Shown piece after piece: positions 1 to 42,333 of a stretch of DNA of 42,333 nucleotides. Made by a program: the position numbers and the translations under genes. Position 1 is the first letter of the stretch, and each line of letters opens with the position of its first letter. The stretch is from a virus (taxonomy: Duplodnaviria; Caudoviricetes). The stretch lies in IMG/VR virus record IMGVR_UViG_3300037419_000510, positions 1 through 42,333 of that record; one strand, written 5' to 3'. The notes under the pieces are model-generated. The model did not search any database. It had not been told where the DNA came from and saw only the letters and a list, made by a program, of their open reading frames with translations.

Positions 1-92
1 GGTACGTCGAGAAAGAGGGGAATCTTGCGCAGTTCTACGGCAATGCGTGGGTCTACGGCGATGCGCAGGTCTACGGCAATGCGCGGGTCTAC
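1..92 (+). repeat. Terminal direct repeat / circular overlap (copy 1)
   Basis: 1-77 identical to 42242-42318; 78-92 match 42319-42333 with 2 mismatches. Confidence 0.95.
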
Positions 93-422
93 GGCAATGC
101 GCAGGTCTACGGCGATGCGCAGGTCTACGGCGATGCGTGGGTCTACGGCGATGCGTGGGTCTACGGCGATGCGTGGGTCTCTCCGATCTGCATCTCTGGC
201 CTGACGTGGCACGTCACCATCACTGACGACCAGATGACCATCGGCTGCCAGTCACATTCGCTGGTAGATTGGTGGGCGTTCGATGATCGCGCCATCGTGC
301 GCATGGATACGTTCCAAGCGCTTCCGTTCTGGCAGCTGCACAAGCCCTATTTGCAGGCGCTTTGCGGAGCGAGTGGCCGCCCGATGGTGCCACAGCCCCG
401 TGAAGTGGAGCAGGTAGCATGA
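3..422 (+). CDS. C-terminal part of hexapeptide-repeat (VYG[DN]Ax) beta-helix-type phage protein; gene starts at 42067 and crosses the circular join
   Basis: Frame 3 reads YVEKEGNLAQFYGNAWVYGDAQVYGNAR...VSPICISGLTWHVTITDDQMTIGCQSH... to the stop at 422, in frame with 42067..42333. Confidence 0.85.
   Translation, partial: YVEKEGNLAQFYGNAWVYGDAQVYGNARVYGNAQVYGDAQVYGDAWVYGDAWVYGDAWVSPICISGLTWHVTITDDQMTIGCQSHSLVDWWAFDDRAIVRMDTFQALPFWQLHKPYLQALCGASGRPMVPQPREVEQVA
33..176 (+). repeat. Eight 18-bp tandem coding repeats (GTCTACGGC[AG]ATGCG[TC][GA]G)
   Basis: Units FYGNAW, VYGDAQ, VYGNAR, VYGNAQ, VYGDAQ, VYGDAW x3 read directly. Confidence 0.95.
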
Positions 423-625
423 CCGCCCGCTTCGTCCCCACCCCCAGCCCGGAAGTCGAGGCGCCCTTCGAAGCCTATCTCGACAACGCCCGCGAGCAGA
501 TTGCCCGTACCCGTGCCAATAGCGATTGGCTGAACGGCACCCGCTCCCACGATAGCGAGCTTATCCGCGCTCTGGCTCACATGAACCGGGATGCCGATCG
601 TGCAGCGAGGGGGCGGGTGTCATGA
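419..625 (+). CDS. hypothetical phage protein
   Basis: ATGA overlaps with genes on both sides. Confidence 0.7.
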   Translation: MTARFVPTPSPEVEAPFEAYLDNAREQIARTRANSDWLNGTRSHDSELIRALAHMNRDADRAARGRVS

Positions 626-1008
626 GTACGGTTACTCAGGCTGATCGCGAGCGGGCGGCGGATCACTGGATTGCGTCTCATCCCGACGATGCCGGCGCCG
701 CTGAGATCGCAGGGTTCATTCTGTCTGGAAAGTACGACGATTGGACATCCCCGCAAGCCTTCGCCGCCCATCGCACAAGTTCTCAGGTAGAACTTCTTGA
801 GGCGCTGACCCCGAGCGCGGACACGAAGGCCGCATACATTGGCGAGGTCAAGGACCGGATTTGCGTTCTCGACGAGGACGGCGACGAGATCTGGGATGAT
901 CATGTCATATCGTGGGACGCCACCAAGGCTATCATGAAGATGATCCTTGATCGCGCCATCTCCAACGCCCGTTCCAACTCTATGGTTAGTGGGAGGGTTG
1001 GGGAATGA
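622..1008 (+). CDS. hypothetical phage protein
   Basis: ATGA-coupled, purine-rich RBS, 128 aa. Confidence 0.75.
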   Translation: MSTVTQADRERAADHWIASHPDDAGAAEIAGFILSGKYDDWTSPQAFAAHRTSSQVELLEALTPSADTKAAYIGEVKDRICVLDEDGDEIWDDHVISWDATKAIMKMILDRAISNARSNSMVSGRVGE

Positions 1009-1187
1009 GCAGGCTAGCGGAAACCACCGAGCTTCGCTGGTTCGAGCAATTCCCAAAGTGTGGCGAATGCGGACGCACGTCGCAAGGCATCCTGCGCGGC
1101 TCTCAGAACCAGTCCTACGGTCACCATTGCCAGAAGTGCGCTGACAAGCGGCTTAAGGCATCCGCCAAAGCGCGAGGTGAGGCATGA
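1005..1187 (+). CDS. small zinc-finger-like protein
   Basis: CGEC...CQKC, ATGA-coupled. Confidence 0.7.
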   Translation: MSRLAETTELRWFEQFPKCGECGRTSQGILRGSQNQSYGHHCQKCADKRLKASAKARGEA

Positions 1188-1429
1188 ACGCCTGTCCATA
1201 TTGCGGCGCTGCTGGCGACATGCCGTGCCGTGGAAACTGTGATGGTGGCTACGATGGCTATCCGGACGACTGGCGGGAAAAGTACGCCAGCTATCTGATT
1301 TCGTGCGGCCCGATTGAGCCCAACGAGGCCGAAAGGCTCGCCGTCGAGGCTTTCGAGAGCTGGGGCCACGAAGATCCTGAAGAGATCGCAAGCTCAGATT
1401 TGGCGTGCATGCGGGAGGATGGCGCATGA
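1184..1429 (+). CDS. hypothetical phage protein (Cys-rich N-terminus)
   Basis: CPYC..C...C, GAGG RBS, ATGA-coupled. Confidence 0.7.
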   Translation: MNACPYCGAAGDMPCRGNCDGGYDGYPDDWREKYASYLISCGPIEPNEAERLAVEAFESWGHEDPEEIASSDLACMREDGA

Positions 1430-1599
1430 CCCCTCACCCCATCCCCCTCAGCATCCCTGACGCCCTTCATAATCTGCTTACCTCAGCAGAAACCCTTCGT
1501 GAAATGATCTCAAACAGAACGCCTGAGAGCGCTGAAATGGCAGCCATAGAAGGGCGTTGGAAGAAGAATAGGGAGGCGAGAAATGGCCGACTGGATTGA
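1426..1599 (+). CDS. hypothetical phage protein
   Basis: ATGA overlap at 1426, GGAGG RBS. Confidence 0.55.
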   Translation: MTPHPIPLSIPDALHNLLTSAETLREMISNRTPESAEMAAIEGRWKKNREARNGRLD

Positions 1600-1813
1600 G
1601 TGGAACGGTGGGGAGCGCCCTGTCGGATGGGAGGACATCGTTGAAGTCCGATTCCGCGACGGCACGACCGATATTTCCATGGCTGGCGACTTTTGCCCGC
1701 TGATCCCGCCGTCCAACGCCCACAATGACAACTGGGTGCATGGCGACAGTATGGACGACATTATCGCCTACCGGGTCGTGGAAAAAGCCAATGATAGGGA
1801 GGCCAACTCATGA
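1583..1813 (+). CDS. hypothetical phage protein (WIEWNGGE.PV...IIAYRVV type)
   Basis: GGGAGG RBS; recognisable small phage-protein motif. Confidence 0.75.
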   Translation: MADWIEWNGGERPVGWEDIVEVRFRDGTTDISMAGDFCPLIPPSNAHNDNWVHGDSMDDIIAYRVVEKANDREANS

Positions 1814-1983
1814 ACAGGCCCCCATTAGATTGGCAGGATGTGGCTGTGCAGAGGGAGAGGGTCATGCGTGACCTTAGCGCTCCGGTTCCAACGCATTTCC
1901 ATCTGTCTGTTGGCTGGCTGCTCCTGGCTTACGTGCTGGGCTTGCTGACGGTCATCGGCGTCCTTTGGTGGGGATATCAGTGA
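1810..1983 (+). CDS. small membrane protein (57 aa, not in ORF track)
   Basis: MNRPPLDW...GWLLLAYVLGLLTVIGVLWWGYQ; GGGAGG RBS; overlaps both neighbours. Confidence 0.65.
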   Translation: MNRPPLDWQDVAVQRERVMRDLSAPVPTHFHLSVGWLLLAYVLGLLTVIGVLWWGYQ

Positions 1984-2183
1984 TGATCCACGATCTTTCC
2001 CGCGTGCTGGTCGCGCAACAGACGCATCGCCGCATGGTGGACGCCATGTCTCTGCGCCGCTGGGATAGGCAAACGCCATTCCTGATCGAGCGCGTCGATT
2101 TTCCCGCTGCTTCGGCCTCCACGGCGAACGGCACCTCTGTCCATGCCGAAGCGGACAAGTGCCAAGGATCTTCCCATGACTGA
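1983..2183 (+). CDS. hypothetical phage protein
   Basis: TGATG coupling to upstream ORF. Confidence 0.55.
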   Translation: MIHDLSRVLVAQQTHRRMVDAMSLRRWDRQTPFLIERVDFPAASASTANGTSVHAEADKCQGSSHD

Positions 2184-2958
2184 GACCGCAATCGCGCACC
2201 GCGAAGGAGCGGCGCTTGCCGAGGTGCAAGACTATTCCGCTGGCTTGCTTGCAGTGATTGAGCGCGCCGCCCGTGACCCCTCTGTCGATATCGACAAGAT
2301 GGAGCGGCTGCTTGCGATGCAGGAGCGCGTATATCAGCGCAACGCGGAAGAAGCGTTTAACGCCGCTATGACGGCGGCCCAGGCTGAGATGCGTCCGGTT
2401 TCTGCAGACGCCAGCAACCCGCAGACGAAAAGCAGCTATGCCAGCTACGCCCAATTGGATCGTGCGCTCCGTCCAATATATACCAAAAACGGTTTCGCAC
2501 TAAGCTTCGATGAAGGGGATAGCCCCAAGCCTGAGCATGTGCGCGTCCTCTGCTACGTCTCCCACATTGGGGGATTCACCCGCACTTATCATCGCGACAT
2601 GCCCGCCGATGGCAAGGGTGCCAAGGGTGGCGACGTTATGACCAAGACGCACGCTGCGGGCGCTGCGGGGTCGTACGGTTCGCGCTACCTTCTCAAGGGC
2701 ATTTTCAACGTGGCGGTCGGTGAGGACGACAGCGACGGCAACGACAATGCCGAATACATATCCGAACGCCAGATCAAGACGATTAACGACATGCTCGGCG
2801 AATACAATCTGAGTTCGGTCAAGCTGTGCGCCTATATGAAAATCCCGAATGTGCCAGCCATGCTGGCGAGGGACTATCGCACGGCGATTGAGTCTATCAA
2901 CGCGACGATCGCACAACGTCAAGCCAAAGCCGCTGCGGTGCAAGGTTCCGCCCAATGA
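2176..2958 (+). CDS. ERF-family single-strand annealing protein
   Basis: DIDKMERLL, NPQTKSSYASY, GAAGSYGSRYLLKGIFNV..GEDDSDG motifs; adjacent to exonuclease. Confidence 0.85.
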   Translation: MTETAIAHREGAALAEVQDYSAGLLAVIERAARDPSVDIDKMERLLAMQERVYQRNAEEAFNAAMTAAQAEMRPVSADASNPQTKSSYASYAQLDRALRPIYTKNGFALSFDEGDSPKPEHVRVLCYVSHIGGFTRTYHRDMPADGKGAKGGDVMTKTHAAGAAGSYGSRYLLKGIFNVAVGEDDSDGNDNAEYISERQIKTINDMLGEYNLSSVKLCAYMKIPNVPAMLARDYRTAIESINATIAQRQAKAAAVQGSAQ

Positions 2959-3617
2959 TACAGGGCTCAGCAGAATGGTTTGCCGCCCGCTGCGGCAAGG
3001 TTACGGCCTCTCGGGTCGCGGATATCGTGGCCCGTACCAAAAGCGGTCACTCGGCATCCCGCGCTCAATATGAGGCGCAGCTGGTCGCCGAGCGCCTGAC
3101 TGGCGTTGTGGAACAGGGATTCAGCAATGCTGCCATGCAATGGGGTACTGAGCATGAAGCCGAGGCGAGGGCTGCATATTGCTTCCGGCAGGACATGGAG
3201 ATGCAGGAATGCGCTTTCGTTATCCACCCTGGCATCCCAGAAGCTGGGGCATCGCCTGACGGCCTGATAGGCGATGACGGCTTGGTCGAGATCAAGTGCC
3301 CGACGCTCGCGACCCATATTACCACGCTTCAAACAGGCACGGTGCCGGAAAAATACCGGACGCAGATGCTTTGGCAAATGGCGTGCACTGGACGCGAATG
3401 GTGTGACTTCGTTTCCTACGATCCGCGCTTACCTGCGTCGATGCGGCTGTTTGTGCAGCGCGTGGAGCGCGACGTGGAGGCCATCACAAAACTTGAATAT
3501 GAGGTGATGGAATTCCTGGCGGACGTGACGCGCAAAGTTGTCATGTTGCGGCGCAAGTTTGAGCCCGCCAATGATCCTGCCGCCAAAGCACTGGTCGATT
3601 TGGTGTGCGCCGGATGA
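2955..3617 (+). CDS. YqaJ/lambda-exonuclease family recombination nuclease
   Basis: QGSAEWFAARCGKVTAS, MQWGTEHE, GASPDGL, EIKCP, QMLWQM. Confidence 0.92.
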   Translation: MIQGSAEWFAARCGKVTASRVADIVARTKSGHSASRAQYEAQLVAERLTGVVEQGFSNAAMQWGTEHEAEARAAYCFRQDMEMQECAFVIHPGIPEAGASPDGLIGDDGLVEIKCPTLATHITTLQTGTVPEKYRTQMLWQMACTGREWCDFVSYDPRLPASMRLFVQRVERDVEAITKLEYEVMEFLADVTRKVVMLRRKFEPANDPAAKALVDLVCAG

Positions 3618-3847
3618 CCCGCGCGCCTCAACTCCGCGTGCGCCTCCAACTTGGCCGTTTGGCCTCATTGGAACGCATCTATCAGCATAGCCACCTAACG
3701 GTAGCTGAGGCTCGCGAATTGTTTCGCCTGCGGGCCAACATCGCACGGCGTCGGGCAGTTCGCGCATGGCTAGCCCGTGGCGACAATGCGGAGCGCAACG
3801 CAGAATATGCGCGGCGTTGGCGCGAAGCCAATCCGGGGTGCTTCTGA
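3614..3847 (+). CDS. hypothetical basic protein
   Basis: ATGA / TGATG coupling, Arg-rich. Confidence 0.55.
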   Translation: MTRAPQLRVRLQLGRLASLERIYQHSHLTVAEARELFRLRANIARRRAVRAWLARGDNAERNAEYARRWREANPGCF

Positions 3848-4200
3848 TGCTTCCGCCCCGGATACCCAAGAAGGCGAAGCGCGCCACTCGGTGGAAGTCT
3901 CAGGCTCACCGAGACTTTGTTCGCTCTCATGCGTGCTGCAAGTGCGGCAGCATGACGGCGGTCGAGTTTGCGCACGTCCGCTTGGGTTCCGGGGCTGGCA
4001 TGGGGCAGAAGCCGGACGATTTTCGCGGGCTTAGTCTCTGCCGCGATTGTCATACAGGCGCGGCTCTTGCGCAGCACAATGTGGGCGAGCGCACCTTCTG
4101 GAAAGGTGTTGAAGTCGAGGCGATCATTGCCGCCTTCATCAAGGCCTCGCCCCGCCGCGCACAGATCGAACAGGTTATGCGGGAGAGAGCCAATGGCTGA
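3847..4200 (+). CDS. DUF968/HNH-like zinc-binding putative nuclease
   Basis: HRDFVRSHACCKCG...AHVR..GMGQKPDD...LCRDCH..QH. Confidence 0.7.
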   Translation: MLPPRIPKKAKRATRWKSQAHRDFVRSHACCKCGSMTAVEFAHVRLGSGAGMGQKPDDFRGLSLCRDCHTGAALAQHNVGERTFWKGVEVEAIIAAFIKASPRRAQIEQVMRERANG

Positions 4201-4636
4201 AACGCCTCCTCTGATATTTCGCTCTGAGTTCGGGCGGCTCGCCCCGGCCAACAGCGCTGCCCGTGAAGCGATGAAGGCCCTGACCGGTGAATGCCGGATC
4301 GAGATCAAGCGTTCGGGCGCAAACGAGCGTCGGCGCGGCTTTTATTGGGTCATGCTCGATGTGGCGGCGGAAGCGCTGACCGATGCGACCGGGTTCGCGT
4401 GGGATCAGGAGCTTTTACACAACGAACTGAAGCGACGGCTTGAGCTTGGCGAGACCTTCACGACGCCTGGCGGACACAAGGTGTTCAAGGCGCGATCGAC
4501 CAGCAACCGGGCGATGACGGAGCCTGAGCGGGCGCGCTGGACCGACCGCTGCGCCAACGTGCTTTCGCATTGGCTGGGCGTGCCGATGGCGGATCTGATC
4601 GATGAAGCGAAACGCAGGAATGGAGAGGCCGCATGA
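4193..4636 (+). CDS. NinB/DUF1367-like recombination-associated protein
   Basis: R...N.RRRGFYW, LHNELK, ARSTS..M pattern; position next to DUF968-like gene. Confidence 0.55.
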   Translation: MAETPPLIFRSEFGRLAPANSAAREAMKALTGECRIEIKRSGANERRRGFYWVMLDVAAEALTDATGFAWDQELLHNELKRRLELGETFTTPGGHKVFKARSTSNRAMTEPERARWTDRCANVLSHWLGVPMADLIDEAKRRNGEAA

Positions 4637-4998
4637 CCGGCAAGCCGATTGAAGCCTTTGGTCGAGACCCACAGGGGCTCGATGGCGAAGCCACGAAAGC
4701 GGCGGTCCGCGAAGCGGATGCCCCTGAAACTATAGCCCTCACCCAATCCCAACAGGCAATCCTAAATGGGCTTTCAGAGGCGCAGAGGCGGTTGATCCTA
4801 TGGCATCAGCCCAATTCTCCCGGCGTGGTCATGGTGCACACAAGGGGCATCGCCTACCGGGCGGCCGACGTGCTGCGGGCAAAAGGCATCACGCATAATC
4901 ACACGCACGGATGGGCAGAGCTTTCTCCGCTCGGCCTCGCAATCCGTGAAGCCCTTCTCCGCACCACCCTCCTACAGGCTAATAGAAATGGGAAATGA
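4633..4998 (+). CDS. hypothetical protein (N-terminus encoded by structured element A)
   Basis: ATGA-coupled, GGAGAGG RBS. Confidence 0.6.
   Translation: MTGKPIEAFGRDPQGLDGEATKAAVREADAPETIALTQSQQAILNGLSEAQRRLILWHQPNSPGVVMVHTRGIAYRAADVLRAKGITHNHTHGWAELSPLGLAIREALLRTTLLQANRNGK
4639..4722 (+). repeat. Structured element copy A
   Basis: GGCA-AG-CCG-ATTGAAGC...TCGAG/CTCGA...TGGC GAA GCCA-CGAAAG-CGG...TCCGC GAA GCGGA-TGCC. Confidence 0.85.
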
Positions 4999-5317
4999 GA
5001 TCATGGGTACTACATGGGACGTATTCTCGACCCGATCGCGCCTCGATGGAGGCAAAGACGTGCAGCTCACGGCTGGCGTCAATGTGTACGGTGATGGGCC
5101 GAAACGCACGATTGGCACCCTCGTAGGATTCTCGGACCAGGACAGGCTTATTGCCACCGCCGCGCCCGATTTGCTGGCGGCGCTGGAGAAGGCCGCACTG
5201 TTTGTCGGATGGGCCTCAACACGCGGGCAAATTCTTGCGGGCCACGATGCGGGCGAGCTTTGCGACGTTATCGACGCCGCCATCGCCAAAGCCACAGGCT
5301 CCCACCATGACCAATAA
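4988..5317 (+). CDS. hypothetical phage protein (RLIA.APDLLAALE motif)
   Basis: Common phage early-protein motif; start 4988 or 5003. Confidence 0.7.
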   Translation: MGNEIMGTTWDVFSTRSRLDGGKDVQLTAGVNVYGDGPKRTIGTLVGFSDQDRLIATAAPDLLAALEKAALFVGWASTRGQILAGHDAGELCDVIDAAIAKATGSHHDQ

Positions 5318-6410
5318 TACAAGGATAGTGAGCCAGAGGGCGCGTGAGGCTGCGGCTGCCATGTGGGAAGACATAGGCCGTTTCCAGTGGATGGAATGGC
5401 AACCGGGATTGTTCAGGGACGGAACCGGTGATCGCGGTCCTGTCGTCCAAGCCTTCGCCCGTTTCGAGGAAGAAACACTAGCGCTTTCGAGGGATGGGAA
5501 GCGGGATGCGGAAACTTGGAACGGAAGTTGGGCAACGCCACTCACGATGGGTCGGCACCAACGCGCCGACGATAGCTATTTCACCGTCTGGACTGATGAT
5601 GGCGACGAGACGTGGCTTTGGCAGAACGAGGTCGGATGCGCCAACGGTGACATTGAGCCATGTGGCCCAGTGATGGGGCCTTATGCCACAGCCGTTGATG
5701 CGGCGCGCGCTGCTTGGCCGAATCTCGCCCTCGCCACCCCCAAACACACTCGCGAAGCCGCCCAGGAGGGCTCCTGCCCGGAATGCGGTGGGAGCGTGTT
5801 CGGGCCTCACCACCTGGATAGCAAAGGGCGTCCTGTTTGCGGGGCGGCCACCAAAGACCTTATCCCGGAGAGCAATGCCTGGGATGGCCTAGATCTGGCC
5901 GGCGAGGCGCGATCACTGTTCGCTGCGGAGTTTCCAGGTGGAAATAGTCCCGACGATGCGGGGTTGGTCGCTGCTGGCGCCATCCGAGCCCTCGAAAAAG
6001 CCCTTAGCGCGCGCTCCCGACTGGAGAGCAATGCCGGGGTGAGAGAGGCGATTGCGCGGGCCATCGCGGAGCATGGGGCAACAGAGCCTTGGTGGTGGAG
6101 TGCCACGTTCGACGACGGCACAGACGGGACTGCGGCGCACCTGCGAGCGCAGGACCTCGTAACCGCAGACGCCATAATGGCCCTTCTCCCCGCATCTATC
6201 GATGTGCTGGGGAAAGCACGGGAGGCGTTGGAGCAGACGGCGGCCGACTTTGACGATTTGGCCGATCTTGCTCGCAAGCGAGTAGACGACGGCGACGAAA
6301 TGGGTTCGCCTTACTGGCGACAAACCCTGACCGACATCGCACAGGAAGCGCGCGACAATTCCATCCGCGCCCGCACCGCTTTGGCTTCTCTCACTGGGGA
6401 GGGGTTGTGA
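5307..6410 (+). CDS. mosaic hypothetical phage protein
   Basis: Long ORF overlapping both neighbours; internal CPEC zinc motif; start set at MTNNTR. Confidence 0.7.
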   Translation: MTNNTRIVSQRAREAAAAMWEDIGRFQWMEWQPGLFRDGTGDRGPVVQAFARFEEETLALSRDGKRDAETWNGSWATPLTMGRHQRADDSYFTVWTDDGDETWLWQNEVGCANGDIEPCGPVMGPYATAVDAARAAWPNLALATPKHTREAAQEGSCPECGGSVFGPHHLDSKGRPVCGAATKDLIPESNAWDGLDLAGEARSLFAAEFPGGNSPDDAGLVAAGAIRALEKALSARSRLESNAGVREAIARAIAEHGATEPWWWSATFDDGTDGTAAHLRAQDLVTADAIMALLPASIDVLGKAREALEQTAADFDDLADLARKRVDDGDEMGSPYWRQTLTDIAQEARDNSIRARTALASLTGEGL

Positions 6411-6934
6411 TGGATATCAAAGACTTAGGGCGCGTGCCAGAGGCACCGGGCTCTCGTGAACCGAGCCCTGCGGTCTCGGCCCTGACGGGCTTCGATCCCT
6501 TGCGCGATGAACTGGACCAGCTGATAGCCACCATGGATGAGCTTCTTCAGGCCGCCACGCCCGGAGAATGGATCTGGTACCAGAACGGCTGGGCGCCCCA
6601 CTGGACGGGCGAGAAGTTGGAATTCGTTTCTACCCCCGGCATGTTCAACGGCGTCGGCTCTGGTGACATGGACGGCGGCGATTGGGCTGTCGCAGCGTTC
6701 CAAGGCGACGGAGTGAACGGAGCGAACAACGCGCGCTTCATCACTTGCGCCAAGAACTGGATGCCCATTCTCTTGGAGTGCGCTCGCGCCGTCCGCGAAA
6801 TGGAGCGCCACGTTGATGCGTCAGCGATCGAAGCGGCGGCAGCCGGCGAGACTGCGGATGCAGGCTCGACCGTAGGCGAGAGCGCGGCCCGTCAGGGCGA
6901 CGCCCAATCCACACCGGGGACCCCACATGAATAA
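6407..6934 (+). CDS. Ead/Ea22-like protein bracketed by elements G and B
   Basis: ELLQAATPGEW...NARFITCAKN..P.LL motif. Confidence 0.65.
   Translation: MMDIKDLGRVPEAPGSREPSPAVSALTGFDPLRDELDQLIATMDELLQAATPGEWIWYQNGWAPHWTGEKLEFVSTPGMFNGVGSGDMDGGDWAVAAFQGDGVNGANNARFITCAKNWMPILLECARAVREMERHVDASAIEAAAAGETADAGSTVGESAARQGDAQSTPGTPHE
6430..6505 (-). repeat. Structured element copy G
   Basis: Reverse complement reads GCGC-AA-GGG-ATCGAAGC...CCGAG/CTCGG-TTCA-CGAGAG-CCC-G-GTGCC TCT GGCAC-GCGC. Confidence 0.88.
6818..6903 (+). repeat. Structured element copy B
   Basis: GCGTC-A-GCG-ATCGAAGC...CGAG/CTCG...CC GTA GG-CGAGAG-CGC-G-GCCC GTCA GGGC-GACGC. Confidence 0.88.
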
Positions 6935-7124
6935 TGATATGATCTCCCTTGCGGAACACCATGAGCGCCAAGGTTTGCTTTACGCTGAGGCTGCCACGTG
7001 CACAGCGGATTGGTATAAAGGCCAAGCCGCCGACACGCGCCGCGCTGCTGAGCATTTCACCGTCGCAGCCAGCTTAAGGGCTCGCGCTCTATCTACTGTT
7101 AGTAGGGGTGAAGTCATTGAATAA
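6927..7124 (+). CDS. hypothetical phage protein
   Basis: Overlaps upstream stop; 65 aa. Confidence 0.6.
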   Translation: MNNDMISLAEHHERQGLLYAEAATCTADWYKGQAADTRRAAEHFTVAASLRARALSTVSRGEVIE

Positions 7125-7129
7125 GCTGG

Positions 7130-7210
7130 ACGACCCCTTTGGGGCAACCTGCTGGCGGGCTTCGCCCTCAGCCGCTTCGCGGCTTCGCCGTCCCGGCGCT
7201 CATCAGGCGT
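7130..7210 (-). repeat. Variant multi-hairpin element F upstream of xis
   Basis: Reverse complement CCTG-ATGAGC-GCCG GGA CGGC-GAA-GCCGC GAA GCGGC-TGAG-GGC GAA GCC-CGCCAG-CAGG-TT-GCCCC AAA GGGGT. Confidence 0.6.
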
Positions 7211-7217
7211 ATGGGAA

Positions 7218-7412
7218 ATGACAGCCGCAGCTCGCTTCACGGAGGCGGACATTAAGCGCGCCATGAGCGGAGCGCGCAAGGCTGGCTTCCAGCAAGTCCG
7301 CGTGGGTATTGACGTACGCGGCAATCTCGTTGTGGATGCGAGCCTGGAGCCTGCGAACGAAATATTCGGCAACCCCAACCCTCTGGACCGCTTGCTACCG
7401 AAGGCGAGATGA
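7218..7412 (+). CDS. putative excisionase / recombination directionality factor
   Basis: ARFTEADIKRAMSGARKAG motif, small, ATGA-coupled directly upstream of integrase. Confidence 0.6.
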   Translation: MTAAARFTEADIKRAMSGARKAGFQQVRVGIDVRGNLVVDASLEPANEIFGNPNPLDRLLPKAR

Positions 7413-8482
7413 AAACACGCTATCCCAATGTGACGCTCTACAATGACCGGCATGGGAAGCTGCGCGCCCGATACCGTAAGACAGGGCTGCCCGAATATCA
7501 GTTCAAGAACCTGCCCGACATGCCGGGGTTCGAGGCCGAACTTAAGATCGCCCAAGCAGGAAAGATCGTGGTCGATCCGCCGCGCACGGTCATTCCGAGA
7601 TCCGTCAGCGACGGGCTCACGAAATATTATCGCAGCGCGAATTTCCTCAAAGGTGGTGATGAGGATCGGCGGCGACGGCGGGGCATTCTAGAGAGCTTCC
7701 GCAGAGAATATGGCGACGATCTGGTTGCCAACTTCAATTTCCAGCACATCGAAGCGATTCTGCTCGCCCGGAAGGAAAAGACCATCGATGAGCGCGGGCG
7801 CGTCGTGGGCGGCCCTGTCGCAGCCACGAACCTGAAGAAGCAGCTTAAGCGCTTTTTCCGGTACATGAAGAAGGTCGAATGGATCTTGAGCAACCCCGTG
7901 GAAGACGCGGAGCATCCCGGTAGCGCCAAGGTGGCCGGTTTCCACACATGGACCGAAGCTGAGATAGCCCGCTACAAGGCACGGCACCCGGTCGGCACGA
8001 AAGCCAGGCTTGCGCTCGAAATCATCCTGTGGACGTGGCAGCGGCGCGGGGATGCCCGCCTATTCGGGCCGAAGCACATCGTCCGCGGCAAAATCAATTT
8101 CACCGCCAGCAAGAACAAGGCGAACCTCTGGTTGCCTATCCCATCGGATCTAAGCCGCGCGATCGATGCAATGCCGAGCGTTGGCATCCAGACCTATCTA
8201 GTAACGGAATATGGCAAGCCCTTCACGGCGGAAGGATTCGGCAACTGGTTTCGCAAGCGCTGTGACGAAGCCGGACTGCCCCATTGCAGCGCCCACGGCT
8301 TGCGTAAGGCCGCAGCGACCCGCGCCGCACAGTCCGAGGCGACCCAGCAAGGGCTTAAGGCTGTCGGCGGCTGGCGAGGCGATGAAGAGGTTACGACCTA
8401 CACCGCAGCCGTCGAACAGGAGGCGCTTGCCGAATCCACCATGCAGCGCGTGGCCCAGAAATACGGCGACAGTGATGCATGA
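7409..8482 (+). CDS. int: tyrosine recombinase / phage integrase
   Basis: Catalytic R (WQRRGD), HGLRK, GGW, Y (VTTYT); N-terminal DRHGK.R.RYR arm-binding domain. Confidence 0.95.
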   Translation: MKTRYPNVTLYNDRHGKLRARYRKTGLPEYQFKNLPDMPGFEAELKIAQAGKIVVDPPRTVIPRSVSDGLTKYYRSANFLKGGDEDRRRRRGILESFRREYGDDLVANFNFQHIEAILLARKEKTIDERGRVVGGPVAATNLKKQLKRFFRYMKKVEWILSNPVEDAEHPGSAKVAGFHTWTEAEIARYKARHPVGTKARLALEIILWTWQRRGDARLFGPKHIVRGKINFTASKNKANLWLPIPSDLSRAIDAMPSVGIQTYLVTEYGKPFTAEGFGNWFRKRCDEAGLPHCSAHGLRKAAATRAAQSEATQQGLKAVGGWRGDEEVTTYTAAVEQEALAESTMQRVAQKYGDSDA

Positions 8483-8668
8483 TTTGGCGAACCATGGTGC
8501 GCCGCATTTGGCGAACCTCACAGAAAACGGCAGTTTTGCGCCCTTTCCGAGAAGGGATGGTGGCCCCGGAGGGACTACCACAAGTGAGCAATTTCAAACA
8601 CTAAGTTTGGCGAACCGTCCGCAAAATGCTGGTTTCGCCCCTTACTGCCCTGGCAAATTTGGCGAACC
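8483..8668. other. attP region: four TTTGGCGAACC arm-type repeats (8483, 8507, 8606, 8658) flanking the core
   Basis: Four exact 11-bp direct repeats, two on each side of a tRNA-like core, directly after the int stop. Confidence 0.85.
8558..8576 (-). other. attP core = 3' end of a host tRNA (AGTCCCTCCGGGGCCACCA)
   Basis: T-arm 3' half + acceptor strand + CCA; followed on the minus strand by hairpin CCCTT-CTCGGA-AAGGG (8541-8556). Confidence 0.8.
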
Positions 8669-8815
8669 TTTTGAGCGCCGTTCCAGCTCTCGCTCTACGG
8701 CTTCTCGGATGAACTCAGAACGCTTCCCTACCCCGGCAAGCGCATCGATCCGCGCCAGCACGTCAGGCGACAAACGGATGGCGGTGTATTTCACCCCGAG
8801 AGACGGACGGCCCAT
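8642..8815 (-). CDS. ribbon-helix-helix (CopG/Arc-like) regulator
   Basis: MGRPSLGVKYTAIRLSPDVLARIDAL...RSEFIREAVERELER; alternative start 8854. Confidence 0.8.
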   Translation of the reverse strand: MGRPSLGVKYTAIRLSPDVLARIDALAGVGKRSEFIREAVERELERRSKGSPNLPGQ

Positions 8816-8831
8816 GCGGGTGTCACTAGCC

Positions 8832-8905
8832 GTTACACAATTATTTTCAACCATCGCATTTTCCCGCTTGTGTTTCCGTTACACACAACATATAACAGTT
8901 ACACA
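8832..8905 (+). promoter_or_regulatory. Rightward sigma70-like promoter with three GTTACACA boxes
   Basis: TTGTGT(8868)-17 bp-TATAAC(8891); GTTACACA at 8832, 8878, 8898. Confidence 0.65.
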
Positions 8906-8920
8906 ATACGGAGGCAAGCA

Positions 8921-9127
8921 ATGATCACCCTGACGCTCACGGAATCCGAAGCAGCCCGCATCTGCTACGCCCTCGAAGCGGAGGCCAATGAAGCCAATCG
9001 CCGCGCATGGGACGAGAAGAAGAACGGCGCGCTTTTGGTGGCAAGCGGCAGGCTCCAGATGATCCATGAAGCGGCTCGCGATGAAGCGCTCAGGGTTGTG
9101 CGGCGCATTGAGGAGTTGGTAGCATGA
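8921..9127 (+). CDS. hypothetical protein, first gene of accessory operon
   Basis: GGAGG RBS before ATG 8921. Confidence 0.7.
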   Translation: MITLTLTESEAARICYALEAEANEANRRAWDEKKNGALLVASGRLQMIHEAARDEALRVVRRIEELVA

Positions 9128-9288
9128 ACGAGCTTCAGGCAGAGCGCTTGGCCAACCGGCTCAATGCTGAGTGCCGCGACAAGCTGCGCGTATCCTACGT
9201 GCATCGTCAGTCCAGCACGGGCTGGTGGGTCGAGAAATACGGCCCCGGCAAGAACGAATGGAAGATACTTAAGGAAGGGGAGTCTTAA
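9124..9288 (+). CDS. hypothetical protein (54 aa, not in ORF track)
   Basis: MNELQAERLANRL...KEGES; GAGGAG RBS, ATGA coupling. Confidence 0.6.
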   Translation: MNELQAERLANRLNAECRDKLRVSYVHRQSSTGWWVEKYGPGKNEWKILKEGES

Positions 9289-9383
9289 TGGCCGGCGCGA
9301 TCTTCTTCGGTGTCACCCTGCCGCTTGTGCTGATCGCATGGCGGCTGGGAGACATTGCCAAGCGCATCGGGGGCAAGGCATGA
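9288..9383 (+). CDS. 31-aa membrane peptide
   Basis: MAGAIFFGVTLPLVLIAWRLGDIAKRIGGKA; TAATG and ATGA coupling. Confidence 0.5.
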   Translation: MAGAIFFGVTLPLVLIAWRLGDIAKRIGGKA

Positions 9384-9562
9384 CCCATCTCACCCTTCGC
9401 CGCCTTCGCGCCATGGAAGCTGCAATCGCCGCTATGTTGGCTGGCGAAGAGGGTGAGGGAGATTGGCCACCCGAGATTGGCTCGGCAGATATGGAAACGG
9501 CCCACGATTGGGTCTGCGAGCAGATCGAAGCTCGCACTGCGCCAGTACGGGCCTCAACATAA
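9380..9562 (+). CDS. hypothetical protein
   Basis: MTHLTLRRLRAME..., ATGA coupling. Confidence 0.6.
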   Translation: MTHLTLRRLRAMEAAIAAMLAGEEGEGDWPPEIGSADMETAHDWVCEQIEARTAPVRAST

Positions 9563-9617
9563 CCCCTCCCCTGCTCAGAAAGGCTTTTAGTATGGTAATG
9601 TTTTCAGGAGAGTGGGG

Positions 9618-9923
9618 ATGAGGAAGTTCACCTTCCGCAAGGAGAAGCCAGAGACGGGCCTGAGCGCTGTCGGCAACCCGCGCCCATCCACCACTATCAA
9701 GCTGGGCGGAAAATGGTGCGGCACGATCCAAGCGCCCAACTGGCACTCAAAAGATGGAAAATGGGGCGTGGGGTTGATGGTCAAGGACGAAGACTGCACG
9801 GCTGGATGGCGTTGGGTATTCTTTCAGAAGCGGTTCGATGCAGAGCCGGACGCTCGGGAATGGCTCAACGCTAACGCCGAGGCCATCGCGAATAAGTATC
9901 AAATTCGTGTTGGGGATGATTGA
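9618..9923 (+). CDS. hypothetical protein
   Basis: AGGAG RBS; Trp-rich 101 aa. Confidence 0.7.
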   Translation: MRKFTFRKEKPETGLSAVGNPRPSTTIKLGGKWCGTIQAPNWHSKDGKWGVGLMVKDEDCTAGWRWVFFQKRFDAEPDAREWLNANAEAIANKYQIRVGDD

Positions 9924-9968
9924 TGCGCCCAACCTCTCTCCAATCACCCCAACAAAGGAACTAATAGA

Positions 9969-10232
9969 ATGAGTATGGTAGAGGTTGTGGCACGCGCGAT
10001 CTATTTTCGCGGAGATGATCAAGGTGATGCGGCATGGAAACACGCCCAACCCGGGCGCCGCTCTGTGGCTATTGAACAAGCCCGCGCCGCCATTGAGGCT
10101 ATGATGGAGTCTAGCATCGCGATGGTGAGGGCGGGTGAGGAAGAAATAACCTACGCCGCCGATGACATCATCAAGAACCGTGCCGAGCCTGTCTGGCAAT
10201 CCATGATCACCGCAGCATTAAAGGAGGGATAG
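9969..10232 (+). CDS. hypothetical phage protein (MVEVVARAI...ARAAIEAM type)
   Basis: AAAGGA RBS; common phage motif. Confidence 0.75.
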   Translation: MSMVEVVARAIYFRGDDQGDAAWKHAQPGRRSVAIEQARAAIEAMMESSIAMVRAGEEEITYAADDIIKNRAEPVWQSMITAALKEG

Positions 10233-10235
10233 GGT

Positions 10236-10610
10236 ATGTGCATCATCTGCAATTTGCGAGATCCACAAAAGGATGTCGATGCGGCGGTAGCTTTCCTAAG
10301 CGCCTACGAGGCGTCACAGCGATCCATGGAAAAGGCGGCTCAAGCGATGCTAGCAGTCTCCAAGCTGGACCTGTCCGACGATGAGTTGCGCATGCTGGCC
10401 CGCCTGCCCGAATGGCCCACGAATATGCAGATCGAGGAGGAGGATCACCCGACCGCTCGCCACCTCGAAAAGCTTGGGCTGATCAAGGTGAGCCGGCAGA
10501 GGATGGACCCCGTTGCACACTGGCCAGACTGGTTCGCCGGAAAGTTGCCAGCCGCTTCACTGTCCGAGTCCCCCACCCCCGCCCCCAAATCGTGCGGGGT
10601 GGGGAGGTGA
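10236..10610 (+). CDS. hypothetical protein
   Basis: GGAGGG RBS; 124 aa. Confidence 0.7.
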   Translation: MCIICNLRDPQKDVDAAVAFLSAYEASQRSMEKAAQAMLAVSKLDLSDDELRMLARLPEWPTNMQIEEEDHPTARHLEKLGLIKVSRQRMDPVAHWPDWFAGKLPAASLSESPTPAPKSCGVGR

Positions 10611-10852
10611 GCAACGAAGCTCTGCTGTCCGAACTGGAACGGGCCAAGGTTCTGTTCCAGGCCCGCGCTGTGGCCGCCGTGATGGGGTTACCGCAGCCTA
10701 CGTCGCTCGACAACCGACCAGACGGCAGCGGGTTGGATGATGGCCCCTGGTTGCCGGGATGCGCGCCTCGCAAAAAGCCCGAGCCCAAATCGCCGGAAGA
10801 ACTGGCTGCGATCCGCGCCAAGGCATGGGCCACACGAAGGAGCAAGGAATGA
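10607..10852 (+). CDS. hypothetical protein
   Basis: GTGA coupling; C-terminal IRAKAWATRR. Confidence 0.65.
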   Translation: MSNEALLSELERAKVLFQARAVAAVMGLPQPTSLDNRPDGSGLDDGPWLPGCAPRKKPEPKSPEELAAIRAKAWATRRSKE

Positions 10853-11049
10853 AGCCGCCACGCATCGCCAGCAGCTACGCCATCGTGGACATCACGAAAG
10901 GCCGGAAGGCGCTTGCAAAGCACATCAAGAAGCATGGCCCGGTTTCCGTCGTGATCCATGCGACGTTGGACGGCGAGTACGGGAGAGATGACGGCACGTC
11001 GATCGAGTTCAATGCGACAGTCACCTGCCTAGCCCTCTCCCCCACCTAA
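10849..11049 (+). CDS. hypothetical protein
   Basis: AAGGAG RBS, ATGA coupling. Confidence 0.65.
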   Translation: MKPPRIASSYAIVDITKGRKALAKHIKKHGPVSVVIHATLDGEYGRDDGTSIEFNATVTCLALSPT

Positions 11050-11080
11050 CCGACCCTATTATAGGAATGAAGGGATTGAA

Positions 11081-11410
11081 ATGATGGAAGAAAATAAGGG
11101 GAATGGCGCTTCGGCTGATGCCGACCGGGCTTTCGCGGCTACGCCGTCGAGCCCTTCGGTCTCGCCCGTCCCGGCTTCAATCCCTAGCGCGTGGCGGCGG
11201 AACATGCAGATGGATTGGTCCACCGAAAACGGCATCGTCACGTTGATCTATCCGGGCGACCTGACTGACATCGACATCGATGATGTCGAGCGACTGTTAG
11301 ACCTTTCCATCAGGGGAATGCGTAGGCGCGCGTCAGCGATCGAAGCCCGGAGGGCGGCGACCCTGGGCGCCGTTCACGAGAGCGCGGTCGGCAAAGCCGA
11401 GACGCCCTGA
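11081..11410 (+). CDS. hypothetical protein bracketed by elements C and D
   Basis: ORF whose two ends are read through structured elements; real start may be internal. Confidence 0.55.
   Translation: MMEENKGNGASADADRAFAATPSSPSVSPVPASIPSAWRRNMQMDWSTENGIVTLIYPGDLTDIDIDDVERLLDLSIRGMRRRASAIEARRAATLGAVHESAVGKAETP
11106..11190 (-). repeat. Structured element copy C
   Basis: Reverse complement GCGCT-A-GGG-ATTGAAGC...CGAG/CTCG...CGGC GTA GCCG-CGAAAG-CCC-GG-TCGGC ATCA GCCGA-AGCGC. Confidence 0.88.
11330..11405 (+). repeat. Structured element copy D
   Basis: GCGTC-A-GCG-ATCGAAGC...CGGCG/CGCCG-TTCA-CGAGAG-CGC-GG-TCGGC AAA GCCGA-GACGC. Confidence 0.88.
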
Positions 11411-11444
11411 ATCCTCCCCTTCCACCTGACAAAGGATATGGATC

Positions 11445-11918
11445 ATGAATGAGTTAGAAGCGCTGGCGGAGAGGGTGGAGAAGGCGGAGGGGCCTGATCG
11501 GGAGTTGGATGCGCGCATTTGGTGCGTCGTGGGCGTTGGCTCTCCGTGGAATGCGGAAAATTGCTGGCTGGCGGCGACCGTCCGACCTCCTGAAATGGAA
11601 ACGTCAGGCATTGATCTATCTGGGTGGCTGGATCGCTGCCCTGAGATGGCCGCCGATCTGGCGAAGTCGTACAACGTCCCAGCCTACACCGCCAGCATCG
11701 ACGCCGCCATGACGCTGGTGCCGGAGGGATACCCAGCTCGACAGGTCGGATCGACTGACGACGGTCGCGGATATGCTGCCGTTGCTGGCAACGACATGCA
11801 CATGATGGCCGAAGACCCGGAAGAGTTCTTTGCCGAGGGCAATTCCGCCACACCTGCCCTCGCCCTCTGCGCCGCCGCTCTCCGCGCCCGTGCCCTAGCC
11901 CCCGCAATGCCTGTTTAG
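11445..11918 (+). CDS. hypothetical phage protein (GPDRELDA.I...YTASIDAAMTLVPEG...ATPALALCAAALRAR type)
   Basis: Recognisable alphaproteobacterial phage motif; AAGGA RBS. Confidence 0.8.
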   Translation: MNELEALAERVEKAEGPDRELDARIWCVVGVGSPWNAENCWLAATVRPPEMETSGIDLSGWLDRCPEMAADLAKSYNVPAYTASIDAAMTLVPEGYPARQVGSTDDGRGYAAVAGNDMHMMAEDPEEFFAEGNSATPALALCAAALRARALAPAMPV

Positions 11919-11935
11919 ATGAGAGGATTTTAGGG

Positions 11936-12232
11936 ATGGAACAGCTTAGCCAAGAACTTATCAACGAGATGACCGGCCCAGGCATGTATCGTGTCATCGA
12001 GGTGAGCTTCGGATTTTCGCCGCAGCAATATTATCAGACTAAGGAGGGGCCGCTTTGGATACCGCTGCTCAAGAACGGCTACTGGGCCGATCCCGACGCT
12101 TATTCGACGGGCGAAGTCACGGTGTCTAGCATCATGCCTCACGAGGATGCTGAACGCGCTGTGTGGCTTGCCAAGAAGATCAATCACGAGCGCGGCGAAG
12201 GCCCTGCGGAACTGTCTGAATTCCACGCCTAG
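11936..12232 (+). CDS. hypothetical protein
   Basis: 98-aa ORF, GAGAGG RBS. Confidence 0.65.
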   Translation: MEQLSQELINEMTGPGMYRVIEVSFGFSPQQYYQTKEGPLWIPLLKNGYWADPDAYSTGEVTVSSIMPHEDAERAVWLAKKINHERGEGPAELSEFHA

Positions 12233-12263
12233 TTTAGCCACCCATACAGGAAGGGAATGAGCG

Positions 12264-12422
12264 ATGGACGAGGAACTTTTGGCTTTCTGCCGAGCCTTCA
12301 TCGATGCGCAGCGGATCAATTGCGCTGAGACGATCTACCAGACCGATCGCGTGATCGAGAATGCCTACGACTTCATCATGGGCATCTGCGAAATCGTTGG
12401 TTACGCCAAGGATCCCGCATGA
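12264..12422 (+). CDS. hypothetical protein (52 aa, not in ORF track)
   Basis: MDEELLAFCRAFIDAQRINCAETIYQTDRVIENAYDFIMGICEIVGYAKDPA. Confidence 0.6.
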   Translation: MDEELLAFCRAFIDAQRINCAETIYQTDRVIENAYDFIMGICEIVGYAKDPA

Positions 12423-12482
12423 CCGCCCCTACCTCTCTTCTGTCCCTTGGTGAGCGATAAGGTGTTGTTATTCGGAGCTATT

Positions 12483-12543
12483 CCGGCTTTCGTGGCTGCG
12501 CCATCACGCCCGCAAGCGGTCGTGACCAAAGGCTTCAATCCGG
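12483..12543 (-). repeat. Structured element copy E (core only)
   Basis: Reverse complement CCGG-ATTGAAGC-CTTTGG-TCACG/CGTGA-TGGC GCA GCCA-CGAAAG-CCGG. Confidence 0.85.
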
Positions 12544-12546
12544 GCT

Positions 12547-12789
12547 ATGGAGATTGATACGAGCTACGCAATACCCCCGAGCGGCGGCCCCGGATTTACC
12601 GAAGGAGCTCGCCCCAAATGCGTGTTCTGCAACGCCGACTGGACCGACGACATGATCCGCGTATTCGATGTGGACGCGAGCCATGGCGCCGATAGCTACG
12701 ACTTCGGGCCAGAGGGTGAGCGCGCAACGATCGATATCACCTGCTCGTCCTGTGAGAGGCTGATCTATCGCAAGGAATATCGCGCATGA
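12547..12789 (+). CDS. zinc-ribbon hypothetical protein
   Basis: CVFC...CSSC. Confidence 0.65.
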   Translation: MEIDTSYAIPPSGGPGFTEGARPKCVFCNADWTDDMIRVFDVDASHGADSYDFGPEGERATIDITCSSCERLIYRKEYRA

Positions 12790-12845
12790 TTCCTCTCGTC
12801 GCAGCCGCTCTAAAAGCGCGGGCTTCTGTGGTAGGGGGTGAATAG

Positions 12846-13037
12846 ATGGACGTGGAGACCGCAAAGGAACGCGAGGCCGTCATCCGATGGCTGGAGGCGA
12901 CGGCTGCAACCGCGCGCCGCATGTGGCCCGGCCCTGAGAACGAGGATATTCGCCGGCACGTCTGCGGCACCCTTATGACGAATGCAGATGCTATACGGCG
13001 CGGTGAGCACCGCCAGCCGCCGAGGGTCCAGGGATGA
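12846..13037 (+). CDS. hypothetical phage protein
   Basis: EREAVIRWL...ADAIRRGEH motif. Confidence 0.65.
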   Translation: MDVETAKEREAVIRWLEATAATARRMWPGPENEDIRRHVCGTLMTNADAIRRGEHRQPPRVQG

Positions 13038-13219
13038 GTGACGCCAGAAAGCTATACGACGTGTTGGATCGGCTCGTCCATGCGACCGTCGAGGCTGGCG
13101 GATTGCCGCCACACAGATTCTCGCCATTGGGGTCCGCGCTGCACCAACTGCACGAATTGAAGCGACATGCCGGTGAGCGATGCATTTGCGCGGAGACCTT
13201 TTCAGATCCGGCCGAATGA
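13034..13219 (+). CDS. hypothetical protein
   Basis: ATGA coupling. Confidence 0.55.
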   Translation: MSDARKLYDVLDRLVHATVEAGGLPPHRFSPLGSALHQLHELKRHAGERCICAETFSDPAE

Positions 13220-13258
13220 CCCCACCCACCCGCATCACAGCCGAGGAGGCTTAAGCAT

Positions 13259-13483
13259 ATGGACAGATACACCGACTTTGTTTCCGACGAGCCGCTTGAA
13301 ATAATCCGCGCGAACGAATGTGAAAGCCAGGTGGGCAGCCTTTCCACGAAGCGCTTTCGTCGCCTGTGGAACGAGATAGTCGATCTGCGCGCGCAATTGG
13401 CAGAGCGGGATGCATCTCCAATCCCCATATACTCCACCACCGAAGGCCCCAAGGAAACGTTTCAGGGGAAGAGGAAGGGCTAG
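13259..13483 (+). CDS. hypothetical protein
   Basis: GAGGAGG RBS; converges on late operon. Confidence 0.6.
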   Translation: MDRYTDFVSDEPLEIIRANECESQVGSLSTKRFRRLWNEIVDLRAQLAERDASPIPIYSTTEGPKETFQGKRKG

Positions 13484-13486
13484 GCC

Positions 13487-14914
13487 CTACAGATGAACGT
13501 ACGGCGCAAGGATGCCCGCGTGGACAGCAGTTCCCGTTGGGTTGAGGTGAATGCCGTCTGCGAAATATGTGGTGGCCGTGTTGACCGTCACCGCGCCGAA
13601 GACGCCGATATTGGTATCGGTATGCACGGGAATCACGACATCGATCGAACCTGGGGTTGAGACGAGCGAGTTATTGAAACCCTCGCGCGTGCTGCCGGTT
13701 GAGCCATCCCTATTCCAACTCGACAGGCTGGTCCACATGATGATCTTGACGGTTGGATCAGCCGCCTTTCGTAGCGAGGCATAGGTCCGGTTATTGTTTG
13801 CCAGAAGTACGCCAGCTGCATTCGTGCCGCCCGCGGACCCCTGATTATAATATTCCCCGCACACTAGCACGACGGGCAAGCCCGTGACCGTATGAAAGCC
13901 ATCAACGTCGCGAGGGGCGCTGTCGATTAAGTTATTGCCGCTATTGCCGCCGGCGACCACCACGGCCGACGACTTGCCGACGTTGGCGAACTGTCCCTGC
14001 TTAAGGCCGAGAATGCTTGCGGTCAGCGCGGGCGTGGACGTGTCAGGCGTCGCACCTTGGCCCATGAACTGGCTGTCGCTATCGAACACGGGGAAGAACG
14101 TCATCCCTGCCGTGGCGAGGGTTTTCCCGAAATAGTTACGCGCCCAACAGTCCGCCTGCCACGCCTCCGATGCGCTAAGAGCTGTGTTCCATACGACGAT
14201 GTACAGAATATCGCCCACGAACCCACGATTGGCTCCGATGACACCAGACCCGGTCGTGTCAGATCCGTTGCCTATGTAGAGAACATCCGCAGCGTTCGCG
14301 CTGGCAGTCTTAGGCGTATATTGGTTCTGGTAGGCCGTTCCGTCCATGTAAAGACGGCCGATCGTGGCAGTTCCAGCTCCGGCATCACCGGAATACATGA
14401 CGGTGTGAACGTTTGTGTTTGGATCGCCGGAAGAATACGACCGAAGAACGGCCCCATTGGTCTGCGCACCGCCTACAGAGGCCGACAATCCTCCGGCGGT
14501 TCCGGCGAGGTCGCCCAACAGCACGTTATAGCGATTGCTCAGGCCAGTCGCGTTTTGGAACACCGCCATCGCCGACCATCCGTGGGAGGTCGACATGGCC
14601 GTCTCAACAGCCGGCGGACGCCCCATGCTGATGAACTTCGAAACCGTCGTGTATCGCAGCGCAGAGTGCCCGTTCGCGGCATTCTTCGCCAGCGTCGGGG
14701 CTGTGGTCGAATTCGTCGAGGTGCCGACATAGCTGTTGATGAGGTCCGTAATGGACAGGACCGCCGCACCATCGCTGAGACTGCCGTTGAGCGTGTCCGG
14801 ATCGATCACCATCACGCGCGCAGCCTGCTGCGGCAGGGTGGTCAGCGGGGGTGTGACGCTCCCACCCGATGAGCCCGCCCGTCCGCTCAACGACATATCA
14901 AGGGCGAGCCGCAT
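13487..14914 (-). CDS. virion-associated protein with lectin (LamG/ConA)-like N-half and SGNH-hydrolase-like C-half
   Basis: GFVGDI...VVWNTALS (LamG end); FDSDSQ, ANVGKS, YFADGIHLN..G (SGNH blocks). Confidence 0.65.
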   Translation of the reverse strand: MRLALDMSLSGRAGSSGGSVTPPLTTLPQQAARVMVIDPDTLNGSLSDGAAVLSITDLINSYVGTSTNSTTAPTLAKNAANGHSALRYTTVSKFISMGRPPAVETAMSTSHGWSAMAVFQNATGLSNRYNVLLGDLAGTAGGLSASVGGAQTNGAVLRSYSSGDPNTNVHTVMYSGDAGAGTATIGRLYMDGTAYQNQYTPKTASANAADVLYIGNGSDTTGSGVIGANRGFVGDILYIVVWNTALSASEAWQADCWARNYFGKTLATAGMTFFPVFDSDSQFMGQGATPDTSTPALTASILGLKQGQFANVGKSSAVVVAGGNSGNNLIDSAPRDVDGFHTVTGLPVVLVCGEYYNQGSAGGTNAAGVLLANNNRTYASLRKAADPTVKIIMWTSLSSWNRDGSTGSTREGFNNSLVSTPGSIDVVIPVHTDTNIGVFGAVTVNTATTYFADGIHLNPTGTAVHAGILAPYVHL

Positions 14915-15006
14915 TACAGTTTTCCTCCAGCCACGTACGCAAGCCGCAGCACAACAAAGATGAGTAGGGCGACAGGGATGCCGATCAGGATGTCTAGGGC
15001 GATCAT
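14914..15006 (-). CDS. 30-aa membrane peptide
   Basis: MIALDILIGIPVALLIFVVLRLAYVAGGKL; coupled to both neighbours. Confidence 0.5.
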   Translation of the reverse strand: MIALDILIGIPVALLIFVVLRLAYVAGGKL

Positions 15007-15296
15007 TTCGGCACCGGGCAATCGAGCGAGGTCGCGCCGTTCGCCTTGGCCCATCGGCAAATGCGGCCCACGGTCAGCCAACCGCGCTCGCCCCAGCTCT
15101 CCACGTCCGCATTGTAGGCATCGGACGCCTTCGGATCGGTCACGATCGCATCAGTGGGCACCGGCTTGGGCTCCACCTTTAGGTCGGCAGACGGCGGGAA
15201 GAGAGGCTTCATTTCGACCTGCGGCCCGCAGCCGGGCACAGCCAAAAGCAACCCGAGAGGCATCAGGCGCAGAATCAGGCGCTTGCTGGATAGCAT
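15003..15296 (-). CDS. o-spanin (Rz1-like lipoprotein)
   Basis: Signal peptide + lipobox LLLAVPG-C, Pro-rich, overlaps i-spanin in another frame. Confidence 0.75.
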   Translation of the reverse strand: MLSSKRLILRLMPLGLLLAVPGCGPQVEMKPLFPPSADLKVEPKPVPTDAIVTDPKASDAYNADVESWGERGWLTVGRICRWAKANGATSLDCPVPK

Positions 15297-15555
15297 CGAT
15301 CAGATCCTTATGATTGGCGTCGACCAGAACCTTGTCGGTCACGCGCTCGGCAGCCGAGACTTCCTTGGCGTTTCCGTCCTGTTGGACGATGGCGACATTT
15401 GCGACCGCGCGAGCAGCCTTGTTATCGGCATTGGCGTGCCGCGCGCCCGAACACTGGCCCAGCAGGACGGCGAGCGGCAGCGTGACCAGCAGCACGATCG
15501 CGATTTGTGGGAGCGCCGCCAGCCATGCCTGTGCGGACTTGAGGGCAAGGAGCAT
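15151..15555 (-). CDS. i-spanin (Rz-like)
   Basis: N-terminal TM followed by helical periplasmic region; follows holin/endolysin. Confidence 0.7.
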   Translation of the reverse strand: MLLALKSAQAWLAALPQIAIVLLVTLPLAVLLGQCSGARHANADNKAARAVANVAIVQQDGNAKEVSAAERVTDKVLVDANHKDLIDAIQQAPDSAPDASRVAFGCARLRAAGRNEASLPAVCRPKGGAQAGAH

Positions 15556-15839
15556 TACGCCTGACCTTCCGGAGGGGTTTGGGCGTTGATCTGCTTGGCG
15601 GTGGCATCGTCCTTGCCCTTCTTGCCGATCGAGACGACGCCGGATGTAACCAGCGCTGCGAGGCCGCCAGGGTAGGCAAGGCACCATGCGGCTGGATCAA
15701 AATGCCAGCCGTTGTGCGCCATATCGGCAAGCTGAAAACCGATGGGCGTTGTTACCGCAGCGCCAACGCCCGTGGTAAGCAGCGTACGGCCAACCTCGAA
15801 TTCGCCGGCCGCGTTTTTGAGGATGTCGCGGAGGCTCAT
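15555..15839 (-). CDS. holin-like membrane protein
   Basis: Two hydrophobic segments, basic C-terminus, within lysis cassette. Confidence 0.6.
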   Translation of the reverse strand: MSLRDILKNAAGEFEVGRTLLTTGVGAAVTTPIGFQLADMAHNGWHFDPAAWCLAYPGGLAALVTSGVVSIGKKGKDDATAKQINAQTPPEGQA

Positions 15840-16267
15840 GTGGCCAACTTCGCGCTGCGCAGCCAAGCGGCACAATCGAAGCTCGGGCACGCCTTCACCA
15901 CTCCCGGCCAGTCACGATGCCCCTGAACAACGATGCCTGGATATTTCTTCTGGTAGGCCGCCACGATCCGCGCCATGGTGGCTTCTTGAGCAGGTGTGCG
16001 GGTGTCCATGGGTTGGGCGTTGTGCGCGTCCATGCCGCCGACGTAGCAGACGCCGATGTTGCCGCTGTTATGGCCGCCGACATGGGCGCCAAGGTGATCG
16101 TCGGGGAGCGTCTGAACGTCGTTTCCGTCCAGCTCCACGACATGGTGATAGCTCACCTGCCCGAACCGGCCGATATCCCATTGGCTGATGGTGGCAGCCT
16201 TCACGTCGCGGCCTTGTGGGGTGGCGGCGCAGTGAATCGTCAAATGCGTGATTGGAAGCATGCTCAT
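15836..16267 (-). CDS. endolysin, N-acetylmuramoyl-L-alanine amidase (T7-lysozyme/Amidase_2 type)
   Basis: IHCAAT, YH, GAHV.GHN..NIGVCYVGG, GHRD, KACPSF zinc-amidase motifs. Confidence 0.93.
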   Translation of the reverse strand: MSMLPITHLTIHCAATPQGRDVKAATISQWDIGRFGQVSYHHVVELDGNDVQTLPDDHLGAHVGGHNSGNIGVCYVGGMDAHNAQPMDTRTPAQEATMARIVAAYQKKYPGIVVQGHRDWPGVVKACPSFDCAAWLRSAKLAT

Positions 16268-16560
16268 GGATGAACCCTCCCTGATGCGATAACACCCCCG
16301 AACAGCGCCTTGGCGAGAAACAGCATCGCACCACCGAACAGGGTGATGATACTGGCCGCACCCGCGAAGAAGCCGAGGCCCTTGGATTGCTGGTTGGTGA
16401 TCTGGGTTATCTGGTTCGACAGCCCATCGATCTTGGTCGAAACATTCCCTACGTCATGTTTTAGCGTCCGAACGTCGGTCTCAAGGGCGCCGATCGACTT
16501 CGCTACTGCCAGGTCGTTTTGGTCCACGGGTCGCAAACCCCCTCTTGCTGGCGGGCTCAT
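16264..16560 (-). CDS. coiled-coil + C-terminal TM protein (holin/XhlA-like)
   Basis: IGALETDVRTLKHDV coiled coil, single TM, directly upstream of endolysin. Confidence 0.6.
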   Translation of the reverse strand: MSPPARGGLRPVDQNDLAVAKSIGALETDVRTLKHDVGNVSTKIDGLSNQITQITNQQSKGLGFFAGAASIITLFGGAMLFLAKALFGGVIASGRVHP

Positions 16561-16934
16561 CAGCTCGTCCTCTTTATCGTGCCGCTGTCGGATGAAGTTT
16601 TGTTCGTCCCGACGCTATCGGTGACGGAATATTCGGCGGTGAATCCCTCAACCTCGTTGACTGAAAAGCCTGACCACCCGATTGTGTTGTGCACGCCGTC
16701 CGGAGAGGCCGTGATGAACAGCTTTCCGCTCGGGTTGCTGGTCAGGGTCATGCCGTCCGAATATGGAGGCGTCCCGCCGCTAGCGATGGCGACGAGGACA
16801 TTAGGAGAAGGTGATGTACCAGAGGCGCCCGCGACGTTAAGGTTTCCACCGGTCCAAGTCAGAGAAACGGATAGAGCCGCTCCACCACCCCCTGAATCCA
16901 CACCAGCCGCAGCGGCCATGCCAATGCCGGTCAC
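16560..16934 (-). CDS. small virion/tail-associated beta protein
   Basis: GTGA coupling to tail gene; Gly/Ser/Thr-rich. Confidence 0.55.
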   Translation of the reverse strand: MTGIGMAAAAGVDSGGGGAALSVSLTWTGGNLNVAGASGTSPSPNVLVAIASGGTPPYSDGMTLTSNPSGKLFITASPDGVHNTIGWSGFSVNEVEGFTAEYSVTDSVGTNKTSSDSGTIKRTS

Positions 16935-17581
16935 GAGACGCCCATCCCGGAAGCGATCCATTCGTCGGTCGCAACCTTGATCAGTGTACAGAGACCGCGT
17001 TGGGCTACGGTGCGATTGCCGGTCGTGGCGGTGCCTGTCAGGCGAAGGGTGACACCGCCTGTTGCCGTAATAGTCTGGCTGGAGCCGCTACCATTATAAA
17101 CTGCGATCGAGTCTCCGAGCGAAAACGGCACGGTCGCGTTAAGCGGAATCGTCCACCCTCCCGTCGTGTTGGCAATCAGAGTGCCAACGTCCGCTATGGC
17201 GATCGTGTAACTTGCCGTCTTCGCGGATAAAGGCATCCCTCGGTTGCCGATTGGGCGAGGACCACCCGCCGCGTCCGCAAAACTCAGCACCCCCGCCGAT
17301 GTTACGCTAATATACGCCCATTGCGTCGCCCCGGTGCTATCGACGAACTGGAGGATGGAATTGCCGGAGGTCGCGTTGCCGGCGACACGAACGCCGCCCG
17401 TCGTCCCGGAATTCGGGGTCCTGAACAGCGCGCCCGTGATCCACGTCGCCACCTGCCCCATGACAGTGCGGATCGCATCGTTGATCCCGGCAGCGGGGCA
17501 GCCTTCAGCGATATTGATGCCCGCAATATCGGTATTGTTGGCGGGCGTGACATCCCAATCCGTGACGAGGTTTTTTGCCAT
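16931..17581 (-). CDS. tail fibre/spike-like protein
   Basis: N-terminal W..TPANN...INIAEGC.AAGINDAIR anchor motif; beta-rich C-terminus. Confidence 0.7.
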   Translation of the reverse strand: MAKNLVTDWDVTPANNTDIAGINIAEGCPAAGINDAIRTVMGQVATWITGALFRTPNSGTTGGVRVAGNATSGNSILQFVDSTGATQWAYISVTSAGVLSFADAAGGPRPIGNRGMPLSAKTASYTIAIADVGTLIANTTGGWTIPLNATVPFSLGDSIAVYNGSGSSQTITATGGVTLRLTGTATTGNRTVAQRGLCTLIKVATDEWIASGMGVS

Positions 17582-17609
17582 GCGGCGCGCTCCGTTCTAA
17601 TGGGCGGAA

Positions 17610-18302
17610 ATGAGAGAGACTGGCCAAATCACGCTGATTCAGACCGCGAGCGGGCCGGATTATGAGGCGATGCTTGCGGCGACGGATCGGGCTCACCGGG
17701 CCTATTGCGAGGCCAATGACGTGACATTCCGGAAGAGTGTGGGCGTCCTGCGAGGCGCCCACCCGTGGCAGGCGAGTTTCAATCGGATCGAGATGCTGCA
17801 CGAGCTGTGCGAGCAGGGTTATCGCGGTTGGGTCATGTATCTCGATGCGGATGCGGTTATTCGCCAGGCCGATTTCGATCTGCGGCGCTTTCTCGGCAAG
17901 CGGAAGGATTATGGTCTAGTCATCTGTTCAGGGCATCCCGAGGCTGAGCCGTGGGAGGTCAACGATGGCGTATTCTTCATCAATCTCGGCACGAACGCGG
18001 GGCGGATGATCGCCCGCCGCTGGCATGGCCTGTTCAGGCTCAACGTAACCGATCAGATGCTCACCGAAGCCGTAGGGCCGTGGCAGCCATTATCGGACAG
18101 CAGGGCCTTCCCCGACGATCAGCACCTGTTGCAGATGGTCTTGCGCGACAACGCCCATTTGATGGCCGAAACGCTGCTTGAAGACCCTCTCACCATGAAC
18201 CACCGGGGAGCGAGGTTCATTCGCCAATTCCTCCGCGCTCACGGTTCGAATGAGCAGAGGTTGGCATGGATCGAAGAGGCCGTGTCCGGTTTCGCTTGTT
18301 AG
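17610..18302 (+). CDS. GT-A fold glycosyltransferase (GT34/MNN10-like), moron
   Basis: WVMYLDADAVI (DxD), VNDGVFFIN, DDQHLL motifs; opposite strand within late operon. Confidence 0.7.
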   Translation: MRETGQITLIQTASGPDYEAMLAATDRAHRAYCEANDVTFRKSVGVLRGAHPWQASFNRIEMLHELCEQGYRGWVMYLDADAVIRQADFDLRRFLGKRKDYGLVICSGHPEAEPWEVNDGVFFINLGTNAGRMIARRWHGLFRLNVTDQMLTEAVGPWQPLSDSRAFPDDQHLLQMVLRDNAHLMAETLLEDPLTMNHRGARFIRQFLRAHGSNEQRLAWIEEAVSGFAC

Positions 18303-18577
18303 GGCCTCCGGAGAGGGTGTATTGGGGCGCTGTGATTTCTCATTATGTCAGCACCGGGATAGGCATTGCGCTTGCGAACGCGATCGGCTTTCCCGCGGTC
18401 AATCGTTACAAGGCGTGGAAGCAAGACCCCTCCCGTGAACGTGTCTGCCGCCGTAACTGGCGGGGTGAATATATCCCAGATTTGGCGATTATCCGGACCG
18501 AGCGGACGCTTTGGACCGTGCTGGCACTGCTCGTCCTGTTCGGTCTCGCATGTGACTTCGTGATCGAGAGTTCTTAG
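18266..18577 (+). CDS. small two-TM membrane protein (moron partner; start uncertain)
   Basis: Two hydrophobic segments; follows glycosyltransferase. Confidence 0.45.
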   Translation: MDRRGRVRFRLLGPPERVYWGAVISHYVSTGIGIALANAIGFPAVNRYKAWKQDPSRERVCRRNWRGEYIPDLAIIRTERTLWTVLALLVLFGLACDFVIESS

Positions 18578-21500
18578 TAGCCTTGCGCTGTTGAAGAGCC
18601 GAAACCACCGCCAAGCATTCCCATGACGCTGGTCGGACGCATCTGCTGGACGAACTGATTACGGGCCGTCAGCTTGGCGAGAAGCTCATCCAATGCGGCA
18701 GAGGCTGATTTCGGGTCGGTATTGAACACCATCGGGGCCAGTTCATCCGCCTTCGCAACGGCGCGACGGCTGTTGAATGCCATGCCAGCGCGGCCTAGCC
18801 CGGCCTTGGCGATGGTCCCAACCGGAACCCCTCCGTGCGCCAGATCGACCGCGCCCGTTACCATATCGCTAACATCCGGGCCGGCGAAAGCTTTGTCCGC
18901 GATCAGGCGCTGCGCCGTCTTGGAGTTGCCGAGGATATCGTTCGAATTACGGGCAAGCTGGCCCTCCATGTCACGCTGAGCGAACAAGTTCGCGTTGCCG
19001 GGATTGTCGGGATAGAGCGCGCCGATGCGCTGTTCGGCCTGGGGATTGCCCAACGTCGCATCGAACGGATTGCTGCCATAGCGAACCTTGTTGGCATTCC
19101 CCATAAGCTGACTGCGAAAGCCGAGTTGCATCTGCGCGAGATTGTCTGGCGTCTGGTTTCCTGCCTGCATGGCGAGTTCATCAGGCGAGAGCGAGAAAGC
19201 ATCCTGACCAGCCGCGAGGGCATCGCGCGCCTGCACGGGGCCAGCATAGGCCTTGCGCGCGGCGGCATAGTGCGGGTTCACGTCGTCAATCCGGCTCAGC
19301 AGGCTGTTCTTCGTATTGTTGATCGCGCGCGTGGCCTCGTTAAGCTGGAGCCTGCCGGTGATCGGATCGCGGTGCTGCTCCAGCGTGTCGTCCAGCCCGC
19401 GCTTCACATAATCAAGCGTCTGGAACGATGGAACCTTGTTCAAGGCCACTTCGCCTTGATCGTTAAGGTCGAAACCCAAAACGCGCGGGTCGCGCCCTTC
19501 CTCTTGGGCGATGGAATATGCGCGCGCCAATCCCGCCTTCATCGAAGGGCGAGTTGAAAGGTCGTCCAGCTTGACCGAGGATGCGCCGGGCTGCGCATAA
19601 GCGGCATCGTAGAGCGGCGCGGCGGCTGTCTGGGCCTGCTGCGTAAGATCTTGGCTGAGCTGCGGAATATTCGCCGTGGGGCCAAGATCGCGATTCACAG
19701 CCGCGCCGAAGCGGTCGATCTGACCACGCGAACGAGGCAGGAAGGCGTTTTCCGCCGTCTGAGCCGCCGTGGGCGAACGACGGACGGCCGATGCCGACAG
19801 TTCGCGCAATTCGGGCGAGGAATCCGCCAGAGATGCGGGGACGCCAAGGTCCGATGCCTGACCAAGGAAGTTCCGGATATCATCTGGACCAGCCTTCAAT
19901 GCCGCGCCGGACAGGTCGCGCTCCGCAGGCGAAAGCGCCGCAGCGGGTACGAGCGGGCGACCTCCGAAAAGGCGACGCGCGCCATTGTTGACCGCCATGG
20001 CCGGCGCGGTACGGGCCAGCGCCCCCAATGGGATCGCGGCAGCCTTCCCTGCGCCCGTGCCGAGCAGTCCGGTCGTGATGCCGAGACCCGCTCCGAAAAC
20101 GCGGTCATCATTGTTCTGGCCGGCCCCGGAAATGCCGCCGTAAGCCGCACCGCCAGCGAATGGGGCCAGCTTGCCCATACCGGCTACCAAAGGCGCGCCC
20201 TTGAGCAGCATGCCGCCAGTGAGCGCCGTAGCGCCAGTGCCGACGATGTTGCCAGCGATCGAGGATTTGGGATTCGTCGCGTATGCGGCGTTCTTCTTGG
20301 CGTTGGCCTCTGCGATCAAATCGGAAATGCTGCCGCCTTGCACAGCCTTATTGATCAGGCCGGTTGCTTCGTCGGTGAACCCGCCAAGGCCACCATCAAC
20401 CGCCGCTCCGATACCGGTTCCGACAGGAGAGGCCGCGAACCTGTTGAGAAGGCCCTGATCCTCGGTCTTGGTCGCCGCTGCAAAGCCGCCCTTATAGTCG
20501 GGGTGTTTGGCCATGTAAGTGCGCGCCGCAGCGGTCTGCTGGGGGTCAATAGGCTTGTGGCCAACCGCGCCCAATGCGGCGTTGATCTGGTCGTCATTGG
20601 CGCCGGAGCGAAGCATCGCGTCCAGCAGGGCGTTGGCCTGCGGGTCGGGTACTTCGCGGGTCTTCCCGGTGGCGAGGGCAACTTGGGGCGCACCCTGTGA
20701 TGCGGGGCCGTAGGGGCTCCCACCACCAGGCTGGCTGCCACCATTACTCCCGGTTGGGCCACCATCGCCGCCGCCGCTCGCATCTGGACCGAGGATTGCG
20801 GAAAACGACTTTTGCGCGTGCGGGTTGAGCAGTTGCACGGGATCGATGGTCTTACCCATGCCCTGCTTATATTGGTCGCCCACAGCTTCAAGGCGCGACT
20901 GGAGCAGGCCCGCGATATTCTTGATGGCGGCCTGTTTCTGCTCCATCGAGGCACTGGGGGAAAGCTCGCTCAGGTAGCGCTTGACATCGGCTTCCGCGCC
21001 TCCCGAGCCGCGAAACACCTGGGTAAGCTCGGAAGCGAGCGCCCCGGAAGTCTGATCGAACAACGTCGGGCCGCTCTTGCCCTCGCCCCGCATAAAGGCG
21101 TTCTGGACCTGGTTGACGGTCGTGGCGAACGGAAACCCACCATGAGAGGCGGTGCCCGCGATCTGATCGTTGAGCTGCCCAAGGTGGCCGATCGCTGTGT
21201 TGAGTGAGCGGATATTGCGCGCGGATTGGCCCGAGGTGAAATCCGCACGGGTTTTCGAGCGGGCGTTGAAGTTCACGGCGTCGAATGCGGGGTCAGCATG
21301 GGCCACATTGGCGAGCATCTGCTGCCAATAAGGCGAGCGCATCGCCGCTCCGGCTGGGAAGGCCATACGTCCATCAACAAGCGCCCTGACCGTCGAGGAT
21401 GTCGCCGGTGGAAGCGCTTTCAGGAAATCGTCGCCCACCAAACGGTCAAGCTGGGGCGGCAAGGTCGCTGCGCCGGAGAGCATCTGCTGTTTTGCGCGCT

Positions 21501-21747
21501 CGGTGGCGAGTTCGATAGACGCGCGAGCCCGCGCCTCTGCGATCGATGCGGGGACACCAGCCATGGACCGGGCGCGCTCGACGGCGGCGGCGTGTTCTGG
21601 GCTGTCAGGACCACCGGGAATGGCGACAAGCGGCTGGACCTCACCCGGCTTCGCGAAACCCGTAGGCGCCTTGGGGCCGGTCCCTGGCGTCTTGTAGACC
21701 GCGTAGGGGTTCGGCTTCTTGAACTGCGCATAGGGATTGCTCGCCAT
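18574..21747 (-). CDS. large internal virion / DNA ejection protein
   Basis: 1057 aa Ala/Gly-rich, NPYAQF N-terminal repeats, last of three ejection-like genes. Confidence 0.75.
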   Translation of the reverse strand: MASNPYAQFKKPNPYAVYKTPGTGPKAPTGFAKPGEVQPLVAIPGGPDSPEHAAAVERARSMAGVPASIAEARARASIELATERAKQQMLSGAATLPPQLDRLVGDDFLKALPPATSSTVRALVDGRMAFPAGAAMRSPYWQQMLANVAHADPAFDAVNFNARSKTRADFTSGQSARNIRSLNTAIGHLGQLNDQIAGTASHGGFPFATTVNQVQNAFMRGEGKSGPTLFDQTSGALASELTQVFRGSGGAEADVKRYLSELSPSASMEQKQAAIKNIAGLLQSRLEAVGDQYKQGMGKTIDPVQLLNPHAQKSFSAILGPDASGGGDGGPTGSNGGSQPGGGSPYGPASQGAPQVALATGKTREVPDPQANALLDAMLRSGANDDQINAALGAVGHKPIDPQQTAAARTYMAKHPDYKGGFAAATKTEDQGLLNRFAASPVGTGIGAAVDGGLGGFTDEATGLINKAVQGGSISDLIAEANAKKNAAYATNPKSSIAGNIVGTGATALTGGMLLKGAPLVAGMGKLAPFAGGAAYGGISGAGQNNDDRVFGAGLGITTGLLGTGAGKAAAIPLGALARTAPAMAVNNGARRLFGGRPLVPAAALSPAERDLSGAALKAGPDDIRNFLGQASDLGVPASLADSSPELRELSASAVRRSPTAAQTAENAFLPRSRGQIDRFGAAVNRDLGPTANIPQLSQDLTQQAQTAAAPLYDAAYAQPGASSVKLDDLSTRPSMKAGLARAYSIAQEEGRDPRVLGFDLNDQGEVALNKVPSFQTLDYVKRGLDDTLEQHRDPITGRLQLNEATRAINNTKNSLLSRIDDVNPHYAAARKAYAGPVQARDALAAGQDAFSLSPDELAMQAGNQTPDNLAQMQLGFRSQLMGNANKVRYGSNPFDATLGNPQAEQRIGALYPDNPGNANLFAQRDMEGQLARNSNDILGNSKTAQRLIADKAFAGPDVSDMVTGAVDLAHGGVPVGTIAKAGLGRAGMAFNSRRAVAKADELAPMVFNTDPKSASAALDELLAKLTARNQFVQQMRPTSVMGMLGGGFGSSTAQGY

Positions 21748-22218
21748 TCACTGACCTCCCAGAACGCGGGCCGCCGAACCGGGGCCGAAATGCTCGTCAA
21801 ACAGCGCGGCCTCGTGGGGATTGGACTTGAGGCGCGCAACCGCTGCCGGATCGATATCCCCGCCAGCGGCTGGCGGATTGTTCGCGTCGATCACCTCTTG
21901 CCCGCTCTCGGGGGTGCCCAGAACCATGTAATGGGGCTGCATGACGGCCTTGAGCAAACGAGCTTGATACTCGGGCGTGCCCGGCCGTACGCCGGTCGCC
22001 GCGATGTTCTGCATGGTGGCCGTGGGGTCCGGATTCTGCTGCTTGTATTGAGCAAGCTGCATCGCGCGCTGGAGTTCCAATTCCTGCTGGCGTTCCTGCA
22101 TCTTAGCGGGGCCATAGACGGGCCTCGCCCCGCCGATATTAGCGAGGGCATCACCGATATAGCCCGCGATGTCACGGCCCGCGCCACCGGGCTTGAAGGC
22201 GTTTCCGAACATGCTCAT
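21748..22218 (-). CDS. internal virion protein
   Basis: Synteny; C-terminal FDEHFGPGSAARVLG. Confidence 0.65.
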   Translation of the reverse strand: MSMFGNAFKPGGAGRDIAGYIGDALANIGGARPVYGPAKMQERQQELELQRAMQLAQYKQQNPDPTATMQNIAATGVRPGTPEYQARLLKAVMQPHYMVLGTPESGQEVIDANNPPAAGGDIDPAAVARLKSNPHEAALFDEHFGPGSAARVLGGQ

Positions 22219-23471
22219 CCGAAGAGCCTCCCGAGGCTGGGTGTAGTGTTGAGACCGCCAAGGGAAAGGCCGCCAAGGGCATCCTTACCGATGTTCGCGG
22301 CACCGGCGCTGCCGGCCATACCAGCGAGCCCGCCAAGCCCTCCGGTCAGGCCACCAAGGCCCCCTGTCGCGAATGCCCCAAGCGCAGATCCGGCAAGGCC
22401 TGAGAGCATCTGCCCGATATTGCCGCTCTGCGTCTGCGTGCTGTTGGTAGTGTTCGTGCCGTATTTCCCCGTCAGGCCATTCACGATGTTCGAGTAGGCG
22501 TTGACCCCCGTGTAGGGGATACCTGCCGCCGTCTGGAGCGCCGCGAGCTGATCCTGCGACAGGGTGCCCGAAAGCCCGAGCGCCTGGAGGATCGAGGATA
22601 TCGAGCCGTTGGCCGCACCAAGCGAGGTCGCGTTATCGGCATTGTTCTGGTTGCCGAGCGCGGTCGCGGCGGCAAGGTGGGAATTGCGATCGTTATTGAA
22701 CGCGGCATCCTTGGCCTGTTGAGCCGACAGGTTGAGCGCGCCGGTCTGATTGTAGAGCGATCCGAGCCCGGTTGCAGCCGACAGGTTGCGGTCCTGCGTG
22801 GCATTATATTCGCTGTCCGACATGCCCGATGCCTGCTGCTGGAGCTGGCGTTCGGCATTGTAATTCTGGTAGCGAAGGCCGTTGTTCGCATCGGCCACGG
22901 ATTTGCCGAGAGCCTGACTGTAGGGCGTGGACATACCCTCGCCCATGCCTGAGGCTGCAAAGCGGGAGTTCTGCGCCTTGGTGGCCGCGTCCGTCGCCTG
23001 CTGCGCCATCGCATCGACATAGGGATTGTTGTCGAGATACTTCCCGCCGATCACGTCCTTGTAATAGCCCGACGTGTCGCCATTCGCCTGACCGTTGGTC
23101 ATGCCCTGCAAGATGGCGAGGGAGGGGTTATTCGCCCCGATCCCGTCATAGTTTCCGGGCGAGGTCGAGCCTTGGGCCAGTCCGGTCAGGGCTCCAAGCG
23201 AAGGATCGTTTGCACCCGCATTCTGAAGGCGGCCATAGGTCTGCCCGGCCTGCGAATTTCCGCCGTAGATATTGGCCAAGGTGTTCTGCTGCGCGCCGAA
23301 GCCGTTCGCCACGTCCAGCGCCTTCGAACCAAGGGCCTGCATGTTGCCCTGGTTGCTGTTCATGATGTTTTGCGCGGAGGTCAGGCCCTGCGTGATGTAC
23401 GGGGCATATTGATCCAGCGGGGACGACGTAGACGTGCTTTGCGTCTTGGCCTTGCTCGACGAGAGTCCCAT
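22215..23471 (-). CDS. DNA transfer / pilot (ejection) protein
   Basis: MGLSSSK..TQST, Q/N/A/G-rich, NPY motif, Gly-rich hydrophobic tail. Confidence 0.7.
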   Translation of the reverse strand: MGLSSSKAKTQSTSTSSPLDQYAPYITQGLTSAQNIMNSNQGNMQALGSKALDVANGFGAQQNTLANIYGGNSQAGQTYGRLQNAGANDPSLGALTGLAQGSTSPGNYDGIGANNPSLAILQGMTNGQANGDTSGYYKDVIGGKYLDNNPYVDAMAQQATDAATKAQNSRFAASGMGEGMSTPYSQALGKSVADANNGLRYQNYNAERQLQQQASGMSDSEYNATQDRNLSAATGLGSLYNQTGALNLSAQQAKDAAFNNDRNSHLAAATALGNQNNADNATSLGAANGSISSILQALGLSGTLSQDQLAALQTAAGIPYTGVNAYSNIVNGLTGKYGTNTTNSTQTQSGNIGQMLSGLAGSALGAFATGGLGGLTGGLGGLAGMAGSAGAANIGKDALGGLSLGGLNTTPSLGRLFG

Positions 23472-23836
23472 TACGCCAGTTCCTTCCGAATGCTTGTTTG
23501 GAATGGCGCGTATCCGCTGCCCTTGAGCGCCTTCGCCCATGCCGGGCGGCTCTCGATTACTGCTCCCAATGCCCCGATCGAGCGCGCCCATGCTTCAGCT
23601 TGCGGGATCAAGACATCGCGGATCGCCGCCACGTCACCCGCCGCCACAAGACCATGAATGTCGAATGCGCCGGTCGGATAATGCCGCAATTCCGCGACGA
23701 TCCCGGCCTTTTCATCGCCCCAGAACCACGCCTGTCCCGACCAGACCTGAGCATCCAGCCATTCGATGCGATACATGCGATCGTCCATCACGCTTTCGAA
23801 GGAGGGCCGCCATTTCTGATAGGCGGCGATGCTCAT
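23471..23836 (-). CDS. hypothetical virion-module protein (acetyltransferase-like fold possible)
   Basis: AEAWARSIGA....ESRPAWAKAL...GY; position typical of podovirus tail modules. Confidence 0.6.
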   Translation of the reverse strand: MSIAAYQKWRPSFESVMDDRMYRIEWLDAQVWSGQAWFWGDEKAGIVAELRHYPTGAFDIHGLVAAGDVAAIRDVLIPQAEAWARSIGALGAVIESRPAWAKALKGSGYAPFQTSIRKELA

Positions 23837-24060
23837 ACCGTGGTCCCCGCCGCGTTCTTCCAAACGGTGCCGTTCCACCATATCGGGACCCCAAGCGTCT
23901 TGTCGTAGAACGTCTGTCCGACAACCGGCCCCAAGGGGCGCTCAGCCGTCGCCCCGGCGCTCAAGGTGCGGCGGATCAGCATGTTGACCGCATCGCGCGC
24001 CTTACGCTTCCATTCGGCCTCGGTGGCCTCATTCTCGCGGATGCCGAGGGGCGTGGTCAT
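23833..24060 (-). CDS. small tail-associated protein
   Basis: GATAERP...VGQTFYDKTLGVPIWWNGTVWKNAAG motif. Confidence 0.7.
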   Translation of the reverse strand: MTTPLGIRENEATEAEWKRKARDAVNMLIRRTLSAGATAERPLGPVVGQTFYDKTLGVPIWWNGTVWKNAAGTTV

Positions 24061-25490
24061 ACCGCGCGGCCCGCGACGGCTTCGACATCGTGGCCCTGGA
24101 TGAACGAATAATTCACCCCTGCCGGGATGGAGAGCGTCATCTGCGTGAGATTCCAATTCTCCCGCACCCGAATGACCCCGCGATCCGTAATCGTGCTGTA
24201 GGTCGTGGCCGTGGGCGCGTGCGACAGCATGTTGCGACCCGACACGGTGAAGGAAACGCTCGGGCTATCGGTGAGCGGGCGAATTGCCCTGATTCTGGCA
24301 TCGTGGCCGGAGATTATCTCATCAATCCCGGTGGTGATCGTAGCGGCCAGATTGGCCCCCGACATGGAGCCGAGGCTGTGCGTGCCGTCGAACATGAGCA
24401 ACAGCGGATAACCACCCCGAAAGGATTCGCTATCGAGGCTGATCGGAATGGTGTCGAGGTTGCCATAGATCACGTCCAGATCCTCAAGGCTGGTCGAGAG
24501 CGACAAAGCCGAGAAGATGAACTCGTTCGAAATCTGCGCCGTGGACCAGCGCTTGGTCGTGTAATTGTACAGGAACAATTGCGTGGTCGGGTCTGACGAC
24601 GGGACCGCCACGATATAGAGCGAGCGGCGCGGATCGACCATCGCGCTCATATTGCTGAAATAGGCTGTGCTGATCAGGCTTTGAAAGGTGCGGTCGACTT
24701 TCTCGCTGCCGATGGGCTCAACCGTCGATCCATCGAACGCCATGAAGCCCTTGTTGGACCAGAAGAACGAGACTCGGCCATAAGTGGCGAGGCTCTTCGG
24801 AGCGAGGCAGCCAACATCGGTCGCGACCTCATCGAACTGCCACACCTTGTCGTCCGCGGTATAGCTCATCCGGACGATGCGGCGCTCTTGGAAGATCAGC
24901 CCGTATTCGCCGCCGACGACGCCGGTCAGATCACCGCCGGAAGGCATATCATATACCCCGGCCTGCGATGCGCCGCCTGGGGTCCAGCTTGCCGGATTAC
25001 CATAGTCCGACCAGGCTATCCGCAGCGGAAGGCCGGCGGCGTATCCAGCGACGACAAACCCCCTGACCACCGCCAGATAGCGCGCCGTGGGAGGCGTGCC
25101 GCCCAATGCCGTCATCGCCGATGGCGAGGTTGGATCGAATTTCTTAATCGCGTCCACGCCGTTCGTGGCGAGCATCAGGCTGTTATAGGGGCAGAAGCGT
25201 ACCCCAATGGCCTGCGTTCCGGAGAGCCCTGAGGCTACCGAGGTGTAGCCGCTGGTCGAATAGGTGTAGATATTGGTGGTGGTGGCCGCGAACAGGTAGG
25301 CCGCCCCGGTATAGCGATATCCCCCTGCACCGATGCACCGCGCCGCCAGTGTCCCGTTCTGCATCGCAGCGAAGGTGCCTAGCGGGGCGTAGCCATTGGC
25401 GATCGGATAGACGCCATCACAGGTTACAAGGCCGGTGTTGAGGTGGGCGGGTTGGTCAGGGAGATATTCGCCGTAGAGGACGCGCGCCAT
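24057..25490 (-). CDS. tail tube/nozzle (packaged-DNA stabilisation) protein
   Basis: 477 aa beta-propeller-like, GEYLPDQP N-terminus, synteny after adaptor. Confidence 0.75.
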   Translation of the reverse strand: MARVLYGEYLPDQPAHLNTGLVTCDGVYPIANGYAPLGTFAAMQNGTLAARCIGAGGYRYTGAAYLFAATTTNIYTYSTSGYTSVASGLSGTQAIGVRFCPYNSLMLATNGVDAIKKFDPTSPSAMTALGGTPPTARYLAVVRGFVVAGYAAGLPLRIAWSDYGNPASWTPGGASQAGVYDMPSGGDLTGVVGGEYGLIFQERRIVRMSYTADDKVWQFDEVATDVGCLAPKSLATYGRVSFFWSNKGFMAFDGSTVEPIGSEKVDRTFQSLISTAYFSNMSAMVDPRRSLYIVAVPSSDPTTQLFLYNYTTKRWSTAQISNEFIFSALSLSTSLEDLDVIYGNLDTIPISLDSESFRGGYPLLLMFDGTHSLGSMSGANLAATITTGIDEIISGHDARIRAIRPLTDSPSVSFTVSGRNMLSHAPTATTYSTITDRGVIRVRENWNLTQMTLSIPAGVNYSFIQGHDVEAVAGRAV

Positions 25491-25909
25491 TAATAGCGCA
25501 CCATCAGTTGGCCGGTGGCGGTGCGATACAGACTTCCAACACCAAGGCCGCCCGTCGTGGCCGCCGTATTGTCCGCGTAAGTCGTGAGCTGCGCCAAGGG
25601 AATCATAATACTTCCGGGGCCGATGGAAAATGCCAGGGAACCGCCGATCGCAAAGGCGTAGGTATTGGTGGCGCGATTAAAGGTGAGCGTATCGCCGCCG
25701 GTATCGAGGCTAATCTGCGGGTTCCCGCCGTTGATTTGGACCAGGAAATTGACGTCCCCCACCTTCAACGGGCCGCCAACGGTCATTCCTCCGGTGATGA
25801 TTGCGCTCGGGGCAGTGATGGCCCCCACGAATGTAGGGGAACCCTCCAGCGTCGCGACCCTCGTAACGAGGGATTCGAACGTGACGGATGCGCTCAGTGC
25901 CTTGCTCAT
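25490..25909 (-). CDS. tail-associated fibre-like protein
   Basis: YADNTAATTGGLGVGSLYRT C-terminal motif; coupled to neighbours. Confidence 0.6.
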   Translation of the reverse strand: MSKALSASVTFESLVTRVATLEGSPTFVGAITAPSAIITGGMTVGGPLKVGDVNFLVQINGGNPQISLDTGGDTLTFNRATNTYAFAIGGSLAFSIGPGSIMIPLAQLTTYADNTAATTGGLGVGSLYRTATGQLMVRY

Positions 25910-26598
25910 CAGCCATCCACCAAAAAGTCTGTGCCGTCCGTCAGAAGATTGCCACGGTCGCCGCCTGCGGTACGGCCCGTCTCGGTCACGGTTGCGCGCA
26001 TACGCAGCGGGCCCGACGCGATCTTGGCTTTCTTGCCGGCGGTGTTGATTTCGTCCAAAATCTCGTCGTACCAACCCTTCACCGTCGCCGCGCGCGGGTC
26101 GTTCCAACCCCGGAACTCCGCCATTGCCAGGCTGGCAGCGATGTAGAGATCCGGGTGTTTGGTCAGCAGCCAGTTGGTCGGGTTGGTGTCCGAAAGCGGC
26201 TGAATCGCCTGCTTATATTTGAGCCCCAAGGTGCAGGTCGCACCCGGCAGCGGCCCCAGCACGATGTTCGGCCCATCGATCGCATAGGCGACGGGCGTCC
26301 CGCTGCGATTGTCCGGATAGAGCGCCTTCAGCGCGTTGAGTGTCAGCGCCTCCAAGGGCAGCGTATATTGCCCGTTGAGGAACAGCCCGCGCACCTCGTA
26401 ATAATCAGCGGGGAGAGCAATCGAGGACGTGGAGCCGTCAAGGGTGGTCGTGGCTTCCTGATCGGGTGTGTCCAGCACCCGGTTGAACCGCGCCTCGGCC
26501 AGTCCAATGCACTCGGTCGGGTTGATGTTGGCGGCGCTGTCGTCCAGCCACGCAAGGAGGGATGCCTGCAATTCGGCATAGGTCGTTGGCTTACCCAT
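25909..26598 (-). CDS. head-tail adaptor protein
   Basis: TYAELQASL..WL, IGLAEARFNR.L, LPADY, NWLLTKHPDLY. Confidence 0.8.
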   Translation of the reverse strand: MGKPTTYAELQASLLAWLDDSAANINPTECIGLAEARFNRVLDTPDQEATTTLDGSTSSIALPADYYEVRGLFLNGQYTLPLEALTLNALKALYPDNRSGTPVAYAIDGPNIVLGPLPGATCTLGLKYKQAIQPLSDTNPTNWLLTKHPDLYIAASLAMAEFRGWNDPRAATVKGWYDEILDEINTAGKKAKIASGPLRMRATVTETGRTAGGDRGNLLTDGTDFLVDG

Positions 26599-26607
26599 CA
26601 GACCTCC

Positions 26608-26943
26608 TCACAGGATGATGTTGCGACATTTGAGATAGCGATAGTCACTACTGTTCAGCAGCTTCTTGACCCCATCCGCATGGTGCGGGTTCCAGGCATT
26701 GACGCCGAACTTGGTCAGCCACTCGTACATGACCCTTGTCGGGATCGAGGCAGCATGAGCCATATCGCCCATGCGGCCCGTATTATCGACTTGAGCGGCC
26801 TTGTTGCGATCGAGAATCGCTTCGGTCTGCGCCGTCTCAAACTCAGTTCGGACGAGAACAGCATCCTCTTCATGCTGATCGGCCGCGATCCACTTACGCA
26901 CCCCGGTTGCGGGATTGTAGTCGAGCAATTCCCAATTCGGCAT
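26608..26943 (-). CDS. conserved hypothetical head-module protein
   Basis: HAASIP..V...W...G, KKLLNSSDYRYLK. Confidence 0.7.
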   Translation of the reverse strand: MPNWELLDYNPATGVRKWIAADQHEEDAVLVRTEFETAQTEAILDRNKAAQVDNTGRMGDMAHAASIPTRVMYEWLTKFGVNAWNPHHADGVKKLLNSSDYRYLKCRNIIL

Positions 26944-26952
26944 GATCGCTCC

Positions 26953-26987
26953 AAAAGAAAAGGGCGGCAACCGAAGCCACCGCCCTT
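26953..26987 (-). terminator. Intrinsic terminator after major capsid gene
   Basis: GGGCGGTGGC-TTCG-GTTGCCGCCC-TTTTCTTTT on minus strand. Confidence 0.85.
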
Positions 26988-27013
26988 AAGGTTTCTCTCT
27001 AGGAGGAGAGCGA

Positions 27014-27967
27014 TCAGGTCAGATCGCGAATGACCCCACTCGCGGCCTCGTTCAGGCACTTGAGCGCCCATTCCACGCTGAGCATCTTGCGGGTGGCAAG
27101 GCCAGTCTTGGCGAGGTCGTCCACGCTCAACGGATCGAGCGTGCCGAGTTCCCAATAATCGGGATCGTAGTTGAGGCAGTCGCGGGTCGAGCAGAAGCGC
27201 GACGGCACGAACTGGATCTCGCCGAAGTCGGACACGTACACGTCGGCGCCGGCAACGATGGTGATCTTTTTGTTGCCTGTCTCGCGACGCTGAGTCGCAA
27301 GGCCGGTGAAGGCCGCCGCATTCTGCTTTTCGCCGCCCGACATCAGCGCGAATTTCGGGTTGCCGCCCTTGGCCCAAATCTTCTGGAGATTGGTCTTGAG
27401 CAGGGTCTCCGTAAACGTGCGCTGAGTGCCGTTGGTCGCCGCCGCGACGATCTTGGCCGACCAGCCACCGTTAGCCGGAGAGCCAGCGGTGCCGAGTTCG
27501 GTGTTCGAGGTCAGCCAAGCCAGCGCGCCCGCCGTCTGCCCTGCGACCGTAGTCGTTGGCGCGACGGATGCGTAATTGCCGCACGCGCGCGCCTCCATGT
27601 CGGTGCGCAACTCGCGTCCCGCCTTCATGATCTCGCGCGCCAATTCCGACTTGCGGCCGGCCTTGTTGACCGCCTCCGTGGTGGTCGAGACACCGACAAC
27701 CTTGGTCGAAATCTGCGTGTTGACACCGACACGAACAGTGTCGGCCCGGCTTTCGTTCGCCAGATCATCACCCTGCACCTTGGCGTTCGTTGCGTTCGCC
27801 GCTGCGAGGGTATCGGTCTGCCATTCGGTGTAGGTCGCGGAGACCTTGGCCGTGCCGATCGAGTTGATGAACGGGCAATCGTCGGGGAATAGTTGCGCGA
27901 TCTTGTCGCTCAGATCTTCCCGCTGGCCAACGCGGTTGGCCTGAATGGTGTTCGATGGAACGGTCAT
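27014..27967 (-). CDS. major capsid protein (DUF5309/SU10-like)
   Basis: GQREDLSD.I, EWQTDTL, NTQIS.K, ELRTDME, YVSDFG, LAKTG; follows scaffold. Confidence 0.9.
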   Translation of the reverse strand: MTVPSNTIQANRVGQREDLSDKIAQLFPDDCPFINSIGTAKVSATYTEWQTDTLAAANATNAKVQGDDLANESRADTVRVGVNTQISTKVVGVSTTTEAVNKAGRKSELAREIMKAGRELRTDMEARACGNYASVAPTTTVAGQTAGALAWLTSNTELGTAGSPANGGWSAKIVAAATNGTQRTFTETLLKTNLQKIWAKGGNPKFALMSGGEKQNAAAFTGLATQRRETGNKKITIVAGADVYVSDFGEIQFVPSRFCSTRDCLNYDPDYWELGTLDPLSVDDLAKTGLATRKMLSVEWALKCLNEAASGVIRDLT

Positions 27968-27989
27968 TGGAAGTGTCCTTGTTCAGGCG

Positions 27990-29096
27990 TCATAGCTTGA
28001 TGCCTGCGGATTCAAGAAAGGCCGCCGCCGCATCGCCGTCTTTCCCACGGCTCTGCTTTAGGCGATCAAATGCTGCGTCTTGGCCGCGGCCGGTCCGTTC
28101 GGCACGCGTGGAAGCCGTCCCCGGCTTGTTCACGCGAGGCTTGCCGATATTGGCCCGCACCGCTTCCATTCTGGTTCCCTGAAGCTTGTCGTATTTCTCG
28201 GCCTTGGCCTTCCATTCGGACGCCGCCTTGAGCGCCAGAAGGTCCGTTGCGGTGGCCTGGTTGATCAATTCCGGCGTGTAACCAAGGGCTGCTCCGACCG
28301 TTTCAAAGTCGGTGAGCAGGGCTTGGCGCTTAACCGGATCGGTCCAGGTGTCGCCCAGCTCTTGCCCCATGAGACGGTGTGTCTCTTGGAGTTCGTGCTG
28401 ACGGGTGATGGCGTCTCGCTGATCAGCTTCCTGCCTGACCTGCATCGCCTGCTGCACCATTTCCTGATGCTGGGCATTCTGATGCTGGTAGAGGGCTTGC
28501 TGCTGTACGTAAGCACTAGGGTCCGTGAACGCGAGGTTCGGATCGGGTGCCTGCGGAGCTTGACGGGCCGCGAGTTGCTCCAGGTGTGAAGCATATTGAC
28601 GCTGCTGTTCCGCGAACAACGCATTGGCTTCTGCCACAGCGTTACGCTTGGCATTGGCCGCCTCGGTGGTCGCGGACTGGATGGCCTTGTCGCGCTGGGC
28701 TTCCCGCTCCGCCACAGTCGCCTGTAGCTCGCGGGGAAGCTGCTCGAATACCTCCTTGGCGTCCTTATCCCAACTGACGGGCGCGGCGATGGGCTCGGGA
28801 GCTTCGCCGTCATCTTCGTCATTGGTCTCGGTATCGGCTTCGGGGTCGTCCCCTTCCGCCTCTTCACCCTCGGGCTCATCGCCTTCGGGATCTCCTTCTT
28901 CCTCGACGGGCTCGTCGGCGCCGCCAAGGAATTGTTCTGCGATAAAATCAGTGACATCCGCGACCGCCTCACTGCGGCTGGCGGGATGATCGGGGCCACG
29001 CATGTAGCGCCCCTGTGCGATTTCGGCGGGAGTCATCCGGATGCCGATCGCCAAGGCGCGCGTCACTCCGGCTTCGTCTGAGAGACGATGGGCCAT
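27990..29096 (-). CDS. capsid scaffolding protein
   Basis: Acidic N-region, APVSW..DAKE.F..LP, coiled coil; directly upstream of capsid gene. Confidence 0.8.
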   Translation of the reverse strand: MAHRLSDEAGVTRALAIGIRMTPAEIAQGRYMRGPDHPASRSEAVADVTDFIAEQFLGGADEPVEEEGDPEGDEPEGEEAEGDDPEADTETNDEDDGEAPEPIAAPVSWDKDAKEVFEQLPRELQATVAEREAQRDKAIQSATTEAANAKRNAVAEANALFAEQQRQYASHLEQLAARQAPQAPDPNLAFTDPSAYVQQQALYQHQNAQHQEMVQQAMQVRQEADQRDAITRQHELQETHRLMGQELGDTWTDPVKRQALLTDFETVGAALGYTPELINQATATDLLALKAASEWKAKAEKYDKLQGTRMEAVRANIGKPRVNKPGTASTRAERTGRGQDAAFDRLKQSRGKDGDAAAAFLESAGIKL

Positions 29097-29121
29097 GGTG
29101 GTTCTTTCTTGCTGTGGTGGA

Positions 29122-29412
29122 TTAGAAGAAGCGGCGACGCGCTTCGGGTAGCTTTGCGATGCGCTCGGCATGGTCCTGCGCGGCCATGGCAATCTTGCCC
29201 GCGTCGATCTTCTGGCGGGCGTATGTCTCGATTTCGTCGACCAGTTTGGCGGCCAGCCCGAGCTTGAACAGGGCGGCTGTATCGTTCGGCATCAATGCCC
29301 CGGCCTTGGCGACATAGGCCGTGCGCATCTCATCGAAGAAGGCGCGAAGGCCATCCTCTTCCTCGTAGAATGCCTGCCAGCGAGCGGCGCGATGGATGGC
29401 GTCTTCGCTCAT
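29122..29412 (-). CDS. hypothetical head-module protein
   Basis: Helical 96 aa, ATGA coupling. Confidence 0.7.
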   Translation of the reverse strand: MSEDAIHRAARWQAFYEEEDGLRAFFDEMRTAYVAKAGALMPNDTAALFKLGLAAKLVDEIETYARQKIDAGKIAMAAQDHAERIAKLPEARRRFF

Positions 29413-29744
29413 GCGGGGTCATCATCAAAGAAGCCGTTCGCGCGGTTCATCACATCGATAGCCGTGTCATTGGCGTCCTTGTGGCGGATCGCATATTCCG
29501 CCGCCTCTTTAACCCATGCCCCAAACAGCGGGCCGCCGACAGAATGCTCTATGACGGACGGCTTATAGATCGAATGGTTCGTGGCCCCGTCTTTGTAAAA
29601 ACCTATAACGAGGCATCCGATCATCGGGGCCGACTTTGTTTCGCTCGCCGCGAAATCAAGCGCGGCCTCGACCATCGTTGAGGCAGCCTGGGATCGCGAA
29701 GGGGCCTTGACAAGCCGCAATCTGTGTTTGCCACGCCCCCTCAT
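29409..29744 (-). CDS. hypothetical protein
   Basis: ATGA coupling to portal. Confidence 0.65.
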   Translation of the reverse strand: MRGRGKHRLRLVKAPSRSQAASTMVEAALDFAASETKSAPMIGCLVIGFYKDGATNHSIYKPSVIEHSVGGPLFGAWVKEAAEYAIRHKDANDTAIDVMNRANGFFDDDPA

Positions 29745-31855
29745 TTGTCCAGCGCCCCACCATTGCGCGCCTTGGTCATGCTCGCCTCATGCGCCAAGGT
29801 CGCCTTGTGATGCTCTAGCATGGCGTTAATCGCTAGCTCGCGCTCGCTCAATGATGCCTCCATATCCTGCCGGCGCAGTTCAAGTTGTGCCTCGGCATCG
29901 GCCTTCTCGCCAGCGGTCTGCATCTGTGCGGCGGTCTTGCCGGTCTCCGCGTCCAGTTTGGCCTGTGCGGCCTGCACTTTGAGCGCGGTGTCCGCCTGCT
30001 GGCCTTGGGCCTTGAGCGCGAGTTGCTGCTTCTGGGCCTCGATCTGGGCTTGAACCTTCTGCATCTCGGGGTTGGGCTGCTGCTGGGCGGCCTGAGCCAA
30101 GCCCTGTGCGATCTGCTGGCCTTCGGGGCTGTCCGGATCAACGAACAGGTCGCTCGGGTTGAAGCCCATATCGCGGGCACCGTCCGAGATGTTGTTGTAA
30201 ATGTGCTTCTTGGTCGTGAGGCCCATTGGCAGGGCGTCTTTCTGAACGTCCAACACCATGTCGCGATACTGCAAGCGCTGATCCTTGCGGCCGGAGCCGA
30301 GCCCGACCCGGACGTTGGCGCTCAGCCCCTCTGGCCATTTGGTCGGATCGACCGTCTTGGCTTGGCCATCGACCTTGATCGGGAAAGGCTTACCCACCGC
30401 CACCATAAGGCGGAGCTTCTTCGCGAACAGCCGCGCCAACCCTTCCGCAAAGTTGCGGGCGACATACTCTTCCATCTGCTGGCCTTGGGCCTGCAAAAGG
30501 GCTGTCCCGGTGGCGGTCTTGTTGAGTGCGTCGGCATCGAGGCCCTGGTTGAGCCGCGTAATGCCGGTGCGCGATTCCCGCTCCGCCGTGATGTAGGTCA
30601 GCATCGTCATGCCCTTGGACATGTCGAAGGCTTCGTAGAGCGACTTCGGACCGTCCGGCCCCTTGCCGCGGACGATCCCACCGGGGCGGACCGTCAAAAG
30701 ATCGTCGATCGTGTCCTCGGTGATGCACGATTCAGGAACGTACATGCGCGGATTGTTGGTCAGGTAGAGGCCGTTCAACTGCTGGCGCAGCACCACGCTC
30801 TTGACGCGTTGCAGGTCCATGACCTTATCGGCCAACGAACTACCAACGAGACGGTGCGCCCTCGGGAACGGGCACCACACCACGAAAGGCGCTTCGTCCA
30901 CCTCTTCCACGCCAAGAATGGTCGTATCGACGCGGAACACCTGGACCAGTTCGGCAATGCCGTCGCCGTCCATGTCCACCCGCTTATATTCCTCGCGCAG
31001 CCAATATTTCTTGACCCCAGGCGTGTCGTACGTGGTCTCATCGCTCCACCGCGCCACGCTGCGGCTGTCGGTCATGGAAACAACGCTGCCGCTGTCAGGC
31101 AGATCCTCGATCAACTCGCGGTCGAAACCCATCTCGATCAGGTCGGATTCGGTCTTCAAGCTGCGATGGCAGAGATAATCGCTGTCATCCTCGTGCCGCG
31201 TACGGCTCGCGAACAGGAACTCCTCGCTCGGCACCGAATAGTCCAGGAATTTGGTATCGGTCACCGTCTCGTGGATTTCAACCTGCCACGCTCCATTCTC
31301 ACCCGGCGTTGCGGCGGCGATATTCGCGCCCTGCTGATGCAGCATGGTGAGCTGGTCTTCGTCGACCATGCCACGGGTTTTCTTGACCCGCTGACTATGC
31401 TCGACACAGGTCTTGATGACCCCGATTTTCTCGATCAGCCCCGACTGAATGCTATCGTGGATGACGCGGTAGCCGTCCTGCTGTTTCAGGAAGCAATATT
31501 CGACGGCAGCCGTCGCCTCTTCCGCCGCGCCCTCATCGTCCTGTTCGGCGCTCTCGAACTCAACCACCCGATCGCCGCTCACCATCGTACGCGACACGCT
31601 GATGGTCATGTAGTCCACAACCTCGGCAACTTCCGGGGTTACGACCTGAGACAGGCCATCCTCTTCGTCGCCAAACGGACGCGCTTCGTAATAGTCGATC
31701 GCGACGGCCTGCTCTTCGGCTAGCGTGGTATCGCGGAAGGAGATGGCGAGGCGCTCGTCTTCGGCCAGCAGGGCAGCCAGTTCTTCGTGCGACAGGGCCT
31801 CCATGGGCTCTGCGGCTTCGTTCTGGTTCTCGGTATCCGGAGCGGTTGCCATCAA
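29741..31855 (-). CDS. portal protein (P22-like, long C-terminal coiled coil)
   Basis: 704 aa after terminase; ERESRTGITRLNQG, NKTATG, Q/A-rich barrel. Confidence 0.9.
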   Translation of the reverse strand: MMATAPDTENQNEAAEPMEALSHEELAALLAEDERLAISFRDTTLAEEQAVAIDYYEARPFGDEEDGLSQVVTPEVAEVVDYMTISVSRTMVSGDRVVEFESAEQDDEGAAEEATAAVEYCFLKQQDGYRVIHDSIQSGLIEKIGVIKTCVEHSQRVKKTRGMVDEDQLTMLHQQGANIAAATPGENGAWQVEIHETVTDTKFLDYSVPSEEFLFASRTRHEDDSDYLCHRSLKTESDLIEMGFDRELIEDLPDSGSVVSMTDSRSVARWSDETTYDTPGVKKYWLREEYKRVDMDGDGIAELVQVFRVDTTILGVEEVDEAPFVVWCPFPRAHRLVGSSLADKVMDLQRVKSVVLRQQLNGLYLTNNPRMYVPESCITEDTIDDLLTVRPGGIVRGKGPDGPKSLYEAFDMSKGMTMLTYITAERESRTGITRLNQGLDADALNKTATGTALLQAQGQQMEEYVARNFAEGLARLFAKKLRLMVAVGKPFPIKVDGQAKTVDPTKWPEGLSANVRVGLGSGRKDQRLQYRDMVLDVQKDALPMGLTTKKHIYNNISDGARDMGFNPSDLFVDPDSPEGQQIAQGLAQAAQQQPNPEMQKVQAQIEAQKQQLALKAQGQQADTALKVQAAQAKLDAETGKTAAQMQTAGEKADAEAQLELRRQDMEASLSERELAINAMLEHHKATLAHEASMTKARNGGALDK

Positions 31856-33162
31856 ACAATCCCCCGGTTCGAATATTTGATCTTCGTTTTCTCACGCGGA
31901 GTCTCGTACGCCACAGCCATCAGGCCGAAGGCGTCGGCGCCGTGGCTCGCCCAATCATGCTCAGGACCGAGGCCGATCGTGCGCTTGTCGTCTTTCTTCT
32001 CGTGATACCAACCAAGGGCATCGCGTCCGCCCTCGGTCGTGCTGGCGTTGAACCAGACCATCGGGAAGATGCGCCGCGTTGCCTCGATGCGCGCGCCGGC
32101 CGCGCCCTTACCCTGGTTCGGTACGACCGTGACGCTGTAGCCCGCTGCGGTAAGCGCGCTTTCGTACGAAACGTCGAAAACCTTGTCGTTGCTCGCGCCA
32201 TCGTGGGGCAGCCAGATCTGCGCACGATCGGGCGTGTATCCCCGGCCGCGCATCCAGTTCAGGTGTGCCTCAAGCGGCTGTCCGACCGCCTCATAATAAT
32301 CCAGCACGCGGATCTCGCGGCCGATGAACTGCACCGCCCATATCGCGAAAGCATCCGCCTTGGCCCCGGTGCCGCCAATGTCGCAGAACAGGCGGATCGT
32401 CATCAGCGGATCAGCCGCGACGTTGCCGATCCTGTTCTCAGCCTTCGCCTTCGCTAGATCGCGAGCGTAATAGGCACCTTCTGCAACGGTGATATATCCG
32501 CCTTCCCAGATATGGTCGTATTGGTCGGGTTTCATGCGGAGGCAGTCTTCGCGCTCTTGCGGAAGCTCACCCTCGTTGAACCATGGGTTGTCGCGCCAGT
32601 TGGCCTCAACCACGATCGCGCCGGTTGGCTTTTCAGGGCCTCGCAACATGACGTCGACGGGATCGGTCTTGCGGCGGGCGTTCCAGCTCCACCACATTTC
32701 CGCACCCTTGGCCCGCATCGTTGGCCGAAGCAGGCTTATCGAATGCGCCGTTGCCGATTGGGCTTCTTCCCACCAAGCCCGCTTGAAGCCCTCCAGCGAC
32801 TTGATCGATTCCGCCGTGTAATTGTTCATGCCCTTGAAGATCATCAGCCCGTCGCCGGGTGTCGTGATGCAATCCTCAAACACCTTGAAGCCCTGGGCCT
32901 CGCCTAAGCCCAACGAGTAAAGCTTGCCCTCAATCAGGAGCTTGGACGACTGCGCCAGATCTTTCTGGACCTCGCGGATACAGACGGAACGGAGACCTTC
33001 GCCGCCATTCTCTCCAGGCTCTCGCAGACTATCGAGAACGAGCAGCGTGCCGAAGAAATGGCTCTTTCCAGAACCACGCCCACCCCATGCGCCTTTGTCT
33101 CGGGCTGGTTCAAGCAGAGGTGCGAACACCTCCGCCGTGTCAATTTGTAGGAGGCCGGACAA
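31852..33162 (-). CDS. terL: terminase large subunit (PBSX-like)
   Basis: GGRGSGKS Walker A, CIREVQ, SIKSLEG, WWEEA Walker B, nuclease DIG...HDWASHGADAF. Confidence 0.95.
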   Translation of the reverse strand: MSGLLQIDTAEVFAPLLEPARDKGAWGGRGSGKSHFFGTLLVLDSLREPGENGGEGLRSVCIREVQKDLAQSSKLLIEGKLYSLGLGEAQGFKVFEDCITTPGDGLMIFKGMNNYTAESIKSLEGFKRAWWEEAQSATAHSISLLRPTMRAKGAEMWWSWNARRKTDPVDVMLRGPEKPTGAIVVEANWRDNPWFNEGELPQEREDCLRMKPDQYDHIWEGGYITVAEGAYYARDLAKAKAENRIGNVAADPLMTIRLFCDIGGTGAKADAFAIWAVQFIGREIRVLDYYEAVGQPLEAHLNWMRGRGYTPDRAQIWLPHDGASNDKVFDVSYESALTAAGYSVTVVPNQGKGAAGARIEATRRIFPMVWFNASTTEGGRDALGWYHEKKDDKRTIGLGPEHDWASHGADAFGLMAVAYETPREKTKIKYSNRGIV

Positions 33163-33439
33163 TGCGGTGTTCGATGGTCTGAATAAACAGCGGGTTGTCA
33201 GCGTCTCCGGCCACTTGGAGCGGAAGTACCTTGCCTACCAGCGTGAGGAACGCGGCCGGGTTGGTGGCTGCCGTCGTGGTCAGGTACTGGACCCCACCCG
33301 CCTTATCGAGCGCCTGAAGGATCATGTCCTTCAATTGAGCCGTCGTCTTGTTTGGTGTGCCCTTTTGCCTTCCGCCGCGCCGCTCTCCCGGCATTGAGCC
33401 GCGATTGCTTTTGGGCGCTACTTTAGCAACATCACTCAC
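33140..33439 (-). CDS. terS: terminase small subunit
   Basis: GGRQKGTPNK.T..LK..IL.AL motif, directly upstream of terL. Confidence 0.8.
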   Translation of the reverse strand: MSDVAKVAPKSNRGSMPGERRGGRQKGTPNKTTAQLKDMILQALDKAGGVQYLTTTAATNPAAFLTLVGKVLPLQVAGDADNPLFIQTIEHRIVRPPTN

Positions 33440-33587
33440 CGCCTGGCTCCTTGGCGGTCCAATTCGAGATGACAGCTAGCGCTATATCAGCGGCCTTCTC
33501 TGCGGTGTCCCGATTGAGCAAGGGCGGCGCGTTGAGGCTGCCAAGCCAGAGCGCGTCGACAATCTCGTCACGTAAATTATCATGCAT
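33432..33587 (-). CDS. hypothetical protein (51 aa, not in ORF track)
   Basis: MHDNLRDEIVDALW...; GGGAG RBS; overlaps terS start. Confidence 0.5.
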   Translation of the reverse strand: MHDNLRDEIVDALWLGSLNAPPLLNRDTAEKAADIALAVISNWTAKEPGGE

Positions 33588-33646
33588 GGGTAGCTCCCTT
33601 CACGGCTCCGCTCAGCGGTGGGCCGGTCAGTCGCTTGGGTAAGCGG

Positions 33647-33958
33647 TTATGCGGCGGTAATGCCTGAGACCTTGAAGCCGGGCGCGGCGTCGAGCCACAG
33701 TCGTTCACCGGCGCCGATCGACGCGCTCGTATTTCCAGAACCGGGCGTTGCGTTGGCGACTGATGCCGCGCCCGAATAATCGAAACTCACTTCACCTGTT
33801 TCAGTATTGCGGATGCTGGCGAACACTGCGTTCTGGGGCGTTACGCCGCTTTCCGCATGCGTGCCGGAGATGGCGACACTCTCGCCATAGATGACGGCGC
33901 CAGGCACGTTCTGGTTCCATTTGCTGGCGGTCCACCATGTTACCTTGAGCGGCATCAT
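33647..33958 (-). CDS. hypothetical late protein
   Basis: AGGAGG RBS; MMPLKVTWW... beta-rich 103 aa. Confidence 0.7.
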   Translation of the reverse strand: MMPLKVTWWTASKWNQNVPGAVIYGESVAISGTHAESGVTPQNAVFASIRNTETGEVSFDYSGAASVANATPGSGNTSASIGAGERLWLDAAPGFKVSGITAA

Positions 33959-34190
33959 CGCCTCCTGTGATATGTCCCGGCGTTCCGAAGCTTCCCCGCG
34001 TAAATGAGCCGGACAAGGCCGGAGCGGACGGGGTTGGGCCGTGAGGCTAGCAGCATCGGCGTTGTGCATTGCGGACCAGGGCGCGGCCGGGAATCGTCCT
34101 GGGGAAAGTCCGCTCCAATGGGTTACCCCGGCTCGCGAACCGCTCCACGCGTCAGTTCGGTGGGCGTGAGACTGTCGGGCCGGGGAATCT

Positions 34191-34229
34191 GGAATGAAAG
34201 GGGCGCCCAACCGTGAGATTGAGGCGCCC
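34191..34229 (-). terminator. Possible late-leader terminator/attenuator
   Basis: GGGCGCC-T-CAATC-TCAC-GGTTG-GGCGCCC followed by CTTTCATT on minus strand. Confidence 0.45.
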
Positions 34230-34340
34230 TGATCATCCTACTGCGCGATTATGTCGCGGGTCAGATGCGCATAATATCTCGCGGTCGCTATTTCGACCAC
34301 TATCCATTCCGATACGCTTAGCGGGCGCGTAACGCAACAA

Positions 34341-34871
34341 CTATTTTTGAAAGCCGCGATGGTCGGTAATGCTCTCGAAATGCTCGCGCGCCGAAGCGGC
34401 CTCCTCAATGGTGCGAAACGTCCCTAAGTGTTTGGTCTGCCCGTCAAAAGTTATTTGCGCCATCCAGCCCGAGCCGTTCGGATGAACTCCCAACCTACCG
34501 CTACGAGCCGTGGTAACGGTTCGGTTGCGCACGTTTATCTTGTGGCTGACATATCGAAGGTTGGAGATGGCGTTGTTTTTCCGGTCTCCGTCTATGTGGT
34601 CGATGTCCGCACCCTCGGGACGCGGACCTATGAAGGCCTCGGCTATCAGGCTGTGGATCGTGTGAGAGCGCGGCTTGCCGTCTCGGCACAGAGCGACAGT
34701 AAAATATCTCGTCGCGGACGATCCCGGCTTCAGGATGCGGCCCTCTAGCTTTTGAGGCTCCCGCTTTCCAGATACAGCCTCGCGAGGCAACGACCTGACA
34801 CGAGCAAGTGAACTAACCTCGTATATCCCCTCATACCCTCGCACGGGCTTCCATATTTCAGTATTGCTCAT
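34341..34871 (-). CDS. NUMOD4-HNH(-AP2) homing endonuclease
   Basis: EIWKPVRGYEGIYEVSS (NUMOD4), HSLIAEAF, DHIDGDRKNNAISNL (HNH), W.AQI....KHLGTF...EEA (AP2). Confidence 0.92.
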   Translation of the reverse strand: MSNTEIWKPVRGYEGIYEVSSLARVRSLPREAVSGKREPQKLEGRILKPGSSATRYFTVALCRDGKPRSHTIHSLIAEAFIGPRPEGADIDHIDGDRKNNAISNLRYVSHKINVRNRTVTTARSGRLGVHPNGSGWMAQITFDGQTKHLGTFRTIEEAASAREHFESITDHRGFQK

Positions 34872-34884
34872 GCCGGTAATTCTA

Positions 34885-35451
34885 CTAAAAACGCTTCTTC
34901 ATTGCAATATAATCAGCTACAAATTTTACAATTGTCTTTGCGGCCTCTTGGGCTGACCGCATATTGGATGAAAGACGCGATCCCGCAACTCCAGCGGGTT
35001 CATCAAAGCGACACACGTTCTCGAAAACGGAGAAATAAGGATCTGGAAACCAGCTCTTGAACCAGGCCAGTTCGTCCAATGCTTCCTGTTGCGACCAACC
35101 CGACGATGGCGGGAGGCCAATAACCTTCGTCGGGTCCATGGTGAGCGCTTGGCGGCCGGCGCGCTCCCATAGCCTGATGCAGTAATCGATCGCGAGGGCT
35201 TGCGTATCGCTTAGGAGGTTGTCAGCCCTCCATCGCGCTATGGGGGTGCCGCCGCGATTGCGCTTGGTCCTATTGCCCTCGCCCACATAATCACCATTGG
35301 CCGCGGCGAACCTGTTGACGAGCGGTTCCACCTCGTTCGCCGCGGCATGGCGCAATTCTCGCGATAGCACCTCAAGTTCGGTGCGCGGGGGAGCGAGATC
35401 CTTCGCTGCCAAGGCTGCCGCCGCTTTTGCAATCTTGCTCGCCTTGGTCAT
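34885..35451 (-). CDS. putative late-gene regulator (Q-position protein)
   Basis: Position between replication and packaging modules; helical C-terminus; function inferred from synteny. Confidence 0.5.
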   Translation of the reverse strand: MTKASKIAKAAAALAAKDLAPPRTELEVLSRELRHAAANEVEPLVNRFAAANGDYVGEGNRTKRNRGGTPIARWRADNLLSDTQALAIDYCIRLWERAGRQALTMDPTKVIGLPPSSGWSQQEALDELAWFKSWFPDPYFSVFENVCRFDEPAGVAGSRLSSNMRSAQEAAKTIVKFVADYIAMKKRF

Positions 35452-35516
35452 CTCAATTCCCGCTGGTTGTGGTGGCAGCGCTTTCGCGCGTCTGGTTGGT
35501 CATTGGAAACAATGGG

Positions 35517-35795
35517 TTAGTGGCCCTTGACTCGATTAATCGCCTGACTTGACATCAGCTGACCTTGCGCTGCAGCGAGCCCATATTTCGCCTGTTCGTC
35601 ACGTAGATCGAGCGCATTGGTGTCAGCACTCCCGAGCGTATCGGCGATCAGGTTCTGTGCCGTCTCCAAGCTGTCCGCGAACGCCTTGGTGGTCGGCAGG
35701 CGATGGGTGCTGCCGTAGCCTTCGATCACAACGACAAAGCCGTTCGACAGTGCGGAAAGGTTGATGGTGAAATTCTCGATCTTGGTCATGTTCAT
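35517..35795 (-). CDS. hypothetical protein
   Basis: GAGGGAG RBS. Confidence 0.65.
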   Translation of the reverse strand: MNMTKIENFTINLSALSNGFVVVIEGYGSTHRLPTTKAFADSLETAQNLIADTLGSADTNALDLRDEQAKYGLAAAQGQLMSSQAINRVKGH

Positions 35796-35871
35796 TCTCC
35801 CTCACGTTTCGGGCAGGAATCCCCACCCCCATTGTAAATTGGGTTGTTGGTCATAAAACAATGACTTACGG

Positions 35872-37302
35872 TCATGCTGCTTGATCCCGGCAAAGCTCGT
35901 AGCTGCTCTTCGCGTGCTTCCAGTCCAGCACCACGTCACCGCATTTTCCGGGGAGGCCCATGCGAACCTTGTTCACCCGCACGGTCACGATCGTATCGTC
36001 CATGCGCTCGCGGTGAATGACGATCCCGTAATCCGCCTTGTTCGCGAAGTTGGCAGACCCACTCAGGTCGTACAGCGTGGGGATGCGGAGCTTTCCGTCC
36101 ATCTGCGGCTTGCGGGGATGCGCGACGAGCCAGACAGCACAATCGTACAGACGGGCGAAGCGCTTGAGCGCCCGGATTGCCCGACCGGTGTAATCCGTCT
36201 CATTCTCGTCCGACCTGCGCTTGTGCTCGATCTCATTCCAGGGATCGATGACCAACAGCCTCACGCCGTCACGCATCACCGCGACCTTGGCCAGCTCCAG
36301 AAGATAATCGAGGTCCATTTCGGTATCCTCGTTTTCAGGTGTTTGCGCGATGATGCCGAATTTATCATCCAGCAGCTTGTCGGCTGGACCAGGGCGGAGA
36401 CACTGCGGCGAAAACTCGGGCAGTTCATAAATCGCCGCTCGCATCCGGCGCTCAAGGATCGGCCGCGGCATAGTCTCGAATGAGGCCACAGCCATCGGCA
36501 CGCCGCGCTTGAGCAGCTTCGCCAGCGCCACCAGCAACAGCGATGTTTTGCCGCGACCAGCGTAGCCGGTCATTACCGTAAACGTGCCGGGGACTAGGCG
36601 GAACAGGTTATCGAGCCCGTCCATGCCTATTTCGAGCGAGGATATCTCAGCCGGTTCGGGGAAGTCCTGAAAGCGGTAATATCCCTTCACCGGGTAGGGC
36701 TTGGCGAGGTTGATGTTCGCCACGACCGTCGCCATTCCGTGCATCTGCAGAACGTCGTTCAGATCCTTGCAGTCGGTCGCATAGGTCACGAACTTACACC
36801 GCTCCGGCCCAAGCAGGCGAGCGAGGTCAGCCGCAAGAACCCGTCCTGGTTCATCGTCATCCGTGGCGAGGATGAAGGTTTTCACCCGGTCGATCAGGTC
36901 TCGGCTGCGCTGGACGCACTCGTATCGCCTCTCCTCGAACGGATTCTCGCTCTCGTTCCGGGGTGCGCCGTTGGGCACGGACAGGACGTGCGGGAACCCC
37001 GCCTGGATCGCTACCAGCGCATCCCACTCGCCCTCCGTGATTATCACCGGAGCGCCGGCCGCCACCTCCGGGCTCAACAGCACGTCGTGGTTCCACAGAA
37101 CGAGCGGCGACCCCTCGTCCATCCGGTGCCGCTTCTCGCTCGTCATGCGGTGCTTGTGGTTCACCACCTTGCCCCGTTCGACGTAGGGCACGCTCAGCCA
37201 ATTGGCGCCGCCTTCGTGCGTCGTTGCCAGCCCAAGCTTTTCGGCGAGGATCGGGTCTATCCCCCGTCCGCTCAGCCAGTCCCTGTGTCGATCGTGGATC
37301 AT
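35872..37302 (-). CDS. Toprim + SF4 helicase (T7 gp4/Twinkle-like primase-helicase lacking N-terminal zinc domain)
   Basis: ITEGEWDAL, SVPNGA, ATDDDEPG, KDLND; Walker A GYAGRGKT; LLVIDPWN; VAHPRK; LSGSANF.NKAD. Confidence 0.9.
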   Translation of the reverse strand: MIHDRHRDWLSGRGIDPILAEKLGLATTHEGGANWLSVPYVERGKVVNHKHRMTSEKRHRMDEGSPLVLWNHDVLLSPEVAAGAPVIITEGEWDALVAIQAGFPHVLSVPNGAPRNESENPFEERRYECVQRSRDLIDRVKTFILATDDDEPGRVLAADLARLLGPERCKFVTYATDCKDLNDVLQMHGMATVVANINLAKPYPVKGYYRFQDFPEPAEISSLEIGMDGLDNLFRLVPGTFTVMTGYAGRGKTSLLLVALAKLLKRGVPMAVASFETMPRPILERRMRAAIYELPEFSPQCLRPGPADKLLDDKFGIIAQTPENEDTEMDLDYLLELAKVAVMRDGVRLLVIDPWNEIEHKRRSDENETDYTGRAIRALKRFARLYDCAVWLVAHPRKPQMDGKLRIPTLYDLSGSANFANKADYGIVIHRERMDDTIVTVRVNKVRMGLPGKCGDVVLDWKHAKSSYELCRDQAA

Positions 37303-37501
37303 AATTCCGTCCGCCCTTGAACCCGCAGCCATTGTGACAATTCCATTGGACCCCATCCCCGCCAACCGTGACCGATAGGCAGAGGTCGCGCTTGTTTCGT
37401 CGGGTTGCCGAGCATTGCGGGCAGAGGCACTTGTGGTTTCCCTGCCTCCATGAGCGCAGCACGATCCCGGCATCCCCAAGGATTTCGCCGGCCGTCACCA
37501 T
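36857..37501 (-). CDS. primase zinc-binding domain in a separate frame (first ~68 aa domain-like)
   Basis: CPQCSATRRNKRDLCLSV......WNCHNGCGFKG; starts overlapping the initiator stop. Confidence 0.7.
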   Translation of the reverse strand: MVTAGEILGDAGIVLRSWRQGNHKCLCPQCSATRRNKRDLCLSVTVGGDGVQWNCHNGCGFKGGRNYDPRSTQGLAERTGDRPDPRRKAWAGNDARRRRQLAERALRRTGQGGEPQAPHDEREAAPDGRGVAARSVEPRRAVEPGGGGRRSGDNHGGRVGCAGSDPGGVPARPVRAQRRTPERERESVRGEAIRVRPAQPRPDRPGENLHPRHG

Positions 37502-38103
37502 CCCTCACCGCCCACGGCTTGAAGCGCCGGTTTGCGGAGGATCACTTCGATGTACGGGATCGGATCAACAGCGCGCTCCGCTTGGGATTGAGCTATTGCC
37601 GCAGCGGTCCTGCCCCTGCCGTAATCCTTGACCCATTTGCCGATGTGGGCGGCCTTGGCCTTCCCGAGATACGCCTTAGCGCTGTCCCAAAAAGCTTTGT
37701 CCGAATCCGGAGCGTCAGCGCCAGTTACGTTAGTAACTGGAACATCTGTATCTGTATCTGTATCTGGGGGTGTTTCAGTAACGGTTTTGGAACGTTCCCT
37801 GAAACGTTTCACTCTGTCCGTTGAAACGTCCGATTTGTACTGGCGGGCTCCCCACTTGTGCGGCTCAAACCCTTGATCTGTCTTGACAATTAGGCCGCCT
37901 TCAATGAGGCGGCTGAGCATTGCCTTCGCCTTCCTCGGGTCGAGACGCAGGGCGAATGCAATATCGTTCTCGGTCGAAAGGTTCGGCGATCCTCGGGACA
38001 TCAGGCACAGAAGGTTGACCCATCCCTTGAAATCATCGCCGGAAAGGCGCTGAACTTTGGGGTCATCCAGCAGCTCGTCGTACATGCGAAACCAACGGCT
38101 CAT
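37495..38103 (-). CDS. phage replication initiator / replisome organiser
   Basis: MSRWFRMYDELLDDPKVQRL, W..RQYKSD.ST.RVKRFRER, PDTDTDTD linker. Confidence 0.8.
   Translation of the reverse strand: MSRWFRMYDELLDDPKVQRLSGDDFKGWVNLLCLMSRGSPNLSTENDIAFALRLDPRKAKAMLSRLIEGGLIVKTDQGFEPHKWGARQYKSDVSTDRVKRFRERSKTVTETPPDTDTDTDVPVTNVTGADAPDSDKAFWDSAKAYLGKAKAAHIGKWVKDYGRGRTAAAIAQSQAERAVDPIPYIEVILRKPALQAVGGEGW
37721..37828. other. Probable replication origin inside initiator gene
   Basis: Palindromes CCAGTTAC-N4-GTAACTGG (37721), GGAACGTTCC (37789), TGAAACGTTTCA (37800); extra TGAAAC half-sites; (TCTGTA)x3. Confidence 0.55.
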
Positions 38104-38552
38104 GCCTCGTCAACCTCCATGGTGATGACGAGCCGCGGGCGATTGGAATAACGCTTGCGGATGATCAGGTCCGTGACCTGGCTATCGTCGCGAAAGAGAA
38201 TGCCGTTGCAGCCATCGAGCGCGGCCTTGCAAAAATTGTCCGCATCAGGCCGCGTGGTGGGCTTGAGGATGCCATCGATCGCTTCGGCGCGCTTTACCCG
38301 GCTGAAGCCCTTGGGCATCGCCAGGTAGGCGGCAACAGTCAGTGTAACGGCGCCCTGGATAGGTAGTCGGCCCTGCATGACCTTGACAGCCTCACAGCGT
38401 ACCAGATCCTCGTAATGGCGGGTCTTGGCTGGCGTGTAGACGCGGGCGAACCTACCGCGCGTCGTTACTCGGGCGCGGCCCTTTGCCACGGGTGCCCCGT
38501 CAACAGTGACGATCACCAATTCTGGAGCTGGAGCGACCCAAGGCGCGTTCAT
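38100..38552 (-). CDS. rusA: RusA-family Holliday junction resolvase
   Basis: PVAKGRAR, YTPAKT..YE, RPDADN..KAALDG.NG..F.DDSQV. Confidence 0.9.
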   Translation of the reverse strand: MNAPWVAPAPELVIVTVDGAPVAKGRARVTTRGRFARVYTPAKTRHYEDLVRCEAVKVMQGRLPIQGAVTLTVAAYLAMPKGFSRVKRAEAIDGILKPTTRPDADNFCKAALDGCNGILFRDDSQVTDLIIRKRYSNRPRLVITMEVDEA

Positions 38553-38755
38553 GCCGCGTCCTCTTCATGCTTCCAGTCGTACCGATCGTCCTTGCCGCAT
38601 ACGTATTCAGCGTCACTGCGCATGGAATCGGATGCACCGCGTGGAAGAATGATCATGTTATCCCGAACCATTGCGCCGCCGGCCTTGAGCGATGTCAGGT
38701 GGCGGCTTATGTTCGGACGACGCGCTGTGACGGAGTAGCTCATATCGCCTGCCAC
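38549..38755 (-). CDS. hypothetical protein
   Basis: Overlaps neighbours; ends in EDAA. Confidence 0.6.
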   Translation of the reverse strand: MAGDMSYSVTARRPNISRHLTSLKAGGAMVRDNMIILPRGASDSMRSDAEYVCGKDDRYDWKHEEDAA

Positions 38756-38928
38756 CCCATCCGCTTCGCCAGCCGATTGAAGCGCTTTGCCGCTTGATCC
38801 TTGGTAATGCCCAGGATCGTCCCGGCGCGGGAAAAGGACGAGCCTTCGCCGATCGCGTCCATAAGCAAGGCGTCCATGTCCGCGGTCCAGCTATCGCGAT
38901 ATTTCCGGTCTGATGCGCCGATGGTCAT
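38740..38928 (-). CDS. GcrA-N-terminus-like / Myb-like HTH protein
   Basis: WT..MDALL.....EG.SFS..G..LG.TK.....RFNRL. Confidence 0.55.
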   Translation of the reverse strand: MTIGASDRKYRDSWTADMDALLMDAIGEGSSFSRAGTILGITKDQAAKRFNRLAKRMGWQAI

Positions 38929-39191
38929 GCGGCCTCCTTCTCAGCCGTCTGTCTGCGGATAAGTTCGGTGCGCAGATCCAAATTAGCCTTCTCGGCGAAG
39001 CGGAGTTTGCGCATGATGCGGCCCCACGCGGAGGCGTAAAAGTCGGCGCGCTTGCGGGCGCGTTTAAGATCGGCTTTCAGGGCGCGGATTTGTTTGGCGG
39101 CTTTGTCCACACGATTCAGGCAAATGCAGTGGACAGCTATAGCTCCCCCTGTTGCTAGGAGAGCCCAGGTTATGGCTGTGGTGAGGATCAT
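38925..39191 (-). CDS. membrane-anchored coiled-coil protein
   Basis: N-terminal TM, basic coiled coil, ATGA coupling. Confidence 0.6.
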   Translation of the reverse strand: MILTTAITWALLATGGAIAVHCICLNRVDKAAKQIRALKADLKRARKRADFYASAWGRIMRKLRFAEKANLDLRTELIRRQTAEKEAA

Positions 39192-39340
39192 GCTGCCCTC
39201 CGAGTTGCATAGGAAAGAACGGCGACCGCCGCGTTGGCGGCTGCGAGAAAGCCGAGAATGGCGGCAAGCCCAGCGTGGCCCGCTGCCACATTGGCGACAC
39301 ACATGATGCCGCAAAAGACGGTGGCGAGAGCGTTGATCAT
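39188..39340 (-). CDS. small membrane protein
   Basis: Two hydrophobic segments, ATGA coupling. Confidence 0.55.
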   Translation of the reverse strand: MINALATVFCGIMCVANVAAGHAGLAAILGFLAAANAAVAVLSYATRRAA

Positions 39341-40095
39341 GCTGCGAGCCTTTCGGTTTCCCGAGCGGCAAGAATTGCGCGACCGATTAGCTCGGGGATT
39401 TGAGGGACAACGGCGTTTCCGCACGAGGCAATACGCCCCACCCGATCGGGAACCCCATCACGCGCTCCACAAAGTCGGGGTGAGGGAAGATTGGATCGTC
39501 CGGGCCATCTCTCAGCCACTCGCGGAGATTGGAACGACAAGTCGGACTGCCGAAGTATCGGTTGCGGGGAGCGCCCTTCGCATCCGCTGACTTCGTGGGG
39601 GTAGGCAACCACCCACACTCGGTCCCGTTTATGCCAGGCCCCAAGGTAGGAAGCTGGTATGCAATACCATTCAGCATCATACCCGATCTCGGCCAACGAT
39701 CCGAGAACTCGGCCCATCCCGTTACCAAGCAACTCTGCGACGTTTTCCACGAGCACGTAGCGCGGTCGAAGTTCGCCAATAAGTCGCCGATAGTCATACC
39801 AGAGGCCGCTGCGCTCACCGTCGAGGCCTTCACGAGCGCCGGCAATGGATACGTCCTGACACGGGAATCCCCCGCAGATGATGTCAACGGCAACTCCATC
39901 GGCAGCAAGCCGCTCTCCGGTGAGGGTTCGGACATCGTCATAGCAGGGCACCTTGGGCCAATGTTTCGCCAACACACGCTGGCAGAACGGATCGATCTCG
40001 CAGAACGCTACGGTCTCGAAACCGCCCGTGCGCTCAAGGCCAAGGTCGAAACCGCCAATTCCGGCGAACAGGGAAAGGACGCGCAGCTTGATCAT
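39337..40095 (-). CDS. DNA (cytosine-5) methyltransferase, large (alpha) chain
   Basis: FAGIGG (I), GGFPCQD (IV), ENV (VI), HKRDRVW (VIII), GNAVVP (X); motif IX not seen in this frame. Confidence 0.92.
   Translation of the reverse strand: MIKLRVLSLFAGIGGFDLGLERTGGFETVAFCEIDPFCQRVLAKHWPKVPCYDDVRTLTGERLAADGVAVDIICGGFPCQDVSIAGAREGLDGERSGLWYDYRRLIGELRPRYVLVENVAELLGNGMGRVLGSLAEIGYDAEWYCIPASYLGAWHKRDRVWVVAYPHEVSGCEGRSPQPILRQSDLSFQSPRVAERWPGRSNLPSPRLCGARDGVPDRVGRIASCGNAVVPQIPELIGRAILAARETERLAA
39387..39941 (-). CDS. nested alternative-frame small (beta) chain of the C5 methyltransferase
   Basis: Open frame fully inside MTase gene; SWKTSQ, WPRSGMM.NG..Y, LPTP, P.FVERVMGFPIGW (motif IX-like); start uncertain (39977/39941/39935). 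Confidence 0.75.
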   Translation of the reverse strand: MTMSEPSPESGLLPMELPLTSSAGDSRVRTYPLPALVKASTVSAAASGMTIGDLLANFDRATCSWKTSQSCLVTGWAEFSDRWPRSGMMLNGIAYQLPTLGPGINGTECGWLPTPTKSADAKGAPRNRYFGSPTCRSNLREWLRDGPDDPIFPHPDFVERVMGFPIGWGVLPRAETPLSLKSPS

Positions 40096-40550
40096 GCCAC
40101 GCTCCGCAGCGCCAAGCGCTCGCGCATCCGGTCGATATGCTGGCCTGCGCTTTCCAGTGCGGTGCGCATGGCGGAAAGCTCGCTGTCGTCTATCTTGCCG
40201 TCTTCAAGGGCTAGAGACATCTCAAGGAGGAGACGGGTCAGCGCAGATGCAGCGGAACGGTCGTTGCCCTCGCCAGCGTCCAGATGGACCAGCTTCACGC
40301 CCTTTGCGGCGGCGATTTCGTTCAGCGCGCTCGGGTCGACATCAAGCAGATTCCAGTGGCAGGCCAGCCCCAACGTGCTATCCTCGTCACGGGCACGGCG
40401 GACGGTCTTTTCGTCGCAGCCGATCTCCAGCGCGACCCGGCTAGGGCCGTGAACATGGCAGGCGCGGATTAGCCCCTCGGCAAGCAAATGGCGGGCATCC
40501 GTGTCCGTCAAGCGCTTTACGGGCGGGCGGACATTGTTGCACTGCGGCAT
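40092..40550 (-). CDS. CII-like phage regulatory protein
   Basis: HTH (VALEIGCDEKTVRRAR), ALEDGKIDDSE motif, downstream of cro. Confidence 0.6.
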   Translation of the reverse strand: MPQCNNVRPPVKRLTDTDARHLLAEGLIRACHVHGPSRVALEIGCDEKTVRRARDEDSTLGLACHWNLLDVDPSALNEIAAAKGVKLVHLDAGEGNDRSAASALTRLLLEMSLALEDGKIDDSELSAMRTALESAGQHIDRMRERLALRSVA

Positions 40551-40786
40551 TAGAAATTACCCCCAGAATGGTTATGAAACGAGCCCTCTTTGGACCAATC
40601 CGCGCCGGCCGCCTGACCAGCGTCATCGCCCGTCGTGCTGCGTCCATTGCGAAGGCGCGCGTAGAGGTCGAAGGGTGCGCAGATGAGCCACACAGCAGCA
40701 TTGACGAGAGCAACGGTTGCGGAACCGGGCTCAGCCTGAGCGCGAGGAGCGAGGTTGTCGCTCGCGCAGTCCCAATCGCAGCTCAC
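40550..40786 (-). CDS. hypothetical protein
   Basis: Coupled to both neighbours. Confidence 0.45.
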   Translation of the reverse strand: MSCDWDCASDNLAPRAQAEPGSATVALVNAAVWLICAPFDLYARLRNGRSTTGDDAGQAAGADWSKEGSFHNHSGGNF

Positions 40787-40968
40787 AGCAAAACCCTGTC
40801 CGGGCGGACTTTTGGAGCCGCCCGCCCGGACTCATTCGATCGTCCTGTGGGGGAGGTGATCGAATGGAACTGAATAGGAATGAACCGCGCGAGGAACGGC
40901 TTACCGTCCAGGGCCGCAATGACGTTAACAGGCGCGTCGATTGGTGCGAGGATTGTCGGGTGCGTCAC
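40783..40968 (-). CDS. hypothetical protein
   Basis: GTGA coupling on both sides. Confidence 0.5.
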   Translation of the reverse strand: MTHPTILAPIDAPVNVIAALDGKPFLARFIPIQFHSITSPTGRSNESGRAAPKVRPDRVLL

Positions 40969-41336
40969 GCCTCACCCCGCTCTAAAACGCAGCGGTCGCA
41001 GAGACACTCGGAGACAGTTAAGCCCCCGTTACGAAAGGTTAATTTCGCGAAACTTGCGTCATTTTGGCGCAACGTACTTGACCCAACATATGTTAAGTCG
41101 CAGCCTGTCCTGTCGCGGGAGATGGTTGCGTGTGCAAGGTATTCATTGACGAAATGCCGGCGGTTAAGATTGTCGGCGGGATGGTCCATATCACCAGAGC
41201 AGATGGTGAATGCGAGGTCTGGCCGTTCGAAGTTTTCGAGGCCTTCATGTTCGCCGGTATGGAAGTCGTCACAGCGTGGCGCGGCAGACAGCGCAGCACG
41301 GGAACTGTACTTCCCTTCAAGAAGTAGCCCGCTCAC
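40965..41336 (-). CDS. hypothetical protein (overlapped by an antisense ORF)
   Basis: GTGA coupling to cro and to next gene. Confidence 0.4.
   Translation of the reverse strand: MSGLLLEGKYSSRAALSAAPRCDDFHTGEHEGLENFERPDLAFTICSGDMDHPADNLNRRHFVNEYLAHATISRDRTGCDLTYVGSSTLRQNDASFAKLTFRNGGLTVSECLCDRCVLERGEA
41130..41327 (+). CDS. small protein antisense to the cro operon
   Basis: Protein-like 65 aa ending VLPFKK; GGGAG upstream. Confidence 0.5.
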   Translation: MCKVFIDEMPAVKIVGGMVHITRADGECEVWPFEVFEAFMFAGMEVVTAWRGRQRSTGTVLPFKK

Positions 41337-41542
41337 GCTGCGATCCCGTCAATGCGGGCGAGCGTAGCAATGTCATCGTCCGACAATTGTGCGATCGGAC
41401 CAAGCTTCAGCCCCGTCCGTTGGAAAATCGAAATCGCCAGAGGCCTAGAGGGGGTGCGAACCCCGCTCAAAATCTGGCTGGCATATGGAATGCTTATGCC
41501 AGCTTGGGCGGCGAAAACGGTGGGCTTCGGTTCGTCTGACAT
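41333..41542 (-). CDS. Cro-like HTH regulator
   Basis: FAAQAGISIPYASQILSGVRTPS..LA..I; divergent from repressor. Confidence 0.85.
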   Translation of the reverse strand: MSDEPKPTVFAAQAGISIPYASQILSGVRTPSRPLAISIFQRTGLKLGPIAQLSDDDIATLARIDGIAA

Positions 41543-41551
41543 TCCCCTTTC

Positions 41552-41633
41552 TTTGCATAACGCAAAGTCGGAGGCAAGCGTTTAGTGTTGCATACCGCAA
41601 ACGACCTTCGGAGGCCGCCTTGCTATTATGCAA
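41552..41633. promoter_or_regulatory. Operators between cro and repressor
   Basis: TTTGCATAACGCAAA (41552), TTGCATACCGCAA (41588), TTGCTATTATGCAA (41620). Confidence 0.75.
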
Positions 41634-41635
41634 GA

Positions 41636-41959
41636 ATGGCAGATCACAGCAGACCCAAGCGCTATACGAACTGGTATTTGCGCGACTGGATGCGGACGCT
41701 GCATGTCCGCCAGGCCGATCTGGTTGAAAAGACGGATCTGAATACCACCGCCGTAAGCCTGCTGTGCAATGACCGCCAGGATTATAGTCCTGCGATTATA
41801 AGAGATGTCGCGCGTGCGATGAATATCGCGCCGTATGAGCTGCTGATGCATCCCGAGGACGCCATGGCCCTACGCCAGCTCCGCCGCAATGCCGTTCAGG
41901 TTGTCGAGACCAGCAAGACCTTAGATTCGCCGCGCGAGGCCACCGGCACAGGGGGATAA
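41636..41959 (+). CDS. CI-like XRE HTH repressor (no peptidase domain)
   Basis: WYLRDW......QADL.......TAVSLL......Y....I..VARAMNIAPYELLMHP. Confidence 0.85.
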   Translation: MADHSRPKRYTNWYLRDWMRTLHVRQADLVEKTDLNTTAVSLLCNDRQDYSPAIIRDVARAMNIAPYELLMHPEDAMALRQLRRNAVQVVETSKTLDSPREATGTGG

Positions 41960-41978
41960 AAGCCGCCTCGTAAAAAAG

Positions 41979-42027
41979 TTTGCACAATGCAACATTTCGG
42001 TTGACCAGCCTCTTTGCATAGTGCAAA
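41979..42027 (+). promoter_or_regulatory. Early promoter with two operators
   Basis: TTTGCACAATGCAA (41979), TTGACC -35 (42001), TTTGCATAGTGCAAA (42013). Confidence 0.75.
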
Positions 42028-42066
42028 CAACCTCCACAGCGCCACCCCGGCGCATCGGAGGTTCAG

Positions 42067-42333
42067 GTGGCGACTACCGCAAAAACAAAGAAGGCCAAGG
42101 CTCCGGCGAAAGCGGTAGAGCCCGGCAAAAAGTACGAGCTGGTCGCCGACGACTTCATTCTGGACTGGCGCGGAGTAAAGCTGTTCCGCATCCGGGCGCT
42201 GGTCGCCATCGGCCTCCATGTCGCCGCTGGCGATCTCGGCGGGTACGTCGAGAAAGAGGGGAATCTTGCGCAGTTCTACGGCAATGCGTGGGTCTACGGC
42301 GATGCGCAGGTCTACGGCGATGCGCAGGTCTAC
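42067..42333 (+). CDS. N-terminal part of hexapeptide-repeat protein (continues at position 3)
   Basis: GGAGG RBS, GTG start; KKYEL...LFRIRAL......GDLGGYVEKEGNL...GNAWVYGDA. Confidence 0.85.
   Translation, partial: MATTAKTKKAKAPAKAVEPGKKYELVADDFILDWRGVKLFRIRALVAIGLHVAAGDLGGYVEKEGNLAQFYGNAWVYGDAQVYGDAQVY
42242..42333 (+). repeat. Terminal direct repeat / circular overlap (copy 2)
   Basis: Matches 1-92. Confidence 0.95.

What the first reader, a model, noticed from the sequence alone, without database searches (positions are those of the whole stretch)
4639..12543. Family of six covarying multi-hairpin elements scattered through the accessory region, probably acting as folded ssDNA
Seen in sequence: six diverged 60-85 nt copies: A 4639-4722(+), G 6430-6505(-), B 6818-6903(+), C 11106-11190(-), D 11330-11405(+), E 12483-12543(-). 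They share the layout P1-P2-AT(T/C)GAAGC-hairpin-P3[inner hairpin]-optional hairpin-CGA(A/G)AG-P2'-hairpin-P1'. Sequence differs but pairing is kept: P2 = CCG/CGG, GCG/CGC, GGG/CCC, CGG/CCG; P3 = CGAG/CTCG, GGCG/CGCC, CACG/CGTG. ATT always goes with CGAAAG (A, C, E) and ATC with CGAGAG (B, D, G), giving a covarying pair next to tandem G.A/A.G pairs. Many loops are GNA triloops (GAA, GTA, GCA, GGA). Established knowledge: GNA triloops and PyGAPu sheared tandems are especially stable in DNA. Copies lie on both strands although all neighbouring genes are on +, and I saw none in the structural or replication modules. Inference: a structure-recognised ssDNA (or RNA) signal, e.g. an attC/REP-like recombination site for shuffling accessory genes, a priming site or a protein decoy. 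I cannot assign it to a named family.
Basis: partly seen in the sequence, partly recalled or inferred. Interest (0 to 1): 0.88.

Follow-up and report, generated by a model that had tools for sequence, protein, structure and literature searches.

The report
Flavo-1-like ssDNA signal of mobile DNA
The six repeated 80-base motifs in this phage belong to a widespread family, related to the unexplained Flavo-1 motif, that also lies on the strand inferred to be single-stranded in some small ssDNA phages and in conjugative plasmids such as F, and they likely work as folded single-stranded DNA that host proteins recognise to start copying the missing strand.

Summary
All six copies are real; a seventh, diverged one lies at 7128-7211. 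The fold covaries: the free core pair is Watson-Crick in 210 of 216 viral matches, in all four forms. Loop type, scarce G-T pairs and strand asymmetry favour DNA. The family is far wider than this phage: virion-sense strand in 5 of 5 carrier microviruses, inferred transferred strand of F, IncN and ICE leading regions, both strands in temperate phages, where inverted pairs bracket single small genes. Its outer scaffold is that of Rfam Flavo-1 (sub-threshold match; inner domain differs), so it is not nameless. It shares modules with the two ColE1 primosome sites but does not match them as a whole. Best reading (0.5): a host-read single-strand initiation signal, PriA-primosome-like. A structure-read mobile or recombination unit (0.25) explains the phage cassettes better; no cognate enzyme was found. 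Against a required role: absent from 72 related microviruses and from ColIb-P9, and Flavo-1 shows no replichore bias. Function is untested.

The parts
4638..4724 (+). Copy A (x:y = T:A), in the 5' end of ORF 4633-4998
   Evidence: (41 bits)
6428..6506 (-). Copy G (x:y = C:G), left member of an inverted pair, in the 5' end of ORF 6407-6934
6507..6816 (+). Cargo coding stretch between G and B; no homolog but itself among 12 candidates of similar length
6817..6905 (+). Copy B (x:y = C:G), right member of the pair, in the 3' end of ORF 6407-6934
   Evidence: (59 bits)
7128..7211 (-). Copy X, diverged seventh copy with the family's outer scaffold and a changed core, just upstream of the small gene 7218-7412 before the integrase
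   Evidence: (E 0.05), (a soil contig has a family-like piece on the same strand upstream of the homologous gene)
11104..11191 (-). Copy C (x:y = T:A), left member of the second inverted pair, in the 5' end of ORF 11081-11410
   Evidence: (66 bits)
11192..11328 (+). Cargo coding stretch between C and D
11329..11407 (+). Copy D (x:y = C:G), right member of the second pair, in the 3' end of ORF 11081-11410
12476..12550 (-). Copy E (x:y = T:A), TAGCC-type scaffold; the copy that matches Rfam Flavo-1 at 22.6 bits (gathering 42)
2143..3617 (+). Erf-like annealing protein and exonuclease genes; context associated with the family in phages, not part of the element

Best explanation
The element is a conserved, covarying multi-hairpin motif that likely folds as single-stranded DNA and likely serves as a host-read single-strand initiation signal, most probably a PriA-type primosome loading site, which would start complementary-strand synthesis on mobile DNA that has become single-stranded. 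Shown: the fold, its one-strand asymmetry, its placement and its kinship to Flavo-1. In this temperate phage the copies would act on either strand when exonuclease resection or rolling-circle replication exposes it; why they bracket small genes is not explained by this reading.
For: Microviridae: gene-sense (virion, inferred) strand and intergenic in 5 of 5 carriers (p 0.06 alone); 3 of 5 lie about 45-50 nt 5' of a CTTGAT..TGACACC motif that I read as the plus-strand origin (inferred from recalled likeness to phiX174), the usual slot of a single-strand origin (recalled); 1 lies right after the capsid gene, where phiX174 has its pas (location recalled; sequence). One inovirus-like prophage has it on the zot strand. 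F has 2 copies, pN-Cit 3, R46 3 variant copies, all in leading regions on the strand opposite the leading genes. In GTDB loci 20 of 21 element-marker pairs (16 of 80 loci, two overlapping) lie on the template strand of ardC, parB-like or ssb genes, 17 upstream, and 21 of 21 neighbouring copies are direct. In ColE1 the two longest words shared with 389 members, a 15-mer (minus, 1553) and a 14-mer (plus, 1330), fall where I recall ssiB and ssiA; the AAG-CCCG..GGG-C module is in 181 of 389 members, and the ssiA-type GAGCGNAGCGA apex precedes 7 of 363 members against 0.06 expected. DNA over RNA: element strand more stable than its complement in 135 of 150 with DNA energies, 90 of 150 with RNA; P3 pairs 881 Watson-Crick, 15 G-T, 85 mismatched; first-hairpin loops 201 GNA, 42 GNNA, 0 TTCG of 302. 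F conversion in recipients is not abolished by rifampicin (10.64898/2026.01.09.698686).
Against: No function was tested. Model R1 does not match phiX174 pas, either ColE1 site or F ssiE as a whole; F's copies lie outside the published ssiD and ssiE sequences, about 115 nt 3' of ssiD. 0 of 72 related microviruses carry it and none was found in 42 kb of ColIb-P9 with its leading region, so it is replaceable. Flavo-1 copies show no replichore bias: 39 of 68 and 18 of 31; best-split permutation p 0.20 and 0.995. This phage encodes its own primase-helicase. Short shared words may reflect generic stable GNA mini-hairpins: a 13-mer shared with phiX174 lies outside its pas. R46 copies replace the GAAG/CGA core. 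The inverted-pair cassettes of temperate phages are not predicted by this reading.
Confidence: 0.5

Rival explanations
1. The element is a non-autonomous mobile or recombination unit read as folded ssDNA by an enzyme acting in trans (HUH-like or ssDNA nuclease), which joins its 5' edge to new DNA; inverted pairs thus capture and shuffle accessory genes in temperate phages. Not exclusive of the priming reading.
For: In phage loci 42 of 48 divergent neighbours lie within 700 nt, against 9 of 26 convergent and 6 of 32 direct (Fisher p 1e-10; pairs not independent). One ORF runs through both copies in 23 of 37 scored pairs, with unrelated cargo. Homology with element-free relatives ends 0,0,0,0,0,5,9,40,65 nt from the 5' edge but 9-72 nt from the 3' edge; in two cases the element stands at or 6 nt from the relative's start codon. 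A pN-Cit copy shares homology only from P1 arm to P1 arm. Dispersed chromosomal copies exist (8 in G009; 68 Flavo-1 rows in F. psychrophilum). Insertion into ssDNA would also give the strand bias.
Against: No Y1_Tnp in 0 of 4 genomes tested, including G009 and this phage; the window's only integrase is the phage tyrosine integrase; 0 of 324 members match the Ssn SRM pattern and 5 of 324 have a GTAG/GTGG tag. The junction sample is small (9 and 7) and three zeros come from one subject that holds another structured unit. Copies are kept at the same site upstream of ardC or ssb across diverged elements, which suggests function in place. Partners in a pair share the x:y type in only 8 of 29 pairs.
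Confidence: 0.25
2. The fold is a barrier or decoy: it slows complementary-strand synthesis or nucleases, or binds a host sensor, so that leading or accessory anti-defence genes stay single-stranded or protected.
For: In F and ICEs it lies on the template strand between the incoming conversion front and the ssDNA promoter. A different F hairpin, ssp2, is a shown roadblock. Neighbours include ardC, ssb, psiB, DUF932 and Acb3 genes.
Against: A roadblock on a microvirus virion strand next to the origin slot would hinder replication (inference). The mapped stall in F is at ssp2, and early transcription-dependent conversion was seen behind ssp1a/b.
Confidence: 0.15
3. In this temperate phage the copies are passengers: signals picked up from plasmids or ICEs and spread as short homology blocks by the phage's Erf and exonuclease recombination, tolerated as peptide tails.
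For: Erf or exonuclease homologs lie within 21 of 93 carrier loci versus 1 of 79 non-carrier loci. Copies are sense in 19 and antisense in 22 cases. The phage has its own primase-helicase.
Against: Pairing is kept through compensatory changes in phage copies that also sit in reading frames; homologous exchange alone does not make the tight inverted pairs.
Confidence: 0.2
4. The element works as RNA, as Flavo-1 was first filed.
For: Covariation alone cannot tell RNA from ssDNA (PMC5737381). Rfam lists Flavo-1 as an sRNA.
Against: Both orientations within one operon-like gene run; template-strand placement in plasmids; DNA-type loops and scarce G-T pairs; Flavo-1 hits are sense or antisense alike and many lie outside transcribed regions (PMC9723704).
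Confidence: 0.05

Closest known systems
Flavo-1 motif (Rfam RF01705; Weinberg et al. 2010, PMC2864571)
   Same: Outer helix with the A-G mismatch, T-A pair, free x:y pair and G.AG...CG.A loop; both flank types, GCG-NNA-GGGAT...AGCCCG.CC and TAGCC-CCGAT...AGCGGGA; 213 of 324 members carry the 5' scaffold.
   Different: Inner domain is a junction of hairpin H1, stem P3 and optional H3, not one long T-tract hairpin; an extra H4 and closing P1 arm; found mainly on mobile elements of Proteobacteria, in few copies; below the gathering score.
PriA primosome assembly sites (phiX174 pas, ColE1 ssiA and ssiB)
   Same: Short, strand-specific ssDNA folds built of GNA mini-hairpins; shared modules with both ColE1 sites and an AAG-hairpin-CG junction; similar slots on ssDNA genomes.
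   Different: No whole-element match by covariance model; module order differs; PriA binding untested; site positions in ColE1 and phiX174 are recalled.
Frpo/ssiD class 1 ssDNA promoters of F and the CUP-bearing repeats of IncN leading regions
   Same: The element is the distal end of the 559-nt duplicated Frpo unit of F and of a 655-nt repeat in R46, on the same strand.
   Different: It lies outside the published ssiD sequence, is absent from ColIb-P9, and occurs without Frpo in phages. CUP coordinates were not checked.
REP/TnpA-REP, Ssn-related motifs and integron attC sites
   Same: Structure-read ssDNA units; dispersed copies; in-frame insertion into genes; association with gene cassettes.
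   Different: No GTAG tag, SRM pattern, TnpA or integron integrase; cassettes are bounded by inverted, not direct, copies.

Membership tests
Flavo-1 (RF01705) | Score at or above the gathering threshold of 42 bits | tested here: not met
   Best is copy E, 22.6 bits; no Flavo-1 hit in 20 other family loci
Flavo-1 (RF01705) | Outer helix and flanking scaffold | tested here: met
Flavo-1 (RF01705) | Single long inner hairpin | tested here: not met
   Inner 43 model positions unaligned; family has a multi-hairpin junction
PriA primosome assembly site | Works on one strand only, as folded ssDNA | tested here: inconclusive
   Strand asymmetry and placement fit; no activity test
PriA primosome assembly site | Whole-element likeness to phiX174 or ColE1 pas | tested here: not met
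   No match with model R1 at E 5 or better in those regions; shared modules only
PriA primosome assembly site | PriA binding, ATPase stimulation, rifampicin-resistant priming | not testable with these tools
   needs bench work
Frpo/ssiD ssDNA promoter | Part of the published promoter sequence | tested here: not met
   F copies begin about 115 nt beyond the end of ssiD
REP / TnpA-REP | GTAG or GTGG tag at the foot of a hairpin | tested here: not met
   5 of 324
REP / TnpA-REP | Y1 transposase gene in the same genome | tested here: not met
   0 of 4 genomes, control rang in 6 of 14; the window record is 82% complete
Ssn-related motif (SRM) | Published degenerate pattern (PMC11893778) | tested here: not met
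   0 of 324
Integron attC | Direct repeats after each cassette and an integron integrase | tested here: not met
   Window order is + - + - - + -; short pairs are inverted; integrase hits are phage families phrog_1 and phrog_216

The most novel reading that the evidence does not exclude
One modular ssDNA fold, of which Flavo-1 is the Bacteroidota branch, is the general host-read priming signal of mobile DNA across phyla: the rifampicin-resistant start site for complementary-strand synthesis in conjugative transfer (F, IncN, ICEs), an exchangeable minus-strand origin of some ssDNA phages, and, in inverted pairs, the boundary of gene cassettes that temperate phages capture and swap at the element's 5' edge.
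Probability: 0.25. Interest if true: 0.9.

Novelty: new variant of a known kind. Interest (0 to 1): 0.72.

Why it matters
It gives a testable handle on two open questions: what Flavo-1 does, and how incoming plasmid DNA is primed when transcription is blocked. Two copies sit in the laboratory F plasmid, so the test is a simple deletion and an M13 origin assay. If true, a single recognisable DNA fold would link ssDNA phages, conjugative elements and temperate phage gene shuffling. If false, the family remains a well-supported natural structured DNA with an unexplained cassette pattern.

Tried and rejected
Rfam at gathering threshold: 0 matches. The first two viral pattern scans were mostly chance: 25 of 241 loci kept three P2 pairs, about 17 of them real by eye; stricter scans replaced them. 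General microvirus origin: rejected, 0 of 72. Flavo-1 replichore bias: seen in the first 24 rows, gone with all 68. Inovirus survey failed: no relatives of the prophage zot gene were returned. Cargo homolog search for ORF 6407-6934 returned only itself. TnpA-REP subclass 2.6 'atypical structures' as Flavo-1: no Flavo-type words in the held supplement, unresolved because Fig. 7 was not visible. SRM and REP tags: not met. Sequencing runs: no RNA holder listed. Contig joints between copies in soil runs have short sides and most likely come from other phages' copies. No earlier scan note was found by sequence or place. Sphingomonad-family sample: 5 of 41 genomes had a match, so it is not a standing chromosomal repeat in those searched.
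Full report
Setting. The window is a 42,333-base linear virus record, 82% complete by the tool's estimate. It reads as a temperate phage: Erf-like annealing protein and exonuclease at 2143-3617, integrase at 7409-8482, head genes, terminase and a primase-helicase on the minus strand. The copies lie among small genes without family hits. Contigs from an independent soil run cover G, B, most of C-D and E with no differing letters.

A descriptor finds 6 copies in the window and 0 in 100 shuffles; model R1, built from 47 copies, finds the same six and a weak seventh, X. The consensus is P1 (GCG-N with N-CGC), a three-base spacer, P2, an A-G mismatch, T-A, a free x:y pair, GAAG opposite CGA, then hairpin H1, stem P3 around H2, optional H3, and H4 before the closing arm. 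Four viral scans fixed x in turn and left y and P2 free. Of 385 unique matches 278 had x:y Watson-Crick; among the 216 with both P2 pairs, 210 did: 77 C-G, 69 T-A, 50 G-C, 14 A-T. The fixed pattern letters are conserved by construction. In the seed, P1, P2, x:y and H1 were selected for; P3 was not, and all 6 of its pairs change on both sides, with 90% of cells paired.

DNA rather than RNA. P3 shows 881 Watson-Crick, 15 G-T and 85 mismatched cells. First-hairpin loops are GNA in 201 and GNNA in 42 of 302, never TTCG. The element strand folds more stably than its complement in 135 of 150 copies with DNA energies and 90 of 150 with RNA energies. That GNA loops and tandem G-A pairs suit DNA is recalled knowledge.

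Distribution. The four viral patterns match an estimated 300, 310, 330 and an observed 99 stored stretches, over half of them structured; one sub-pattern matches about 440 GTDB stretches, mostly Alpha- and Gammaproteobacteria, one Selenomonas, and all 122 returned loci hold the element. Copy G has matches in 805 plasmid records at a loose cut-off, 570 of them conjugative. Five microviruses carry one copy each, intergenic, on the gene-sense strand; 3 sit just 5' of a motif I read as the plus-strand origin, 1 follows the capsid gene. None of 72 related microviruses has it. F has two copies on the strand opposite its leading genes, each at the far end of the duplicated Frpo unit and outside the published ssiD and ssiE. 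pN-Cit has three and R46 three variants, placed likewise. That this is the transferred strand follows from established knowledge of leading regions and PMC11541004. ColIb-P9 has none in 42 kb. In GTDB loci the element is on the template strand of ardC, parB-like or ssb genes in 20 of 21 pairs, and neighbouring copies are direct in 21 of 21.

Temperate phages differ. Copies are sense in 19 and antisense in 22 cases, and lie near Erf or exonuclease genes in 21 of 93 carrier loci against 1 of 79 controls. Neighbours are divergent in 48, direct in 32 and convergent in 26 cases; 42 of the divergent pairs are within 700 nt, and one ORF spans both copies in 23 of 37 scored pairs, as for G-B and C-D here and a pair in Sphingopyxis phage VSN-002. 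The 5' edges abut the cargo codons directly. Against element-free relatives, homology ends at or near the 5' edge in 7 of 9 cases and 9-72 nt from the 3' edge in 7; the sample is small and not independent.

Known relatives. Copy E matches Rfam Flavo-1 at 22.6 bits with the outer helix aligned and the interior not. The Flavo-1 alignment shows both flank types of this family (PMC2864571 supplement). Flavo-1 is a dispersed repeat in Flavobacterium, indifferent to transcription (PMC9723704) and, in my count, to replichores. An earlier scan note reached Flavo-1 from another genome; it is not independent support. Characterised primosome sites do not match the model, but the two longest words ColE1 shares with the family fall on opposite strands at 1553 and 1330, where I recall ssiB and ssiA (PMC3167613 gives only their order). 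The AAG-hairpin-CG junction was drawn by eye from phiX174 and ColE1, so its hits there are circular. REP, SRM, TnpA and attC tests were negative.

Mechanism. The placement on ssDNA genomes and transferred strands, retention at the same sites across diverged elements, and modules shared with ColE1 sites make a host-read initiation signal the best single reading (0.5); PriA as reader is the weakest link. A mobile or recombination unit (0.25) explains the cassettes and the exact-unit copy in pN-Cit and may hold as well. Barrier or decoy 0.15; passenger status of the phage copies 0.2; RNA 0.05. These are not exclusive.

Literature seen. Ten searches showed no description of this element in phages or plasmids. 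Passages read: PMC11541004 (plus supplement table rows), PMC3167613, PMC5778457, PMC4129139, PMC12672017, PMC9849209, PMC5737381, PMC2864571 (plus supplement file 5 parts 49-53 and a figure text; its written comment on Flavo-1 was not found), PMC9723704, PMC6006769 (plus section 13 and a supplement search), PMC11893778, PMC6289460. Preprint 10.64898/2026.01.09.698686: parts 1-2 of 4. Listing only: PMC10690425, whose candidate viral structures may include this motif. The original ssi and CUP papers (Nomura 1991, Masai 1990 and 1997, Delver and Belogurov 1997) were not available; they may mention these hairpins.

Verdict. Real, widespread, structured DNA; a new variant related to Flavo-1, not a member by score; function inferred. 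Interest 0.72.

Noticed in passing
   Followed up: yes
window 8484-8670: Four direct TTTGGCGAACC repeats right after the integrase gene, likely arm sites of attP; an Arc-like gene lies on the minus strand at 8642-8854.
   Followed up: no
window about 40083, against L283 5001: The window holds the element-free allele of a gene that in another phage carries the element 6 nt from the position of the start codon.
   Followed up: partly
L844-L915, about 170 nt 5' of the CTTGAT..TGACACC motif: Microviruses without the element have other GC-rich hairpin sets in the same slot, which look like exchangeable origin modules.
   Followed up: partly
L919 22079, 23790, 26295; L402; L427; L532; L579: Variants keep P1 and P2 or the inner hairpins but replace the GAAG/CGA core or the whole inner domain, pointing to a wider modular superfamily.
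   Followed up: partly
G009:C1, eight places: A Pseudomonadales chromosome with eight dispersed copies and no Y1 transposase.
   Followed up: partly
L278 2582-3478, L328 3468-4364: The element lies in the end of an Acb3 (CBASS inhibitor) family gene in two phage contigs.
   Followed up: no
phage ORFs listed: The element yields recurring peptide tails such as AIEARRAET..GSVHESAV and PSGFDPSR on unrelated small phage proteins; these can create false protein families.
   Followed up: partly
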